Shown here in pieces: positions 1-64,000 of a DNA stretch of 64,000 bases. Each line of letters opens with the position of its first letter. Within the stretch, counting starts at the first letter, position 1. Below the pieces are notes generated by a model. It did no database searches. It was not told the origin of the DNA and was given only the letters and a program-made list of their open reading frames with translations. Source of the DNA: Spirochaetia bacterium (GTDB lineage Bacteria > Spirochaetota > Spirochaetia > SZUA-6 > Bin103); contig OZ241863.1 of assembly GCA_965203055.1 (NCBI GenBank), positions 2,400,001 through 2,464,000 on the forward strand. The letters are read 5' to 3'. A program made the position numbers and the translations under genes.

Positions 1-300
1 GTCGGCCACCAGCAGCGCCGCCCCGCGGCGGCGCGCCGCGGCCTCCAACTCGGCCGCGCGGCGCTGCCATTGCGCGGCCGCGATCAGCGCCGCGGCGGCG
101 CCGGCGGCAAGCGCGGCGGCCACGAAGTCGTGTCCGTCGACGCGGGCCCCGGGCAGAGCCACGAACAACGCGTGCGGGCGCGCGCAGCGGGAGTCCACCG
201 CCACCTGCCGGATCGGCTGCGCCGGCGCGGCGCGCGCCGCGCTGCGGTTCATCAGCCGGGCGCCGGCTACCCGGGCCAGCTCGGCGACGGTGAAGGTCAT
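1..300 (-). CDS. murF: UDP-N-acetylmuramoyl-tripeptide--D-Ala-D-Ala ligase, N-terminal part (runs off window start)
   Basis: Manual translation from ATG 300: MTFTVAELARVAGARL...IRQVAVDSR...LFVALPGARVDGHDFV, a Mur ligase N-terminal signature. ATGA overlap with the ftsL stop. murF rather than murE is inferred from gene order. Confidence 0.8.
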   Translation of the reverse strand, partial: MTFTVAELARVAGARLMNRSAARAAPAQPIRQVAVDSRCARPHALFVALPGARVDGHDFVAAALAAGAAAALIAAAQWQRRAAELEAAARRRGAALLVAD

Positions 301-656
301 CGGCTGCCGCCGCCGCCCGGCGATGGTTCCGGCAGGGGTTCCGGCACCGGTTCCGGCAGTGCGAACTGAACCGTCAGCCGGTGGCCGGAATCGATCCGCC
401 GCAGGCCGAGGTCGGCGGCCGCGGCCTTGATCCGGCGCGGCGAACGCAGCGCCACGATCGCGTCCATGGCCTGCTTGTTGCGCTCATGCCAGCGGCGCTG
501 TTCCTGCTCCAGCGTGTCCACCGCGTGCAGCAGGCGTTCATAGCGGTAGCCCTGCCAGGCGCCCAGGATCAACGCCGCGCCGAGCAGCGCCGCGGTCAGG
601 AACAGCAGCATCCGCCGCGCGGGCGTATCGACGTGAGCGGCAGAGACGCTAGCCAT
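297..656 (-). CDS. ftsL: Cell division protein FtsL-like (single TM + coiled coil)
   Basis: One TM segment, coiled coil, LRSPRRI motif; directly downstream of rsmH. Confidence 0.8.
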   Translation of the reverse strand: MASVSAAHVDTPARRMLLFLTAALLGAALILGAWQGYRYERLLHAVDTLEQEQRRWHERNKQAMDAIVALRSPRRIKAAAADLGLRRIDSGHRLTVQFALPEPVPEPLPEPSPGGGGSR

Positions 657-1575
657 GGCCGCCAACCTTGCGGGCTACTCGCAGCCGCGCGCTGCGCGCC
701 CGCGGATTGCGCGCCAACTCCTGCGGCGCAGGCCGGATCGGGCGCCGCGTGAGCACCTCGAGCGCAGCCGCTCCGGGCTCTGCCGCGTCGCCGCCGGCGG
801 CGGCGCGCAGGCGTTGCTTGACGATCCGGTCTTCCAGCGAGTGGAACGCAATGACGCCGAGGCGCCCGCCGGCCGCGAGCCGCCGGATGGCGAGCGCAAG
901 GCCCTGTTCCAGACGTTGCAACTCATCGTTCACCGCGATGCGCAGGGCCTGGAACGCGCGCGTGGCAGGATGGAGGCGGGCGTGCCGCTGCGCCCGAGGA
1001 TAGACGCGCCACACCACCTGCTCCAACTCGTCGCAGGTGCGGAAGGGACGCTCGGCGCGGCGCCGGGCGACGGCGCGCGCCAGTCGGCGGGCGTGGCGCT
1101 CCTCCCCATAGCGATGGAACAGATCCGCCAACACCGACTCCGGCTCCTCATTCAGAATATCGGCCGCGGTGCGCGCCAACTGTTCGGTAAGGCGCATGTC
1201 CAGCGGTTCGGCGCCGCGGAACGAAAAGCCGCGCCCGCTGCCGGAGAAGTGGTAGCTGGCCAGGCCCAGGTCGAGCAGCACCAGTTGGGCGCAGCCATGG
1301 CGGCGCGCCAGCACGTCCGCGAACCAGCCGTGCTCGAACTGCACGCGGGCGCCGAAGCGGCCGAGGTTGCGGCGCGCCCGCTCCAGCATGCGTTCGTCGG
1401 CGTCCACCGCCAGCAGGGCAAGCGACGGATAGCGGTCCAGAAACCGCTCCGCGTGCCCGCCGTCGCCGACCGTACCGTCGACCATCAGGCCGCCCGCCGG
1501 CGGAGCCGCCAGCCATTGCAGACACTCCTGCGCCAGCACCGGCTCATGTCGCGCTGCCTCCATCCGCACCGTCAC
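649..1575 (-). CDS. rsmH: 16S rRNA m4C1402 methyltransferase
   Basis: HEPVL, DGTVGDGGHA, LLDLG, PLDMRL, HPATRAFQALRIAVNDEL, FHSLEDRIVK, NPRARSARLR motifs. Confidence 0.97.
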   Translation of the reverse strand: MTVRMEAARHEPVLAQECLQWLAAPPAGGLMVDGTVGDGGHAERFLDRYPSLALLAVDADERMLERARRNLGRFGARVQFEHGWFADVLARRHGCAQLVLLDLGLASYHFSGSGRGFSFRGAEPLDMRLTEQLARTAADILNEEPESVLADLFHRYGEERHARRLARAVARRRAERPFRTCDELEQVVWRVYPRAQRHARLHPATRAFQALRIAVNDELQRLEQGLALAIRRLAAGGRLGVIAFHSLEDRIVKQRLRAAAGGDAAEPGAAALEVLTRRPIRPAPQELARNPRARSARLRVARKVGGHG

Positions 1576-1582
1576 GCCGCGC

Positions 1583-2026
1583 TCAGAGAATCATCTCGCC
1601 CAGGGTTGCCTCCATGGCTTCCTGGTAGTAGCCGCCGTCGGTTTGCTGCAGGTAGGTCTCGTAGGCGGCCATGTCCCAGAGCTCCATGTGCTTTCCCACC
1701 CCCAACATGATGCACTCCTTGCGCAGGCCGCCGGCCTGACGCAACGGCTGCGGAATCGCGATCCGCCCGGTGCGGTCGATCTCCAGTTCCTGCGCCGGCG
1801 CCACGAGGCGCCGCAGGACCACCCGCCCTTGGGGTTGGAACGGCGATATGGTGGCTTGCAGCCGTTCCCTGATCTGCTTCCATTCCTCGGCGGGAAACAG
1901 CCATAGACAATCGTCCGCGCCGCGCGTCAATGTGACGTTGCTGCCGTCCAGCATGGCGCGCACCTTGGCCGGCACCATCAGGCGCCCTTTGTCATCAAGG
2001 TTCGGGTGGTACTCGCCGTACAACAT
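1583..2026 (-). CDS. mraZ: Division/cell wall cluster transcriptional repressor MraZ
   Basis: Start at ATG 2026 (MLYGEYHPNLDDKGRLMVP); second repeat DRTGRIAIP; upstream of rsmH. Confidence 0.95.
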   Translation of the reverse strand: MLYGEYHPNLDDKGRLMVPAKVRAMLDGSNVTLTRGADDCLWLFPAEEWKQIRERLQATISPFQPQGRVVLRRLVAPAQELEIDRTGRIAIPQPLRQAGGLRKECIMLGVGKHMELWDMAAYETYLQQTDGGYYQEAMEATLGEMIL

Positions 2027-2053
2027 CTTCGTTCTTGCCGCCTGGGCTGCTGG

Positions 2054-2093
2054 TGCACTTTCTACCACAGCTCCCCACCTGGCGGTGGCCCAC
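2054..2093 (-). promoter_or_regulatory. MraZ-binding GTGGG-like direct repeats
   Basis: Minus-strand GTGGG (2089-2093), GTGGG (2074-2078), GTGGT (2064-2068), GTGCA (2054-2058); the last three are at 10-bp period upstream of mraZ, matching known MraZ operators. Confidence 0.65.
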
Positions 2094-2251
2094 CATAGCA
2101 CCGGCCCCGCGCACACCGTCAACCACTCCGCCAGCGCCGACCGGCAGGATTTTTCATGCGTGCTCGGCAACTACTCAACTTTTGTGTAGTATTGGCGCGC
2201 GGTCGCCCGCCGGCTTATGGTGGGGCTACCTCCTCCGAGATTGGAGTTGCG

Positions 2252-2566
2252 TTGTACCGGGTACATTTCAAGTGGAAGGGAAAGGAAGTGCAGCTCTCTG
2301 CCAAGAGGCTTGACCTGACCCATCCTTATTTCGTCTCCATCAAAGACATTGTATTTGAGCGGGACCAGCAGATCATCATCAACCCCACGGCCGAGGACGT
2401 GCGCCGCACCTTCGGCAGCGCCGAGCATCTGATGATTCCGTTTCAAACGGTGTCGTTGATCGAAGAGTTCCCGGAATCGGCGGCAAGCCGGATTCGGCCC
2501 TTCACCCTGGTAGACGAAACGGACGACGAGGCCGACCTCGACAGCGACGACTCCTCGCCGCCGTAG
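2252..2566 (+). CDS. DUF1820-family protein
   Basis: TTG start after GGAG; YRVHF...IIINPTAEDVRRTF...LMIPFQTVSLIEE pattern. Confidence 0.7.
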   Translation: MYRVHFKWKGKEVQLSAKRLDLTHPYFVSIKDIVFERDQQIIINPTAEDVRRTFGSAEHLMIPFQTVSLIEEFPESAASRIRPFTLVDETDDEADLDSDDSSPP

Positions 2567-2586
2567 CCGCCGCGGCCGGGCGGCGG

Positions 2587-4269
2587 TTACCCGCGGCGGG
2601 CGAGCAGCTCGGCGGCGTGGCGCAACGACACCTCGACCGAGTCATCGCCGGACAGCATGCGCGCCACCTCCGCCACTCGCCGGCGGCCGCTCACCGCGGC
2701 CACCGCGGTCACGGTGCGGCCCTCCCGTTCCTGCTTGAATACCCGCAGGTGAGTAGCGGCCCGCACCGCCACGGTGGCGAGGTGGGTAATGCACAGGAGT
2801 TGCCGGCGCTGCGCCAGCCGCGCCAGCTTGTCTCCCACCGCGGCGGCGACCGCGCCGCCGATGCCGGCGTCCACCTCGTCGAACACCAGGGTTGCGACCG
2901 GGTCGCCGTCGGCGAACACCGACTTGAGGGCCAGCATGACCCGGGACAGCTCGCCGCCGGAAGCGGTGGAGCGCAGCGGCTTCAGCGGTTCGCCGGCGTT
3001 GGCGGCGATGAGGAAGGCGACGCTCTCCGCGCCGCCGGCGGTGATGGCCGGCGCCCCCTGTTCGGTGCGCGGCCGCAGCGCCGCGGCGAAGCGCGCCTGC
3101 GGCATGCCCAGATCGGCAAGGGCGGCCTGCACCGCCTCGCGCAGGCGGCCGGCCGCGCGGCGCCGCTGCTCGCTGAGCCGCGCCGCGCACCGGGCCAGCC
3201 CGGCGCTGCGCCGCTCCACCTCCCGCGCCGCGCCGGCGGCGGTTTCGCGGGCGCGCTCCAGGCGCTCCAGCTCCGCCTGCGCCCGGTCGCCGTGGGCCAG
3301 CACCGCGGCCACCGAGTCACCGTACTTGCGCTGCAACCCGCGGATCAGCTCCAGCCGTTCGCCGACCGCGGCAAGGCGTCCGGCGTCGTAATGCAAGCTG
3401 TTCCAGTAGCGGCGCACGCCCTCGGCGGCATCCTCCAACTCGTAGAACGAGGTCTCGACCTGTTGCCGGCAGCCGTCGAAGCTGGCGTCCAGGGCAGCCA
3501 GCTCCTGCAGGTCCTCCAGCACCCCGCGCAACGTGGCCACCACGCCGCCGCGCGCCTCCGCGGTGCGCTCGTAGACCTGACGGGCGGTGGTCGAGATGCG
3601 TTCGAACGCCGCCAGGCGGCGCTGCTCCCGTTCCAGGTCCTGTTCCTCGGCGGGTTGCAGGTGAGCGGCGGCGATCTCCTGCGCGGCATGGCGCAACAAC
3701 TCGACCTGGCGGCCGCGGTCCGCGGCGCCCTGCTCCAGGTCTCGCAGGCGCGCCCGGGCGGCGGCCAGCGCGGCATGCGCCGCGGCCACTTCGCGGGCCA
3801 GCGGGCGCTGGCCCGCGAAGTGGTCCAGCAGCCGGCGCTGCTGATCTTCGCGCAGCAGGGACTGGTGCTCATGCTGCCCGTGCAGGTCGAACAACCACTG
3901 CCCCAGGGCCGCGAGCTGCGCGGTCTGCACCGGCACCGCGCCGATGAAGCCGGAGGAGCGGCCGTTGCGGCGGACGACCCGGCGCAGGATGACGCGCTCC
4001 TCCTCGACCGGCAGCTCGCGTTCCTCCAACCAGGCGCGAACCTCGGCCGGGGCGCGGCTCAGGCACACCACGGCGCTCACCTCGGCGCTGGCGGCGCCGC
4101 TGCGGATGTCGGCGGTCGACGCGCGGCTGCCGAGCAGCAGTCCGAGCGCGCCGATGATGATCGACTTGCCGGCTCCGGTCTCGCCGCTGAGGACGTTGAG
4201 CTGCGGCCCGAAGCTCACCTCCAGGCGGTCGATGAGGGCGTAGTCACGCACCGCCAGCGACTCAAGCAC
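2587..4269 (-). CDS. recN: DNA repair protein RecN
   Basis: GETGAGKS Walker A, HGQHEHQSL, ASGGELSRVMLALK, FDEVDAGIGG, CITHL. Confidence 0.97.
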   Translation of the reverse strand: MLESLAVRDYALIDRLEVSFGPQLNVLSGETGAGKSIIIGALGLLLGSRASTADIRSGAASAEVSAVVCLSRAPAEVRAWLEERELPVEEERVILRRVVRRNGRSSGFIGAVPVQTAQLAALGQWLFDLHGQHEHQSLLREDQQRRLLDHFAGQRPLAREVAAAHAALAAARARLRDLEQGAADRGRQVELLRHAAQEIAAAHLQPAEEQDLEREQRRLAAFERISTTARQVYERTAEARGGVVATLRGVLEDLQELAALDASFDGCRQQVETSFYELEDAAEGVRRYWNSLHYDAGRLAAVGERLELIRGLQRKYGDSVAAVLAHGDRAQAELERLERARETAAGAAREVERRSAGLARCAARLSEQRRRAAGRLREAVQAALADLGMPQARFAAALRPRTEQGAPAITAGGAESVAFLIAANAGEPLKPLRSTASGGELSRVMLALKSVFADGDPVATLVFDEVDAGIGGAVAAAVGDKLARLAQRRQLLCITHLATVAVRAATHLRVFKQEREGRTVTAVAAVSGRRRVAEVARMLSGDDSVEVSLRHAAELLARRG

Positions 4270-5170
4270 GCGGCTCTCCCGCCCAGTCCAGCTTGGAGCG
4301 CAGCACTTGGTAGAAGTTGCGCTCCCCCGAGCGGATGATGTGGGTCCGGTGGACCGACCGGGAGAGGGCCACGCGGTCGCCCGGCTGCAGCAGCACCACC
4401 TCCACGCCGTCCACCGTAAGGCTGATTTCGGTGCGCTGCCCCGGCTCCACCTCCACCAGCACCGGTTCGTCGGCCGGTACCAGCAGCGGCCGATTGGCCA
4501 ACGTGAAGGGACAGATGGGGGTGATCACGAACGCCGCCATCTCCGGGTGCAGAATCGGGCCGCCGGCGGCCATGGAGTAGGCGGTGGAGCCGGTCGGGGT
4601 AGCGAAGATCATGCCGTCGGCGCGGTAGTTGGCTACCCAGGTGCCGGCCAGGCGCACCCGCAGGCGGGCGATTCTGGAGCGTCCGTAGGCGGCGATGACG
4701 GCATCGTTGAGGCCGTCGAGGTTGGCCACTTCGGCGCCGGAGCGCGTGACGCGGGCGTTTACCATGAGCCGCGTACTCAACGTCCGTTCGCCGGCGGCGT
4801 AGGCCACGTACGCCTGGCGCCACTCATCGGCCGAGATCTCGGTGATGAAGCCCACGGTACCGAGATTGACCGGCAGGATCGGGATGTCGCTGCCGGCCAG
4901 CAGGCGCGCGCATTGCAGGAGCGTGCCGTCGCCGCCCAGGGAAACCGCCAGATCGATGGGAGCGGGGAGCGCCGGCGGGGAATCCGCGGCGTTGGTGATT
5001 TCGGCCTCCACCACCGCCACCCGCTGCCGGCGGAAGAAGTCGCGCACGCCGGCGATCACCTCCGGGCCGGCGCGGGCGCGGTTCAACAGCACGAAGGCGC
5101 GGCGGATGGTCCGCCGCGCCTTCTCCTCTGCCGGGCTGGTTCCCGCTGCTATGCGCGCTCCGACTCGCAT
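4262..5170 (-). CDS. nadK: NAD(+) kinase
   Basis: GGDGT, NLGTVGF, LND, ADGMIFATPTGSTAYSMAAGGP; coupled to recN. Confidence 0.95.
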   Translation of the reverse strand: MRVGARIAAGTSPAEEKARRTIRRAFVLLNRARAGPEVIAGVRDFFRRQRVAVVEAEITNAADSPPALPAPIDLAVSLGGDGTLLQCARLLAGSDIPILPVNLGTVGFITEISADEWRQAYVAYAAGERTLSTRLMVNARVTRSGAEVANLDGLNDAVIAAYGRSRIARLRVRLAGTWVANYRADGMIFATPTGSTAYSMAAGGPILHPEMAAFVITPICPFTLANRPLLVPADEPVLVEVEPGQRTEISLTVDGVEVVLLQPGDRVALSRSVHRTHIIRSGERNFYQVLRSKLDWAGEPRA

Positions 5171-5267
5171 TCGAGAGGCCTCCAGTATAGCCTCGGGCCG
5201 CGCCGCGGCGCCACCGGCCGGGCGCGGCAGCGATTACGGCAAGGCAGCGGCTACGGCCACGCAGCGG

Positions 5268-6374
5268 CTACGGCAACGTGGCCAGCACCTTGGCGATCCG
5301 GTTGGCGGCGCCGTCGGTGAGGGCCGGGTAGAGGGGGAACAGCAGGCAGCGCCGCGCCAATTCCCGGGCGCCGTCGAGGCCGGGGAGGTGGTCCGCCGGC
5401 GGCGGCGCGGCGCCGTTGGCGGCGGCGGGCGCCGCCACGCGGGTCAGGGCGCAGTCGTCACCGGCGAGCCGGGTTTCGACCCGGTGGCGCGCGGCATAGC
5501 GCCGCACCGCAAGCATGCCGTCCGCCACCAGCACCGGAAACAGGTGGCCGGGCGCCGCCGCCTCGGGCAGCGTCCGGTGCCGGCCGCGGGCCAGGGCGGC
5601 GCGAAACCGGGCCGCCAGTTCGGCGCACCGCGCGCGGCTGGCAGCGCGCTCCTGCCACTGCGCCAGCGCCAGGGCGGCATTCACGTCGGACAGCTCCTCG
5701 CCGCCGCGGTCACGCGGATAGGCATCCAGCAGGCGCCGGTCACGGCGCGCGCGCGCCAGAACCAGGCCGCCGCTCCCGGCAGCCAGCGCGGCGTGCGCCC
5801 CCAGACCGACCACGACCACCGCGCCGGCCGGTCCGGCCGAGGGCTCCGCGGCCTCCGCCTCGGGCGCGGCCAATCCCGGCAGCGCCGCGGTGAGGTCCTC
5901 CACCAGGGGCAACCCCAGTTCCCGCAGAGCGCCCGCGCCGCCCGGCTGCCCGACGCCGCGGCAGACCACCGCGGCCTGCGGCCGGTAGGCCGTCAGGCGC
6001 TGCAGCGCGGCGCGCGACAGGGCGCCCGACTCGGGATCGACGTCGATCAACAGCGGCACCAGTCCCAGCCGCTCCGCGGCCTGCACGTACGCCAGCGGCG
6101 CCAGCGCCGGCACCAATACATGGCCCGACCCGGCGCCGGCCGTGACCGCATGCAGCGCCGCTCCGAGCGCCGCTCCGTAGTCGGCGAGCGCTACCCCGCC
6201 CGCAAGCCGCAGCGCCGCGGCCACTTCCCGCGCCAGCCGGCGCGCCAAGGTCCCGGGGCCGATCTCCTCGGACACCAGACACTCCAGGACGGCGTGCATC
6301 TGGCGGCGCCGAATGGTAGGGCGGAACAGCGGGATCTTCGCTGCCGGCGCCTGGTTGGCTGCGGCGCGGGCCAT
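5268..6374 (-). CDS. DegT/DnrJ/EryC1/StrS-like protein, degenerate active site
   Basis: IPLFRPTI, LIDVDP, LPLVED, LLFPLYPAL fold motifs; the expected PLP-binding Lys is absent. Confidence 0.75.
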   Translation of the reverse strand: MARAAANQAPAAKIPLFRPTIRRRQMHAVLECLVSEEIGPGTLARRLAREVAAALRLAGGVALADYGAALGAALHAVTAGAGSGHVLVPALAPLAYVQAAERLGLVPLLIDVDPESGALSRAALQRLTAYRPQAAVVCRGVGQPGGAGALRELGLPLVEDLTAALPGLAAPEAEAAEPSAGPAGAVVVVGLGAHAALAAGSGGLVLARARRDRRLLDAYPRDRGGEELSDVNAALALAQWQERAASRARCAELAARFRAALARGRHRTLPEAAAPGHLFPVLVADGMLAVRRYAARHRVETRLAGDDCALTRVAAPAAANGAAPPPADHLPGLDGARELARRCLLFPLYPALTDGAANRIAKVLATLP

Positions 6375-6378
6375 CGTT

Positions 6379-7053
6379 TCAGACCTGCGCCGGCGCGGCC
6401 GGATCGACGCCGCCGCGCACCAGCGGCACGAAGCGGCATGCCACTCCAGTGGTGGCGGTAAAGCGCGCGCCGCGGCGCTGCAGCACCAGCAGGCGCTGCA
6501 CCTGATCGTCGGCTCCCACCGGCATCACCAGAATGCCGTTGTCCGCCAACTGCGAGCGCAACGCCGCCGGCACCGCCGGAGACGCCGCCGCGACCAGGAT
6601 GCGCTCGAACGGGCCGGCGTCGCGCCACCCCGCCGCGCCGTCGCCGACGCGGGCGCGCAGGTTGCCGTAGCCGAGCTGCCGCAACACGGCCAGCGCCCGC
6701 TGCAACAGCGCGCCGACCCGCTCGATGGTGTACAGCTCGCCGGCCAACTGCGCCAGCACCGCGGTCTGGTAGCCGCTGCCGCTGCCTATCTCCAGCACGC
6801 GCTCGGCGCCGCGCAACTGCAGCAGCTCGCTCATCAGCGCGACCATGTAGGGCTGCGACATGGTTTGCCCGTGGCCAATGCCAACCGGCGCATCGAGGTA
6901 GCAGGAAGCGGGATCGGATTCGGGGGCAAACCGGTGGCGCGGCAGCGTGCGCATGGCTTGCAGCACCCGCGGGTCGCCGATGCCGCGCGCCACGAGCTGG
7001 CGCCGCACCATCCGGTCGGCGAGGCGCCGCCAGGCCGGGTCAGCGGACTCCAC
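6379..7053 (-). CDS. pcm: Protein-L-isoaspartate O-methyltransferase
   Basis: GQTMSQPYMVALM, VLEIGSGSGYQTAVLA, CRFVPLV. Confidence 0.95.
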   Translation of the reverse strand: MESADPAWRRLADRMVRRQLVARGIGDPRVLQAMRTLPRHRFAPESDPASCYLDAPVGIGHGQTMSQPYMVALMSELLQLRGAERVLEIGSGSGYQTAVLAQLAGELYTIERVGALLQRALAVLRQLGYGNLRARVGDGAAGWRDAGPFERILVAAASPAVPAALRSQLADNGILVMPVGADDQVQRLLVLQRRGARFTATTGVACRFVPLVRGGVDPAAPAQV

Positions 7054-7095
7054 GGTTGCGCCGGGGGTGCGGCGGGCGGCGCCGCCGCAGCCGCC

Positions 7096-7299
7096 CTAAT
7101 TTCCGCCGGCGGCTGCCTGGTGGGCTCCGTTGCGCTCGCGCGCGTCCTTGGCGTGGAGCTTCGACAACTTGTAGTTCTTGAGCAGCATCCGTATGGCGTC
7201 GTTCACGGCCTCCGAGCGATCGTGATAGAACCCCTGCTGAATCATCTCGTCGAGTTCCTCCAGCAGATATTCCGACGTCTCTACGTAAGCTTTCGACAC
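7096..7299 (-). CDS. Small ribbon-helix-helix protein
   Basis: LLEELDEMIQQGFYHDRSEAVNDAIRMLL; strong RBS before GTG. Confidence 0.75.
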   Translation of the reverse strand: MSKAYVETSEYLLEELDEMIQQGFYHDRSEAVNDAIRMLLKNYKLSKLHAKDARERNGAHQAAAGGN

Positions 7300-7357
7300 T
7301 TGGCCCCCTCCTCGCCGACATGCAATGCAAATCTCTGCCCGGGGCCGCGTCCCGGAA

Positions 7358-7431
7358 TGGGCCTGGCTAGAATTGAACTAGCGACCTCACGCTTATCAGG
7401 CGTGCGCTCTGACCAACTGAGCTACAGGCCC
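7358..7431 (-). tRNA. tRNA-Ile(GAT), CCA not encoded
   Basis: GGGCCTGTAGCTCAGTTGGTCAGAGCGCACGCCTGATAAGCGTGAGGTCGCTAGTTCAATTCTAGCCAGGCCCA; full cloverleaf, anticodon GAT. Confidence 0.97.
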
Positions 7432-7538
7432 GGTGAACCGGGAGGCGGATCCTCCCTGCAAACTCCGAGCGAACGCGGGCCCCGGCTTCAGGGGCCATGA
7501 TGGCGGCCGGGGCCGCTCCTGTCAACGCCGCCGGCGGG

Positions 7539-7895
7539 TCACCGTGAATCGACCTCGTCGGAGGCGGACGCCTCGTCCTTGCCGCGCAGGTGGGCCAGCG
7601 CGCTCTCCTTCTCGTGGATGCGCCGCTCGACGTCGGCCAGTTCGGCCACCAGTTCCTTTACCCCGACGGTGTGCTTCGACACCGTATGCTGGCCGCGCAC
7701 GTTGAACGCGTCGTACACCTCGTGCCCGAGCTGCGACAGCAGCTTCATCGACTGCCGCTCCAACTGCATGATGTCGAACTTGAGCACCCCCATCTCGCTG
7801 AGGTCCTTGGCGCCGATGCGCGCCTTGTCCAGCACCCCGCGAGAGGCGTCGAGCCCCTGCTCCACCGCCCGTTCGATTCGATTCCACAGCGTCAT
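7539..7895 (-). CDS. Hypothetical coiled-coil protein
   Basis: 118 aa, typical codon bias, RBS GAAGGAG. Confidence 0.7.
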   Translation of the reverse strand: MTLWNRIERAVEQGLDASRGVLDKARIGAKDLSEMGVLKFDIMQLERQSMKLLSQLGHEVYDAFNVRGQHTVSKHTVGVKELVAELADVERRIHEKESALAHLRGKDEASASDEVDSR

Positions 7896-8055
7896 GGAAA
7901 CTCCTTCCCGCCGGCGTCGCGCAGCGGCCAGCCGCGCTCAATGTAGCGCCGCGTCCGGGCGCCGGCAACCGGGCGGCTCAGGCGAACCCGGCGGACCTGT
8001 TGCCGGCCGGTTTGCATAATGCCGGCGGCGCCACGTATAGTGTGCTCACCATCAA

Positions 8056-9312
8056 GTGACAGCACATAAAGTTCGAGATCTCGCGCTGGCGGAGCAGGGC
8101 GCCCTCAAGATGCGCTGGGCGCAGTCGCGCATGCCGGTACTGGCCTATCTGCAGCGCCAGTACGAAGACAGTAAACCGCTTGCCGGACAACGCATCGCCG
8201 GCTGCCTGCACGTCACCAAGGAGACCGGGGTGCTGATCCGGGCCTTGCGCGCCGCGGGAGCGGAAGTGGCGTGGAGCGGCTGCAACCCGCTCTCCACCCA
8301 GGACGACGTGGCCGCGGCGCTGGCGGCCGAGGACACCAGCATCTTCGCGTGGCAGGGCTTGTCGGTGGACGAGTTCTACTGGTGCATCGACGCCACCCTG
8401 AAGATCCGGCCCACGCTGACCCTGGATGACGGCGCTGACCTGATCTTCCGCGTCCACGCGCGCCATCCGCAACTGGCCGCGGAGATCCTGGGCGGCACCG
8501 AAGAGACCACGACCGGCGTCCACCGGCTGCAGGCCATGGCCGCGGCCGGCAAGCTGCGCTATCCGGTGATGGCGGTCAACAACGCCCAGACCAAGTGGGA
8601 CTTCGACAACGTGTACGGCACCGGCCAGTCGGCCCTGGACGGGGTGCTGCGCGCCACCTCGATCCTGCTGGCCGGCAAGACCCTGGTGGTGGCGGGTTTC
8701 GGCCACTGCGGGCGCGGTACGGCGCTGCGGGCGCACGGCATGGGCGCCCAGGTGATCGTTACCGAGGTCGATCCCATCGCCGCGCTCAAGGCGACCCTGG
8801 AGGGCTTTCCGGTACTGCCGATGGAGCAGGCGGCGGCCGTCGGCGACGTCTTCATCACCACGACGGGAATGAAGGACGTAATCACCGGGCCTCACTTCGA
8901 GGCCATGAAGGATGGCGCCGTGGTGTGCAACGCCGGTCACTACGACTGCGAGGTAAACCTCGCGGACCTGCGGGCGCTGAGCGCGGAGCCGGTCGAAATC
9001 CGCGCCCACAATGAGGAGTACGTCCTCGCCGGGGGGCGCCGAATCTACCTCCTGGCGCAGGGACGGCTGGTGAACCTGGCCGCGGCCGAAGGGCATCCCT
9101 CCGAAGTGATGGACATGTCGTTCGCCAACCAGTTCCTGAGCCTGGTCGCCCTGGCGCAGGATGGCGGCGCCCGCGCCAACGAGGTATATCCGATAGCCGA
9201 GGAACAGGATCGCCGCATCGCGGAGATCAAGCTGGTCACCATGGGCATCGCCATCGACCGCCTGACGCCGGAGCAGCAGGCGTACCGGGACGATTATTCG
9301 CAGGGCACCTGA
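8056..9312 (+). CDS. ahcY: S-adenosylhomocysteine hydrolase
   Basis: CLHVTKET, CNPLSTQD, DDGADL, EETTTG, FDNVYGTGQS, GRLVNLAAAEGHPSEVMDMSF. Confidence 0.97.
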   Translation: MTAHKVRDLALAEQGALKMRWAQSRMPVLAYLQRQYEDSKPLAGQRIAGCLHVTKETGVLIRALRAAGAEVAWSGCNPLSTQDDVAAALAAEDTSIFAWQGLSVDEFYWCIDATLKIRPTLTLDDGADLIFRVHARHPQLAAEILGGTEETTTGVHRLQAMAAAGKLRYPVMAVNNAQTKWDFDNVYGTGQSALDGVLRATSILLAGKTLVVAGFGHCGRGTALRAHGMGAQVIVTEVDPIAALKATLEGFPVLPMEQAAAVGDVFITTTGMKDVITGPHFEAMKDGAVVCNAGHYDCEVNLADLRALSAEPVEIRAHNEEYVLAGGRRIYLLAQGRLVNLAAAEGHPSEVMDMSFANQFLSLVALAQDGGARANEVYPIAEEQDRRIAEIKLVTMGIAIDRLTPEQQAYRDDYSQGT

Positions 9313-10046
9313 TGGCCGTTGCACCGCGCCTCCATGGCGGGCGGCGCGCGCCGCCCGAGCCGGCGCCGCGGCCCGAAGTTGCCGCGCCGGCCTGCAACCT
9401 GCTGGTCCTGGGCCCGCCCGGGGCCGGCAAGGGGACGGTGGCCGAGCTGCTGTGCGCCGATCTGGCGATCCCGCACGTGTCGACCGGTGACATGTTCCGC
9501 GCCGCCATCAGCGCCGGCACCGAACTTGGCCGCCAGGTCGCCGAGACCATCGACCGCGGCTCGCTGGTGGCCGACGAGTTGACCGTGGACCTGATCCGCG
9601 AGCGGTTGGCGGCGGCCGACGTGCGGGCCGGGTACTTGCTGGACGGCTTCCCGCGCACCGTCTCCCAGGCCGTCGCGCTGGAGCGGATCAGCAGCGTGCG
9701 TGCCGCCATCAACCTGGAGGTCACCGCCGAGCTGGCGGTGCGGCGCATCTCGGGGCGCCGGGTCTGCCTGCGCGACGGCGAGATCTTCCACCTCGAAAAT
9801 CATCCCCCCAGCGCCGCCGGGCGCTGCGACCGCTGCGGGAGCCGGTTGATCCAGCGCGGCGACGATCGCCCCGCGGCGGTGCGGCGCCGGCTGCAGGTGT
9901 ACGTGGAGCAGACCGCGCCGCTGGTGGCCTTCTACCGTGCCCGCGGCCTGCTGTTGCCGGTGGATGGCAGCATGGTCCCCGAGCAGGTGCGCGATCACAT
10001 CCTGGCCCATCTGCAGCGCGCGCCGGAGGCCGCGGCGCTCGGCTAG
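9312..10046 (+). CDS. adk: Adenylate kinase
   Basis: GPPGAGKGT, STGDMFR, LLDGFPRT, Cys-containing LID. Exact start uncertain. Confidence 0.93.
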   Translation: MAVAPRLHGGRRAPPEPAPRPEVAAPACNLLVLGPPGAGKGTVAELLCADLAIPHVSTGDMFRAAISAGTELGRQVAETIDRGSLVADELTVDLIRERLAAADVRAGYLLDGFPRTVSQAVALERISSVRAAINLEVTAELAVRRISGRRVCLRDGEIFHLENHPPSAAGRCDRCGSRLIQRGDDRPAAVRRRLQVYVEQTAPLVAFYRARGLLLPVDGSMVPEQVRDHILAHLQRAPEAAALG

Positions 10047-10984
10047 CTAAAGTCGGGTGATGACGGCTGCGGCGCCTCGGCGGCAAGGTCCGGGAAGTGC
10101 GCGGCAACCAGTTCCAGGACCGCGCCGCGGCGTACCAGCTCCCCGGCGAGCAGCTCGGCCAGCCGCTCCCGGTCCTGAAAGCCGGTCTCCAGGGCGGCCG
10201 CGAGCGCGGCCAGTCCGGCGTCGGGATCCGCCACCGCGGTGAGCAGGATCGCGGCGCGCTCGAACGCTAGCTCCGCCTGGCGCTCGTCCTCCGCCGGCAA
10301 CTGGTCCGCCGCGGCCGCGTAGATCTCCAACGCCGCTTCGAACCGCCCCCGCTGCCCCTCCACCTGCGCCAGCGCCAGCAGCGCCGCGGCGTCGTCCGGC
10401 GCCGCCTCCAGGTAGGCGCCGAGCACCGCGACCGCCTCCTCCGGCGGCCCGGTCTGCGCCAGCAGCAGCCCCAGGCGGTAGCGCGCCTCCTGATCATCGG
10501 GATCGTGGCGCAGCAGCGCGCGCAACTCGGCCGCCGCGGCCGGCAGCTCGGCCAGCGACCACAGCAGGATGGCGGAATTGTAGCGCGCCGTGATGTGTTC
10601 CGGCTGCGCCTTCAGCAGCGCGCGGTATGCGGCCAGCGCATCCCCCAGCCGGCCGCGGCGCTGATGACTGACGGCCTGCAGCTCCAGCGCCTGCGCGTTG
10701 CCGGGGTCGGCCGCGAGCAGCCGGCTCAGCTCCTCGCCGGCGCCGGCGGCGTCGCCCAGCTCCAGCAACGCCACCGCGAGATTGTAGCGCGCGGCCGCGG
10801 CTTCCGGGTCCAGGTCCAGGCTGCGCCGAAAGTAGTCGGCAGCCGGCTGCGCCTCGCCCAGGTTCAGGTAGCCGGTGCCCAGGTTGAAGTACTCCACGGC
10901 GAGCTCGCGGTTCAGGTCGGAGGCGCAGCCGGCGCCGAGCAACAGCACGGCGGCGGCGGCGCTGCACACCGCGGCGCGGTACAC
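10043..10984 (-). CDS. TPR-repeat lipoprotein
   Basis: Lipobox LLLGAGC; several TPR units (YFNLG, ARYNLA, ARYRLG). Start uncertain (10984-11020). Confidence 0.8.
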   Translation of the reverse strand: MYRAAVCSAAAAVLLLGAGCASDLNRELAVEYFNLGTGYLNLGEAQPAADYFRRSLDLDPEAAAARYNLAVALLELGDAAGAGEELSRLLAADPGNAQALELQAVSHQRRGRLGDALAAYRALLKAQPEHITARYNSAILLWSLAELPAAAAELRALLRHDPDDQEARYRLGLLLAQTGPPEEAVAVLGAYLEAAPDDAAALLALAQVEGQRGRFEAALEIYAAAADQLPAEDERQAELAFERAAILLTAVADPDAGLAALAAALETGFQDRERLAELLAGELVRRGAVLELVAAHFPDLAAEAPQPSSPDFS

Positions 10985-10997
10985 TGTGACCGTCACC

Positions 10998-11276
10998 ATG
11001 AGTACTTGCACCCGCGCCATCCTCGTGGCCGCGGCGCTGCTGGCCGCCGGCGCCTGCGGCGCGCGCGGCGCCGGCGACGGCAGCGCCGCCGAGTCGGGCC
11101 GCTACCGGGAGTCACCGATGTTGCGGGAGCGGGTGGAGGCCGGCGAGCTGCCGCCGGTGGAGGAGCGCCTGCCGGACGAGCCGCTGGTGGTGGAGGTGCC
11201 GGAAGTGGGAGAGTACGGCGGCGCCGTGGGCGGCGGGCGCGTGATCCAGAGCGACCAATGGCGCCCCACCCGTTAG
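10998..11276 (+). pseudogene. N-terminal stub of ABC transporter substrate-binding lipoprotein
   Basis: Lipoprotein signal, then YRESPMLRERVEAGELPPVEERLPDEPLVV...GEYGG (family-5 SBP N-terminus); stops at 92 aa. Confidence 0.7.
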
Positions 11277-11277
11277 C

Positions 11278-12290
11278 TCAGACCTGATCGCCAACTCCGA
11301 CGAGCACCTGGCGGCCGCTCCGGCCCGACTCCAACAGCGCGTCGAGGACCCCCAGCACCTGCAGGTTGCGCCGGGCGCTGGTTTCCGGCTCCGGGCCGCC
11401 GCCGATCCAGTCGGCGAACCCGGCCGCCACCTGCTGGTCCAGCGTCAGGGCCGGGGCGGGATCGATCGCCTGCGGCTGCCACTCCGCGCTCGCCGGGGTC
11501 GCCGCCTCTAGCAGCTCGGCGCCGCCGAAGGAGCGCGAGTTGCGGTAGCGGAGGGCGCCGCGTTCGCACTCCACGCGCAGTTCGAGACTGTTGATCCGGG
11601 CATCCGAGGTGGACACCAGCGCCACGCGGCACCCGCTGCGCAGCGTCAACTCGGCGGTGGCGGTAGACTCCCGCCGCCAGGCGGTGGCCGGCGGGCGGTA
11701 GGAATGACCGTTCACCGCGGCGACCGGCTCCCCCATCATTGCCAGCAGACTATCGACTTCATGCACCGTCATCTGCCAGAGCTGGGAGTGCGGCGAGTCG
11801 GGGTACTCGCCGCCGCGCGCCTTGTAGGAGAGCAGATGACCCACCTGGGGTTGGCCCCAGCGGCGCTCCCGCAGCAGCCGGCGCACGGTGCGCTGGCCGG
11901 GCAGGTAGCGCCACTGCTGGACCACCGCGATCTTGCGGGCGCGCTGCGCGGCCAACGCCAGCAGCCGGCGCGCGCTCGCCAGAGTAAGGGTGAACGGCTT
12001 CTCCACCAGCACGTGCGCGCCCGCCGCCAACGCCTGTTCCACCAGTTCCTCGTGGGTGCGCGCCCAGGTCGCCACCACCACCGCGTCGCAGGAGCCGGCG
12101 GCCAGCGCCGCGCCGAGCGAGCCGTAGGCCAGTTCCGGCGCCAGCCCCTCCTCGGCGCACAGTCGGCGCAGGCGTTCGGCATCGAGGTCGACGACGCCGG
12201 CCACGTCGTAGCGCTCCGGCAGCGCCCGCAGGCTGCGCACGTGGGCGCGCCCGCGGCCGGCGCCCACGATGAGGGTGCGAAGCCGCTGCA

Positions 12291-12291
<1 letters not shown>
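11278..12291 (-). CDS. Gfo/Idh/MocA oxidoreductase
   Basis: IVGAGRG Rossmann motif, HVLVEKPF. Confidence 0.9.
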
Positions 12292-15709
<3,418 letters not shown>

Positions 15710-15832
15710 CAGCTTCGTAACTCCCGCGTGCGCTCCGCGCAGCCCAATTTGATCGTGACCTTGGACTGCCCGCCTGTCAAGCCAACCGACAGCGTTACAC
15801 CGTTCGATCATGCTATGCTAGGGCCACCACGC

Positions 15833-16828
15833 ATGCCGGGCGACCTGCACCAGCCGCATGACAGTCTGTTTCGCAAGGTGTTCTCCGAGCCGGCCGAAGC
15901 GGCTGGCTTGCTGCGCACCTGCGTGCCCCCATGGCTCGCCGGTACGCTGGACTGGTCCAGCTTGACCCTGATGAACGCCAGCTACGTGGACGACGACCTG
16001 CGGGCCAGCGAGTCTGACCTGCTGTACGCCGTCGAGCAGCGCCCAGGAGCCACGGAGCCGGGAGAGGCGCGGCGTTCGCTCCGGCTCTATCTGCTGTTCG
16101 AGCATCAATCGATGCCGGACCGGTTGATGCGCTTCCGGCTGCTCAAGTACTGCTGCCGCATCTGGGATGATTTCTTGCGCTCCGACGAAGCGAAGGGGAC
16201 GCCGGACTTGCCGCCGATCGTGCCACTGGTGTTCTATCAAGGTAAGTCCCGCTGGCACCATGCGACCCAGTTCAGCGACTTGTTTGCGGAACCGGTCCGG
16301 CGCTGGCCCTGGACGCCGCAGTTCACGCACCTGCTGGTGGACCAGTCGCGGATCGGCGTGGAAGCGGTACCCGGCGAAACCTTGGGCCGGGCCGCGCAGC
16401 TTGCGCTGATGGCGGCGGCGCGCCGCGAAGTGGGGGCGGCGCTGGCGCGGGCGGTGCAGCTCATGGGAGAGTTGGGCCGGGCGGGTCAGAGCGAACGGTT
16501 CCGGCCGGTGGTGTTCTACGTGCTCCACACCCAGGATAAGGAGACGTTGCGGGAGTTCGAAGCGGCGCTGCGGCGGGCAGTACGGGGACCAGGAGGAGAT
16601 TTGATGACGTATGCGGAGGAGCTGATCCAGGAAGGCCGGCAGGAAGGCCGGCAGGAAGGCCGGCAGGAGGGCCGGCAGGAAGGCCGGCAGGAAGGCCAAG
16701 TAGTCACGATCGAGAGTTTTCTGCGCGCCGGCGTCGGCTGGCCAATCATCAAGCAGGCCACCGGCATCGACCAGGAGGAGTTCGAGTTGCTCCGCCGCCG
16801 GAACCACGGGTCAGATCGGGAGTCCTGA
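15833..16828 (+). CDS. Rpn/YhgA-like (Transposase_31) PD-(D/E)XK nuclease
   Basis: HDSLFRKVF, SDLLY, LLFEHQS, MRFRLLKY, LPPIVPLVFYQG, QEGR repeats. Confidence 0.92.
   Translation: MPGDLHQPHDSLFRKVFSEPAEAAGLLRTCVPPWLAGTLDWSSLTLMNASYVDDDLRASESDLLYAVEQRPGATEPGEARRSLRLYLLFEHQSMPDRLMRFRLLKYCCRIWDDFLRSDEAKGTPDLPPIVPLVFYQGKSRWHHATQFSDLFAEPVRRWPWTPQFTHLLVDQSRIGVEAVPGETLGRAAQLALMAAARREVGAALARAVQLMGELGRAGQSERFRPVVFYVLHTQDKETLREFEAALRRAVRGPGGDLMTYAEELIQEGRQEGRQEGRQEGRQEGRQEGQVVTIESFLRAGVGWPIIKQATGIDQEEFELLRRRNHGSDRES
16604..16828 (+). CDS. Putative intragenic small Rpn antitoxin (RpnS-like), 74 aa
   Basis: AGGAGGAG at 16591-16598 before in-frame ATG 16604 (MTYAEELIQEG). Confidence 0.7.
   Translation: MTYAEELIQEGRQEGRQEGRQEGRQEGRQEGQVVTIESFLRAGVGWPIIKQATGIDQEEFELLRRRNHGSDRES
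16628..16697 (+). repeat. 12-bp coding tandem repeat CAGGAAGGCCGG, 5 full units plus a partial
   Basis: Seen directly; encodes (QEGR)n. Confidence 0.95.
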
Positions 16829-16932
16829 TTCAGTTCAGCCACACCCCACTGGTCGTTCAGTAGCGCGACAATCAGGGTGAGAAGCGGCGGGCGGCGTGGC
16901 CGCTTCGCTACCGGGGCGCTATGATTCGGGCC

Positions 16933-18762
16933 ATGCCTGCCACTACCCGCCCGCCCGCTGCCCGACCGCCCGCCGCGCGCGGCGCCATTCGGATCGACAC
17001 GCCGTTGCCGCCGCCGCCGTGGGCCGTCATGCAGCGCGCCTTGCTGCAAGCCCAGGCGCCGGCGCTGGAGGCGTTCTACGCCAAGTACTTCGACGAGCGC
17101 GGCTACCTGCGCTGCGTGCCGCGCTGGGGCGGCGACGACGGCGCCGACGATGCGGCCGAGAACTTCACCGGCTGGACCCTGCTGTACGCGCTCGGCGCCG
17201 ACCAAGTGGTGCTGGAGCGTTACCTGGCGGCGTGGGAAGGGCACCTGCGGCAATACACCGAAGCGCGCACCGTGGAGGTGGAGTTCGCCCGCGACGGCAT
17301 GTACTTCAAGGAGTTCCCGGTGATGTTCGACTGGGGACACAACGGCGAGGGGTTCAACGCCTTCTTCCTGCAGGGGTTGTGCACCCCGTACGACGCCGCC
17401 TTCCAGGCGCGAACGCGGCGCTACGCCGGCTTCTACCTGAACGAGGACCCGATCGCCGGGAACTACGACCCGCACCACCGGGTGATCCGCAGCATGTTCA
17501 ATGGCAGCCGCGGACCGCTGCTGCGCAAGGCCACCGCCCTGGACTGGGCCGGCGACCCGATCGAGATCGAGGGCCGCTTCAAGCCGGGTCACCGGGAGCG
17601 CAGCTACCGGCAGATGCTGGCCCACTTCGCCGAGTACACTGACGTCGTGGGCGATCATCCGCTCAACCTGCAGACCACCACGCTCGCGCTCAACGCCTAC
17701 CTGATCGCCGGCGAGGCCAAGTACCGCGCCTGGATCGTAGAGTACGTGGACGCCTGGCGCGAGCGGACCGCGGCCAACGGCGGCGTCATCCCTACCAACG
17801 TGGGCCTGGACGGGACGCTCGGCGGCGCCTGCGGCGGCCGCTGGTGGGGCGGCACCTACGGCTGGGGCTTCACCATCGACGACTATCTGAACCCGGGCCG
17901 CGGCGGGCGCATCCACCGGCATTCGTTCATCGAGCGGGCGCCGCTGGCGTTCGGCAACGCCCTGCTCGCCACCGGCGATCAGGCCTACGTGGACACTTGG
18001 CGCGGGGTGATCGAAGCGGTGAACGCCAACGCCAAGGTAGTCGCCGGGCAGACCCTCTATCCGCACTGCTACGGCGAGGAGGAGGGCCGACCCGGCTGGT
18101 ACAACTACACCCCGGAGCCGTACGCCAACGGCGCGCTGCCGGTGTGGTTCTGGTCGATGCGGGAGGCGGACAAGAAGCTGCTCGCCGGCCACGAGTGGCT
18201 CCGCTACCTGGACGGCGCCAACCCGGACTACCCCCTGACGGCGCTGCAGCAGGAGTTCGCCGAACTGCGCCGCCGCGGGCAGCGGCTGTGGGCCGACACC
18301 GGCACTCCCGACACGCGCATGTCGGACGACTCGATGGACGCCAACCCGGCGCTTACCACCGCCCTCACCCGCCTGATGCTGGGAGGCTGCGAGCCGCGCC
18401 ACTACGGCTTTCCGCTGCACTGCCGGCTGCGCTACTTCGATCCCGAACGGCGGCGCCCCGGCATCCCGCCGGGCGTGGCGGCCCTGGTGGACAGCATGTC
18501 GGCGACCGAAGTGGCGGTGACGCTGGTCAACCTGGACCAGGTGAACGGGCGCTCGATGGTGATGCAGGCCGGCGCCTACGGCGAACACCGCTTCGGCGAG
18601 GTGCGCGCCGACAACGCGGGCGCCGGCGCGGCGCGGGCGGCCGTCGACCAGCCGTGGGTGACCGTGCGCCTGGAGCCGGGCTGCGGGGCGCGCCTGGTAT
18701 GCGAGCAGCACCGCTACGCGGAGCGGCCCACCTTCACGTTCCCCTGGGACCGCGACGAGTAG
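16933..18762 (+). CDS. Conserved hypothetical protein (~609 aa)
   Basis: Strong codon bias; Trp/Gly/Asp-rich motifs (RWGGDDGADDAAENF, FDWGHNGEG). Function not recognised. Confidence 0.75.
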   Translation: MPATTRPPAARPPAARGAIRIDTPLPPPPWAVMQRALLQAQAPALEAFYAKYFDERGYLRCVPRWGGDDGADDAAENFTGWTLLYALGADQVVLERYLAAWEGHLRQYTEARTVEVEFARDGMYFKEFPVMFDWGHNGEGFNAFFLQGLCTPYDAAFQARTRRYAGFYLNEDPIAGNYDPHHRVIRSMFNGSRGPLLRKATALDWAGDPIEIEGRFKPGHRERSYRQMLAHFAEYTDVVGDHPLNLQTTTLALNAYLIAGEAKYRAWIVEYVDAWRERTAANGGVIPTNVGLDGTLGGACGGRWWGGTYGWGFTIDDYLNPGRGGRIHRHSFIERAPLAFGNALLATGDQAYVDTWRGVIEAVNANAKVVAGQTLYPHCYGEEEGRPGWYNYTPEPYANGALPVWFWSMREADKKLLAGHEWLRYLDGANPDYPLTALQQEFAELRRRGQRLWADTGTPDTRMSDDSMDANPALTTALTRLMLGGCEPRHYGFPLHCRLRYFDPERRRPGIPPGVAALVDSMSATEVAVTLVNLDQVNGRSMVMQAGAYGEHRFGEVRADNAGAGAARAAVDQPWVTVRLEPGCGARLVCEQHRYAERPTFTFPWDRDE

Positions 18763-19003
18763 CCGCGCTGCCGCTCACGGCAGGGTCGTGACGGTAGCTG
18801 AAGTCGATCCGAAAGGTGCGAAACGAATCGATGTAGGCGTGTTGCACTTCGCCGATCTCGCGGCACAGCTCACCCAACGTCAGGCTGCCGGCCGCCGGCC
18901 GAAAGCCAAGGTCCGCATCGGCCAACACCGCCAGAAGCTGCCGCCGCAACTCCTGCGTCGCGCTCAGCACTTCCCACTCCTCCCGCATGAACCCGGTCAT
19001 CAC
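18734..19003 (-). pseudogene. DinB-like protein, C-terminally truncated
   Basis: LADADLGFRP..SLTLGELCREIGEVQHAYIDSF resembles a DinB N-half; only 89 aa and runs into the convergent gene. Confidence 0.6.
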
Positions 19004-19014
19004 CTACTCCCGAA

Positions 19015-19779
19015 TTAACGGCCGCCGCGAATAAACCCGTGCGAATCAATGTTGGTATACTCATTGAACCTATGCAGTAACCCAGGCCAATCGAAAACAT
19101 TGAAGGGACGATGCCGGCGATGCTTTACATCGAAATGAAATCCGACCGGTAGCCCGAAGGTCAGCTTATTGTTCCGCCAAGCCGCCAGCCCGTGGCTGCC
19201 ATGGCGCGCAGTCCTGCTCGTAAATAGTAGTTGATTAGCGTCGCACCATCCCTCGTGCGTCCGATGTACGCTACGGAAACGGGCGATGGCTGACTTAATC
19301 GAGTCAAGACTGTCTCGTGCGGCCTCATGAACATTACGAGCACGATCCCAAATATTACTCACCGAAGATTCGGCCGAGAACGCAGTTTCGGGAAGCAACA
19401 GTGGCGAGGAAATACCAGGCCTGATTATCGCACGCCAGCACTCCTCAAAGGCCAGAATATCGTCAATGGCTACGTCGAAAGCAGGTTGTCCGTACTCTGC
19501 GGATAGGGTACGAGGTAGCCATACCGCTCGGTAGGACCTGGACTTCAACTCCAAGAACCCCGGACGTTGGTCCTCTCTGTCGTGGGATAGAATAAGATGA
19601 ACACCGTCCGCCGGCGCCTGATCCGCTACGTTCATGATGCGAGACCATACGCCCCGTAGATCGGCATATCTGTCTTGGGCGCCCGGGAATACTTCGATTT
19701 TCCACCCTGGTCGTTCGAACTTTGATTTTGCTCGGCGGTATACCGCAATCGGTATCCCGGCGACGACCGCAAAGGGCAT
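19015..19779 (-). CDS. Hypothetical protein (lower-GC cassette, gene 2)
   Basis: 254-aa ORF, atypical codon use, 5 bp downstream of its partner; C-terminal SPLLLP...HG...GFHFDV...NIDSHG. Confidence 0.75.
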   Translation of the reverse strand: MPFAVVAGIPIAVYRRAKSKFERPGWKIEVFPGAQDRYADLRGVWSRIMNVADQAPADGVHLILSHDREDQRPGFLELKSRSYRAVWLPRTLSAEYGQPAFDVAIDDILAFEECWRAIIRPGISSPLLLPETAFSAESSVSNIWDRARNVHEAARDSLDSIKSAIARFRSVHRTHEGWCDANQLLFTSRTARHGSHGLAAWRNNKLTFGLPVGFHFDVKHRRHRPFNVFDWPGLLHRFNEYTNIDSHGFIRGGR

Positions 19780-19784
19780 GTTTA

Positions 19785-20564
19785 CTATTTCTGAAGATCG
19801 TCCAGCATTGCCTCAACGGCCCGAATCGGGACACGGAGTTCCCGAATTTCGTCATCATTCAGGAATGGTGTCAATAGTGCCAGCGTACGATGGGGGGACT
19901 TAGAGACATGCAATCGGCGAAACCACGCGTCGCGAGGAGTCACGTGGTGTTCGCCGGCCCACTGAATGACCTGCTCCTTGATTTTTCCTTCCTGTGCCGA
20001 GACCCACTTGTCCAGCAGTCCGCGGGTTGTAACCTCCCGTCGAAAGTCGGACAACGGGTTTGCCGAAAGCAATGAATCTCGCAACGGCTGTTGAGCTTCG
20101 GGCGGCAGCGTTCCGATGAACTCGTTCCGATAGGAAATCAGACGATCCAGAGTTTGACTGCTTACTTCGATCGACGGACCTTCCGCTCGATGTTCGGGCA
20201 GAAATCTGTCCTTTGCGGGAACATATACGAATGGGACCTTGGAGATTCTCGTAAACGCTTGATATACGTCGCTGCGCAATCCACGGGATCCTGACGACGA
20301 TAGCCCTCCATGACCCGGATCGCGAGCCCCGTCCAGGCCGATAACGACGTCGCTTCCCGGCCTGATTTCCACGTTCACACCGGGAACATCTGCTACAAGC
20401 CGGGAGAAGGATGTGCCTGATTTTGCTACGTACCCAGCCACGTCGAAACCGGCCGAGTAACCGGCTCTAACCATATGTTCTCGCAATTTGGCGCCGGGAA
20501 TCATCACTTGTTCTGCGCCAAGGTCTTGTAATGCTTCTTTGGTGAGTATCTTCCAATCCGTCAT
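19785..20564 (-). CDS. Hypothetical protein (lower-GC cassette, gene 1), possible N-terminal OST-HTH/LOTUS-like domain
   Basis: 259-aa ORF with GAGG upstream; IPGAKLREHM...GFDV..Y...GTSFSRLVADVPGV resembles OST-HTH. Confidence 0.7.
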   Translation of the reverse strand: MTDWKILTKEALQDLGAEQVMIPGAKLREHMVRAGYSAGFDVAGYVAKSGTSFSRLVADVPGVNVEIRPGSDVVIGLDGARDPGHGGLSSSGSRGLRSDVYQAFTRISKVPFVYVPAKDRFLPEHRAEGPSIEVSSQTLDRLISYRNEFIGTLPPEAQQPLRDSLLSANPLSDFRREVTTRGLLDKWVSAQEGKIKEQVIQWAGEHHVTPRDAWFRRLHVSKSPHRTLALLTPFLNDDEIRELRVPIRAVEAMLDDLQK

Positions 20565-20592
20565 CCTGGACCTCGATCGGACACTGAAGATG

Positions 20593-20625
20593 CAATGTGG
20601 GCTGACGAAACGTCAGCCCACATTG
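20593..20625. repeat. Perfect 15-bp inverted repeat
   Basis: CAATGTGGGCTGACG-AAA-CGTCAGCCCACATTG. Confidence 0.95.
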
Positions 20626-20778
20626 TGAAGCGGAAACAGCAACGCTTGCCTGATGAGCTGCTGGGACTTCGATGGACCGCTCGTGCTTAGGCACGGCAAG
20701 GATGCCTAAATGAGGGGGCCGTCCGGACAGCTCGAGGTTCCCCCGCACGAAATTGCCGATTGAAGGGGAATCAAAACG

Positions 20779-20807
20779 ATTATACGCATCGACAGGCAGA
20801 TTGTAAA
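20779..20807 (-). promoter_or_regulatory. Sigma70-type promoter for the two-gene cassette
   Basis: Minus-strand TTTACA-17 bp-TATAAT. Confidence 0.7.
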
Positions 20808-20862
20808 GCAGGTGGATCCGGCCGGCCGAGCAAGCCGGTGGTCTTGTCGATAGCTCGCTTGG

Positions 20863-23800
20863 TCAGGTAGGGGGTCGGGCTTCGGCGGGGCGGGTGGCCG
20901 ACAGCGCGGCCGGGGCGGGAGCGGGCGGCCGGGGCGCGGGCGGCTCCGCTTCGGCCGCCGGAACCGGCGCCGGCGCCCGGCGGAAGATGCGGCCCACCCA
21001 GGCGTCCAGGTCGTCGAACAGGGAGTACAGCACCGGCACCACCAGCAGGGTCAGCAGCGTGGCGAAGGTCAGCCCGCAGATCACCGCTATCGCCATCGGG
21101 CTCCACCAGGCGGCCTGCTCACCGCCCCAGTAGAATTCGGGGTCGAGTGCCGTGTAGAGGCCCAGAAAGTCGAAGTTGAGGCCGATGGCCAGCGGCACCA
21201 GGCCGAGGATCGTGGTAATGGCGGTCAGGATCACCGGCCGGAAGCGGGTGATGCCGCCGCGCACGATCGCCTCGTCGCGCTCCCGGCCGTCGCGCCGGCG
21301 CAGCAGGTCGATGTAGTCGATCAGCACGATGGCGTTGTTGACTACCACGCCGGCCAGACTGATCACGCCCACCCCGGTCATCACCACCACGAACGGCATG
21401 CGGAACAGGGTGAGCCCGAGCAGCACGCCCACGGTGGACAGCACCACCGAGCTGATGATGATGATCGGCTTGGTCACCGAGTCGAACTGCGAGATCAGGA
21501 TGAACGCGATCAGGAAGGCCGCCAGCAGGAACGCCAGGAACAGAAATTCCTGCGACTCCTCCTGCTCCTGCTGCTGGCCGGTGAAGCGCAGCGTGTACCC
21601 GGTCGGCAGGGCGGCGGTGAACGGCGCCAGCGCCTCCCGCACTTCGGCCACCACCGCGTTGGCGTTGTATTCCGCGCGCACGTCCGACGAGACGGTCACG
21701 ACCCGGTCCAGATCCTTGCGGGTAACGTTGCCCAGGCCGCGGCTGATGCGCCAGCTCGCCACCGACGAAAGCGGGATCTGGGCGCCGCTGTTGGCCACCA
21801 CCACCAGGTCGCCGAGGGAGTCCAGGTCCTCGCGGTAGGCGGCCGCCAGCCGCACTCGTATGTCATACTCGTCGTCGCCGTCGCGGAAGGTGGACGCCAC
21901 GCGGCCGTTGATCGCGCTGCGGATGGTGTCGCCCACGTCCGCGGTACTCAGTTCGTGCAGCGCGGCGCGTTCGCGGTCCACCTCCACCACCAGCTCCGGC
22001 CGCCCGGCGGCCATGTCGCTCTTCAGGCCGTCCAGCTTGGCGAACAGCGGCGACTCTTCCAGCAGACGCACCACGCTGTCGCCCAGCCGCTTCAGCTCGG
22101 CGGCGTCGGAGCCGGCAATTTCGATGTTCACCGGCAATCCGGTCGGCGGTCCCTGCTCCGCCGCCTCCACCGTCACCGCGGCGCCGGCGACGCCGGCCCC
22201 CACGTCGGCGCGGATCGCCTGAATGGTCTGGAACACGTCGCGGGCGCGCTCCTCATAATCGACGAACTGCAAGGTCATCGCGGCTAGGTGACCGCCCCCG
22301 CCGCCCGCGGTGGCAACTACCGACTCCACGTCGTCCATCCCTTGCAGGGACGCGAGCTGCTCCTCCACGCCGCGCACCAGTTGGTCGGTCAGCCCCACCC
22401 GGGTACCGAGGGGAGCCTCCACGTTGATCCGCACCTGACTCGGCGGGATGTTTTCGGGAAAGAACTCGCTGCCGGTGCCGGCGGCGCCGAACAGCGCCAC
22501 CGCGCCGGCCAGCGTCAGCAGCGCCAGCACTACCATCACGGCCCGGCGCCGCAACGCCCAGCGCAGCACGGTCTCGTAGCGGCCCACGATCCACATCAGG
22601 CCGTGGAACATCAGCCAGCGGCCGCCCGGCTTGCCTACCAGATGGTAGAACGCCGCCACCCCCAGCGCCGTCGCCGCCAGCAGCGCCGCGGTTCGCCAGT
22701 CGGTCAGCGCCGCAGCCGCCAGGGCGCCGGCCGCGGCCACCAGGAACAGCACGCGCACCGCCGGCGGCAGCGCGCCCCGCGCCGCGCCCTCGGTCTCCAG
22801 CAGCCGCGACGCCAGCGTTGGCAGGATGATCAACGCCACGAACAGCGAAGAACTGAGCGTGATGATCAGGGTCAGCGGCAGAAACCTCATGAACTCGCCG
22901 ATCAGTCCCGGCCAGAAGGCCAGCGGCACGAACGCCGCCAGGGTGGTGGCGGTGGAAGCGATGATCGGCGTGGAGACCTCGCCGGTGGCGAAGCGGGCCG
23001 CGGCCACCCCGTCGTAACCGCGCTCGCGGTAGCGGTAGATGTTCTCCACCACCACGATGGCGTTGTCCACCAGCATGCCGAGGGCGAGGATCAGGCTGAA
23101 CAGCACCACGATGTTCAGGGTGAACCCGACCAGTTGCAGGACAACGAAGGAGATCAGCATCGACAGCGGGATCGCCATCCCGACGAACGGCGCGGTGCGC
23201 ACGCCGAGGAAGAACAGCAGCACCGCCACCACCAGCAGCAGCCCGGAGATGATGTTGTTCTCCAGGCTGCTCACCATGCCGCGAATGTCCTCCGACTGGT
23301 CGGAGGTAAAGTTGATCACGGTGCCGGGCGGCAGCGACGGGCGCGCCGCGGCGACCGCCTCCCGCACCGCCGCGGCGGTGGAAACGATGTTCGCGCCGCT
23401 GCGCTTGACCACCGCCAGGGAGATGACCGGGATGCCGTCCAGGCGCGCGAAGCTGTCGCGCTCCTTGAAGCCGAAGTCCACCTGCGCCACGTCGCGCACG
23501 TAGACCGGGCGGCCGGCGCGGGTTTCGATCACGATGTCGGCGATCGGCGCGGTCGCCTCGAACTCGCCCGGCACCCGCACCAGGTACTTGAGATCGCCGA
23601 CGTCGATCGAACCGCCGGGCACGGTGACGTTCTCGAAGCGCACCGCGTCGCTCACGTCTTCGAAGGCAAGGCCGTAGAACTTGAGCTTGGCGAGGTCGAC
23701 GTCCACGAATACCTCGCGCTCCAGCCCGCCGGAGAGCTGCGCCTCCAGCACGCTCGGAATCTGCTCGATGCGCTCCTGCAGCCCCTCGGCCACCTCCCGC

Positions 23801-24351
23801 AGCCGCACCTGATTGTACGGCCCGGCGACGTTGACCTGCATGATCGGGAACTGCGAGGTGTTGATCTCCACGATCTGCGGCTCGTTGGCGGCGCCGGGCA
23901 GCTCCACCTTGGCCAGATCCACCTTCTCCCGCACCCGCTGCAACGCCTCGGTCATGTTCATGCCGGCTTCGAACTCGACGTTGATGCCGGAAAACCCTTC
24001 GCGCGAGGTGGAGGAGATGGTCTTCACATCCGCAATCGTGTTCAGCTCCTCTTCCAGCGGCCGCGTCACCAGCGTCTCGACGTCGCCCGGCGCCACGCCG
24101 GCGTACACCGTATTGACGATGATGTTGGGGATCACGATTTCCGGACTCGCCTCGCGCGGGATCTGTGAGTAGGAGATGAAGCCGCCGGCGATCAGGATCA
24201 GGGTGAGCACCACCACGCTGGTCGGATGGCGGATGGCGAAGGAGGTGAGGGCGAATTCCTTGAGCCGACCCTCGGCGCCCGCGGCGGCCTCGCCGCCGGC
24301 GCGGGGAGCCGCCCCGTTGCCGCCGCGCGCCTCTGCCGTGACCTGCGCCAT
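20863..24351 (-). CDS. RND efflux permease (AcrB/AcrD/AcrF family)
   Basis: LGMLVDNAIVVVENI, GVVVNNAIVLID, RFRPVILTAITTILGLVPL. Confidence 0.95.
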   Translation of the reverse strand: MAQVTAEARGGNGAAPRAGGEAAAGAEGRLKEFALTSFAIRHPTSVVVLTLILIAGGFISYSQIPREASPEIVIPNIIVNTVYAGVAPGDVETLVTRPLEEELNTIADVKTISSTSREGFSGINVEFEAGMNMTEALQRVREKVDLAKVELPGAANEPQIVEINTSQFPIMQVNVAGPYNQVRLREVAEGLQERIEQIPSVLEAQLSGGLEREVFVDVDLAKLKFYGLAFEDVSDAVRFENVTVPGGSIDVGDLKYLVRVPGEFEATAPIADIVIETRAGRPVYVRDVAQVDFGFKERDSFARLDGIPVISLAVVKRSGANIVSTAAAVREAVAAARPSLPPGTVINFTSDQSEDIRGMVSSLENNIISGLLLVVAVLLFFLGVRTAPFVGMAIPLSMLISFVVLQLVGFTLNIVVLFSLILALGMLVDNAIVVVENIYRYRERGYDGVAAARFATGEVSTPIIASTATTLAAFVPLAFWPGLIGEFMRFLPLTLIITLSSSLFVALIILPTLASRLLETEGAARGALPPAVRVLFLVAAAGALAAAALTDWRTAALLAATALGVAAFYHLVGKPGGRWLMFHGLMWIVGRYETVLRWALRRRAVMVVLALLTLAGAVALFGAAGTGSEFFPENIPPSQVRINVEAPLGTRVGLTDQLVRGVEEQLASLQGMDDVESVVATAGGGGGHLAAMTLQFVDYEERARDVFQTIQAIRADVGAGVAGAAVTVEAAEQGPPTGLPVNIEIAGSDAAELKRLGDSVVRLLEESPLFAKLDGLKSDMAAGRPELVVEVDRERAALHELSTADVGDTIRSAINGRVASTFRDGDDEYDIRVRLAAAYREDLDSLGDLVVVANSGAQIPLSSVASWRISRGLGNVTRKDLDRVVTVSSDVRAEYNANAVVAEVREALAPFTAALPTGYTLRFTGQQQEQEESQEFLFLAFLLAAFLIAFILISQFDSVTKPIIIISSVVLSTVGVLLGLTLFRMPFVVVMTGVGVISLAGVVVNNAIVLIDYIDLLRRRDGRERDEAIVRGGITRFRPVILTAITTILGLVPLAIGLNFDFLGLYTALDPEFYWGGEQAAWWSPMAIAVICGLTFATLLTLLVVPVLYSLFDDLDAWVGRIFRRAPAPVPAAEAEPPAPRPPAPAPAALSATRPAEARPPT

Positions 24352-24352
24352 G

Positions 24353-25516
24353 CTAGCCGTTCACCACCTGGATCACGCTGCCGTCGTCCACCTGCCGGTG
24401 GCCGGCGGTGATCAACCGTTCGCCGGCGGCGAGGCCGGCGGTGACCACCACCTGATTGGCGTAGGAAGACCCCAACTCCACCGCCCGGGCGCGCGCCGTC
24501 ACGGTGTCGTTGCGCCGCTCGGCGATGAACACCTGAAAGCCGTTCTCGGTGCGCTGCACCAGGTCCTGCGGCACCACGATCACCTGCTCCTGGCGCACGC
24601 GCTCCACCTGCACGTTGGCCACCATGCGCGGGCGGATCAGGTACTCGGCGTTGTCGAGAACCACCTCGATCGGAATGGTGCGGCTGCGCGGGTCGACGCT
24701 GGTACCGACGAACTGGATGCTGCCGCGGAACTCGCGCCCCTCCAGTACGTCGAAGGTGATGAGCGCCGCGGCCCCCGGTTTCACCGCCAGGGCGTAGCGC
24801 TCCGGAATCCCGGCCACCACCTTGACCTGATCGGTGGCCAGCACCCGCAGCAGGCGCGTGCCCGGGGCCACCAGTTCGCCTGCCTCCACGTACTGCTCGT
24901 CGAAGATGCCGGTGATCGGCGAGGCAACCACGGTGCGCGCCAGCCGGGTCTCCAGCACCTTGAGGCGGGCGGCGCTGGAGGCGGCCTGCGCCTTCAGCTC
25001 CAGGAGGGCGATCTCGGTGCCGATCCGCTGCTGCTGCCACAGGCGGCGCTGGCGCTCGTAGCGCTCGGCGGCGACGTCGGCCAGCGCCTGCGCCTCCTCG
25101 ACCTGCGCGCCCAGCAGCTCGGCGCTGATGCGGGTCACCGGCTGGCCGCGCACCACCCGCTCCCCCTTGTCGGCCAGAAACGCTGCCACGGTGCCGGACT
25201 CCTGGACCGACACCGTGACGTCGTGCAGCGCCTCCACTTCGCCCACCACGCGGATGTACTGCACGAAGGTGGAGGGCGCCACCGGCGTCACCTCGGCGTT
25301 CACCACCCGCGCCCCGGCGGACGATGCGGCAGGCGGGGCGGCCGCGGCGGCAGCCGGCTCGGCCGGGGCGGGAGGCGCGCCTTCCTCCCCGGCGGCAGCG
25401 TCCGCGGCCGGCGGACCGCCGCCCGCCAACTGGACGCACTCCGCGGCCGTGAGAGCGAGCAGCAGCGCCGCGCCCAGCGCGAGACTGCGCCAAGTGCGCC
25501 AAGTCGGTGCCCGCAT
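24353..25516 (-). CDS. RND periplasmic adaptor (MFP)
   Basis: Signal peptide, lipoyl-like halves, VASPITG, VDPRSRTI. Confidence 0.92.
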   Translation of the reverse strand: MRAPTWRTWRSLALGAALLLALTAAECVQLAGGGPPAADAAAGEEGAPPAPAEPAAAAAAPPAASSAGARVVNAEVTPVAPSTFVQYIRVVGEVEALHDVTVSVQESGTVAAFLADKGERVVRGQPVTRISAELLGAQVEEAQALADVAAERYERQRRLWQQQRIGTEIALLELKAQAASSAARLKVLETRLARTVVASPITGIFDEQYVEAGELVAPGTRLLRVLATDQVKVVAGIPERYALAVKPGAAALITFDVLEGREFRGSIQFVGTSVDPRSRTIPIEVVLDNAEYLIRPRMVANVQVERVRQEQVIVVPQDLVQRTENGFQVFIAERRNDTVTARARAVELGSSYANQVVVTAGLAAGERLITAGHRQVDDGSVIQVVNG

Positions 25517-25519
25517 CCC

Positions 25520-27046
25520 CTACTCCGCCGCCCGCGCCGGCGCGAGGTCGGCCAGCGGCACCTGGCCCACCGCCGCCTCTAGCTGCGACGCCGCGGCCAG
25601 GTAGTCGTGCGCCGCCTGCGCGTAGTTGACCTGAGTCCCCAACAGGGTGGACTCGGCCGCGGTGACGTCGAGCCGGCTGCCCAGGCCGGCGCGGTAGCGC
25701 GCCGCCGCGATGTCGTAGCTCCGTTGCGCCTGCTCGATCGACTGCAGTTGACTTGCCGCGCGCAGCCGGGCCTCCTGCAAGTTCCCGACCAGCGTGCTTA
25801 CCTGATAGCGCATCTCCAGTTCCGCCTGGCGCAGGGTGACCGCGGCCTGGCGCACCGCCTCGCGCCGCTGCGCGACCCGGGCGTCCCGCGCGAAGCCGTC
25901 GAAGATCTGCCACTGCACGGTCATCCCGGCGGAGGCCGACAGTTGCCATTGGGAGTACCAGTAATCGTAATTGTCGGGGCGGGCCTGCGTGCCGTAGTGG
26001 TCATCGGCGTCCTCGTCGGCGGAGCGAAAGTCCACGGCGCCGAAGGCGCGGATGGTCGGCAGGTATTCCGCCTCCTGGACGGTGAGCTGCAACCCGCTGA
26101 TCCGCTCCAGGGTACGGAGCTGGCGCAGATCGGAGCGGTCGGTCATGGCGGTCCGCCAGAGCTGCTCGGCCTCCGCCGCGGCCAGCCGCGCGGCCCCGGA
26201 AGCCGCCAGCAGATCCGCGTTGGCGGGGGAGTTGACCGACCCCGCGGCCAGCCGCAGCTCGCTCAGCGTCCCTTGCAGCGCTACCTCCCGCGACGGATCG
26301 TCGCCCATCGCTACCAGCAGCGACCCGCGCGCTGCGGCGATCTGATTCCTCGCCTGCAGCAGGCCGGCCTCCAGATTGGCGAGCTGCACTTCCAGGAGCA
26401 GCAGTTCATCTTCGGCGGCCAATCCCTCCCGCTCGCGCGCCCGGGCCTCGCGCAGGGTCTGCTGCAGCCGCGCGATGCTCTGCTCGGTCAGGCGCTCCCG
26501 TTCCTGCGCCAGCAGGACGGCGAAGTAGCGCCGCCGCACCAGGTCGACGAGCTGCTGCGCCGCGCCGCGCAACTCCTCGCCGCGCAGCTCGCGCAGGCGC
26601 TCGGCGGCCTGCAGGCCGCTGAACACGCGCAGGTCGAGCACCGTCTGGTTCAGCCTCAGCGCCGCGGACCAAGCGTTGTCGATGCTCTGCTGCGACTCCA
26701 CGACCTCGGTCTTCTCCACCTCGGTCGTATCCTTCGTCGCGGTCTTACGGCTCAAGACCTGCTCCAGGCCGTCGGCGGAGCGGCGGTAGGTGGCTTCCAC
26801 GGTGGCCTGGGGAAATACCCCGCCGTAGGCTTCGTCGATCTGCAGCTCGGCGACGCTGATTGCCGAACGCGCCGCCTGCAGCCGGGCGCTGTTGGCCAGG
26901 GCAACCGCAACCGCGGAGCGCACCGGCAGCGCGCCGGAACCGGGCAGCGTCTGGCCGAAGCCGGGCAAGACGCTGACTCCAAGAACGACGGCTACGGCAA
27001 GTGAGTGTGAGCAGTGATGTGAGATTGAGTGGAGCGAGGTTGACAA
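25520..27046 (-). CDS. TolC-family outer membrane factor
   Basis: OMF repeats, RYRAGLGSRLDV; in operon with MFP and RND. Start uncertain. Confidence 0.9.
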   Translation of the reverse strand: MSTSLHSISHHCSHSLAVAVVLGVSVLPGFGQTLPGSGALPVRSAVAVALANSARLQAARSAISVAELQIDEAYGGVFPQATVEATYRRSADGLEQVLSRKTATKDTTEVEKTEVVESQQSIDNAWSAALRLNQTVLDLRVFSGLQAAERLRELRGEELRGAAQQLVDLVRRRYFAVLLAQERERLTEQSIARLQQTLREARAREREGLAAEDELLLLEVQLANLEAGLLQARNQIAAARGSLLVAMGDDPSREVALQGTLSELRLAAGSVNSPANADLLAASGAARLAAAEAEQLWRTAMTDRSDLRQLRTLERISGLQLTVQEAEYLPTIRAFGAVDFRSADEDADDHYGTQARPDNYDYWYSQWQLSASAGMTVQWQIFDGFARDARVAQRREAVRQAAVTLRQAELEMRYQVSTLVGNLQEARLRAASQLQSIEQAQRSYDIAAARYRAGLGSRLDVTAAESTLLGTQVNYAQAAHDYLAAASQLEAAVGQVPLADLAPARAAE

Positions 27047-27175
27047 GGTTGATCTTGGCCTGGGCGGCGTCGTTGTTCGCAGACAGCGGCAACGTACCGC
27101 CGGCCAAGCGCGAAGTCAAACGCACCCCTTGCTCCCGCGGCCCCGGAGGACGCCCCCGCCCGCCGCCCGCGGGGC

Positions 27176-28021
27176 TCAGCCGGCGCGGCGCTCGGGCCGC
27201 CGATTCGGGGTGCGTTCCAGGCGTTGCGGCGGCGCGACGATGCTGCGCCGGCGCGGCGTCAGGCGCGCGAGCAGCTCGGGCGAAGGCTGGTAGCCATGGC
27301 GGAAGTTGCCCCACGACGGCCCGTAGCGGTTCACCACCACGCGCCGCTCGCCGGGGTTGGTGCGCGGCGCCGAGCCGTGGGTGCAGCAGTCCACGAACAG
27401 CAGCGCGTCGCCGGCCCGCAGGTGCACCTCCACCGCGCCGGCAATCGCGGCCGCGGAGGGACGCCCGGCCACGCCCATGGCGAAGCGGGCGAAGTGGGGA
27501 TGCTCGAAGTTGCTCTTGTGGGAGCCGGGGATCAGCACCGTGCCGCCGTCGCCGGGGCCGATGTCGGTCAGCGCCGCGAGCACGTTGATCTGGTTGCAGT
27601 GGAACTTGCCGTTCAGGACCCGGAACTGGCAGCGGCTCAGCCCCAGGTGACCGCCGTTGTGCAGCCCGATAGCCTCGCCGGGGCCGCGAAAGTTGGCGAA
27701 GTTCTCGTCGATGAACAACGGCCCGTGGTGCTCGTCGAAGGAGCCCTCACCGCCAACGAAGTAGCGCGCCTTGTCGAACCACGCGGCATGGTCGATCAGC
27801 CTCTCGAAGGGCGCGCCGGCCTCGTAGATCTGCTGGTAGTTGAGGCCGTCGTGGTCGCCGAAGCTGTGGCCGTGCACGTAGCCGTACCACTCCCCGACCG
27901 CCAGGCGCGGCAGCGCGTCCAGGCAATCGTTCAACTCCCGCACCTCGCGCGCTGACAATGCTCCCCGCAGCACCAGGAAGCCTTGCAGATCGAAGAAGTA
28001 GATGTCCTGTTCGGTCACCAT
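27176..28021 (-). CDS. PhyH-family 2OG-Fe(II) dioxygenase
   Basis: FFDLQGFLVLRGALS, LTDIGPGDGGTVLIPGSHK, GDALLF..CTHGS; H-x-D replaced by HNG. Confidence 0.85.
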   Translation of the reverse strand: MVTEQDIYFFDLQGFLVLRGALSAREVRELNDCLDALPRLAVGEWYGYVHGHSFGDHDGLNYQQIYEAGAPFERLIDHAAWFDKARYFVGGEGSFDEHHGPLFIDENFANFRGPGEAIGLHNGGHLGLSRCQFRVLNGKFHCNQINVLAALTDIGPGDGGTVLIPGSHKSNFEHPHFARFAMGVAGRPSAAAIAGAVEVHLRAGDALLFVDCCTHGSAPRTNPGERRVVVNRYGPSWGNFRHGYQPSPELLARLTPRRRSIVAPPQRLERTPNRRPERRAG

Positions 28022-28030
28022 TTCCGTTTG

Positions 28031-28130
28031 ACGGTAGACCGCGCCGCGGCGGCGGTCAAGACCGCGCCGGGCGAACGGGTCGAACGGGGTCGAACGGTCG
28101 ATTGACTGCGGCGCGCGGCGGTGCGATGCT
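28031..28130. promoter_or_regulatory. Back-to-back promoters with three CGAACGG direct repeats
   Basis: Minus TTGACC-17-TACCGT; plus TTGACT-17-GATGCT; repeats at 28072, 28081, 28091. Confidence 0.6.
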
Positions 28131-28136
28131 CGCGCC

Positions 28137-29018
28137 ATGTTGAGCAGCCGGCAGGTGCAGTCGTATCGCGACCACGGGTACTTGGCGGTCCCGGGCGTGC
28201 TGAGCGCCGCGGAGGTGGCCGAGCTGCAACGCGTCACCGACGAGCTGGTGGACGCGAGCCGCGGCGTGGCGGCGCACACCGACGTCTATGACCTGGAACC
28301 GGGGCACTCGGCGGCGGAGCCGCGGGTGCGGCGCATCAAGTCGCCCGACCTGCAGCACGAGGTCTACGCCCGGACCCTGCGCCATCCCGCCATCCTCGAC
28401 CTCGTCGAGCAGCTCATCGGTCCCGGCGTGCGCTACCGGAGCACCAAGCTGAACCTGAAGTCGGCCGGCTACGGCAGTCCGGTGGAGTGGCACCAGGACT
28501 GGGCGTTCTACCCGCACACCAACGACGACATCCTGGCGGTGGGGGTGTGCATCGACGCCATGAGCGACGCCAACGGCGGCCTGCTGGTGGTGCCGGGCAG
28601 CCACCGCGGCCCGCTCTACGATCATCACCAGGACGGCTGGTTCGTGGGCGCCATCACCGGCGCCGAGGTGGATTCCGCGCAGGTGGCGCAGCTAGAGGTC
28701 CCGGCCGGCGGCATCAGCCTGCACCACGTGCGTACGGTGCACGGTTCGGTGCCCAACCGGTCGCCGCGGCCGCGCCGCCTGCTGTTGTTGGAGCTGTGCG
28801 CGGTCGATGCCTGGCCGCTGCTGGACATGCCCGGTCTGGAAGCGTTCGACGCCCGCATCCTGCGCGGCTCGGCCACCGTCACGCCGCGCCTGGAGGCGGC
28901 GCCGGTGCGCATCCCGCTGCCCGCCCACGAGCGCCGCGGCTCGATCTACGAAGTGCAGAGCAAGCTGGCGCGCCCGGTACTCGCCGGCGCCGGTCAGCTC
29001 AGCCCCGATACTCGGTAG
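28137..29018 (+). CDS. PhyH-family dioxygenase
   Basis: WHQD, NGGLLVVPGSH, HHVRTVHGS. Confidence 0.92.
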   Translation: MLSSRQVQSYRDHGYLAVPGVLSAAEVAELQRVTDELVDASRGVAAHTDVYDLEPGHSAAEPRVRRIKSPDLQHEVYARTLRHPAILDLVEQLIGPGVRYRSTKLNLKSAGYGSPVEWHQDWAFYPHTNDDILAVGVCIDAMSDANGGLLVVPGSHRGPLYDHHQDGWFVGAITGAEVDSAQVAQLEVPAGGISLHHVRTVHGSVPNRSPRPRRLLLLELCAVDAWPLLDMPGLEAFDARILRGSATVTPRLEAAPVRIPLPAHERRGSIYEVQSKLARPVLAGAGQLSPDTR

Positions 29019-29910
29019 GGACCGCCTTCGCCGCCACCTCGCGCCGGTAGCCCTTCCAGTAGTACTGGAAGCGCTCCGACTTCCAGCCGGCGTATACCTC
29101 TTCCCAGGTGAGCCGGCCCTGGTGGACGCCCAGGTTCTTTTCCATGATCTTGTCATCCGGCTTCTGGTAGCGGTAATCGACCGACAGGCGAATGCGGTTG
29201 CCGGAGACGTTCGGCAGGCCCTGATGCACCGTCTTGCTGTGAAAGAAGAGCGTGTCGCCGCACTCGAACGGGCTGGACCGCCAATCGCCGTCGAGACACG
29301 CGGCCTCGACCCGCAACCCGCCCGCTCCCTTTGCCTGGTGGACCGGCAGAATGCCGCGGCGGTGAGACCCGCGCAGCACGGCCAGTCCGCCGAGCTCCGC
29401 CGGACACGCGCCGAGCGGAATCCACGCGGTCCACACCTCGGGCGTACCCTGCACCAGAATGAAGTCCTGATGCGGCGGCGTGGTGTACTCGAGCCTGGTG
29501 GGAAACATCACCCGCGCAATGGTGCTCGGTTGCGGCATACCGGGCGCGCCGAGCAGCGCCTCCGCAACCCGCAGCAGCGCCGGATGGTGGGCCATGGTCT
29601 GGAACGATTCCAGCTTCTGGATGGTGTCGTAGATGGGGATGAACTCCGGCGTCCCCGTCAACTTCGCCTCCTGAGTGGAGATCGCGGCGCCGGGGTCGGT
29701 GCCGGCGTCGAGCCAGCCGACGGCGTCGAGAATCGCCGTGACGTCGCTCCGCACCTGCCCGATCTCAGCTTCCGGGACCAGCCCGCGGAAGAACACGTAG
29801 CCCTCCTCCTGCGCGCGGGCGCGCAGGGCGGAGGGTTGCGCGATGAGTTCGCCGCTCACCGCGAACGGCGCGCACGGCCGCCGCTCGGTGCCGATCTGAA
29901 CCGTAGTCAT
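28999..29910 (-). CDS. PhyH-family dioxygenase
   Basis: Start ATG 29910; TPPHQD, WTAWIPLG, GSH, FHSKTVH, RLSVDYRYQ. Confidence 0.9.
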   Translation of the reverse strand: MTTVQIGTERRPCAPFAVSGELIAQPSALRARAQEEGYVFFRGLVPEAEIGQVRSDVTAILDAVGWLDAGTDPGAAISTQEAKLTGTPEFIPIYDTIQKLESFQTMAHHPALLRVAEALLGAPGMPQPSTIARVMFPTRLEYTTPPHQDFILVQGTPEVWTAWIPLGACPAELGGLAVLRGSHRRGILPVHQAKGAGGLRVEAACLDGDWRSSPFECGDTLFFHSKTVHQGLPNVSGNRIRLSVDYRYQKPDDKIMEKNLGVHQGRLTWEEVYAGWKSERFQYYWKGYRREVAAKAVPTEYRG

Positions 29911-29993
29911 TGCCGCGGCATGGTAGCGCGGCGGGCGGAAGTGCGCAAACTCGCGCGCGGCGGCGCGCGCCGCCGCACTCCGCCGGCGGGTCG

Positions 29994-32165
29994 CTACCGC
30001 CGGGCCGGGGCCGCAGCGGCTGCCGCGGACCGCCACTCCAGCGTCACCGGAGCCGCCACGGTGCGGCGGAGCTGCACCAGCGCCGCGGCGCCGCCGTCCG
30101 GCCAGGCCTGCCACCGGTAGTCGGTCCCCGGCGCCAGCGGCCGGCCGCCGGCGGCGCCGGCCAGCGCCGCCGGCGCGTCCCCCGGCCCGTCCGCCAGTCC
30201 GTCCGCCAGCCCGTCGATGAGAAACACCGGCCGGTGCCGGGGAATGGTTCCCGGATCGAAGGTGAAGCTCACCGCCCCGGCCTCGGCCCGCAGCCGATAG
30301 GCGCCCAGGCCGCGGTCGAAGCAGCCGGCCAGCGCCAGCCGCGCCGCCGGTTGCTCCTGCGCCGCGTCAGCGCGCACCAGGGCGCCGCGCTGCGGCGTGA
30401 GCCGGGCGGGCTGCCGGAACTCGGCGCGCAACCGGAGCGCGGCGGCTTCGGCGGCGGCGGTGTCGGCCCCGGGGAGCCAGGCGCAGGCGATCCAGAAGCC
30501 ATACTCGGTGCCCGGTACCGTGGGGGCCGCGCGCAGGTCGTGGCTGGCGGTGAGGCGGCGCGGGCATTGCCAGCCGAAGGCGCGCCCGGGCGCGGACCCG
30601 GCCACGTTGCGCAGCCCGCCCACTACCGCGATCAGATGCCCGGCCGCAGCGCCGGCGCGCACCGGGAACGCCAGCGCCACCGGGTACAGTTCGGCGCACG
30701 GCGCCGCGGCCACGGTCGCCATGGCGTCGCCGACGGGCAGCCGCCAGGGCCGGAACCGGCGCTCGGCGCCGGGCGCGAAGCGCGCCGGTCCGGTGAGGGC
30801 GCGGGCCAGCAGATCGAAGTCGGGCCCGACGCTGCGCCGCACGCGCACCGCCACCCAGTCCGCCACCACGATCCGATCGTCGTAGAACGCCGCGCTGCCG
30901 CGCGCGTAGCCGCGCAGGTCGGCGTCCTGTTCCACGCAGCGCGGCATCGGCCCGCGCCAGCGCACCAGGTCGGCCACCGGGCCTCGGGCCAGCAGGTCCA
31001 GCGCCGCCCCCTGGGTGAACTTGATCTCGGAGCCGCCGATATGGCCGACCTGCAGCCCGCTCTCCCAGAACGGGTTGGTGTCCGGATCGAACGCCGCCGG
31101 GCGGCCGGGAGCCGGCGCCAGATGCAACCGCTGGATGTTGCCGGCGCGCACCAGCGCGGCGTAGGCGCCGCGCCGGACCGCGTGCTTCGCCACCCACTGA
31201 CTGGACGCCGCGGCGAAGGAGTGCCACACGGGCGGCGTTGCGGCCGGGTCGGCCTCCGCAAACAGACCGACGACCTCCACGCCCCCCAGGTAGCCGTCGC
31301 AGGCGCTCAACCGCACCTCCCCGTCCAGGGCCACCTCGTGGCGGGTGCCGTTGAAGTGCCAGCGCAGCTCGCCGCGCGGGGCGGCGGCGGCCACCTGGGC
31401 CGCCGCCAGCACGCGCGGCCGGGAGGCGGGATCGGCGGCCGCGGCGCGCCGCTCCAGCCGCAGCGTCAGCCCGGCGCCGGCGCGCCGGAGGGTGAGCCGG
31501 ATGTGGTTGCCGTCGCTGTAATGGCGGGCGATCAGCCCCCAGGCGGCCTTCGAGCCGGCGCCGGGGGCGGTATAGCGGGCGCTGAGGGCGGCGTGCATCG
31601 CCGCCTCCACGAACAGGTAGGCGCAGCCGCCGGGGGGCGCTCCGGCAGGCGCGGCCGCGTCTGCCGCGTCTGCCGGACGCCCGGCGACCGGCGCGATACC
31701 CGGCCCGGGGCCGGCCTGCCGGCGCCAGGCGCCGTCGCCGTGCCACGCCGCGGCGCGCGGCAGCCAGGCGCGCTGCGGCGCCGCGAAGTCCGCCTCCAGA
31801 CGCAGTTGCGCCGCGACCTCGAACCGGCCGCCGGCCGCGGGCGCGGCGCCGGGAGCGGGAGGCGCGGGCAACCGGCGCGGAGCGCCGGGCGGCGCCTCCG
31901 CTGCCGCCGCGGTAACCAGGTAGCCGCCGGGCGGCAGCACGCTCCAGCCGCGGCCGGGGCCGACGAAGCGCCCGGCGCGCACGTCAACGGGCACCGCGTC
32001 GCAGCCGGCCGCCAGCGGATGGCTGCGCCACACGGCGCGTCCGGCGCGGTCGGCCACCGTCACCACCTGTCCGGCCGGCGCCGCCGCCCGCAGCCGCAGG
32101 GTCGGGTTGCCGTGGGCCGACCCGAAGCCGGCCGCCGGCGGGCCGGGTCCGGCATCACCCGTCAT
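29994..32165 (-). CDS. Large hypothetical protein, beta-rich
   Basis: Long GC3-biased ORF; no family recognised. Confidence 0.65.
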   Translation of the reverse strand: MTGDAGPGPPAAGFGSAHGNPTLRLRAAAPAGQVVTVADRAGRAVWRSHPLAAGCDAVPVDVRAGRFVGPGRGWSVLPPGGYLVTAAAAEAPPGAPRRLPAPPAPGAAPAAGGRFEVAAQLRLEADFAAPQRAWLPRAAAWHGDGAWRRQAGPGPGIAPVAGRPADAADAAAPAGAPPGGCAYLFVEAAMHAALSARYTAPGAGSKAAWGLIARHYSDGNHIRLTLRRAGAGLTLRLERRAAAADPASRPRVLAAAQVAAAAPRGELRWHFNGTRHEVALDGEVRLSACDGYLGGVEVVGLFAEADPAATPPVWHSFAAASSQWVAKHAVRRGAYAALVRAGNIQRLHLAPAPGRPAAFDPDTNPFWESGLQVGHIGGSEIKFTQGAALDLLARGPVADLVRWRGPMPRCVEQDADLRGYARGSAAFYDDRIVVADWVAVRVRRSVGPDFDLLARALTGPARFAPGAERRFRPWRLPVGDAMATVAAAPCAELYPVALAFPVRAGAAAGHLIAVVGGLRNVAGSAPGRAFGWQCPRRLTASHDLRAAPTVPGTEYGFWIACAWLPGADTAAAEAAALRLRAEFRQPARLTPQRGALVRADAAQEQPAARLALAGCFDRGLGAYRLRAEAGAVSFTFDPGTIPRHRPVFLIDGLADGLADGPGDAPAALAGAAGGRPLAPGTDYRWQAWPDGGAAALVQLRRTVAAPVTLEWRSAAAAAAPARR

Positions 32166-32266
32166 GAGGCACCGCGCCGGCCGCTTGGCGGTGATTGCAC
32201 CAATGCCGAGAATGGCGTAGCGTTTTGCAGGCACAGCTCGGTGTTACCCAAGGGGAGGGCGCATTC

Positions 32267-32503
32267 ATGGCTGAGATTTCGGAAAACATCCTCAGTGAGA
32301 TAGAAGCGAGCGGCATCGACGCCTCCGATCTGGGGGTGGAGATTCGCCGCGGGAAGGGGCTGTTCAACCGCCGCAAGGTACTCAACGTGTTCGGCGCGGT
32401 GCATTCCGAGCCGGATCACCAGTCGGTGTTGCGCGTGGTGCGGCGCCACGCCGGCGACAATTACGACGTGACCGACTCGGTGGCGGTGCATCCGCGCCAC
32501 TGA
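32267..32503 (+). CDS. Small BON-domain-like protein
   Basis: RBS AGGGGAGG; LNVFGAVHSE...VTDSVAV resembles BON. Confidence 0.6.
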   Translation: MAEISENILSEIEASGIDASDLGVEIRRGKGLFNRRKVLNVFGAVHSEPDHQSVLRVVRRHAGDNYDVTDSVAVHPRH

Positions 32504-32546
32504 GCGGGGGCCGCTCGAACCGCGCCGGCGGCGGTCGGGCGACCGC

Positions 32547-33143
32547 TCACCGGCCGCCCGCCGCGCCGGCGGCTGACCTCTTGCGGGCCAGGGTGCGGTA
32601 CAGCTCGCCGGTAACCGGCTGCATGCCGGCGGTAATCAGACCGCCGTCGCGCATGATCGCGGCCAGCGCCGAATAGGGCACGCCGCTGGCGCCGTGCTTC
32701 GGCTGCCACTGCATGATCAGCACGCGCCCGTCGGTCTTCAGCAGCCGGTCGAGATCGCGCGCCACCGCCACCCGTTCCGCCCGCGTCTTCTGGTAGTGCA
32801 GGATCTGCACGCAGACGATGAAGTCGGCAACGCCGTCCGGCAGCGCCGCGCGGCGGCCGTCGCCGGCCACCGCGGCAACGTTGGTCAACCCGGCCTGCGC
32901 CGCGCGCGCGGCCACCAACTCGATCATGCGCGGTTCCAGATCGACGGCGTACACCTTCCCGGCGGCGCCCACCAACCGCGCCGCGGCCAGCGTGAACAGC
33001 CCCGGCCCGCAGCCGTAGTCCACCACCGTGAGCCCGGCGGTCACGCCGAGCCCGCGCAGCATCTCGCGCGGATCGGCCGGGCCGAACCGCCCGGCGGCGT
33101 CCAACAGGTGCTTCACCCACTCCTCGGTGTAGCGCTCGCTCAT
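32547..33143 (-). CDS. Class I SAM-dependent methyltransferase
   Basis: VVDYGCGPG, VYAVD, LKTDGRVLI. Confidence 0.9.
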   Translation of the reverse strand: MSERYTEEWVKHLLDAAGRFGPADPREMLRGLGVTAGLTVVDYGCGPGLFTLAAARLVGAAGKVYAVDLEPRMIELVAARAAQAGLTNVAAVAGDGRRAALPDGVADFIVCVQILHYQKTRAERVAVARDLDRLLKTDGRVLIMQWQPKHGASGVPYSALAAIMRDGGLITAGMQPVTGELYRTLARKRSAAGAAGGR

Positions 33144-33985
33144 GCGCGCGGCGCGGCCGGCGGCGCCCGGTAGACCACGGTGTTCAACTCGCTGTCGGCC
33201 AGCTCCCCCGGCGCCCGGCCGCCCAGATAGACGCGCGCGTCGTTGACCCGCGACGGATTGCTCAGGGCATCCACCCGCGTGCCGTCCGGGTAGAAGGTCA
33301 CGATCATCGCCTCGCGCATGGCGGAGGAGCGATTGGCCGGCGCGCCGTGCACGGTCCAGCCGAGGTGGAAGGTGCAGTCGCCGGCGGCCAGCGCCGCGGT
33401 CTGGTAGACGTCGAGGCCCTCGCGGGAAATGAAGTCGTCGAACCGGCGCGCCGACTCCTCGCTGATCTGCTGCCCGCCCAGGTCGCCGTAGCGATGCGAG
33501 CCGCGCACGAAGCGGATGCTACCCATCTCCCGGCTGCAATCCACCAGCGGCATCCACAGCCCCAGCGAGCGGTCGGTGGCGAGCGGCCAATAATACTGAT
33601 CCTGGTGCCAGTGGGAGTCGGCGCCGCCCGGCTGCTTGAACAGCGCCTGCTCGTGGAACAGGCGCACCGCCGGCACCCGCAGCAGGCGGGCCGCAATGGC
33701 GCCGAAGCGCGGCGCCAGGCAGAAGCGGCGCACCCCCTCCGAGTCGAAGCGCAGGCCAAGGGTCTGCAGAAACGCGCCGTGCGCCGCCGCCCGCATCCCG
33801 CGCGCGGCGAAGCGGCGCATGGCGGCGGCGCGGATCACGGCGCCGTAGGCCGCGATCTCCCGCGCGCTCAGCACCGCGCGCAGGACGATGAAGCCGTCGC
33901 GCCAGAACCGATCCACCTGCGCGTCCGAAACCGGGTAATCGGCCTCCAGCGGCGGCAGGTCCGGGTGGTCGTCCGGCGTGCTCAT
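33140..33985 (-). CDS. PhyH-family dioxygenase
   Basis: Start ATG 33985; HWHQD, WMPL, GSH, TFHLGWTVHGA. Confidence 0.9.
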   Translation of the reverse strand: MSTPDDHPDLPPLEADYPVSDAQVDRFWRDGFIVLRAVLSAREIAAYGAVIRAAAMRRFAARGMRAAAHGAFLQTLGLRFDSEGVRRFCLAPRFGAIAARLLRVPAVRLFHEQALFKQPGGADSHWHQDQYYWPLATDRSLGLWMPLVDCSREMGSIRFVRGSHRYGDLGGQQISEESARRFDDFISREGLDVYQTAALAAGDCTFHLGWTVHGAPANRSSAMREAMIVTFYPDGTRVDALSNPSRVNDARVYLGGRAPGELADSELNTVVYRAPPAAPRA

Positions 33986-34074
33986 GCGCGCAGCGTAACC
34001 CACCACTCGGTACTCCGCCAGCGCACGGACCGACGCCGCGTACTCCTCATCGAGATTTCCGAGATTTTCTCGAA

Positions 34075-34109
34075 CCACGTCGGGAACTGACGTAGGAAGG
34101 CAGTAAGTT
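34075..34109 (+). promoter_or_regulatory. Putative WYL (DriD-like) operator plus -10 element
   Basis: CCACGTC-N7-GACGTAG palindrome (34075-34095), then TAAGTT at 34104-34109, 6 nt before ATG 34116. Confidence 0.6.
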
Positions 34110-34115
34110 GATCCC

Positions 34116-36197
34116 ATGGAGTCGATCATCAACGCCTACGAGCGGCGTCTCATCCTGACCTACATGTACCATCTGGTAACGTACGGCGAGCACAACGGCC
34201 TGGGTCACGCTGCTGACGAGGAGTTCCTGCCGGATTGGATCGGCGACCACGCCGACCTGCTGCGCTGCGACCACCTCCCGGCCGGGGCCTGCCACACGCG
34301 GTCACAACTCAAGAAGCTGCTGCGGCGTTTGCGGGAAGACGCCAAGGACGCCCGCAAGGATACCGCGGCGCGCCATCTGCGACGCCTCGGCAAGATGGCG
34401 GAGCTGTCGCGACTCGACCTCGGGATCCTCGAAGTCCTGATCCGCTACAAGACGCAGCCGGTCATCGAGTCGCTGATCGACCACGTGGACCGGCGCCTGC
34501 GGTACTACGTCTTCAACCTGCGCAACCCGATGCTGGGCGGACTGCTCGGCGTCTCGATGACCGCCATCCTGGATCGCGTCCGCGGCGGCGCGCCGCTGAT
34601 CCGCTCCGGGCTGATGTCGGTGGACAGCGACAACGACCTCGTGGTGGTGAAGCGGCTGACGCGGCTGGCGAGCGCGCCGGAACACGCCGGCGGGGACGTG
34701 ACCCGCCTGCTGCTGGGCGAACCTGTCGGCAGCGAACTGGAGTGGCGCGACTTCGCCCATCTCGGCACCGACCGGCGCCACGTCAGGGAGCTCCTGCAAG
34801 GCGCCCTGCAGCGCGGCGCGGCCGGGGTCAACGTGCTGTTGCACGGCCCGGCCGGCAGCGGCAAGACCGAGTTCGCCAAGGCGCTCGCGGCCAAGCTCGG
34901 CGTCAATCTGTTCAGCATCGGCGAGGAGGACGACGACGGCGACGAACCGAGCCGCGTGGAACGGCTGCAGGAACTGAAGATGGCGCAGATGCTGGCCCGC
35001 GACGGCAACTCGATCCTGCTGTTCGACGAGCTGGAGGACCTGCTCGCCTCCGACGCCGAGTGGCTCTGGCGGCTGCCGCTGTTCTCCTCGCCGGCGCGCG
35101 GCAGCGAGGGTTCGAAGGTGTTCCTGAACCGCATGCTTGAGCAGTGTCAGGTGCCGGTCATCTGGACCATGAACGACGCGCGCTCGGTCAGTCCCGTGAT
35201 CCTGCGCCGGATGATGTTCGCGTTGGGGCTGCGCCTGCCGCCCGCCTCGGTGCGGACCTCGATCTGGGAGCGGCAGTTCAACCGCCACGGGGTCACGGTG
35301 CCGCCCGGCACCGCGGCGGTGCTGGCCCGGGAGTACCCGGTCACTCCCGGCGTGGCGGAAGGCGCGATTCGCGGCGCGGGCTACACCAACAGCGGCGCCG
35401 ACGCGGTGCGCCGCGCGGTGAACAACATCGTGCGCGTGCTGCCCGGCGGCCAGGCGCCGCACGAGGCGGAGCCGCCGGAACGCTACGACCCCTCCGTGAT
35501 CCACGCCGACACCGACCTCGTGCGGCTCGCGAAGCAGCTCGTGACGAGTGATTCGCGCCGCTTCTCGCTGTGTCTGGAGGGACCGCCCGGCAGCGGCAAG
35601 AGCGCCTACGTGCGCTACCTGGCCGGCCGCCTCGACCTGCGCGTGCTGCAGAAGCGCGCCTCCGACCTGCTGTCTCCCTATGTCGGCGAAACCGAGCAAC
35701 AGATCTCCGCGGCGTTCAACGAGGCGCGCGCCGAACAGGCGTTCCTGGTGTTCGACGAGGCGGATTCGCTGCTTGCCGACCGCCGGCGCGCGCATCGCAA
35801 CTGGGAAGTGACGCAGGTGAACGAAATGCTGGCCTGGATGGAGAGCCATCCGTTGCCGTTCGCCTGCACCACCAATCTCGGCGCGCTGCTCGATCCGGCG
35901 ACGCTGCGCCGCTTCCTGTTCAAGGTCACCCTGCGCCACCTCACCTCCGCCCAGGCCGAGGCCGCGTTCCGTCTCTACTTCGACCAGCCGGCGCCGCCGG
36001 AGGCCGCGGCGCTCGCCAACCTCACGCCCGCCGACTTCGCCGTGGTGCGCAAGCAGGCCGAGTTCTTCGGCTGCCTGGGGGAGCCGGCCCGCCTGGCCGA
36101 GCTGCTCCGCGCCGAGTGCCAGGCCAAGCCCGGCCTGAACGGGCCGATCGGATTCGATCCGCAGCAGCGCTCATGCCGGCAGCGGCCCGAACGCTGA
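34116..36197 (+). CDS. Tandem AAA+ ATPase
   Basis: Two Walker A/B sets: GPAGSGKT/LLFDE and GPPGSGKS/LVFDEAD; LDPATLRRF; terminal PIGF. Confidence 0.92.
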   Translation: MESIINAYERRLILTYMYHLVTYGEHNGLGHAADEEFLPDWIGDHADLLRCDHLPAGACHTRSQLKKLLRRLREDAKDARKDTAARHLRRLGKMAELSRLDLGILEVLIRYKTQPVIESLIDHVDRRLRYYVFNLRNPMLGGLLGVSMTAILDRVRGGAPLIRSGLMSVDSDNDLVVVKRLTRLASAPEHAGGDVTRLLLGEPVGSELEWRDFAHLGTDRRHVRELLQGALQRGAAGVNVLLHGPAGSGKTEFAKALAAKLGVNLFSIGEEDDDGDEPSRVERLQELKMAQMLARDGNSILLFDELEDLLASDAEWLWRLPLFSSPARGSEGSKVFLNRMLEQCQVPVIWTMNDARSVSPVILRRMMFALGLRLPPASVRTSIWERQFNRHGVTVPPGTAAVLAREYPVTPGVAEGAIRGAGYTNSGADAVRRAVNNIVRVLPGGQAPHEAEPPERYDPSVIHADTDLVRLAKQLVTSDSRRFSLCLEGPPGSGKSAYVRYLAGRLDLRVLQKRASDLLSPYVGETEQQISAAFNEARAEQAFLVFDEADSLLADRRRAHRNWEVTQVNEMLAWMESHPLPFACTTNLGALLDPATLRRFLFKVTLRHLTSAQAEAAFRLYFDQPAPPEAAALANLTPADFAVVRKQAEFFGCLGEPARLAELLRAECQAKPGLNGPIGFDPQQRSCRQRPER

Positions 36198-36294
36198 CTT
36201 CGCGGCCGCAGCGGGCCGCTGCAGCCGCCGCGGCGCGGCGGCCGCCTGCGGTGTACTATCGGACCACCACTTACGGAGAGGCGGCGGGCGGCGT

Positions 36295-37281
36295 ATGGCA
36301 TACGAGCGGGCGGTGGACATCATCAAACTGGCGCTGCGGCTGCAGGCAACGTGGCGCGGGCTCACGCTGGACGACGTCGAACGGGAGTTCGAGGTCTCGC
36401 GGCGCACCGCCGAGCGGCTGCGGGACGCGGTCCGAGACCTCTTTGGCGAGCTTGAGACGGTGAATACCGGCGAGCGCAAGCAGCACCTGCGACTGCGGTC
36501 GCGCGCGCTGCGCAGCCTGGTAACCGTGTCCGCAGACGAATTGGCGGAACTGACCGCGGCCGCGGCGGCGCTGGAACGCAACGGGCTGGAAGAACGCGCC
36601 GCCAAGCTGCGCCAGCTCGCCGACAAGCTGCGCGCGCTGCTGGAGACCGAAGCGCGGACCAGCCTCGAATCCGATCTGCAGGCGCTGATGGTGGCGGAGG
36701 GCGTGGCGATGCGGCCGGGCCCGCGGCCGCGTCTCGACGAAGGTCTGCTCAGCCTGCTGCGCGCCGCCATCAAGCGCCGGCGGGCGGTGGCGTTCGACTA
36801 CCTGGCGCAGGCCACCGGGCGGCGCGACCGGCGCCGCGTGCAGCCCTACGGCATCATCTACGGCAACCGCGCCTTCCTGGTCGGCCATACCGAACGGGGC
36901 CGCGGCATGCGCCTGTGGCGGCTGGCGAACATCAGCGGCGCCCGCCTCACCGAGGAACAGTTCGCGCGCGATCCGGCGTTCGACCTGCGGCAGTTCGCCA
37001 AACGGTCGTTCGGGACCTATCAGGAGGATCCCGTGCCCGTGACGCTGCGCTTCGCGGCGCAGGTGGCGCAGGACGTGAACCACTTCGTGTTCCACCCGGA
37101 CCAGACCGTAACGGAACAGGAGGACGGTTCGCTGACGGTACGCTTCACCGCCGGCGGCCTCGACGAGATCTGCTGGCACCTGTTCACCTGGAGCACCCGC
37201 GCAACCATCGAGCAGCCGGCTCACCTCCGGCAGCGGATGCAGGCCATGTGCGCCGCCCTCGCCGCCCACCACCGCGCCTGA
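36295..37281 (+). CDS. HTH-WYL-WCX transcriptional regulator, DriD-like
   Basis: GLTLDD..VSRRTAERLRDAV, GPRP, WRLANI, FHPDQ, FTAGGLDEICWHLFTW resemble Caulobacter DriD over the full length (from memory). Confidence 0.9.
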   Translation: MAYERAVDIIKLALRLQATWRGLTLDDVEREFEVSRRTAERLRDAVRDLFGELETVNTGERKQHLRLRSRALRSLVTVSADELAELTAAAAALERNGLEERAAKLRQLADKLRALLETEARTSLESDLQALMVAEGVAMRPGPRPRLDEGLLSLLRAAIKRRRAVAFDYLAQATGRRDRRRVQPYGIIYGNRAFLVGHTERGRGMRLWRLANISGARLTEEQFARDPAFDLRQFAKRSFGTYQEDPVPVTLRFAAQVAQDVNHFVFHPDQTVTEQEDGSLTVRFTAGGLDEICWHLFTWSTRATIEQPAHLRQRMQAMCAALAAHHRA

Positions 37282-37983
37282 CTACCCCAGCAGCAGGTCG
37301 GCCAGCTCGTCGAAGTCCGCTACGGTCGCGTCGGGGAGGAACTGCGGTTCGGTCTCTTCATAGGGCAGGCGGTAGCGGTCGACGTAGACGCCGCGCAGGC
37401 CGCAGGTGCGCGCGCCGAGCACGTCGAAGCTGTTGGCCGAGACCATGATCAACTCCCCCACTTCGCGGCGTAGCGTGCGGGCGGCGCCGCGGTACACGGC
37501 CGGATGCGGCTTGAAGGCGCCGGCCGCGTCAACCGAGATCACCCGATCGAACTCGAACCGGATGCGGTGGGCGGTCAGGTGCCGCAACAACGGGGCGTCG
37601 CCGTTGGACAGGGCCGCCAGCTCGAAGCGCGCGCGCAACCGCTCCAGGTTGGCGCGGCACTCGGCAAAGGGGCTGAGCTCGCGCCAGGCGGCGAGGTAGG
37701 CATCGGTCTCGGCCGCGGTGGGCGGCAACTGATGGGCGCGGGCGACGTAGCTGAAGGCGCGGCGCACCGTCTCCAGGTAGCCGCCGTGGCCCAGCAGCAT
37801 CAAGCTGTCCTGATACTGCTCGATCCGTTGCCGGTAGCGGAGCTGGTGCCAGAACGCCGCCGCGTCCACCCCGCCGCGCCCGCGCAGGAAGGCCTCCAGC
37901 GCCGGCCGCAGACTGCCTTCCAGGTCGAGCACGGTACCGAACAGATCGAAGGCAAGGGCGCGGCAGCCCTGCAGCGAGCCCAT
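37282..37983 (-). CDS. Haloacid dehalogenase type II
   Basis: FDLFGT, ALSNG, FKPHPAVY, VSANSFDVLGA. Confidence 0.9.
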   Translation of the reverse strand: MGSLQGCRALAFDLFGTVLDLEGSLRPALEAFLRGRGGVDAAAFWHQLRYRQRIEQYQDSLMLLGHGGYLETVRRAFSYVARAHQLPPTAAETDAYLAAWRELSPFAECRANLERLRARFELAALSNGDAPLLRHLTAHRIRFEFDRVISVDAAGAFKPHPAVYRGAARTLRREVGELIMVSANSFDVLGARTCGLRGVYVDRYRLPYEETEPQFLPDATVADFDELADLLLG

Positions 37984-38008
37984 ATGGCCATCATAGATCA
38001 CTTGCCGG

Positions 38009-39337
38009 TCATTCGCCGGGAGGCGCCAGCAGCCATTCACCGGCGGGCTGCGCCACGACGCCGGCCGGGAGGTCGCCGGGGATGCCGTCGCGAACGAGCG
38101 TCAGCAGCCGCTTGCCGGCGCCGGGGAACATCGCTCCGGCGGCGGCGAGCGCGCGCAGCTCGCGGTTGGCGGTCGCCGCGTCGGAGAGATCCGCGCACAC
38201 CTGGATCAGTTCCGCTTCGCCGCCGGCGCGCCGGGCCAGAAAGTCGACCTCGTACCCTTCCCGGCTGCGCACGTAGGTAACGTCATAGCGGCGCCGTTCC
38301 AGCTCTATCAGGACGGCGGTCTCCAGCGCGTGGCCGACGTTCGCCCGGCCGGTGCGATCGAACAACGGGATCAGTCCCGGATCGACCGGATACGCCTTGC
38401 GGGGGTTCACCATGCGCTGGCGCTCCGACCCCGATTCCATCCACACCAGCCGCACCAGGAAGCAGTCTTCCAGATGGTCCAGGAGCCGATGCAGCGTGTC
38501 CCTGCCGATCGCAATGCCCTGCGACCTGAGCACGGCGTGAAACTTCTCCACGCTGAACATCGAGCCGGCGTTACCCAGCAGGCGACGGACCAGGGCGCGC
38601 AACCCGGCCACGTTGCGCACCTCGTGGCGCTCGATGACGTCGCGCAGCACCGCCACGTCGACGTAGTCGTGGAGCAGCCGGTGCCGCGACGCCGGGTCCA
38701 GACCCTGCGCTTCCGGGAATCCGCCCGCCTGCAGCCAGTCGAGCAACGCGCGCTCCACCTGGGACCGTTCTCTGGGGGCGAGAAAGCCCGGTTCCGCCGG
38801 GACGGGCTGCCGCCGGTGACGCAGGGCCTCCTCGAACGAGAACGGATGCATCACCACCTGCCACGCGCGGCCGCGGAGCGCGGTGGCGATCTCCCGCGAC
38901 AACAACGCGGCCGACGAACCGGTGACGAACACCCGCACCCGCTCGGTGTCGAGCAGGCGGCGCACGAACCGCTCCCACCCGGCGACCATCTGCACTTCGT
39001 CGAAGCACCACGTCACCTCGACGCCGCGCAGGTCGGGAAACCGGCGGTAGTACTCTTCCACCGCCAGCCCCAGGCCGCGGGCGTCGAGACCGACCAGCCG
39101 TTCGTCCTCGAACGACAGGTACGGCAGGCGCTCCCGCGGCACGCCGCGCTCGACGAGGCCGCGGCGCATCCGGTGGAGGAAGGCGGTCTTGCCCGCGCGG
39201 CGGATGCCGGTGACCGCGGTCGCCTTGCCGGGGAACCAAAGCCGGCCGAAGATGCGGCGGGCCGTGTACTCCGGCAGCGGCCGCCGCAGAGAATCGGCGA
39301 GCTGCTCGGACAGGGCCCGGCGCTGCAGTGCATCCAT
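38009..39337 (-). CDS. AAA_14 + DUF4143 ATPase
   Basis: GIRRAGKT, FDEVQ, TGSS, GGFPE, KAYPVDPGL, EVDF...IQVC. Confidence 0.9.
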   Translation of the reverse strand: MDALQRRALSEQLADSLRRPLPEYTARRIFGRLWFPGKATAVTGIRRAGKTAFLHRMRRGLVERGVPRERLPYLSFEDERLVGLDARGLGLAVEEYYRRFPDLRGVEVTWCFDEVQMVAGWERFVRRLLDTERVRVFVTGSSAALLSREIATALRGRAWQVVMHPFSFEEALRHRRQPVPAEPGFLAPRERSQVERALLDWLQAGGFPEAQGLDPASRHRLLHDYVDVAVLRDVIERHEVRNVAGLRALVRRLLGNAGSMFSVEKFHAVLRSQGIAIGRDTLHRLLDHLEDCFLVRLVWMESGSERQRMVNPRKAYPVDPGLIPLFDRTGRANVGHALETAVLIELERRRYDVTYVRSREGYEVDFLARRAGGEAELIQVCADLSDAATANRELRALAAAGAMFPGAGKRLLTLVRDGIPGDLPAGVVAQPAGEWLLAPPGE

Positions 39338-39347
39338 GACGCCAAAC

Positions 39348-39401
39348 TTCTCCTTGCGAAAAGGAGAAAATACCCGATTCTTATCCTTCCCGGAAGGAGA
39401 A
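39348..39401. promoter_or_regulatory. Two palindromes TT(C/A)TCCTT-N5-AAGGAGAA
   Basis: Copies at 39348-39368 and 39381-39401, just upstream of the AAA_14 gene. Confidence 0.7.
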
Positions 39402-39436
39402 ATCAGGCCGCCAGCCCTCCCGGATCGGGCGCAGGA

Positions 39437-42571
<3,135 letters not shown>

Positions 42572-42602
42572 CGCCCGTCCTCCCCTGTGACGATGACGAA
42601 TC

Positions 42603-43721
42603 TCACCGCGCCGGCCCGCCGCTGATCACGTTCGCCTTCCAAAGTTGGCCCAGAGAGTACTCCTTCAGCCAGTCCTGCAGGCGATCCGGGTCCAGCCGCT
42701 CGAACACCGACTCGCCATCCCGCCGATTGACCACCACGACGTCTTCCGGCCGAAACTCGCTGACCAGGTCGGCGGATTGCGTGGAGACGATCACCTGCCG
42801 CGCTTCACTCGCCGACTGCAGCATCTCCGCCAGCAGCGTAAGCGCGAACGGATGCAGCCCCAGTTCCGGCTCATCGATCAGGATCAGCCGCGGCTGCATC
42901 GCGGTCGGCTGCAGAAGCAGGGTGGCAAGGCACAGGAAGCGGAGCGTGCCGTCCGAAAGCTGAAGCGGCCCCAGCGGCGTATCGGCATCGTCGACGTGAT
43001 GCCATTCGAGTTCCATGCGCTCATCGACATCCTTGCGATAGACGAAGCCGCCGAAGAACGGAGCGGCCAACCGCACGGCGTCGACGATCTCGCGGTGCTC
43101 GTGCGGATGGCGTTCATGGAGCAAGCGCAGGAACGGCCCCAGGTTGGCCCCGTCCGGCTTCAAGCGCAGGTTGTCGCGCACCGCCTGCGGGCAGCGCACT
43201 CCCGCCACTTCGCTCGTATCGTGAAAGTGAAACACCCGCCAGTCCCGCATCACCGGCAGCACGTAAGCCGCAAAATCACCACGCCCGAGAGTCGCCGCAT
43301 GCGCCTCCTGGTGACCTCCGGACCAAGTCGCCCCCCCTTCGATCGTGGGAATCGTGTCGGGATATACCAATTCATACTCCTGGGGCACTCCAGGCAAGAC
43401 GTGCTCTCGCGTAAACGCCAATCCGTCCGCCACCGGCTCAAGCGAAAAGCCGTACCGGTGGCTGTCGCCGTTGAAGGACAACTCCACGTCCAGGACCGAG
43501 GTTCGCCGGCGACCGCCGAACAGCAGAGCGTCCGTTCTACCCTCCCGCTTGACGAACAATTGAAGCCTCTTCGCGGCAAGTTCGGACACCATCCGAAACA
43601 GACTCATCAAGTTGCTCTTGCCCGCCCCGTTCGCACCAACAAGGACATTCAGTCCGCGCAACTCGAAGTCCTCCAGCACCCGAATCGACTTGAAACCCCG
43701 GACAGCCAGTCGGTCTATCAT
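42603..43721 (-). CDS. ABC-type ATPase (AAA_21/AAA_15-like)
   Basis: [33 protein letters not shown]. Confidence 0.9.
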
Positions 43722-44560
43722 TGATCAAGTTGTGGTTCTCGACCACGAAACGAGCGCGCCGCTTCCCGTAGACCTGCGGCATCTTCCTTGGCGAATCCAA
43801 TGATCTTCTCAGCCGGCTTCATCGGCCGCGTCCGCGCCCAGGTCACGCCGACGTCAAGCGTCGGAAAGGGGCTGATCATCCTGTCAAGCGCTTCGCACAA
43901 GTTGGCGCTGACCCCCTTGTCTACGACTCTCGAAAAGGCTTCGCCGTCGCCTGCATGCGTGCGCGCCGCGGCGCTCCGGGCAGCATCGAGAGATTCGATC
44001 AGGCGTCTTGTCATCCGTCGCTCGATAGGGAAATCGTAGTCCTTGGACGGTATCGAGATCACCAGCGTGACGATGGAACTTCCCTGTTCGGTCTGTCCCA
44101 GGTGAACTCGGCTCAGAAGGTCGGCCGCCTCCCTGTTGGCGCCCGCGCGGTACACTGCCTGCGGCGCACGCAACGAGCAGGCCGCCGCCAAGAGCATGTC
44201 ACGCGCGCCGACGACGAGGGCGACGCCGTCGTTCACGGTCAAGCCGCCGTCATCGCGTCCGCCGGCTCGTACCCGCACGACATCACGGTTGGCGTTCACC
44301 AGATCGAAATAGATAGCGAGCTCGTCCCGTCCGGCTACTTTCGAAAATATCTCGATCAGGCTGGCTACGACACTTGCGTAGTCACCCAGACTTTGTGTGC
44401 CCGGCAGGATGATCTCTGGCAGCCCCTCCGCTGCATACACGTCGGAATAGGTGCGGTATTTCTCACCCGTCTTGGACCAACCCGCGACCCGCGCGTACGC
44501 CGAAAGAGCATCCGGCGAAATCGCCCGCAATGCGTCTCGATCTTGGATACGCACTTTCAT
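43718..44560 (-). CDS. Hypothetical protein, possibly C-terminally truncated
   Basis: 280 aa; LGQTEQGS and GVSANLCEAL motifs; ATGA overlaps on both sides. Confidence 0.7.
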   Translation of the reverse strand: MKVRIQDRDALRAISPDALSAYARVAGWSKTGEKYRTYSDVYAAEGLPEIILPGTQSLGDYASVVASLIEIFSKVAGRDELAIYFDLVNANRDVVRVRAGGRDDGGLTVNDGVALVVGARDMLLAAACSLRAPQAVYRAGANREAADLLSRVHLGQTEQGSSIVTLVISIPSKDYDFPIERRMTRRLIESLDAARSAAARTHAGDGEAFSRVVDKGVSANLCEALDRMISPFPTLDVGVTWARTRPMKPAEKIIGFAKEDAAGLREAARSFRGREPQLDQ

Positions 44561-44973
44561 CGGCTCGTCCCCTCGGTAGAGGACGTCAAATAGAACAGGT
44601 CGTTGACCGCGAGCATCGCCTGCACAAGATTGTGTTTCTGCAGTGCAAAGTTGCGCGCCGACGCCCGCACTTCAAGTTCCTTCGTCGCATCGCTGACCTG
44701 CACTCCGAATCCTCTGACGATCGTCCTGAGCAAGTCGTTCCGCATCGGGTTATCGATCGTGCACCCCGACTGCTCCAGATCGGCAACGGTACAACCGTCA
44801 TCCGTCAATATGAACCCATTGTCATGCCGCTTGGCGTAGATTTGAAGAAAGTCGTTATGGCGGTCCAGATAGGGAGTGGTGATTTCGACGCAATCGTGTA
44901 ATTCTCGCAGACTCGTCTGGTCTCTCAACCACCGCCAATACCCATCCAGCAGCGACTGCACTTCGTCGATCAC
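44557..44973 (-). CDS. DUF1828 domain protein (DUF1829 part absent)
   Basis: EITTPYLDRHNDFLQIY, LTDDG, KHNLVQAMLAVNDLF. Confidence 0.8.
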   Translation of the reverse strand: MIDEVQSLLDGYWRWLRDQTSLRELHDCVEITTPYLDRHNDFLQIYAKRHDNGFILTDDGCTVADLEQSGCTIDNPMRNDLLRTIVRGFGVQVSDATKELEVRASARNFALQKHNLVQAMLAVNDLFYLTSSTEGTSR

Positions 44974-46634
44974 GTGAACAAACCCCCTACGGGCCGCCGT
45001 CCTGAGATCAGCTCCGGCAACAGAGCGTCCCGGAGGTCTGCAAGACGGCGCGACTCACGCGCAGCCGCGCTGGCACGCGCGATGAGCGGACCAGCCATCT
45101 GCCCGAAGGTGCGCGCAATCTGCTCCCCAGGAGCAGGAATCGGGTATTGAGAGAGTACCTGTGGAGACACGCGCTGGCGTCCGCTCGTACCCGACATGTT
45201 CCTGATCAAGAATGCACGGAAACGAGGACTGCGCGCAAGACAGTAGGCGAACACGTTCGGGAGCGGCGGTCTGGGGCTCATGACGATGAACTCCGTCGAT
45301 CCCCAGCCGGTGGCGTTCGGTTCCAGAAAGTCCACGTAGGCAGTCTTGCCGTTCTCAAGGCAAGGCGTTATCCGCGCGACGAGCGTATCGCCGTTGACGA
45401 ACCTCGTCCCTGAACCGTACGGCCGTTCTCTCACCATATGTGGAGTATGCCCCGACATGGGCATATTCGCCATGTCAACGTACGGTGCGATCTCCCTCTT
45501 GCGCAAGCGCCGCGTCGGATTGACTTCGATCAACTCGGCAACCGGAACCACCTTCCAGCCTTCGGGAACGTCACCGATCTCCGATTTCACCAAGCTGTCG
45601 GGAAACTGATCGGCGCCATATTCCGGCCGGCCGGTGTCGTAGCGGCCCTCCATCTTGACACGGACGGGATCGAAGTCGATGAACCACGACTTGAACAGCG
45701 TTTGCACCAGGGCATCCAGCGTCTCGTTCATGCGGCGGTTCAACTCGATCTTGTCGTCGAGGGTGCCAAGGATATGAGCGATTTCGCGTTGGTCAGTAGG
45801 CGATGGTACCGCTACGTCCATGCTGGCGAGGTCTCGCTTCGTGACATGGCCCAGACCGGTCGTCTGTTTGTTCCTCGCGATCTCTACGAAGTTAGGACGG
45901 AGGTAACGCAACAAGTAGTAGAAGAACGTAGTGTCAATGCTCTTTCTCGGTGTTACTCGAAAGACGTGCTGATTCAGCCATCCGTCTGGTCCTCGCCATC
46001 GGAAGGCATCAATAGAAGAATCCGGCTGGCCGGACCAAGAAAATAGTAAGTCACCATTCCTGACTCGAACCGATTCGTCGAATGTCTGCTCTGTAAATTT
46101 GGTCTGCTGTGTTATTCCTCCTTTGATTTCCGCTATCTTGATAACCGGCTTTCCGCCATGGCTAAATTGTATTCTTCGGAACGCCAAGCCATTTACCCAT
46201 TGAGCCAATGAAAACAAGGGACGTCTCTTCCAATGTTTGGAGAATTTTGGATGGTAGAACCATCCTGATGTGGAGCTCTCTCCGTTATCATCACCCGTCA
46301 CCGACGTGATTATCACATGATTACGCTGTATTTCACGGTGGAAGCTCTCCGGCAAGCGCGCCCAGTCGTGCGCTTCGACCAGGAACGGAACCGTGGAGTC
46401 GCGCAGTGCTTCCTCGAAGTCGACCAGCCGCGTAATGTCGATCTTGGCGAGGCCGGGGCCGCGCAGCACGAGGTCGAGGTCGCTGCCGTCGTGGCTCTCG
46501 CCGTTCACGCGGCTGCCGTAGGCCCACACTTCCGCCTCGGGCAGGTGCTCCTGCAGCAGCGCTTCGAGCATGGCGCGATGGCGCGCCGACAGGTGCAGCG
46601 TGCCGGCGGGCCGCTCGCCCGGTGAGTCAGGCAT
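44970..46634 (-). CDS. hsdS: Fusion: minimal nucleotidyltransferase (MNT) + type I specificity subunit HsdS
   Basis: N-terminal ~110 aa WAYGSRVNGESHDGSDLDLVL, then two TRDs with conserved spacers (QREIAHILGTLDDKIELNRRMNETL, LFKSWFIDF, LRDALLPELISG) in one open frame. Confidence 0.9.
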   Translation of the reverse strand: MPDSPGERPAGTLHLSARHRAMLEALLQEHLPEAEVWAYGSRVNGESHDGSDLDLVLRGPGLAKIDITRLVDFEEALRDSTVPFLVEAHDWARLPESFHREIQRNHVIITSVTGDDNGESSTSGWFYHPKFSKHWKRRPLFSLAQWVNGLAFRRIQFSHGGKPVIKIAEIKGGITQQTKFTEQTFDESVRVRNGDLLFSWSGQPDSSIDAFRWRGPDGWLNQHVFRVTPRKSIDTTFFYYLLRYLRPNFVEIARNKQTTGLGHVTKRDLASMDVAVPSPTDQREIAHILGTLDDKIELNRRMNETLDALVQTLFKSWFIDFDPVRVKMEGRYDTGRPEYGADQFPDSLVKSEIGDVPEGWKVVPVAELIEVNPTRRLRKREIAPYVDMANMPMSGHTPHMVRERPYGSGTRFVNGDTLVARITPCLENGKTAYVDFLEPNATGWGSTEFIVMSPRPPLPNVFAYCLARSPRFRAFLIRNMSGTSGRQRVSPQVLSQYPIPAPGEQIARTFGQMAGPLIARASAAARESRRLADLRDALLPELISGRRPVGGLFT

Positions 46635-47061
46635 CGCCCGTCCCGTCGATGACGGCAGCCAACATCTTGGCATCGGCGATGAAGGCCGGGAGCAGCTTCA
46701 GGGTCGCCTCGGCAAAGCCTTCACCGTAGTCGTGGGCAGTGTCGTTGCGATTGTCGCGGTATTCCAGCCAGCGCTCGCAGGCGTCCGCCGGCAGCAGGCA
46801 GTGCTTGGCGGCGTGCCGGAACACGTCCTTGAACACGAGACGGTCGGCCTGCCGGTTGCTGGCGAACCAGGGGCGCAGGCGCTTCTTCAGCAGCTTGCCG
46901 CTCTGCTCCAGCACCAACTCGAACTCCTTGACGCAGGCGGCGCGGTAGATGTCGTGGAGTACGTCGTCGCCGGCGTCCTGGTCGCGGAGTCTGTCGAGCG
47001 CCTGCTCCAGGGTCCTGATGCAGCGCTTCAGATAAGTGGTGTCTATCGCCCTCTGTTCCAT
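46627..47061 (-). CDS. HI0074-family HEPN protein
   Basis: ACVKEFELVLEQSGKLLK, FKDVFR, RNDTAHDY (R-x4-H); overlaps the start of MNT-hsdS. Confidence 0.9.
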   Translation of the reverse strand: MEQRAIDTTYLKRCIRTLEQALDRLRDQDAGDDVLHDIYRAACVKEFELVLEQSGKLLKKRLRPWFASNRQADRLVFKDVFRHAAKHCLLPADACERWLEYRDNRNDTAHDYGEGFAEATLKLLPAFIADAKMLAAVIDGTGDA

Positions 47062-47215
47062 AGGTCCTGCTCAATCAACCGTGCGCCGGCCACCGCGCCG
47101 ATGAGTCCTGCACGACCGGGCGCTGCAACATACCACGGCAGACGCCCCCGATTCGCGGCCGGCGGCGCCGTTGCGCTTGACGTACCGATCTCTGCACGTA
47201 CAGTACCACGTACTC

Positions 47216-47497
47216 ATGTCGAGTGAACGGATCACGAACTACGCCGAGGCCCGTCATAATCTCAAGTCGTTGATGGACAGCGTCATCGAGGACCGCGCGC
47301 CGGTGATCATCACGCGGGCGACGGGCGACCCGGTGGTCATGTTGGCCAAATCGGAGTACGACGCCACGATGGAGACCCTTCACCTGCTGCGCTCGGCGCG
47401 AAACGCGGAACGCCTGCGCGGCGCGATAGCCGGCGTCGAAGCGGGCGACGTCGTCCACGCCGACCTCGTCGACGAGGAGATCACCGAACGGCCGTGA
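47216..47497 (+). CDS. Phd/YefM antitoxin
   Basis: NYAEARHNLKSLMDSV, PVIITR, ETLHLLRS..NAERL; GTAC repeats in the promoter (47182-47213). Confidence 0.9.
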   Translation: MSSERITNYAEARHNLKSLMDSVIEDRAPVIITRATGDPVVMLAKSEYDATMETLHLLRSARNAERLRGAIAGVEAGDVVHADLVDEEITERP

Positions 47498-47818
47498 GCA
47501 AGGAGCGTCGCCGGGCCGTCATCGCGTTCTCTTGGTTGGCATTGAGACGATCATTCCCAGTCGAAAGATGACGAGCCTGTACGTTAGGAGGATAACCGGA
47601 GTGAATCTGACCGAAGATGGCAGAGCGTTCCTGACGTTGAGAGGGAAGCCGAACGCTACCGCGCGGCCGCTCGCGCCACCTTGCAGAAAGACAAGCGCGT
47701 CACCATCAGGATGTCCGAACATGACCTGAACCGCTTTCGGAAAGCTGCCCTGCGCGATGGCCTGCCGTATCAGACACTCATTGCCAGTACCCTGCACAAG
47801 TATATCCTGCGGCAGTAG
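47494..47818 (+). pseudogene. Collapsed TA remnants: toxin fragments and a frameshifted CopG-like antitoxin
   Basis: GTG 47494 stub; TIIPSRKMT (BrnT-like C-terminus); RBS + GTG 47601 out of frame with WQSVP...KDKRVTIRMS...GLPYQTLIASTLHKY (stop 47818). Confidence 0.7.
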
Positions 47819-47885
47819 CGGAGGTAGCCGGTTCAGTGCGATGGCAGGTCCCCTGCTTCGACCACGCCGGCGCCGGGGCGGGGCG

Positions 47886-49454
47886 TCAGGCGCGGGCTAC
47901 CTCGAAGGCGGCGATGGTGCGCGCCTCGCGGCTGAACTCCACGCCGATCAGGTGGATCGGCTCCCCGGAAGCTCGGTACTTGTCGGCGTAGCCGCGCGCC
48001 CGCAACTGCGCCAGCGCCGCGCCTTCGGGCTCCAGCTCCACCACCTTGAATTCGAACAGATAGACGGTGCCCCGGTACCGGACCGCCAAGTCGACGCGCC
48101 CGCGGCTGCTCGACTCTTCGGCCGCCGGCTCCAGTCCCGCCGCCGCGAACCAGGCGTAGAACACGGTCGCGTAGTAGCCCTCGTAGCGCGCGATGTCGTT
48201 GCGCGTGTGCCACTCATACGGGATGCCGGCGAAGAACGCCCGGAACAGCGCCTCCAACCCCGCGAAGTCGCGCGCCGCCAGCAGCCGGCGCAGGCGGCCG
48301 CGGTCCGCGGCCTGACCCGCCACGCCGAGCGCGCGCAGCAGGTGACGGTTCAGGCTCTGCCGCACCTCGCGGTTGGGATAGCCGAGCCGGTAGAGCGGCT
48401 CGCCGTCGTCATCTTCGACGTCCCGGATCGTCAGGTAGCCGGTCTGGAACAGCAGCGCCGCCGGCTCCATCTCTTCCACGTCGAACGCGGACAGCAGATC
48501 GCCGCCGGCCAGCATCCCGTCCAGCGCCGGGGCCGCGACCCCACGCTCGATCAGCGTGTCGATCAGAAACGCCGGCGTGCCGGTCTCGAACCAATGGGCG
48601 GCGAACTCCCGGCGGTCGAACAGCAGCAGAATGTCGAACGGGTTGTAGACCCGATCGTCACCGCGCCAGTTGTAGCCGTTGTACCAATCGCGGATCTCCT
48701 CCCGGTCCAGCCCCGGCAGCTCCGCCGCGAACACCGTGTCCAGGTCGGCCTCGGTGTAGCCGCAGATCGCCGCATAGCGCGGATCCAGCGTGATGTCGAT
48801 CAGATTGTTGAGGCCGGAGAAGACGCTGACCTTGGAGAATTTGCTCACCCCGGTCAGCAGCGTGAACTCGACGTGCGCGTCGCAGGTCTTGATGGTCGCG
48901 TACAGCCCGCGCAGGTAGCCGCGGTTGGCGCGCGCCGTCTCCTTGTGCTCCAGCACGTCCAGGATCGGCTTGTCGTACTCGTCGACCAGCACCGCCGCCC
49001 GCTGCCCGGATCGCGCGTGCAGCGCTTCCAGCAGGTACGCCAGCCGACCCGGGGCCGTGCGGTACTCGGGGGTGATACCGGCGCGCCGCTCGATGGCGGC
49101 GAGCTGCTCCATGACGCTGGCTTCCAGCAGGGCCGGCTCGCGGTAGTCGCCGGCGCCGAAGTCGAGGCGCACCACCGGGCGGCGCTTGGACCACTCCCAG
49201 TGGTCGTGGACGTACAGGCCGCGGAACAGTGCCTCGCTGCCCTCGAACAGTTCCTTGATGGTGTCGAGCAGCAGGCTCTTGCCGAAGCGCCGCGGGCGGG
49301 ACAGGAAGTAGTGCTTTCCCTTCTCCGTCAGGCGGAGGATGAAGGCGGTCTTGTCGACGTAGTAGCAGTCGTCCGTGCGTATCTCGCGGAAGGTCTGGAT
49401 GCCGGTCGGCAGCTTCCGGCGCGTCATGGGCGTGTCTCGGTGCGGCGCGGTCAC
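47886..49454 (-). CDS. AAA-ATPase-like + PD-(D/E)XK nuclease (PDDEXK_9 type)
   Basis: LPTGIQTF, YYVDKT, RPRRFGKS, VDEYDKP, GRVDL...FEFK. Confidence 0.92.
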   Translation of the reverse strand: MTAPHRDTPMTRRKLPTGIQTFREIRTDDCYYVDKTAFILRLTEKGKHYFLSRPRRFGKSLLLDTIKELFEGSEALFRGLYVHDHWEWSKRRPVVRLDFGAGDYREPALLEASVMEQLAAIERRAGITPEYRTAPGRLAYLLEALHARSGQRAAVLVDEYDKPILDVLEHKETARANRGYLRGLYATIKTCDAHVEFTLLTGVSKFSKVSVFSGLNNLIDITLDPRYAAICGYTEADLDTVFAAELPGLDREEIRDWYNGYNWRGDDRVYNPFDILLLFDRREFAAHWFETGTPAFLIDTLIERGVAAPALDGMLAGGDLLSAFDVEEMEPAALLFQTGYLTIRDVEDDDGEPLYRLGYPNREVRQSLNRHLLRALGVAGQAADRGRLRRLLAARDFAGLEALFRAFFAGIPYEWHTRNDIARYEGYYATVFYAWFAAAGLEPAAEESSSRGRVDLAVRYRGTVYLFEFKVVELEPEGAALAQLRARGYADKYRASGEPIHLIGVEFSREARTIAAFEVARA

Positions 49455-49534
49455 GGTCCGGCCATGATAGCCGAACGGCGCGCCGCTATCATCCGCTCAT
49501 CCGCCGGCCTTACTCCTTACGGCCCCTGCGCCGC

Positions 49535-49745
49535 GTGCGCACCAAGGACCAGCCGTCGGTGGCTGCGGCCGCCGCCAAGGCGGGGTCAGCACCGCCACCG
49601 GCTACCGCTCGCGTGCGTTCGATGACCTGGACGCCTACCGCCGGTTGATCGCCGAATTGGTCGATGACGGCCGCGACCGGCAGCGCCAGACAGGCGACCG
49701 GCAGCGCCCCGAAGCGCGTGACGGGGTGTTGCCACGACGCTGATC
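49535..49745 (+). mobile_element. IS21-family istA remnant (internally deleted)
   Basis: AAAAAKAG/STATGYR (IstA N-terminal HTH-like) joined directly to SRAFDDLDAYRRLIAELV (IstA mid-region-like). Confidence 0.55.
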
Positions 49746-49834
49746 AAGGGGAGAAATGTCTGAGGATACGTACCGCTGGCTCAAAGTTCCTCCATGAGAG
49801 CGCAGCCACTGGGGAACATCGTTTGGGTCAACTG

Positions 49835-50731
49835 TTAGCCATGCCGTGTCGCTGCCAGCCGAGCTGTGGGCTGATCTTCGTCGGGTAGAACGAGGCTTTC
49901 GCAGCCGCTGAATTCGACGCCGTACGATGCCAGGCGCTTGCTCATGACCCGTATCGCATCCGGATTGTCGTCGATCAAAATGAAGTCGCGGCCGAGCCGC
50001 GCAGCGGCCTCGCCCAGCGTTCCGCTGCCCGCGAAGAAGTCGATCACCAATTCGCCGGGATGGGTGTGCACGCGGACGATTCGCTCAATGATGCCGACCG
50101 GCTTCTGCGTCGCGTAGCCAGTCTTTTCCTTGCCGTTGGGACTGACGATCGTATGCCACCAGACGTCGGTCGGCGTCTTGCCGCGGGCTGCCTTTTCGGC
50201 ACCGACCAGGCCGGGAGCCAAGTACGGAATCCGGTCGATCTCGTCGTAGCGGAAGGTGTAGTTCGCCGGGTCCTTGGCGTACCAAAGGATATTGTCGTGC
50301 TTGGCCGGCCATCGGGACTTGGAGCGGCCGCCGTAGTCGTAGGCCCAAATGATCTCGTTGATGAACGACGCGCGACCGAAGAGTTCGTCCAACAGCACCT
50401 TGCAATAGTGGACTTCCCGATAGTCCACGTGCAGGAAGAACGAGCCGTTCGGTTTGAGCACGCGCCGCGCCTCGCGCAACCGGGGCTCCAGGAAGCCGAG
50501 GTAATCGTCGAACGCGTCGGCATAGCCACTGGTGCCGATCTCGATAGTCCGATAGCGCTTGCCCTGGAAGCCGGTGCGGTCGCCGGATGCCTCATCCCGC
50601 ACCGTGCTGATGGTCGTCCTGGATTGCGTCCGCCCGGTATTGAACGGCGGATCGATATAGACGAGCGCCGCCGACTCGTCCGGCACCGACGCTAGCGCTT
50701 CGAGATTGTCGGAAAAGATCACCTTACGCAT
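49835..50731 (-). CDS. N4/N6 DNA methyltransferase, beta class
   Basis: YIDPPF near the N-terminus; YATQKP and DFFAGSGT near the C-terminus. Confidence 0.93.
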   Translation of the reverse strand: MRKVIFSDNLEALASVPDESAALVYIDPPFNTGRTQSRTTISTVRDEASGDRTGFQGKRYRTIEIGTSGYADAFDDYLGFLEPRLREARRVLKPNGSFFLHVDYREVHYCKVLLDELFGRASFINEIIWAYDYGGRSKSRWPAKHDNILWYAKDPANYTFRYDEIDRIPYLAPGLVGAEKAARGKTPTDVWWHTIVSPNGKEKTGYATQKPVGIIERIVRVHTHPGELVIDFFAGSGTLGEAAARLGRDFILIDDNPDAIRVMSKRLASYGVEFSGCESLVLPDEDQPTARLAATRHG

Positions 50732-50802
50732 ATCAGTATGCGCTGCATAAAGCTCGGATACCGTTAGCAGTGTTTTGTTGTCCGGTCAGTATGGGCAGAT
50801 TA

Positions 50803-51180
50803 TCATGCAGAACTGACTTCTAACTCTTCCGGTGCCTTGCTGACCCACTCCGGTGCGTACAACAGTACGGGAGCGACGTTGTCGTCGGCCCATAAGGCTG
50901 AATCTTGGCCCCAGTAAAAAAAGTGAGCCGTGCGATTATCCTTCAGCGCTTTCTGTTTGGCGCTACCTTTTTTACTGTAGACTACCACGATGTCGCCTCG
51001 GTTTACCGGCTTGTAGGGAAACCAGAACGTATTTTCGACCTTGGTAGTTACCTGGTCGTCTTCAAACCCCGTGCAAATGAGCATGAAATCGCCGATGTCG
51101 GCATCGCGCAGGACTCGAAGCGCAAGCCGTTCGTACTCCAGGTTTCCCTTGTCTAGAACGAATTCGATCTCTACTCTCAC
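50803..51180 (-). CDS. Hypothetical beta protein, lamin-tail-domain-like
   Basis: GTGA overlap with the upstream gene; ER..L...D.DIG.F...FWFP...V..GD.VVVYS..G...FYWG...W pattern. Confidence 0.65.
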   Translation of the reverse strand: MRVEIEFVLDKGNLEYERLALRVLRDADIGDFMLICTGFEDDQVTTKVENTFWFPYKPVNRGDIVVVYSKKGSAKQKALKDNRTAHFFYWGQDSALWADDNVAPVLLYAPEWVSKAPEELEVSSA

Positions 51181-51650
51181 TTCTTCTCCTCCGATGAACC
51201 AGCTGGCCGTTTCAAGGCCAGCCGTGCCACCACTGGTCCCACAACAAACAATCCGCCGACGACGAATGCGATCCATCTGTGGGATGACGGCAGTGACGAC
51301 AGATAACCAAGGATCAAAGCGCCGCCTATCAAAGCTGCATCAAGGAGGATGTCTTGCACAGTCGACTTCTTGAGCCGTTCCCGCAGTACCGCGACCTCCT
51401 TATCACGTCCATGGAATCTCTCCCTGATCTCCTTCAGTTCTTCGTTCTCGTCCTGCAACCGGTCATGCAGGTCAAGGATCATCTTCTGGGTGCCGGTCTG
51501 CCGAAGGTCCTCCAGGGACAATTGCCGCGACAGACCGTGGAAGGGTTGCCGGCCCTTCCCGAGTGATGCTTCCTCGCCGCCACCCCCAGGCTCAGCGTAT
51601 TCGTCCAGTTGGCGGTTCGGAGGTTCGGCGCCGGTGTCACCGGCCGGCAA
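51177..51650 (-). CDS. Hypothetical coiled-coil + 2TM membrane protein
   Basis: Coiled coil followed by two hydrophobic helices; RBS GAGGGAG; lower GC. Confidence 0.7.
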   Translation of the reverse strand: MPAGDTGAEPPNRQLDEYAEPGGGGEEASLGKGRQPFHGLSRQLSLEDLRQTGTQKMILDLHDRLQDENEELKEIRERFHGRDKEVAVLRERLKKSTVQDILLDAALIGGALILGYLSSLPSSHRWIAFVVGGLFVVGPVVARLALKRPAGSSEEKK

Positions 51651-51736
51651 GTGAATCAGTCTCCCTCATCCGTTACCGATTGTATCGGATGCCGGGGAGG
51701 CGTCAAGCGCGGGCGCGGTTGCGGCATGTTTGCCGA

Positions 51737-53401
51737 TCATCCGCCGAAGCCGAGCCGCTTCAGGTTGTCGGCGATGGCGGCGTCGAGTGAGCGCGCCTCT
51801 GCCTGCTGCTCGCGCCATAGGGCGGTGAGGCGCTTCATCTTCTCCGCGAACGGCTCGCCGTCGTCCGCCGGCGCTGCGGCGCCGACGTACCGGCCCGGCG
51901 TGAGCACGTAGCCGTGCCGGCGCACCTCCTCCCGCGCGGCGCTCTTGCAGAAGCCGGGCACGTCGGCGTATTCGCCCGCGCCCTCCTCTCCGCGCCACGC
52001 GTGATAGGTGTCGGCGATGCGGGCGATCTCCTCCGCGGTCAGTTCGCGGTGGGTGCGGTCGACCATGCGGCCGAGCTTGCGCGCGTCGATGAACAGCAGC
52101 TCCCCGCGCCGGTCGCGCAGCGCGCCGTTGCCGCGGGCGCGGGCCAGGAACCACAGGCAGGCCGGTATCTGCGTCGAGTAGAACAGTTGCCCCGGCAGCG
52201 CCACCATGCAGTCGATCAGGTCCGCCTCGAGCAGGCTCCGGCGAATGGCGCCTTCGCCGGCCTGGTTCGACGACATCGAGCCGTTGGCCAGCACGAACCC
52301 GGCCACGCCGGCCGGCGCCAGATGATGCACGATGTGCTGCGCCCACGCGAAGTTGGCGTTGCCCTTGGGCGGCGCGCCGTAGCGCCAGCGGCGGTCCTCG
52401 GCCAGCCGTTCGCCGCCCCAGTCGGAGACGTTGAACGGCGGATTGGCCAGGATGAAGTCCGCCTTCAGATCGGGGTGGCGGTCGTCGTGGAAGCTGTCGC
52501 CGTGCTCGATCCGCCCGTCGATGCCGCGGATCGCCAGGTTCATCTTGGCCAGCCGCCACGTCGTGTAATTCGACTCCTGGCCGTAGATCGAGATGTCGGT
52601 CGCGGCGCCGCGCGGCGCCTTGCCGCCGTTGCCATTGCCGGTGGCGTGCGCGTCGATGAACGCGACCGACTGCACGAACATGCCGGACGAGCCGCAGCAC
52701 GGGTCGTACACCCGCCCCCGGTAGGGCTCCAGCATCTCCACCAGCAGCTTGACGATGCAGCGCGGGGTGTAGAACTCCCCGCCCTTCTTGCCCTCGGCGC
52801 TCGCGAACTGCGACAGGAAATACTCGTAGACCCGGCCGAGCACGTCCTTGGAGCGGGCGTCTTCGTCGCCCACCTTGATGTTGCCGATCAGGTCGATGAG
52901 CTGGCCGAGGCGCTGCTGGTCGAAGCCGGGGCGGGCGTAATCCTTGGGCAGCACGTCCTTGAGCGCCGCGTTGTCACGCTCGATGCCGGCCATCGCGTCG
53001 TCGACCGCGCGCCCGATGGCAGGCTGCCGCGCCTGCGCCCGGAGGCGCTCCCAGCGCGCTTCGCGCGGCACCCAGAAGATGTTTTCGGCGCGGTACTCGT
53101 CGGGGTCCTCGGGGTCGGCCCCCTCGCCCCGCTCCGCTTCCAGGACGGCATGTCGCTCCTCGAAGGCGTCGGAGATGTACTTGAGGAAGATCAGCCCCAG
53201 CACGACGTGCTTGTACTCGGCGGCGTCCAGCGAGCCGCGCAGGGTGTCGGCCATGCGCCACAGCTCGGCCTCATGGCCGGTGGTGGCGCCGCTGGCGTCG
53301 GCGGTAGCGGCTGCCTTCCGCGCGGCGCCGGCGTTGCGCCTGTCCGGCCGCCCGCGCGCCCGTCCCTCCGAATCGCCGTCCCTGATGATGAGTCGTGGCA
53401 T
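51737..53401 (-). CDS. hsdM: Type I R-M methyltransferase subunit M
   Basis: [41 protein letters not shown]. Confidence 0.97.
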
Positions 53402-53501
53402 CCTCGCATCAACCTCGTCTCGGGTAGTATACGCGCTATCGGGCAGTATCGGGCGGTATTCGGCGGCCTTTGCGCCGGTACCCCGCAGGAGCAGGACGCA
53501 C

Positions 53502-54464
53502 GTGACGCTGGCACCTCGCAGAATACGCACCTCGATCGTCGGTTTGGTCGCCGCGGTACTCGCGCTACTGCTGTGGGCCGGTTCGAGTTCGCCGGCGCGG
53601 GCGCATGAACGTCAGGACGGCGTGCCGCGCACCGCCGTGGTATCCGCCTTCGCGCCGGAGCTGTCGATCCTCAAGGCGGAGCTGGACGGCGCCGTCACCC
53701 ATTCGCTGAAGGGCGTGGAGTTCTCCACCGGGACCCTGCAGGGGCGCCCGGTCGTATTGTTCCTGAGCGGCATCAGCGTCGTCAACGCGGCGATGACGAC
53801 CCAGCTCGCCCTGGACCACTTCACCATCGAGCGGATCGTGTTCTCCGGCATCGCCGGCGGCGTCGATCCCGCGCTCCACGTCGGCGACCTCGTGATCGCC
53901 GACCGATGGGGCCAGTATCTCGAACTGGTCTTTGCCCGCGAGGAGGAAGAGGGATGGCGCCCACCGCCGTTCTTCGACTACCCGTACCCCAACTACGGCA
54001 TGATGTTTCCGCGCTCCGTCACCGTGCAGGGCGTGGGCGCCGGTGCAGGCGCGGACGCGCCGGAGACCCGCTTCTGGTTCCCGGTCGACGCGGCGCTGCT
54101 GGCCGCCGCCGGGGAAGCCGCCGCGGCGGTGACGCTCGCTCGCTGTACGGCGGACGGCGCCTGCCTGCGGCGCGCGCCCAGGATCGTGGTCGGCGGCGCC
54201 GGCGTCTCCGGGAGCGCCTTCATCGACAACGCGGCGTTCCGGGAATACACGTTCGAGACCTTCGGCGCGCGCGTGCTGGACATGGAAAGCGCCGCGGTGG
54301 CGCACGTGGCCTACGCGAACGGCGTCCCATTCATCGCCATCCGCAGCCTGTCCGACCTGGCGGGCGGCGGCGAAGGCGAGAATCAGTTGGAGGTCTTTCT
54401 CGATCTCGCGGCCGGCAACGCGGCTGCGGTCGTCAAGGCGCTCCTGCGCGCGCTGCCCGCATAG
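53502..54464 (+). CDS. Exported MTA/SAH nucleosidase-like (PNP_UDP_1) protein
   Basis: Signal peptide; [37 protein letters not shown]. Confidence 0.85.
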
Positions 54465-54536
54465 ACCGGCCTTGAACCTTGAACGGACCACTTGCCCATA
54501 CGTACCCAACGTGAGATATTGATACGTAGCAGCGTC

Positions 54537-54800
54537 ATGAGCACGAAACTCACCCTGAGCGTCAACGCTACGATCGTCCAACGGGCGAAGGAGTTGGCGA
54601 GACGGCGACGAACGAGCCTCTCTGGACTGGTCGAGGAGTATCTCCGATTTGCCAGCGCCGGCCTTGATGAGCGGCCCGCCGTCAGCAGCCGAGTTCAGGC
54701 GGTTGCCGAATCACTGCCGATGCCGCCGGACGCTACCTACGATCGCTTGCAGGAGCAGTACCTGCGGGAAAAGCTACTCGGTGCGGAAGATTCTACTTGA
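54537..54800 (+). CDS. DUF6364-like RHH antitoxin
   Basis: MSTKLTLSV...AK..A...SLSGLVEEYL; TACGTA palindromes at 54499 and 54523. Confidence 0.85.
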   Translation: MSTKLTLSVNATIVQRAKELARRRRTSLSGLVEEYLRFASAGLDERPAVSSRVQAVAESLPMPPDATYDRLQEQYLREKLLGAEDST

Positions 54801-55245
54801 TTCCGACGTCATTCTGGATCTGTTCGTCTCGCGCGAACCGCATCACACGGTCGCCTTGCATTTCTTCTCGTGCATCGATCTCGAGCGAGACACCATCAGC
54901 GCAACGGCGTCGCCGGTGGCTATGGCCAACGTCGCCTACGTGTTGGCCAAGTTGAAGAATCAGGCATTTGCGGTGGGTAAACTGCGCGAACTCAGAACCA
55001 TGATCGGGGTGTCTCCCATCAACCAAACGGTCGTGGACCGTGCCCTGGCACGTCCGCATCGTGATTTCGAAGATGCCCTGCAACGAGAATGCGCGCTGGA
55101 GAATGGGATCGAGATTCTCGTGACTCGCAACACCCGCCACTATCCCAAGACCGACGTCGCTATCCTCTCACCGGCTGACTTCTTGCAGCTTCACGGCGCC
55201 GCGCTGGCGCTCATGGGCGGCGGCGGACCGGGCAGACCGTCCTGA
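54781..55245 (+). CDS. PIN-domain toxin
   Basis: ILLDSDVILD, DFEDALQ, LVTRN. Confidence 0.88.
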   Translation: MRKILLDSDVILDLFVSREPHHTVALHFFSCIDLERDTISATASPVAMANVAYVLAKLKNQAFAVGKLRELRTMIGVSPINQTVVDRALARPHRDFEDALQRECALENGIEILVTRNTRHYPKTDVAILSPADFLQLHGAALALMGGGGPGRPS

Positions 55246-57216
55246 TCCGCCAGCCGAACCAGAAGCTGCTTGCCCTCCAGCGTTTGGCGCGCCCAATACA
55301 GGTTCTGGTATTGATCGTAGCCGCCCTCGCTCTCGCTCCCTGCCAGCCTTGCCGTGCCGGTCGCGGTGGTGCCGCCGGACGGCGCCGCGCCAAAGGTCAC
55401 GGTTGGGGCAGTCGTGTAGCCGCTCCCGCGGTCCGTAATATCCACCGACGCTACGCGCAACGCCGCAGTGCCGGCGGCCGTGGTGCCGGCCCCCGGCGCT
55501 GCCGAAAGGGTCACGGTCGGGGCAGTCGTGTAGCCGCTCCCACGGTTCATGACATTCACCGACGTTACGCGCAGCGCCGCGGTGCCGGCGGCCGTGGTGC
55601 CGCCGCCCGGCGCCGCGCCAAAGGTCACGGTTGGGGCAGTCGTGTAACCGCTCCCGCGGTCCGTGATATCCACCGACGTGACGCGCAGCGCCGCAGTGCC
55701 GGCAGCCGTGGTGCCGCCGCCCGGCGCCGCGCCAAAGGTCACGGTTGGGGCAGTCGTGTAACCGCTCCCACGGTTCGTGATCGTCACCGACGTGACGCCG
55801 GTTTGCAGCACTGCGGTGCCGGTGGCCGTGGCGCCGCCCGGCCCTGCTCCGAACGTCACGGTTGGGGCAGCAGTGTAGCCGCTCCCCGGGTTCGTGATCG
55901 TCACGTCCTCTACTCTGGTGGTCCGTAACGTCGCGGTGGCGCTCGCGCCGGAGCCTCCTCCTCCCGAAAACGACACGGTTGGGGCAGAGGCGTAGCCGCT
56001 TCCCCGGTTCACTACGGCTACGAGCGTCACTTGACTGCTAACTATCAACGCTGTTCCGGTTGCCCGGGTGCCTCCGGCGGCCTGCGGAGCGCTAAACGTT
56101 ACGGTTGGAGCAGACGTGTAGAAGTTCCCCGGGGCCGTGATCGTCACTGAACTTACTTCTGATCGCAGCGTTGCGGTGCCGGTCGCGGTGGTGCCGCCGG
56201 ACGGCGCTGCTCCGAACGTCACGGTGGGAGCGGACGTATAGCCGGCCCCCCGGTTCGTGATCGTCACTGACGTGACGAGGCCGGGCCCCACCGCGGTGCC
56301 GGTCGCCGCGGTGCCGCCGGACGGCGGCGCGCTGAACGTCACGCTGGGAACCGACGCGTAGCCGCTTCCCGCAGTCCCGACCGTCACCGCATCGACGGCG
56401 CCCGCCGCGGCCCCGATCGCCGTAGTCCCGCCGGACGGCGGCGCGCTAAACGTCACGGTAGGGACGGAAGTGTAGCCGCTTCCTGCGGTCCCGACCGTCA
56501 CCGCATCGACGGCGCCCGCCGCGGCGCCGGTCGCCGTAGTCCCGCCGGACGGCGGCGCGCTGAACGTCACGCTGGGAACCGACGCGTAGCCGCTTCCTGC
56601 GGTCCCGACCGTCACCGCGTCGACGGAGGCTACCGCGGTGCCGGTTGCCGTGGTGCCGCCGGACGGCGCCGCCTCGAACGTCACGCCGGGAACGGACGCG
56701 TAGCCGCTCCCCGGGTTCGCTATCGTGACCGCCTGAACCGTGCCGACGGCGCCCGGCTCGATCGTGTCGGAGCCCGACTGATCCGGGGCGGTGAGCACCA
56801 GTACCACTGCGCCCGCCCGGACGTCCGGGGTTACCGTCCACTCCGCGCCGGTGAGGTCGGACGCGAAGACCGGCTTGGCGCTCGTGCTCGTGAACGGCAA
56901 CGGGTGCCCGCCGATCGACACCTGCACCTTCTCGCCCTCGCCGCCGGTGATCCGCTCCCAGGCATACGGCGCGGAACGGTTGGACGTCGCGCTCAGCAGG
57001 TCCGCGCCGTCACCAAAGTGAGCCGCGCTGATCGTCCAGCTCTTCTCGGCCGGCTGGGCCGGCTGCGGGGTTGGCGGCGGCTCGCTCGGCGGCTTACCCC
57101 CCCCCCCCTTGGGCCGGGTCGGCGGGCGCGGCGGGCGGGCCCGCCGCCTGCGCGCACGCCATCAGCATGGCGATACCGGCGGCCAGCAACAGCGATACCA
57201 GCGACGCTCTGCCCAA
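55191..57216 (-). pseudogene. Repeat lipoprotein, copy 2 (12 repeats); frameshifted at a G12 tract
   Basis: AGGAGG + TTG 57216, lipobox MLMAC; 12 C on plus (57097-57108) gives GGGG-stop; removing one G restores a ~674-aa ORF. Confidence 0.8.
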
Positions 57217-57331
57217 GATTATCCTCCTGCCGGGCGGTTGGTCCCAGGCGGCGGCACGGTAGCACGCGCTCCCCAAGCTGTCCATCCCCACGTCGCTCGC
57301 TTTCGCTCGCTCGCTCACTGCGCGCCGTCTC

Positions 57332-57360
57332 TTGACGTGGCAGACGTTTGTCTGTATGAT
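57332..57360 (+). promoter_or_regulatory. lexA promoter with putative SOS box
   Basis: TTGACG-17-TATGAT enclosing CAGACGTTTGTCTG (57341-57354). Confidence 0.85.
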
Positions 57361-57366
57361 GCTCCC

Positions 57367-58008
57367 ATGGCTCACGCTCCCCGGCCACGCTCCGGCGACC
57401 GCAAGCGGCGCATCTTCCTGTTCGTGCGCGACCGGATTCTCTCCGGGGCGCCGCCCACCGTGCGCGAGGTGCAGGCGCACTGCGGCTTCCGCGCCGTGCA
57501 GTCGGCCCGCGACTACCTGGAGGCGCTGGTGCGCGACGGGCTGCTGGACAAGGAACCGGGCAAGGCGCGCGGCTACCGGCTGCCGGCGCACTCCCCCTTC
57601 CCTACCGTCCTGGTCCCGCTCCTGGGACGGGTGCAGGCCGGCGCCCTCACCACCGCCAGCGAACACCCCGACGGCTATCTGGCGGTGCAGTCCGCCAGGG
57701 AACGCGACGAGCTGTTCGCCCTGCGGGTGCACGGCGAGAGCATGCGCGACGCCGCCATTCTGCCGGGCGACGTGGTGATCGTGCACCGGCAGGAAGACGC
57801 CCGCTCCGGGGATATCGTCGTCGCTCTGGTGGAGGAAGAGGCCACGGTGAAGCGGCTCAAGGTGCAGGCGGGGCGCGTCGAGCTGCATCCCGCCAACCCG
57901 GCGTTCGCTCCTATCGTCCCGGATCCCGCCCGGGTGCGCATCCTCGGCAAGGTGATCGAGGTGCGCCGCTACCTGGAAGGCGGCGCGCTGCTCGCACCCG
58001 AGCCATGA
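57367..58008 (+). CDS. lexA: SOS repressor LexA
   Basis: PPTVREV HTH, LGRVQAG cleavage site, GESM, EATVKR. Confidence 0.95.
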   Translation: MAHAPRPRSGDRKRRIFLFVRDRILSGAPPTVREVQAHCGFRAVQSARDYLEALVRDGLLDKEPGKARGYRLPAHSPFPTVLVPLLGRVQAGALTTASEHPDGYLAVQSARERDELFALRVHGESMRDAAILPGDVVIVHRQEDARSGDIVVALVEEEATVKRLKVQAGRVELHPANPAFAPIVPDPARVRILGKVIEVRRYLEGGALLAPEP

Positions 58009-58655
58009 CCGGCGCGCCGCTGCGCCGCGGCCGGCACCTGGTAGTGCGCGCCGCCGCGCTGGCGCGCGAGCGCGGCCCGCAGCAAGAGGATCGCGACGCT
58101 GCCCGGTGGCGCCCCGCGGAGCTCGCCGGACGCCTGTGCGAGCTGGCCGCCGATGCCCATGGCGCGCTGCTGACCCTTGCCTGCGCCATGATCCGCGACT
58201 ATCAACGCGCCGCCGAACCGGTGGCCTGGATCACCACCACCCGCGACACCTTCTTTCCGCCGGACGCCGCCCGCGGCGGGATCGATCTGGCGGCGCTGCC
58301 GGTGGTTACCGTTCCCGATCGGCACGCCGCGGCGCGCGCCGCCGAGCGGCTGACCCGGAGCGGGGCCTTCGGACTGCTGGTGCTGGAGCTCGGCGCCCGC
58401 CTGGCCATCCCGGCGCCGTTCCTGGGCCGGCTGGCGCGCCTGGCGCGGCGCCACGATACCGCCCTCCTGTGCCTTACCACACCCGCCCCCGGCGCTACCC
58501 TCGGGTCGCTGATCGCGCTGCGCGGGCGCGCGTTTCGCGCCGCCGCGCCGCAGGCGGGCCGCCTGCGCTGCGGCATCCGCGTATCCAAGGACCGCCGGCG
58601 CGGCCCCGGCCGGACGCTGGCCGCCAGCTACCATGCCCCCCACGGCCTGTGTTGA
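58005..58655 (+). CDS. imuA: ImuA / RecA-like protein
   Basis: GRLCEL, FFPPDAARGGIDL..L, RSGAFGLLVLEL; between lexA and imuB. Confidence 0.8.
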   Translation: MTGAPLRRGRHLVVRAAALARERGPQQEDRDAARWRPAELAGRLCELAADAHGALLTLACAMIRDYQRAAEPVAWITTTRDTFFPPDAARGGIDLAALPVVTVPDRHAAARAAERLTRSGAFGLLVLELGARLAIPAPFLGRLARLARRHDTALLCLTTPAPGATLGSLIALRGRAFRAAAPQAGRLRCGIRVSKDRRRGPGRTLAASYHAPHGLC

Positions 58656-60153
58656 CGTCGCGGCGCTGGCGCTGCAGTTGCTGCTCCGGCGGCGCCCCGA
58701 CTGGCAACGCCGCCCCGCCGCGGTAGTCAGCGAAGACACCCCCCGCGGCGCCGTGGTGACCGTCAATCGGCCGGCGCGCGCCGCCGGGGTGCGCGCCGGG
58801 ATGCGGTACGCCGCGGCGCTCTCCCTGGCCCCCCGGCTGCAGGCGGCCATCGTCTCCGCCGAGGAAACCGCGGCGGGGGCGCGGCTCATCCGGGAGCGGC
58901 TGCTGTCGATCAGCCCGCGCGTCGAATGGGGCGGCGCCGGCTGGGCCGGGCAGGGGGTGTTCTGGATGGAGGCGGGAGGATTGCGCCGCCACTATCCTTC
59001 GCCTGAGGCGCTGGCGCGCGCCATTCAGCGCTGTCTGCGCGCGGCCCGGTTCTTCGCCGCGGTGGTTCTGGGACATACCCGGCTCGGCACCTCCCTCCTC
59101 GCCCGGGAGCTGGCGACTCCGCAAGCGGGCGCGCCGCGCCGGCCGCGGTACTGGCTGGTAATGCCCTCCGCGGCTGACGAACTGGCTGCTGCGCGGCAGG
59201 TTCCGCTGGCGCGGCTGCCCCTGGAACCGGAGGCGCTCGACCTGCTGGAAAAGCTGGCCCTGAGCACGGTAGACGACTTGCTCCGCATCTCCTGCGCCGA
59301 GCTGCTGCACCGCTTCGGCCCCCACGTGGCGGAGTTGCGGCGCGCCGCCGGCGCCGCGCCGGAGCTTCCGGTGCAGGGCTCGGCCCCGGCGGTCCCGCTC
59401 CTGCAGCGCAAGCGGCTGGCATACCCGGAAACCGATGCGGCGCGTCTGCAGCGCTCTGTGGAGGTACTGCTCGAGGCGTTGCTCCGCCGGCTGCGGCAGG
59501 AGGAACGCGCCGTAGCCGGGCTGGAGCTGCAACTCCGGTTGGAAGACGGCTCGTATCGGCGGGAACTGATCCGCCCCGCGGTCCCCACCCGCGAACGGCG
59601 CCGGCTGGCGGAGTTGCTGGCGCTGCGCCTGCCCACGCTGGAGCTGAGCGCCGGCGTCGAAGAGCTGGCCATGGAGGCGCGGGCCGCCCCGCTGCCGGCA
59701 GGTCAGAGCGAGCTGTTCCGCAGCAACCCGCGGCGCGATCTGGCGGCCGGGTCCGCGGCGCTGGCCGGCATCCGGGCCGAGTTCGGCAACGGGGCGGTGG
59801 CGCGCGCCGAGTTGGCCGCGGAGCATCTGCCGGAGGCGCAGTTCCGCTGGCAGCCGGTCGCCGAGTTGACGGCGCCCCGCCCCCGCTCCAGGCGGCAGGA
59901 GGCGGCGCCGCTGGTGCGGCGGATGCTGGCGCGACCGGTGGAGATCCCGGCGCCGCGCGTCGGCTCCGGGCCGCGGCCCGCGCACTACGGACCGTTCCTC
60001 ATCTCCGGCGGCTGGTGGCGCGCCGCGGAGGCCCGGGAAGGCGGCTGCGCCGACCGCGCCTACTACTTCCTGCGCTCCTCCGGCAACACCCTGGAGTGGG
60101 TCTACCACGACCGCCTGACCCGGCGCTGGTACCGCCAGGGATGGATCGAGTGA
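58633..60153 (+). CDS. imuB: ImuB, inactive Y-family polymerase
   Basis: ARAAGVRAGM, HLPE, GP..ISGGWW, RAYY, WYRQG. Confidence 0.88.
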   Translation: MPPTACVDVAALALQLLLRRRPDWQRRPAAVVSEDTPRGAVVTVNRPARAAGVRAGMRYAAALSLAPRLQAAIVSAEETAAGARLIRERLLSISPRVEWGGAGWAGQGVFWMEAGGLRRHYPSPEALARAIQRCLRAARFFAAVVLGHTRLGTSLLARELATPQAGAPRRPRYWLVMPSAADELAAARQVPLARLPLEPEALDLLEKLALSTVDDLLRISCAELLHRFGPHVAELRRAAGAAPELPVQGSAPAVPLLQRKRLAYPETDAARLQRSVEVLLEALLRRLRQEERAVAGLELQLRLEDGSYRRELIRPAVPTRERRRLAELLALRLPTLELSAGVEELAMEARAAPLPAGQSELFRSNPRRDLAAGSAALAGIRAEFGNGAVARAELAAEHLPEAQFRWQPVAELTAPRPRSRRQEAAPLVRRMLARPVEIPAPRVGSGPRPAHYGPFLISGGWWRAAEAREGGCADRAYYFLRSSGNTLEWVYHDRLTRRWYRQGWIE

Positions 60154-60200
60154 GCAAGCGCGCGGTTGCGCGACCGGCGCGGCCCGCGTACCGTAGCGCC

Positions 60201-61198
60201 ATGGCAACCACCAAGACTTCCAAGACCGCCACCGGGCCGCCCCGCCCGGACACGGCTGCCGCGCCGCCGGAGCCGGAGTTCCCCGGCTGCACGCCGGTCC
60301 ATCTGCCGGCGGACGAGCTCGAACGCAGCGACCAGCGGTTGGAGTATTGGGACGGCGCGACCCAAACCGCCTGGATCTGCGAACCGACCAGTCCCTACCA
60401 CGAGCGGCCCTCCGGCCGCCTGACCCGGCTCACCGAGCGGATCGCGCAGCTGCGCGGCGCGCCCATCGAAAGCTACGGCTCGATGGACCTGCGGCAGCAC
60501 GACGGGCCGCGCAGCATCATGCAGGCCGACGAGTCGGTGTACCTGCATCCGGGCAGCGCCCGCCTGCCGGGGCCGTCGGCGATGGTGATCGGCGTCGACG
60601 ACTATCCCGACGTAGTGCTGGAGGTGGACCACACCACCGACGGCGCGGCAAGCTGGGGTTGTACGAGTCGTGGGGGTTCCCGGAGGTATGGGTGGAGGTG
60701 CCGGACGAGACCGCGCCGAGCCGCCCGCGGGGCCGGCGGCCGGGGCTGACGATCCACCTGCTGGAGGCGGGCGCGTACCGGGCGGCGCCGGAGAGCCGGG
60801 CGTTTCCGGGGTGGACGGCGGAGGAGATTCACGCGGCGCTGAACGAACCGGCGCTGTCGGCGCAGACCAGCGCGGTGCTGGAACGGGTGGGGAGGACGCT
60901 CGGCGAGCGGGAGGGCACCGGGCCGGATCACGATCCGCTGCTGCGGTCGCAACGGCGCCGCGGGTACGAGCACGGCCACGAGCGCGGCCTGGAGCACGGG
61001 CGGGCGGAGGAACGCGCGCTGCTGTGCCGGCAGGCGGCGCGGAAGTTCGACGACGACACCGCGCAACGGCTCGCAGTGCTGCTGGAGCGGACCGCCGATC
61101 CTGACCGCCTGGCGCAGGCCGGCGACTGGATCATCGAGTGCGAGACCGGAGCCGAGCTCCTCGACCGGGTAGCAGGCAACACCGCGCGCCGGACCTGA
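60201..61198 (+). pseudogene. Uma2-family endonuclease-like protein, frameshift near 60640
   Basis: MQADESVYLHP, PDVVLEVDHTTD in one frame; RRGKLGLYESWGFPEVWVEVP continues in another. Confidence 0.8.
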
Positions 61199-61242
61199 CC
61201 TGACCCGCGGGGGGTCGGCGTTGGGATCGCGTGCCAACCGTC

Positions 61243-61272
61243 TTGCGTTATACAGACATTTGTCTGTATGCT
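61243..61272 (+). promoter_or_regulatory. dnaE2 promoter with putative SOS box
   Basis: TTGCGT-18-TATGCT overlapping ATACAGACATTTGTCTGTAT (61250-61269). Confidence 0.85.
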
Positions 61273-61279
61273 GGCTTGC

Positions 61280-64000
61280 ATGGGCGCAGACGGCAGGGCA
61301 GCGGCGGCCGGCGAGGCGGAGCGGGCGGGCGGGTACGTGCCGCTGTGGTGCAAGAGCAACTTCTCGTTTCTGGAGGGCGCCAGCCACCCGGAGGAACTGG
61401 TAGGGCGCTGCCGGGAGCTCGGCATCCCTGCCCTGGCGCTGGCGGACCGGGACGGCATCTACGGGATGGCGCGCGCCCACGTGGCGGCCGGCGGCGGCGG
61501 CCCGCGCCTGATCATCGGCGCCCAGCTTACGGTGGTCGATTCCCCGGAGGAGGACGCTACCGGGGCTGGCGGCGGGGAGACCGAGACGGTCGTGCTGCTG
61601 GTGCAGTGCCGAGAGGGCTACGGCAACCTCTGCCGGCTCATCTCGCGCGGGCGGCTGCGCAGTCCCAAGGGTCAGTGCCGGGTAGGCTGGGAGGAGGCGT
61701 GCTCCCACGCCGGCGGCCTGATCGCCCTCCGGCAGGGCCGCCGGCTGCTGGCCGGGAGCGCCGCGGCCGGCTGGCGGCGGCGCGCCGTCCAACTCCGGGA
61801 GGCGTTCTCCGACCGCCTCTACGGGCTGGTCACGCGCCACCGGCTGCCTGACGACGCCGCGGTCGAACGGCGCCTGACGGCGTTGAGCCGCCGCCTCGCC
61901 ATTCCTCTGGCCGCCGCCACCGAGGTGCTCTACCACCACCGCGACCGGCGCCGGCTGCAGGACGTGGTCACCTGCATCCGCGGCCGCACCACGCTGCACG
62001 CCGCCGGCACGCTGCTGCGCCCCAACGCCGAGCACGCCCTCAAGTCGCCGGCGGCGTTCGCCCGCCTGTTCGCGGACCGCCCCGAGCTGATCGCCGCCAC
62101 CCGCGAGATCGCCGCCCGCTGCGCCTTCTCGCTCGCCGAACTGCGCTACCGCTACCCTTCCGAACGGCTGCCCGCGGGCCGCACCTCAGCCCAATGGCTG
62201 CGCCACCTTGCCTTCGCCGGGGCGCGCCGGCGCTACCGCGGCGCCGTTCCCGCGGCCGTCGCCCGGCAACTGCGCGCCGAGCTGGCGGTGATCGAGGATC
62301 TCGACTATTGCGGCTACTTCCTGACCATGTACGAGGTCGTCCGCTTCTGCCGAACGCAGCGGATCCCGTGTCAGGGCCGCGGCTCGGCGGCCAACTCCGC
62401 GGTGTGCTACTGCCTGGGCATCACCGCCATCGACCCGGTGCGCATGGACCTGCTGTTCGAGCGCTTCCTGTCCCGCGAGCGCGCCGAACCGCCTGACATC
62501 GACCTGGACATCGGCCACCGCCGGCGGGAGGAGGCGATTCAGTTCATGTACCGGAAGTATGGCCGCGAGCACGCCGCCATGGTCGCCAACGTGGTGCGCT
62601 ACCGCCCCCGATCCGCCCTCCGCGAGGTCGGCAAGACCCTCGCCATGCAGGCGACCGCGCTGGACCGGGCGGCGCGGCTCGTCTCCTACCACCACAGCGA
62701 CTTCCCGGTGGCGGTAGAGGACGCCTTGGAGCAGGCCGGCCTCGACCCCGCCAGCCCGCGGCACCGCGCCCTCGCCGAGTTGACGGGCCAGCTCGTCGAC
62801 TTCCCGCGCCACCTGTCGATCCACCCCGGCGGCTTTCTGCTCGGCAGCGAGCCGGTCACCACCCTGGTCCCGATCGAGAACGCCGCCATGGAGGGGCGCA
62901 CCGTCATCCAGTGGGACAAGTATGACGTCGAGGCCCTGGGCCTGTTCAAGGTGGACCTGCTCGGACTCGGCGCCCTCACCCACCTGGATAACGGCTTCGA
63001 CCTGATCCGGCGCCACTACCGGCGCAGCTACACCATGGCCACGGTGCCGGCCGACGACCCGGCGGTGTACGAGATGATCAGCGCCGGCGACACCGTGGGC
63101 GTGTTCCAGATCGAGAGCCGGGCGCAGATGTCGATGCTGCCGCGCCTGCGCCCGCGCCGCTTCTACGACTTGGTGATTCAGGTCGCGATCGTGCGCCCCG
63201 GACCGATCACCGGCGGCATGGTCCACCCCTTCCTGCGGCGCCGCAACGGCGACGAGCCGGTGGAGTATCCCCACCCCGCGCTGCGCCCGGTGCTGGCCAA
63301 GACGCTGGGGGTGCCGCTGTTCCAGGAACAGGTGATGAAGCTGGCGGTGGTGGCCGCCGACTACACCCCCGGCGAGGCGGATCAACTGCGCCGCGACATG
63401 GCCGCGTGGCGCCGTTCCGGCGCCATCGAGAAGCATGCCGGGCGGCTGATCTCGCGCATGCGGGCCAAGGGCATCCCCGGCGAGTTCGCCGCGCGCGTGT
63501 TCGACCAGATCCGCGGCTTCGGGGAATACGGCTTCCCGGAGTCGCACGCCGCCAGCTTCGCCCTGCTGGCGTACCTCACGGCCTGGCTCAAGCGCCACTA
63601 CCACGACGCGTTCAGCGCGGCGCTGCTCAACGCCTGGCCGATGGGATTCTACGCGCCGGCCACCATCGTCGACGACGCCCGCCGCCACGGCGTGACGGTG
63701 CTGCCGGTGGACGTGACCCGCAGCGCCTGGGAGTGCACCCTGGAGCCGGCGCCGCCGGGCGCGGCCGGGCGGCGCCGGCGCTGGCGCTGCGCGATACGCA
63801 TGGGGCTGCGCTACGTGCAGGGGCTGTCGGAAGGGCGCGGCGCGGCGATCGCCGCAGCGCGCGCCAAGCGGCCCTTCGCCTCGGTGGCGGACCTGGTGGA
63901 ACGCCTGCCCGAGCTGCCGCGGGACGTTCTGCTCCGGCTGGCCGAGAGCGGCGCGCTCAACGCCCTGGAGCTGGAGCGGCCCGGCGGCCCGGCGCGGCCC
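61280..64000 (+). CDS. dnaE2: Error-prone DNA polymerase DnaE2 (runs off window end)
   Basis: Manual translation: [56 protein letters not shown], all in one frame; absent from the ORF track because there is no stop. Confidence 0.95.

Follow-up and report, generated by a model that had tools for sequence, protein, structure and literature searches.

The window, a stretch of 64,000 nucleotides from a Spirochaetia bacterium, contains a two-gene cassette preceded by a conserved, apparently structured leader RNA. Its genes, ORF1 and ORF2, are coupled and co-inherited, and the cassette is patchy in distribution, low in GC and located at unrelated sites. On balance we lean towards the view, drawn from sequence, structural models and analogy, that the leader RNA and the two proteins form a three-part RNA-protein toxin-antitoxin (TA) or abortive-infection system under RNA control. 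The cassette is apparently undescribed in the databases and literature searched: no description was found in that literature, outside which subscription papers mostly lie. Two 2026 preprints, on ncRNA mining (10.64898/2026.09.22.753630) and BECR classification (10.64898/2026.08.28.747851), may bear on its novelty.

Architecture, distribution and neighbourhood of the cassette

The two ORFs, whose lengths and tight coupling had been described in the sequence-only reading, lie 5 nt apart (table). Their GC content, which that reading had called lower than that of the flanks, is 54.5%, compared with a genome value of 68.8%; when the genome is cut into 2940 tiles of 1550 bp, 39 are as poor in GC. 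GC3 is 56%, compared with 92% in the flanking RND gene. On one side the cassette adjoins this efflux gene, classed by eye as RND-type, and on the other a small DinB-like gene. A promoter belonging to the cassette itself had also been proposed. By count alone the promoter-like sites of the region are at chance level (1 found, 1.0 expected), yet a site matching at least 9 of 12 positions recurs in 21 of 27 homologous leaders, where 2.9 were expected. Its spacing is almost constant in 19 of the 27, at 218-279 nt ahead of ORF1; some of the start positions behind this count were set by hand.

Features of the cassette and its leader, by window position (protein parts by residue)
Feature	Position	Strand	Basis or remark
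Promoter-like site, sigma-70 type, TTTACA-17-TATAAT	20779-20807	(-)	11/12 match; recurs in homologous leaders
Conserved structured non-coding element, ~128 nt	20645-20772	(-)	Alignment, identity, covariation
RNA helix P1	20772-20765/20743-20736	(-)	Predicted
RNA helix P2	20733-20728/20660-20655	(-)	Predicted
RNA helix P3	20724-20721/20667-20664	(-)	Predicted
RNA helix P4	20720-20712/20682-20674	(-)	Predicted
RNA helix P5	20709-20703/20693-20687	(-)	Predicted
RNA pseudoknot (loop-tail)	20700-20695/20650-20645	(-)	Predicted
Terminator-like hairpin, between RNA element and ORF1	20593-20625	(-)	U-tract weak in window copy
ORF1	19785-20564	(-)	259 aa
ORF1, OST-HTH-like part	residues 1-85		Weak
ORF1, UPF0158-related part	residues 92-208		Followed by a short conserved C-terminal motif
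ORF2	19015-19779	(-)	254 aa
ORF2, N-domain	residues 1-120		Flavodoxin-like alpha/beta
ORF2, C-domain			Beta-rich, with H193, K205, H215, D217, N243

Co-occurrence of the two genes, which the sequence-only reading had put forward as a check, is pronounced, and the pair is found across several phyla. Sixteen GTDB loci were collected, assigned by record title to Spirochaetia, Alpha- and Gammaproteobacteria, Bryobacterales, Terriglobia, Tepidiformaceae and Binatia. In 14 of them an ORF1 homologue lies directly upstream of ORF2: 12 of these pairs are intact, a contig end truncates one, and in one both genes are broken. ORF2 fragments are all that the remaining two loci contain. A metagenome scan that included a distant clade gave 39 loci, five of them fragments; in the other 34, which represent 25 distinct sequences, ORF2 is near-complete and without exception has ORF1 directly upstream. 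Most intergenic distances fall between -4 and 21 nt. When 61 related genomes were searched with the ORF1 profile, eight intact loci were recovered, each followed by an ORF2 homologue, together with a fused ORF (L024) and a remnant left by deletion (L179); all other matches cover the UPF0158 region only. An intact ORF2 without ORF1 was not seen in these sets, and a lone ORF1 was seen once, outside the related genomes (L140).

The cassette is present in 7 of the 61 relatives and in none of 300 other genomes of the phylum. Among 72,556 plasmid records there is a single copy of ORF2, frameshifted and without ORF1, and no copy of the cassette was found in viral contigs. Decayed copies occur at L012, L018, L179 and P0063; the absence of intact ORF2 without ORF1 and this repeated decay fit a toxic ORF2, rather than proving it. 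A housekeeping role was rejected because of the patchy distribution, the low GC and the unrelated sites.

Two congeners have the cassette where the window has it; in another two the DinB-like gene is present and the cassette absent. Among sequencing runs, no RNA run was listed as containing the cassette. In one DNA sequencing run, a contig joins position 18768 to 20857 without the cassette (30 nt on one side), a weak hint of an empty site that we do not count as evidence. In G010 (L071:5846-7867), at the same insertion site, additional low-GC cargo lies between the RND gene and the cassette. By eye it comprises a 496-aa gene for an HTH plus IrrE/RmrA-like peptidase, preceded by a small ORF, and a fragment resembling IstB, which makes the site a possible hot spot for cargo.

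Neighbouring genes, hand-picked from about 200 called genes, were scanned against PADLOC (98) and Pfam (69). In this selection they are mostly housekeeping genes, the majority of copies being situated outside defence islands, and some copies lie near TA, defence or mobile genes. Within four called genes of the cassette are HigB (L005), PIN/Phd (L039), PIN/MazE (L044), BrnT (L041), HipA (L009), Menshen NsnC (L007), an AAA_21 ATPase (L011) and a type IIG RM gene (L037). Serine recombinases flank the cassette on both sides in L032, and in L003 its insertion splits a MoxR-vWA pair. Around an ORF2 fragment only, L014:868-9876 holds a defence-like cluster (HAD-like, PRTase-CE, ORC-CDC6-like, CARF6 and NucS-like), and directly upstream of another cassette (L034:1-4346) four genes of low GC, one HerA-like, one for an AAA ATPase and two unknown, are a possible undescribed defence operon.

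The vicinity of the cassette within the window has features of its own. A putative Rpn/YhgA-like transposase with EGRQ repeats (15728-16828, plus strand; PF04754, E 5.7e-39) lies 2 kb away, and a Gly/Thr-rich repeat protein with a lipoprotein-like N-terminus (14078-15811, minus strand) has a frame that seems degraded toward its C-terminal end. A 613-aa protein without a Pfam match (16921-18762, plus strand) is conserved in congeners. The DinB-like gene (18734-19003, minus strand) looks truncated or frameshifted, since it encodes about 89 aa compared with 167-173 aa in relatives.

The leader RNA

The leader, of about 210 nt, holds a conserved element of about 130 nt (128-nt core); neither this RNA nor the terminator-like hairpin figured in the sequence-only reading, which did propose cloning the genes with and without the leader. 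Starting just past the -10 box, a good alignment is obtained for 13 clade-1 leaders, which come from several phyla. In 11 of 12 relatives the RNA core is more similar to the window copy (66-90% identity) than is the DNA of ORF1 (53-73%), the exception being L013 (50% against 53%). Our clade-1 model, drawn by hand from the window sequence and judged on related sequences, comprises five helices, nested or side by side, together with a loop-tail pseudoknot and the final hairpin. Under this model 86.2% of 608 cells are paired, against 32-50% with slid partners, and two-sided changes occur in 20 of 48 pairs, against 10.9 +/- 2.1 after shuffling (0 of 500 shuffles); a further measure, counting further pair types, was not significant (70 of 500). 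Alignment, identity and covariation together indicate that the leader carries a conserved RNA with covarying helices.

The pseudoknot is predicted on two lines of sequence comparison. In clade 1 it is conserved and 87% paired, but without two-sided change. The clade-2 leaders differ in sequence and follow a similar apparent plan: in 17 of them the loop complements its own tail over 5.1 nt, against 3.7 nt for the tails of others (0 of 5000 permutations), in columns picked by eye and among related sequences. Folding z-scores, which include the terminator hairpin, are -2 or lower in 29 of 31 clade-1 and clade-2 leaders and near zero in all seven leaders of clade 3 and the fusion. Of the 31, 27 have a hairpin ending in a U-rich tail ahead of ORF1, against one of the seven; the hairpin of the window copy was not called by the terminator scan of the window.

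An Rfam search with the leader returned chance-level matches only and no family. Read from the alignments, the leaders contain one nested element, and tandem repeats were not seen in them. No conserved leader-peptide ORF was apparent among the translated frames of the window.

The third clade (L021-L023, L177, L178 and L140) has proteins of about 230 and 300 aa, its ORF2 being linked to the family by HHalign at 98%. Save for the single hairpin already mentioned, its six ORF1 loci and the fusion have neither the leader RNA nor the terminator; therefore, the RNA is not required by every relative. Two genomes of this clade carry two cassettes each. The clade-3 ORF2 has additional conserved Cys and His residues, which might bind metal. 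The fusion (L024:229-1788) is an ORF of 519 aa, with an ORF1-like half bearing a clearer OST-HTH signature and an ORF2-like half (HHalign 94% and 89%), and lacks the ORF1 C-terminus and the ORF2 N-terminus. It may be a natural fusion or, as in L179 and P0063, the product of a deletion.

Predicted functions of the two proteins

No named system had been recognised in the sequence-only reading, and neither window protein has a match in Pfam, PADLOC (2.0) or NCBIfam; a PADLOC scan of 143 ORF2 members gave scattered weak matches only. ORF1, with 20 homologues rising to 44 by profile search, is predicted to be an RNA-binding or regulatory partner. Its clear domain call is UPF0158 (PF03682), which aligns with residues 92-208 (HHalign 96.3%, E 1.7e-9, 100 columns). 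The Pfam model is weakly matched by 16 of 58 ORF1 family members, P0251 attaining the cut-off of 21.1 bits, and UPF0158 loci are retrieved by the ORF1 profile search. The OST-HTH/LOTUS N-terminus proposed earlier survives as a weak match and is the less firm of the two assignments: residues 1-85 align with OST-HTH (PF12872) members at 27.6% (pairwise E 6.5e-4; controls below 0.6%), and in the Pfam scan the domain appears in one of 58 ORF1 members at E 0.052 and in L024 at E 0.034. In relatives the UPF0158 domain differs from ORF1 in being apparently fused, by eye, to a GNAT-like C-terminus (L106-L134; G000:C1:3518726-3518977), a gene that the family search found as a single copy in 39 of the 61 related genomes.

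For ORF2, 70 near homologues were found, and 246 representatives after clustering at 50%, the full-length proteins among the matches listed being mostly about 250-270 aa; the family is basic (median pI 9.3). The AlphaFold model of the whole protein has a pLDDT of 96.6, and that of the C-domain alone 91.6. Best structural matches of the N-domain (Z 7-8.7) are to periplasmic binding, PTS IIB and receiver domains, as befits a generic flavodoxin-like fold. The earlier proposal of a nuclease site in a His-rich C-terminal block remains plausible and can be narrowed. The motifs named, RHGSHG, GFHFDVKH and NIDSHG, are present, and among 143 homologues H193 (142), K/R205 (143), H215 (142), D217 (136) and N243 (141) are near-invariant, whereas H196 (38), H220 (88) and H247 (119) are less conserved. 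The five near-invariant positions are retained in clade 3.

We predict with moderate confidence, from sequence and model, that ORF2 is an RNase toxin, because E3/CdiA-CT-like fold matches and an Ntox37 alignment accompany these near-invariant residues. Out of 48,161 chains the C-domain is closest to CdiA-CT ECL (Z 3.2, rmsd 2.0, 49 aa), with colicin E3 fifth (Z 2.8), and a second structural comparison places colicin E3 first (Z 3.0, rmsd 1.9, 48 aa); scores of this order (Z about 3) are low and tied with those of unrelated beta proteins. Both toxins are given as 16S rRNases in the accessible part of PMC9086364. The E3 range aligned, 25-86, includes D55, H58 and E62, named as its active site in the sections of PMC3482391 available to us, and by eye H193 would correspond to H58 and D217 to E62. 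With Ntox37, ORF2 aligns across W..H..GxHxD (HHalign 60.5%, E 8.4e-5; controls at most 0.5%), against a profile of two members. The Ntox37 motif is E, [KR] and Hx[DH], according to the same portion of PMC3482391, and the [KR] plus Hx[DH] catalytic motif of Ntox37/E3-like RNases is present in the ORF2 family, aligned with the Ntox37 members.

Other comparisons were negative. HHalign of ORF2 with seven colicin E3-family sequences failed (probability 0.05%), and no homologue reached the Pfam cut-off for PF15535 or PF09000 (two of 143 at E 0.035, one of 143 at E 0.006). Foldseek against PDB and viral structures gave no match at E <=0.001, and we base no assignment on its weak rows of TOPRIM-like proteins (gyrase B, RloB-like). 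PDB sequence searches with profiles A1, A2, A3 and A9 yielded nothing significant.

Candidate mechanisms and known systems

Under the RNA-controlled three-part reading, the promoter would make the non-coding RNA in excess, as the hairpin would stop most transcripts, and terminator read-through would supply ORF1 and ORF2. ORF2 would be a metal-independent RNase, acting through H193, K205, H215, D217 and N243 on rRNA, tRNA or mRNA, and would be kept inactive by the pseudoknotted RNA, which ORF1 would hold or stabilise. By analogy with ToxIN, shut-off of host transcription by a phage, or loss of the RNA, would then free ORF2 and halt the infected cell. A more specific version, which we advance tentatively and with some doubt, is that the cassette represents a novel class without reverse transcriptase, in which a single pseudoknotted ncRNA and an OST-HTH/UPF0158 protein make up a sensor-antitoxin ribonucleoprotein that cages a domesticated, ribosome-cutting RNase of the E3/Ntox37 type with an immune role.

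The main competing explanation is a protein-protein TA or defence pair (type II/IV-like) with a leader that is a cis-acting attenuator and an RNA that is no antitoxin; ORF1 would bind the leader, set terminator read-through by autoregulation and by itself neutralise ORF2. We regard it as unlikely. A structured leader with a terminator is a layout that attenuators share, clade 3 retains both genes without the RNA, and ORF1 is acidic to neutral where ORF2 is basic. The conservation of the RNA core beyond that of the coding DNA, and of the pseudoknot across clades, is nevertheless more than a simple operator needs. The single ORF of L024, uniting ORF1-like and ORF2-like parts, can be counted for a protein pair, but loses weight if, with both termini missing, it is a deletion product.

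Two further accounts also have to be weighed against the RNA-controlled three-part system. The same three parts could make up a selfish addiction or stress module without an anti-phage role, whose toxin would be released by loss of the locus or by stress. The lone insertions between housekeeping genes, that in L003 among them, and the frequent decay would suit such a module; we think it quite improbable, given the one broken plasmid copy, the lack of any in viral contigs and the proximity of some copies to defence or TA genes. Least probable, and one that would surprise us, is a ribonucleoprotein enzyme whose RNA serves ORF2 as guide, scaffold or substrate (in RNA processing, sensing or targeting) and not as inhibitor. 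Clade 3 dispenses with the RNA, and a terminator suggests control of stoichiometry, both of which speak against an enzyme of this kind; in its favour are an RNA that is single, lacks repeats, has an intricate fold and keeps its sequence within clades, and two proteins with predicted RNA-facing domains.

If the three-part reading is true, a widespread locus that has the type III layout but is built of unrelated components, one protein more among them, would broaden the class of RNA antitoxins, which to our knowledge come from few families (three type III families, the AbiF type and the retron/DRT ncRNAs). An RNase fold of secreted toxins would have been reused inside the cell, a new ncRNA family missing from Rfam would be defined, and UPF0158, for which we know of no function going by its Pfam name and the literature searched, would gain a first role. 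The RNA-less sister clade provides a natural comparison for the gain or loss of an RNA controller, and the whole locus, 1.8 kb with its leader, is easily testable in E. coli.

Several known systems share parts of this organisation. The ORF2 C-domain resembles Ntox37 (PF15535), colicin E3 and CdiA-CT ECL in being a small beta-rich domain with a [KR] plus HxD motif and an H-G loop, at the level of weak profile and fold similarity. Those domains, as presented in the available parts of PMC3482391 and PMC9086364, make up the tips of polymorphic toxins that are secreted and accompanied by small immunity genes; in contrast, ORF2 looks cytoplasmic and has two insertions and an extra N-terminal alpha/beta domain. 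By eye, H215-x-D217...Y/H241-x-N243 of ORF2 also has a polar spacing similar to R70-x-D72...H97-x-N99 of SRLase1, a BECR-like RNase (10.64898/2026.09.18.752725), a likeness to be taken as a lead only; BECR-like RNases such as SRLase1 differ in being secreted toxins. With retrons, tripartite DRT systems and AbiF with its ncRNA, judged on partial sources, the cassette shares the combination of an ncRNA, one or more proteins and an effector in one small defence locus; it differs in that neither ORF family has a reverse transcriptase or HEPN match.

The type III TA systems (ToxIN, CptIN, TenpIN and AbiQ), described as Abi systems in the accessible text of PMC5086642, have one promoter, an ncRNA with a pseudoknot, a Rho-independent terminator and then an RNase. 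At the sequence level the cassette repeats this order, with a single promoter, an upstream structured ncRNA, a terminator and then genes. However, the gene after its terminator is ORF1 and not a toxin; one element of about 130 nt takes the place of tandem 34-36-nt repeats; and two protein genes are present, where type III systems are bicistronic with a single ToxN, CptN or TenpN toxin, families matched by none of the 143 ORF2 members in Pfam or PADLOC. Since it has no repeats, a predicted toxin of an unrelated family and an extra protein, the cassette lies outside type III, yet it would work much as those systems do.
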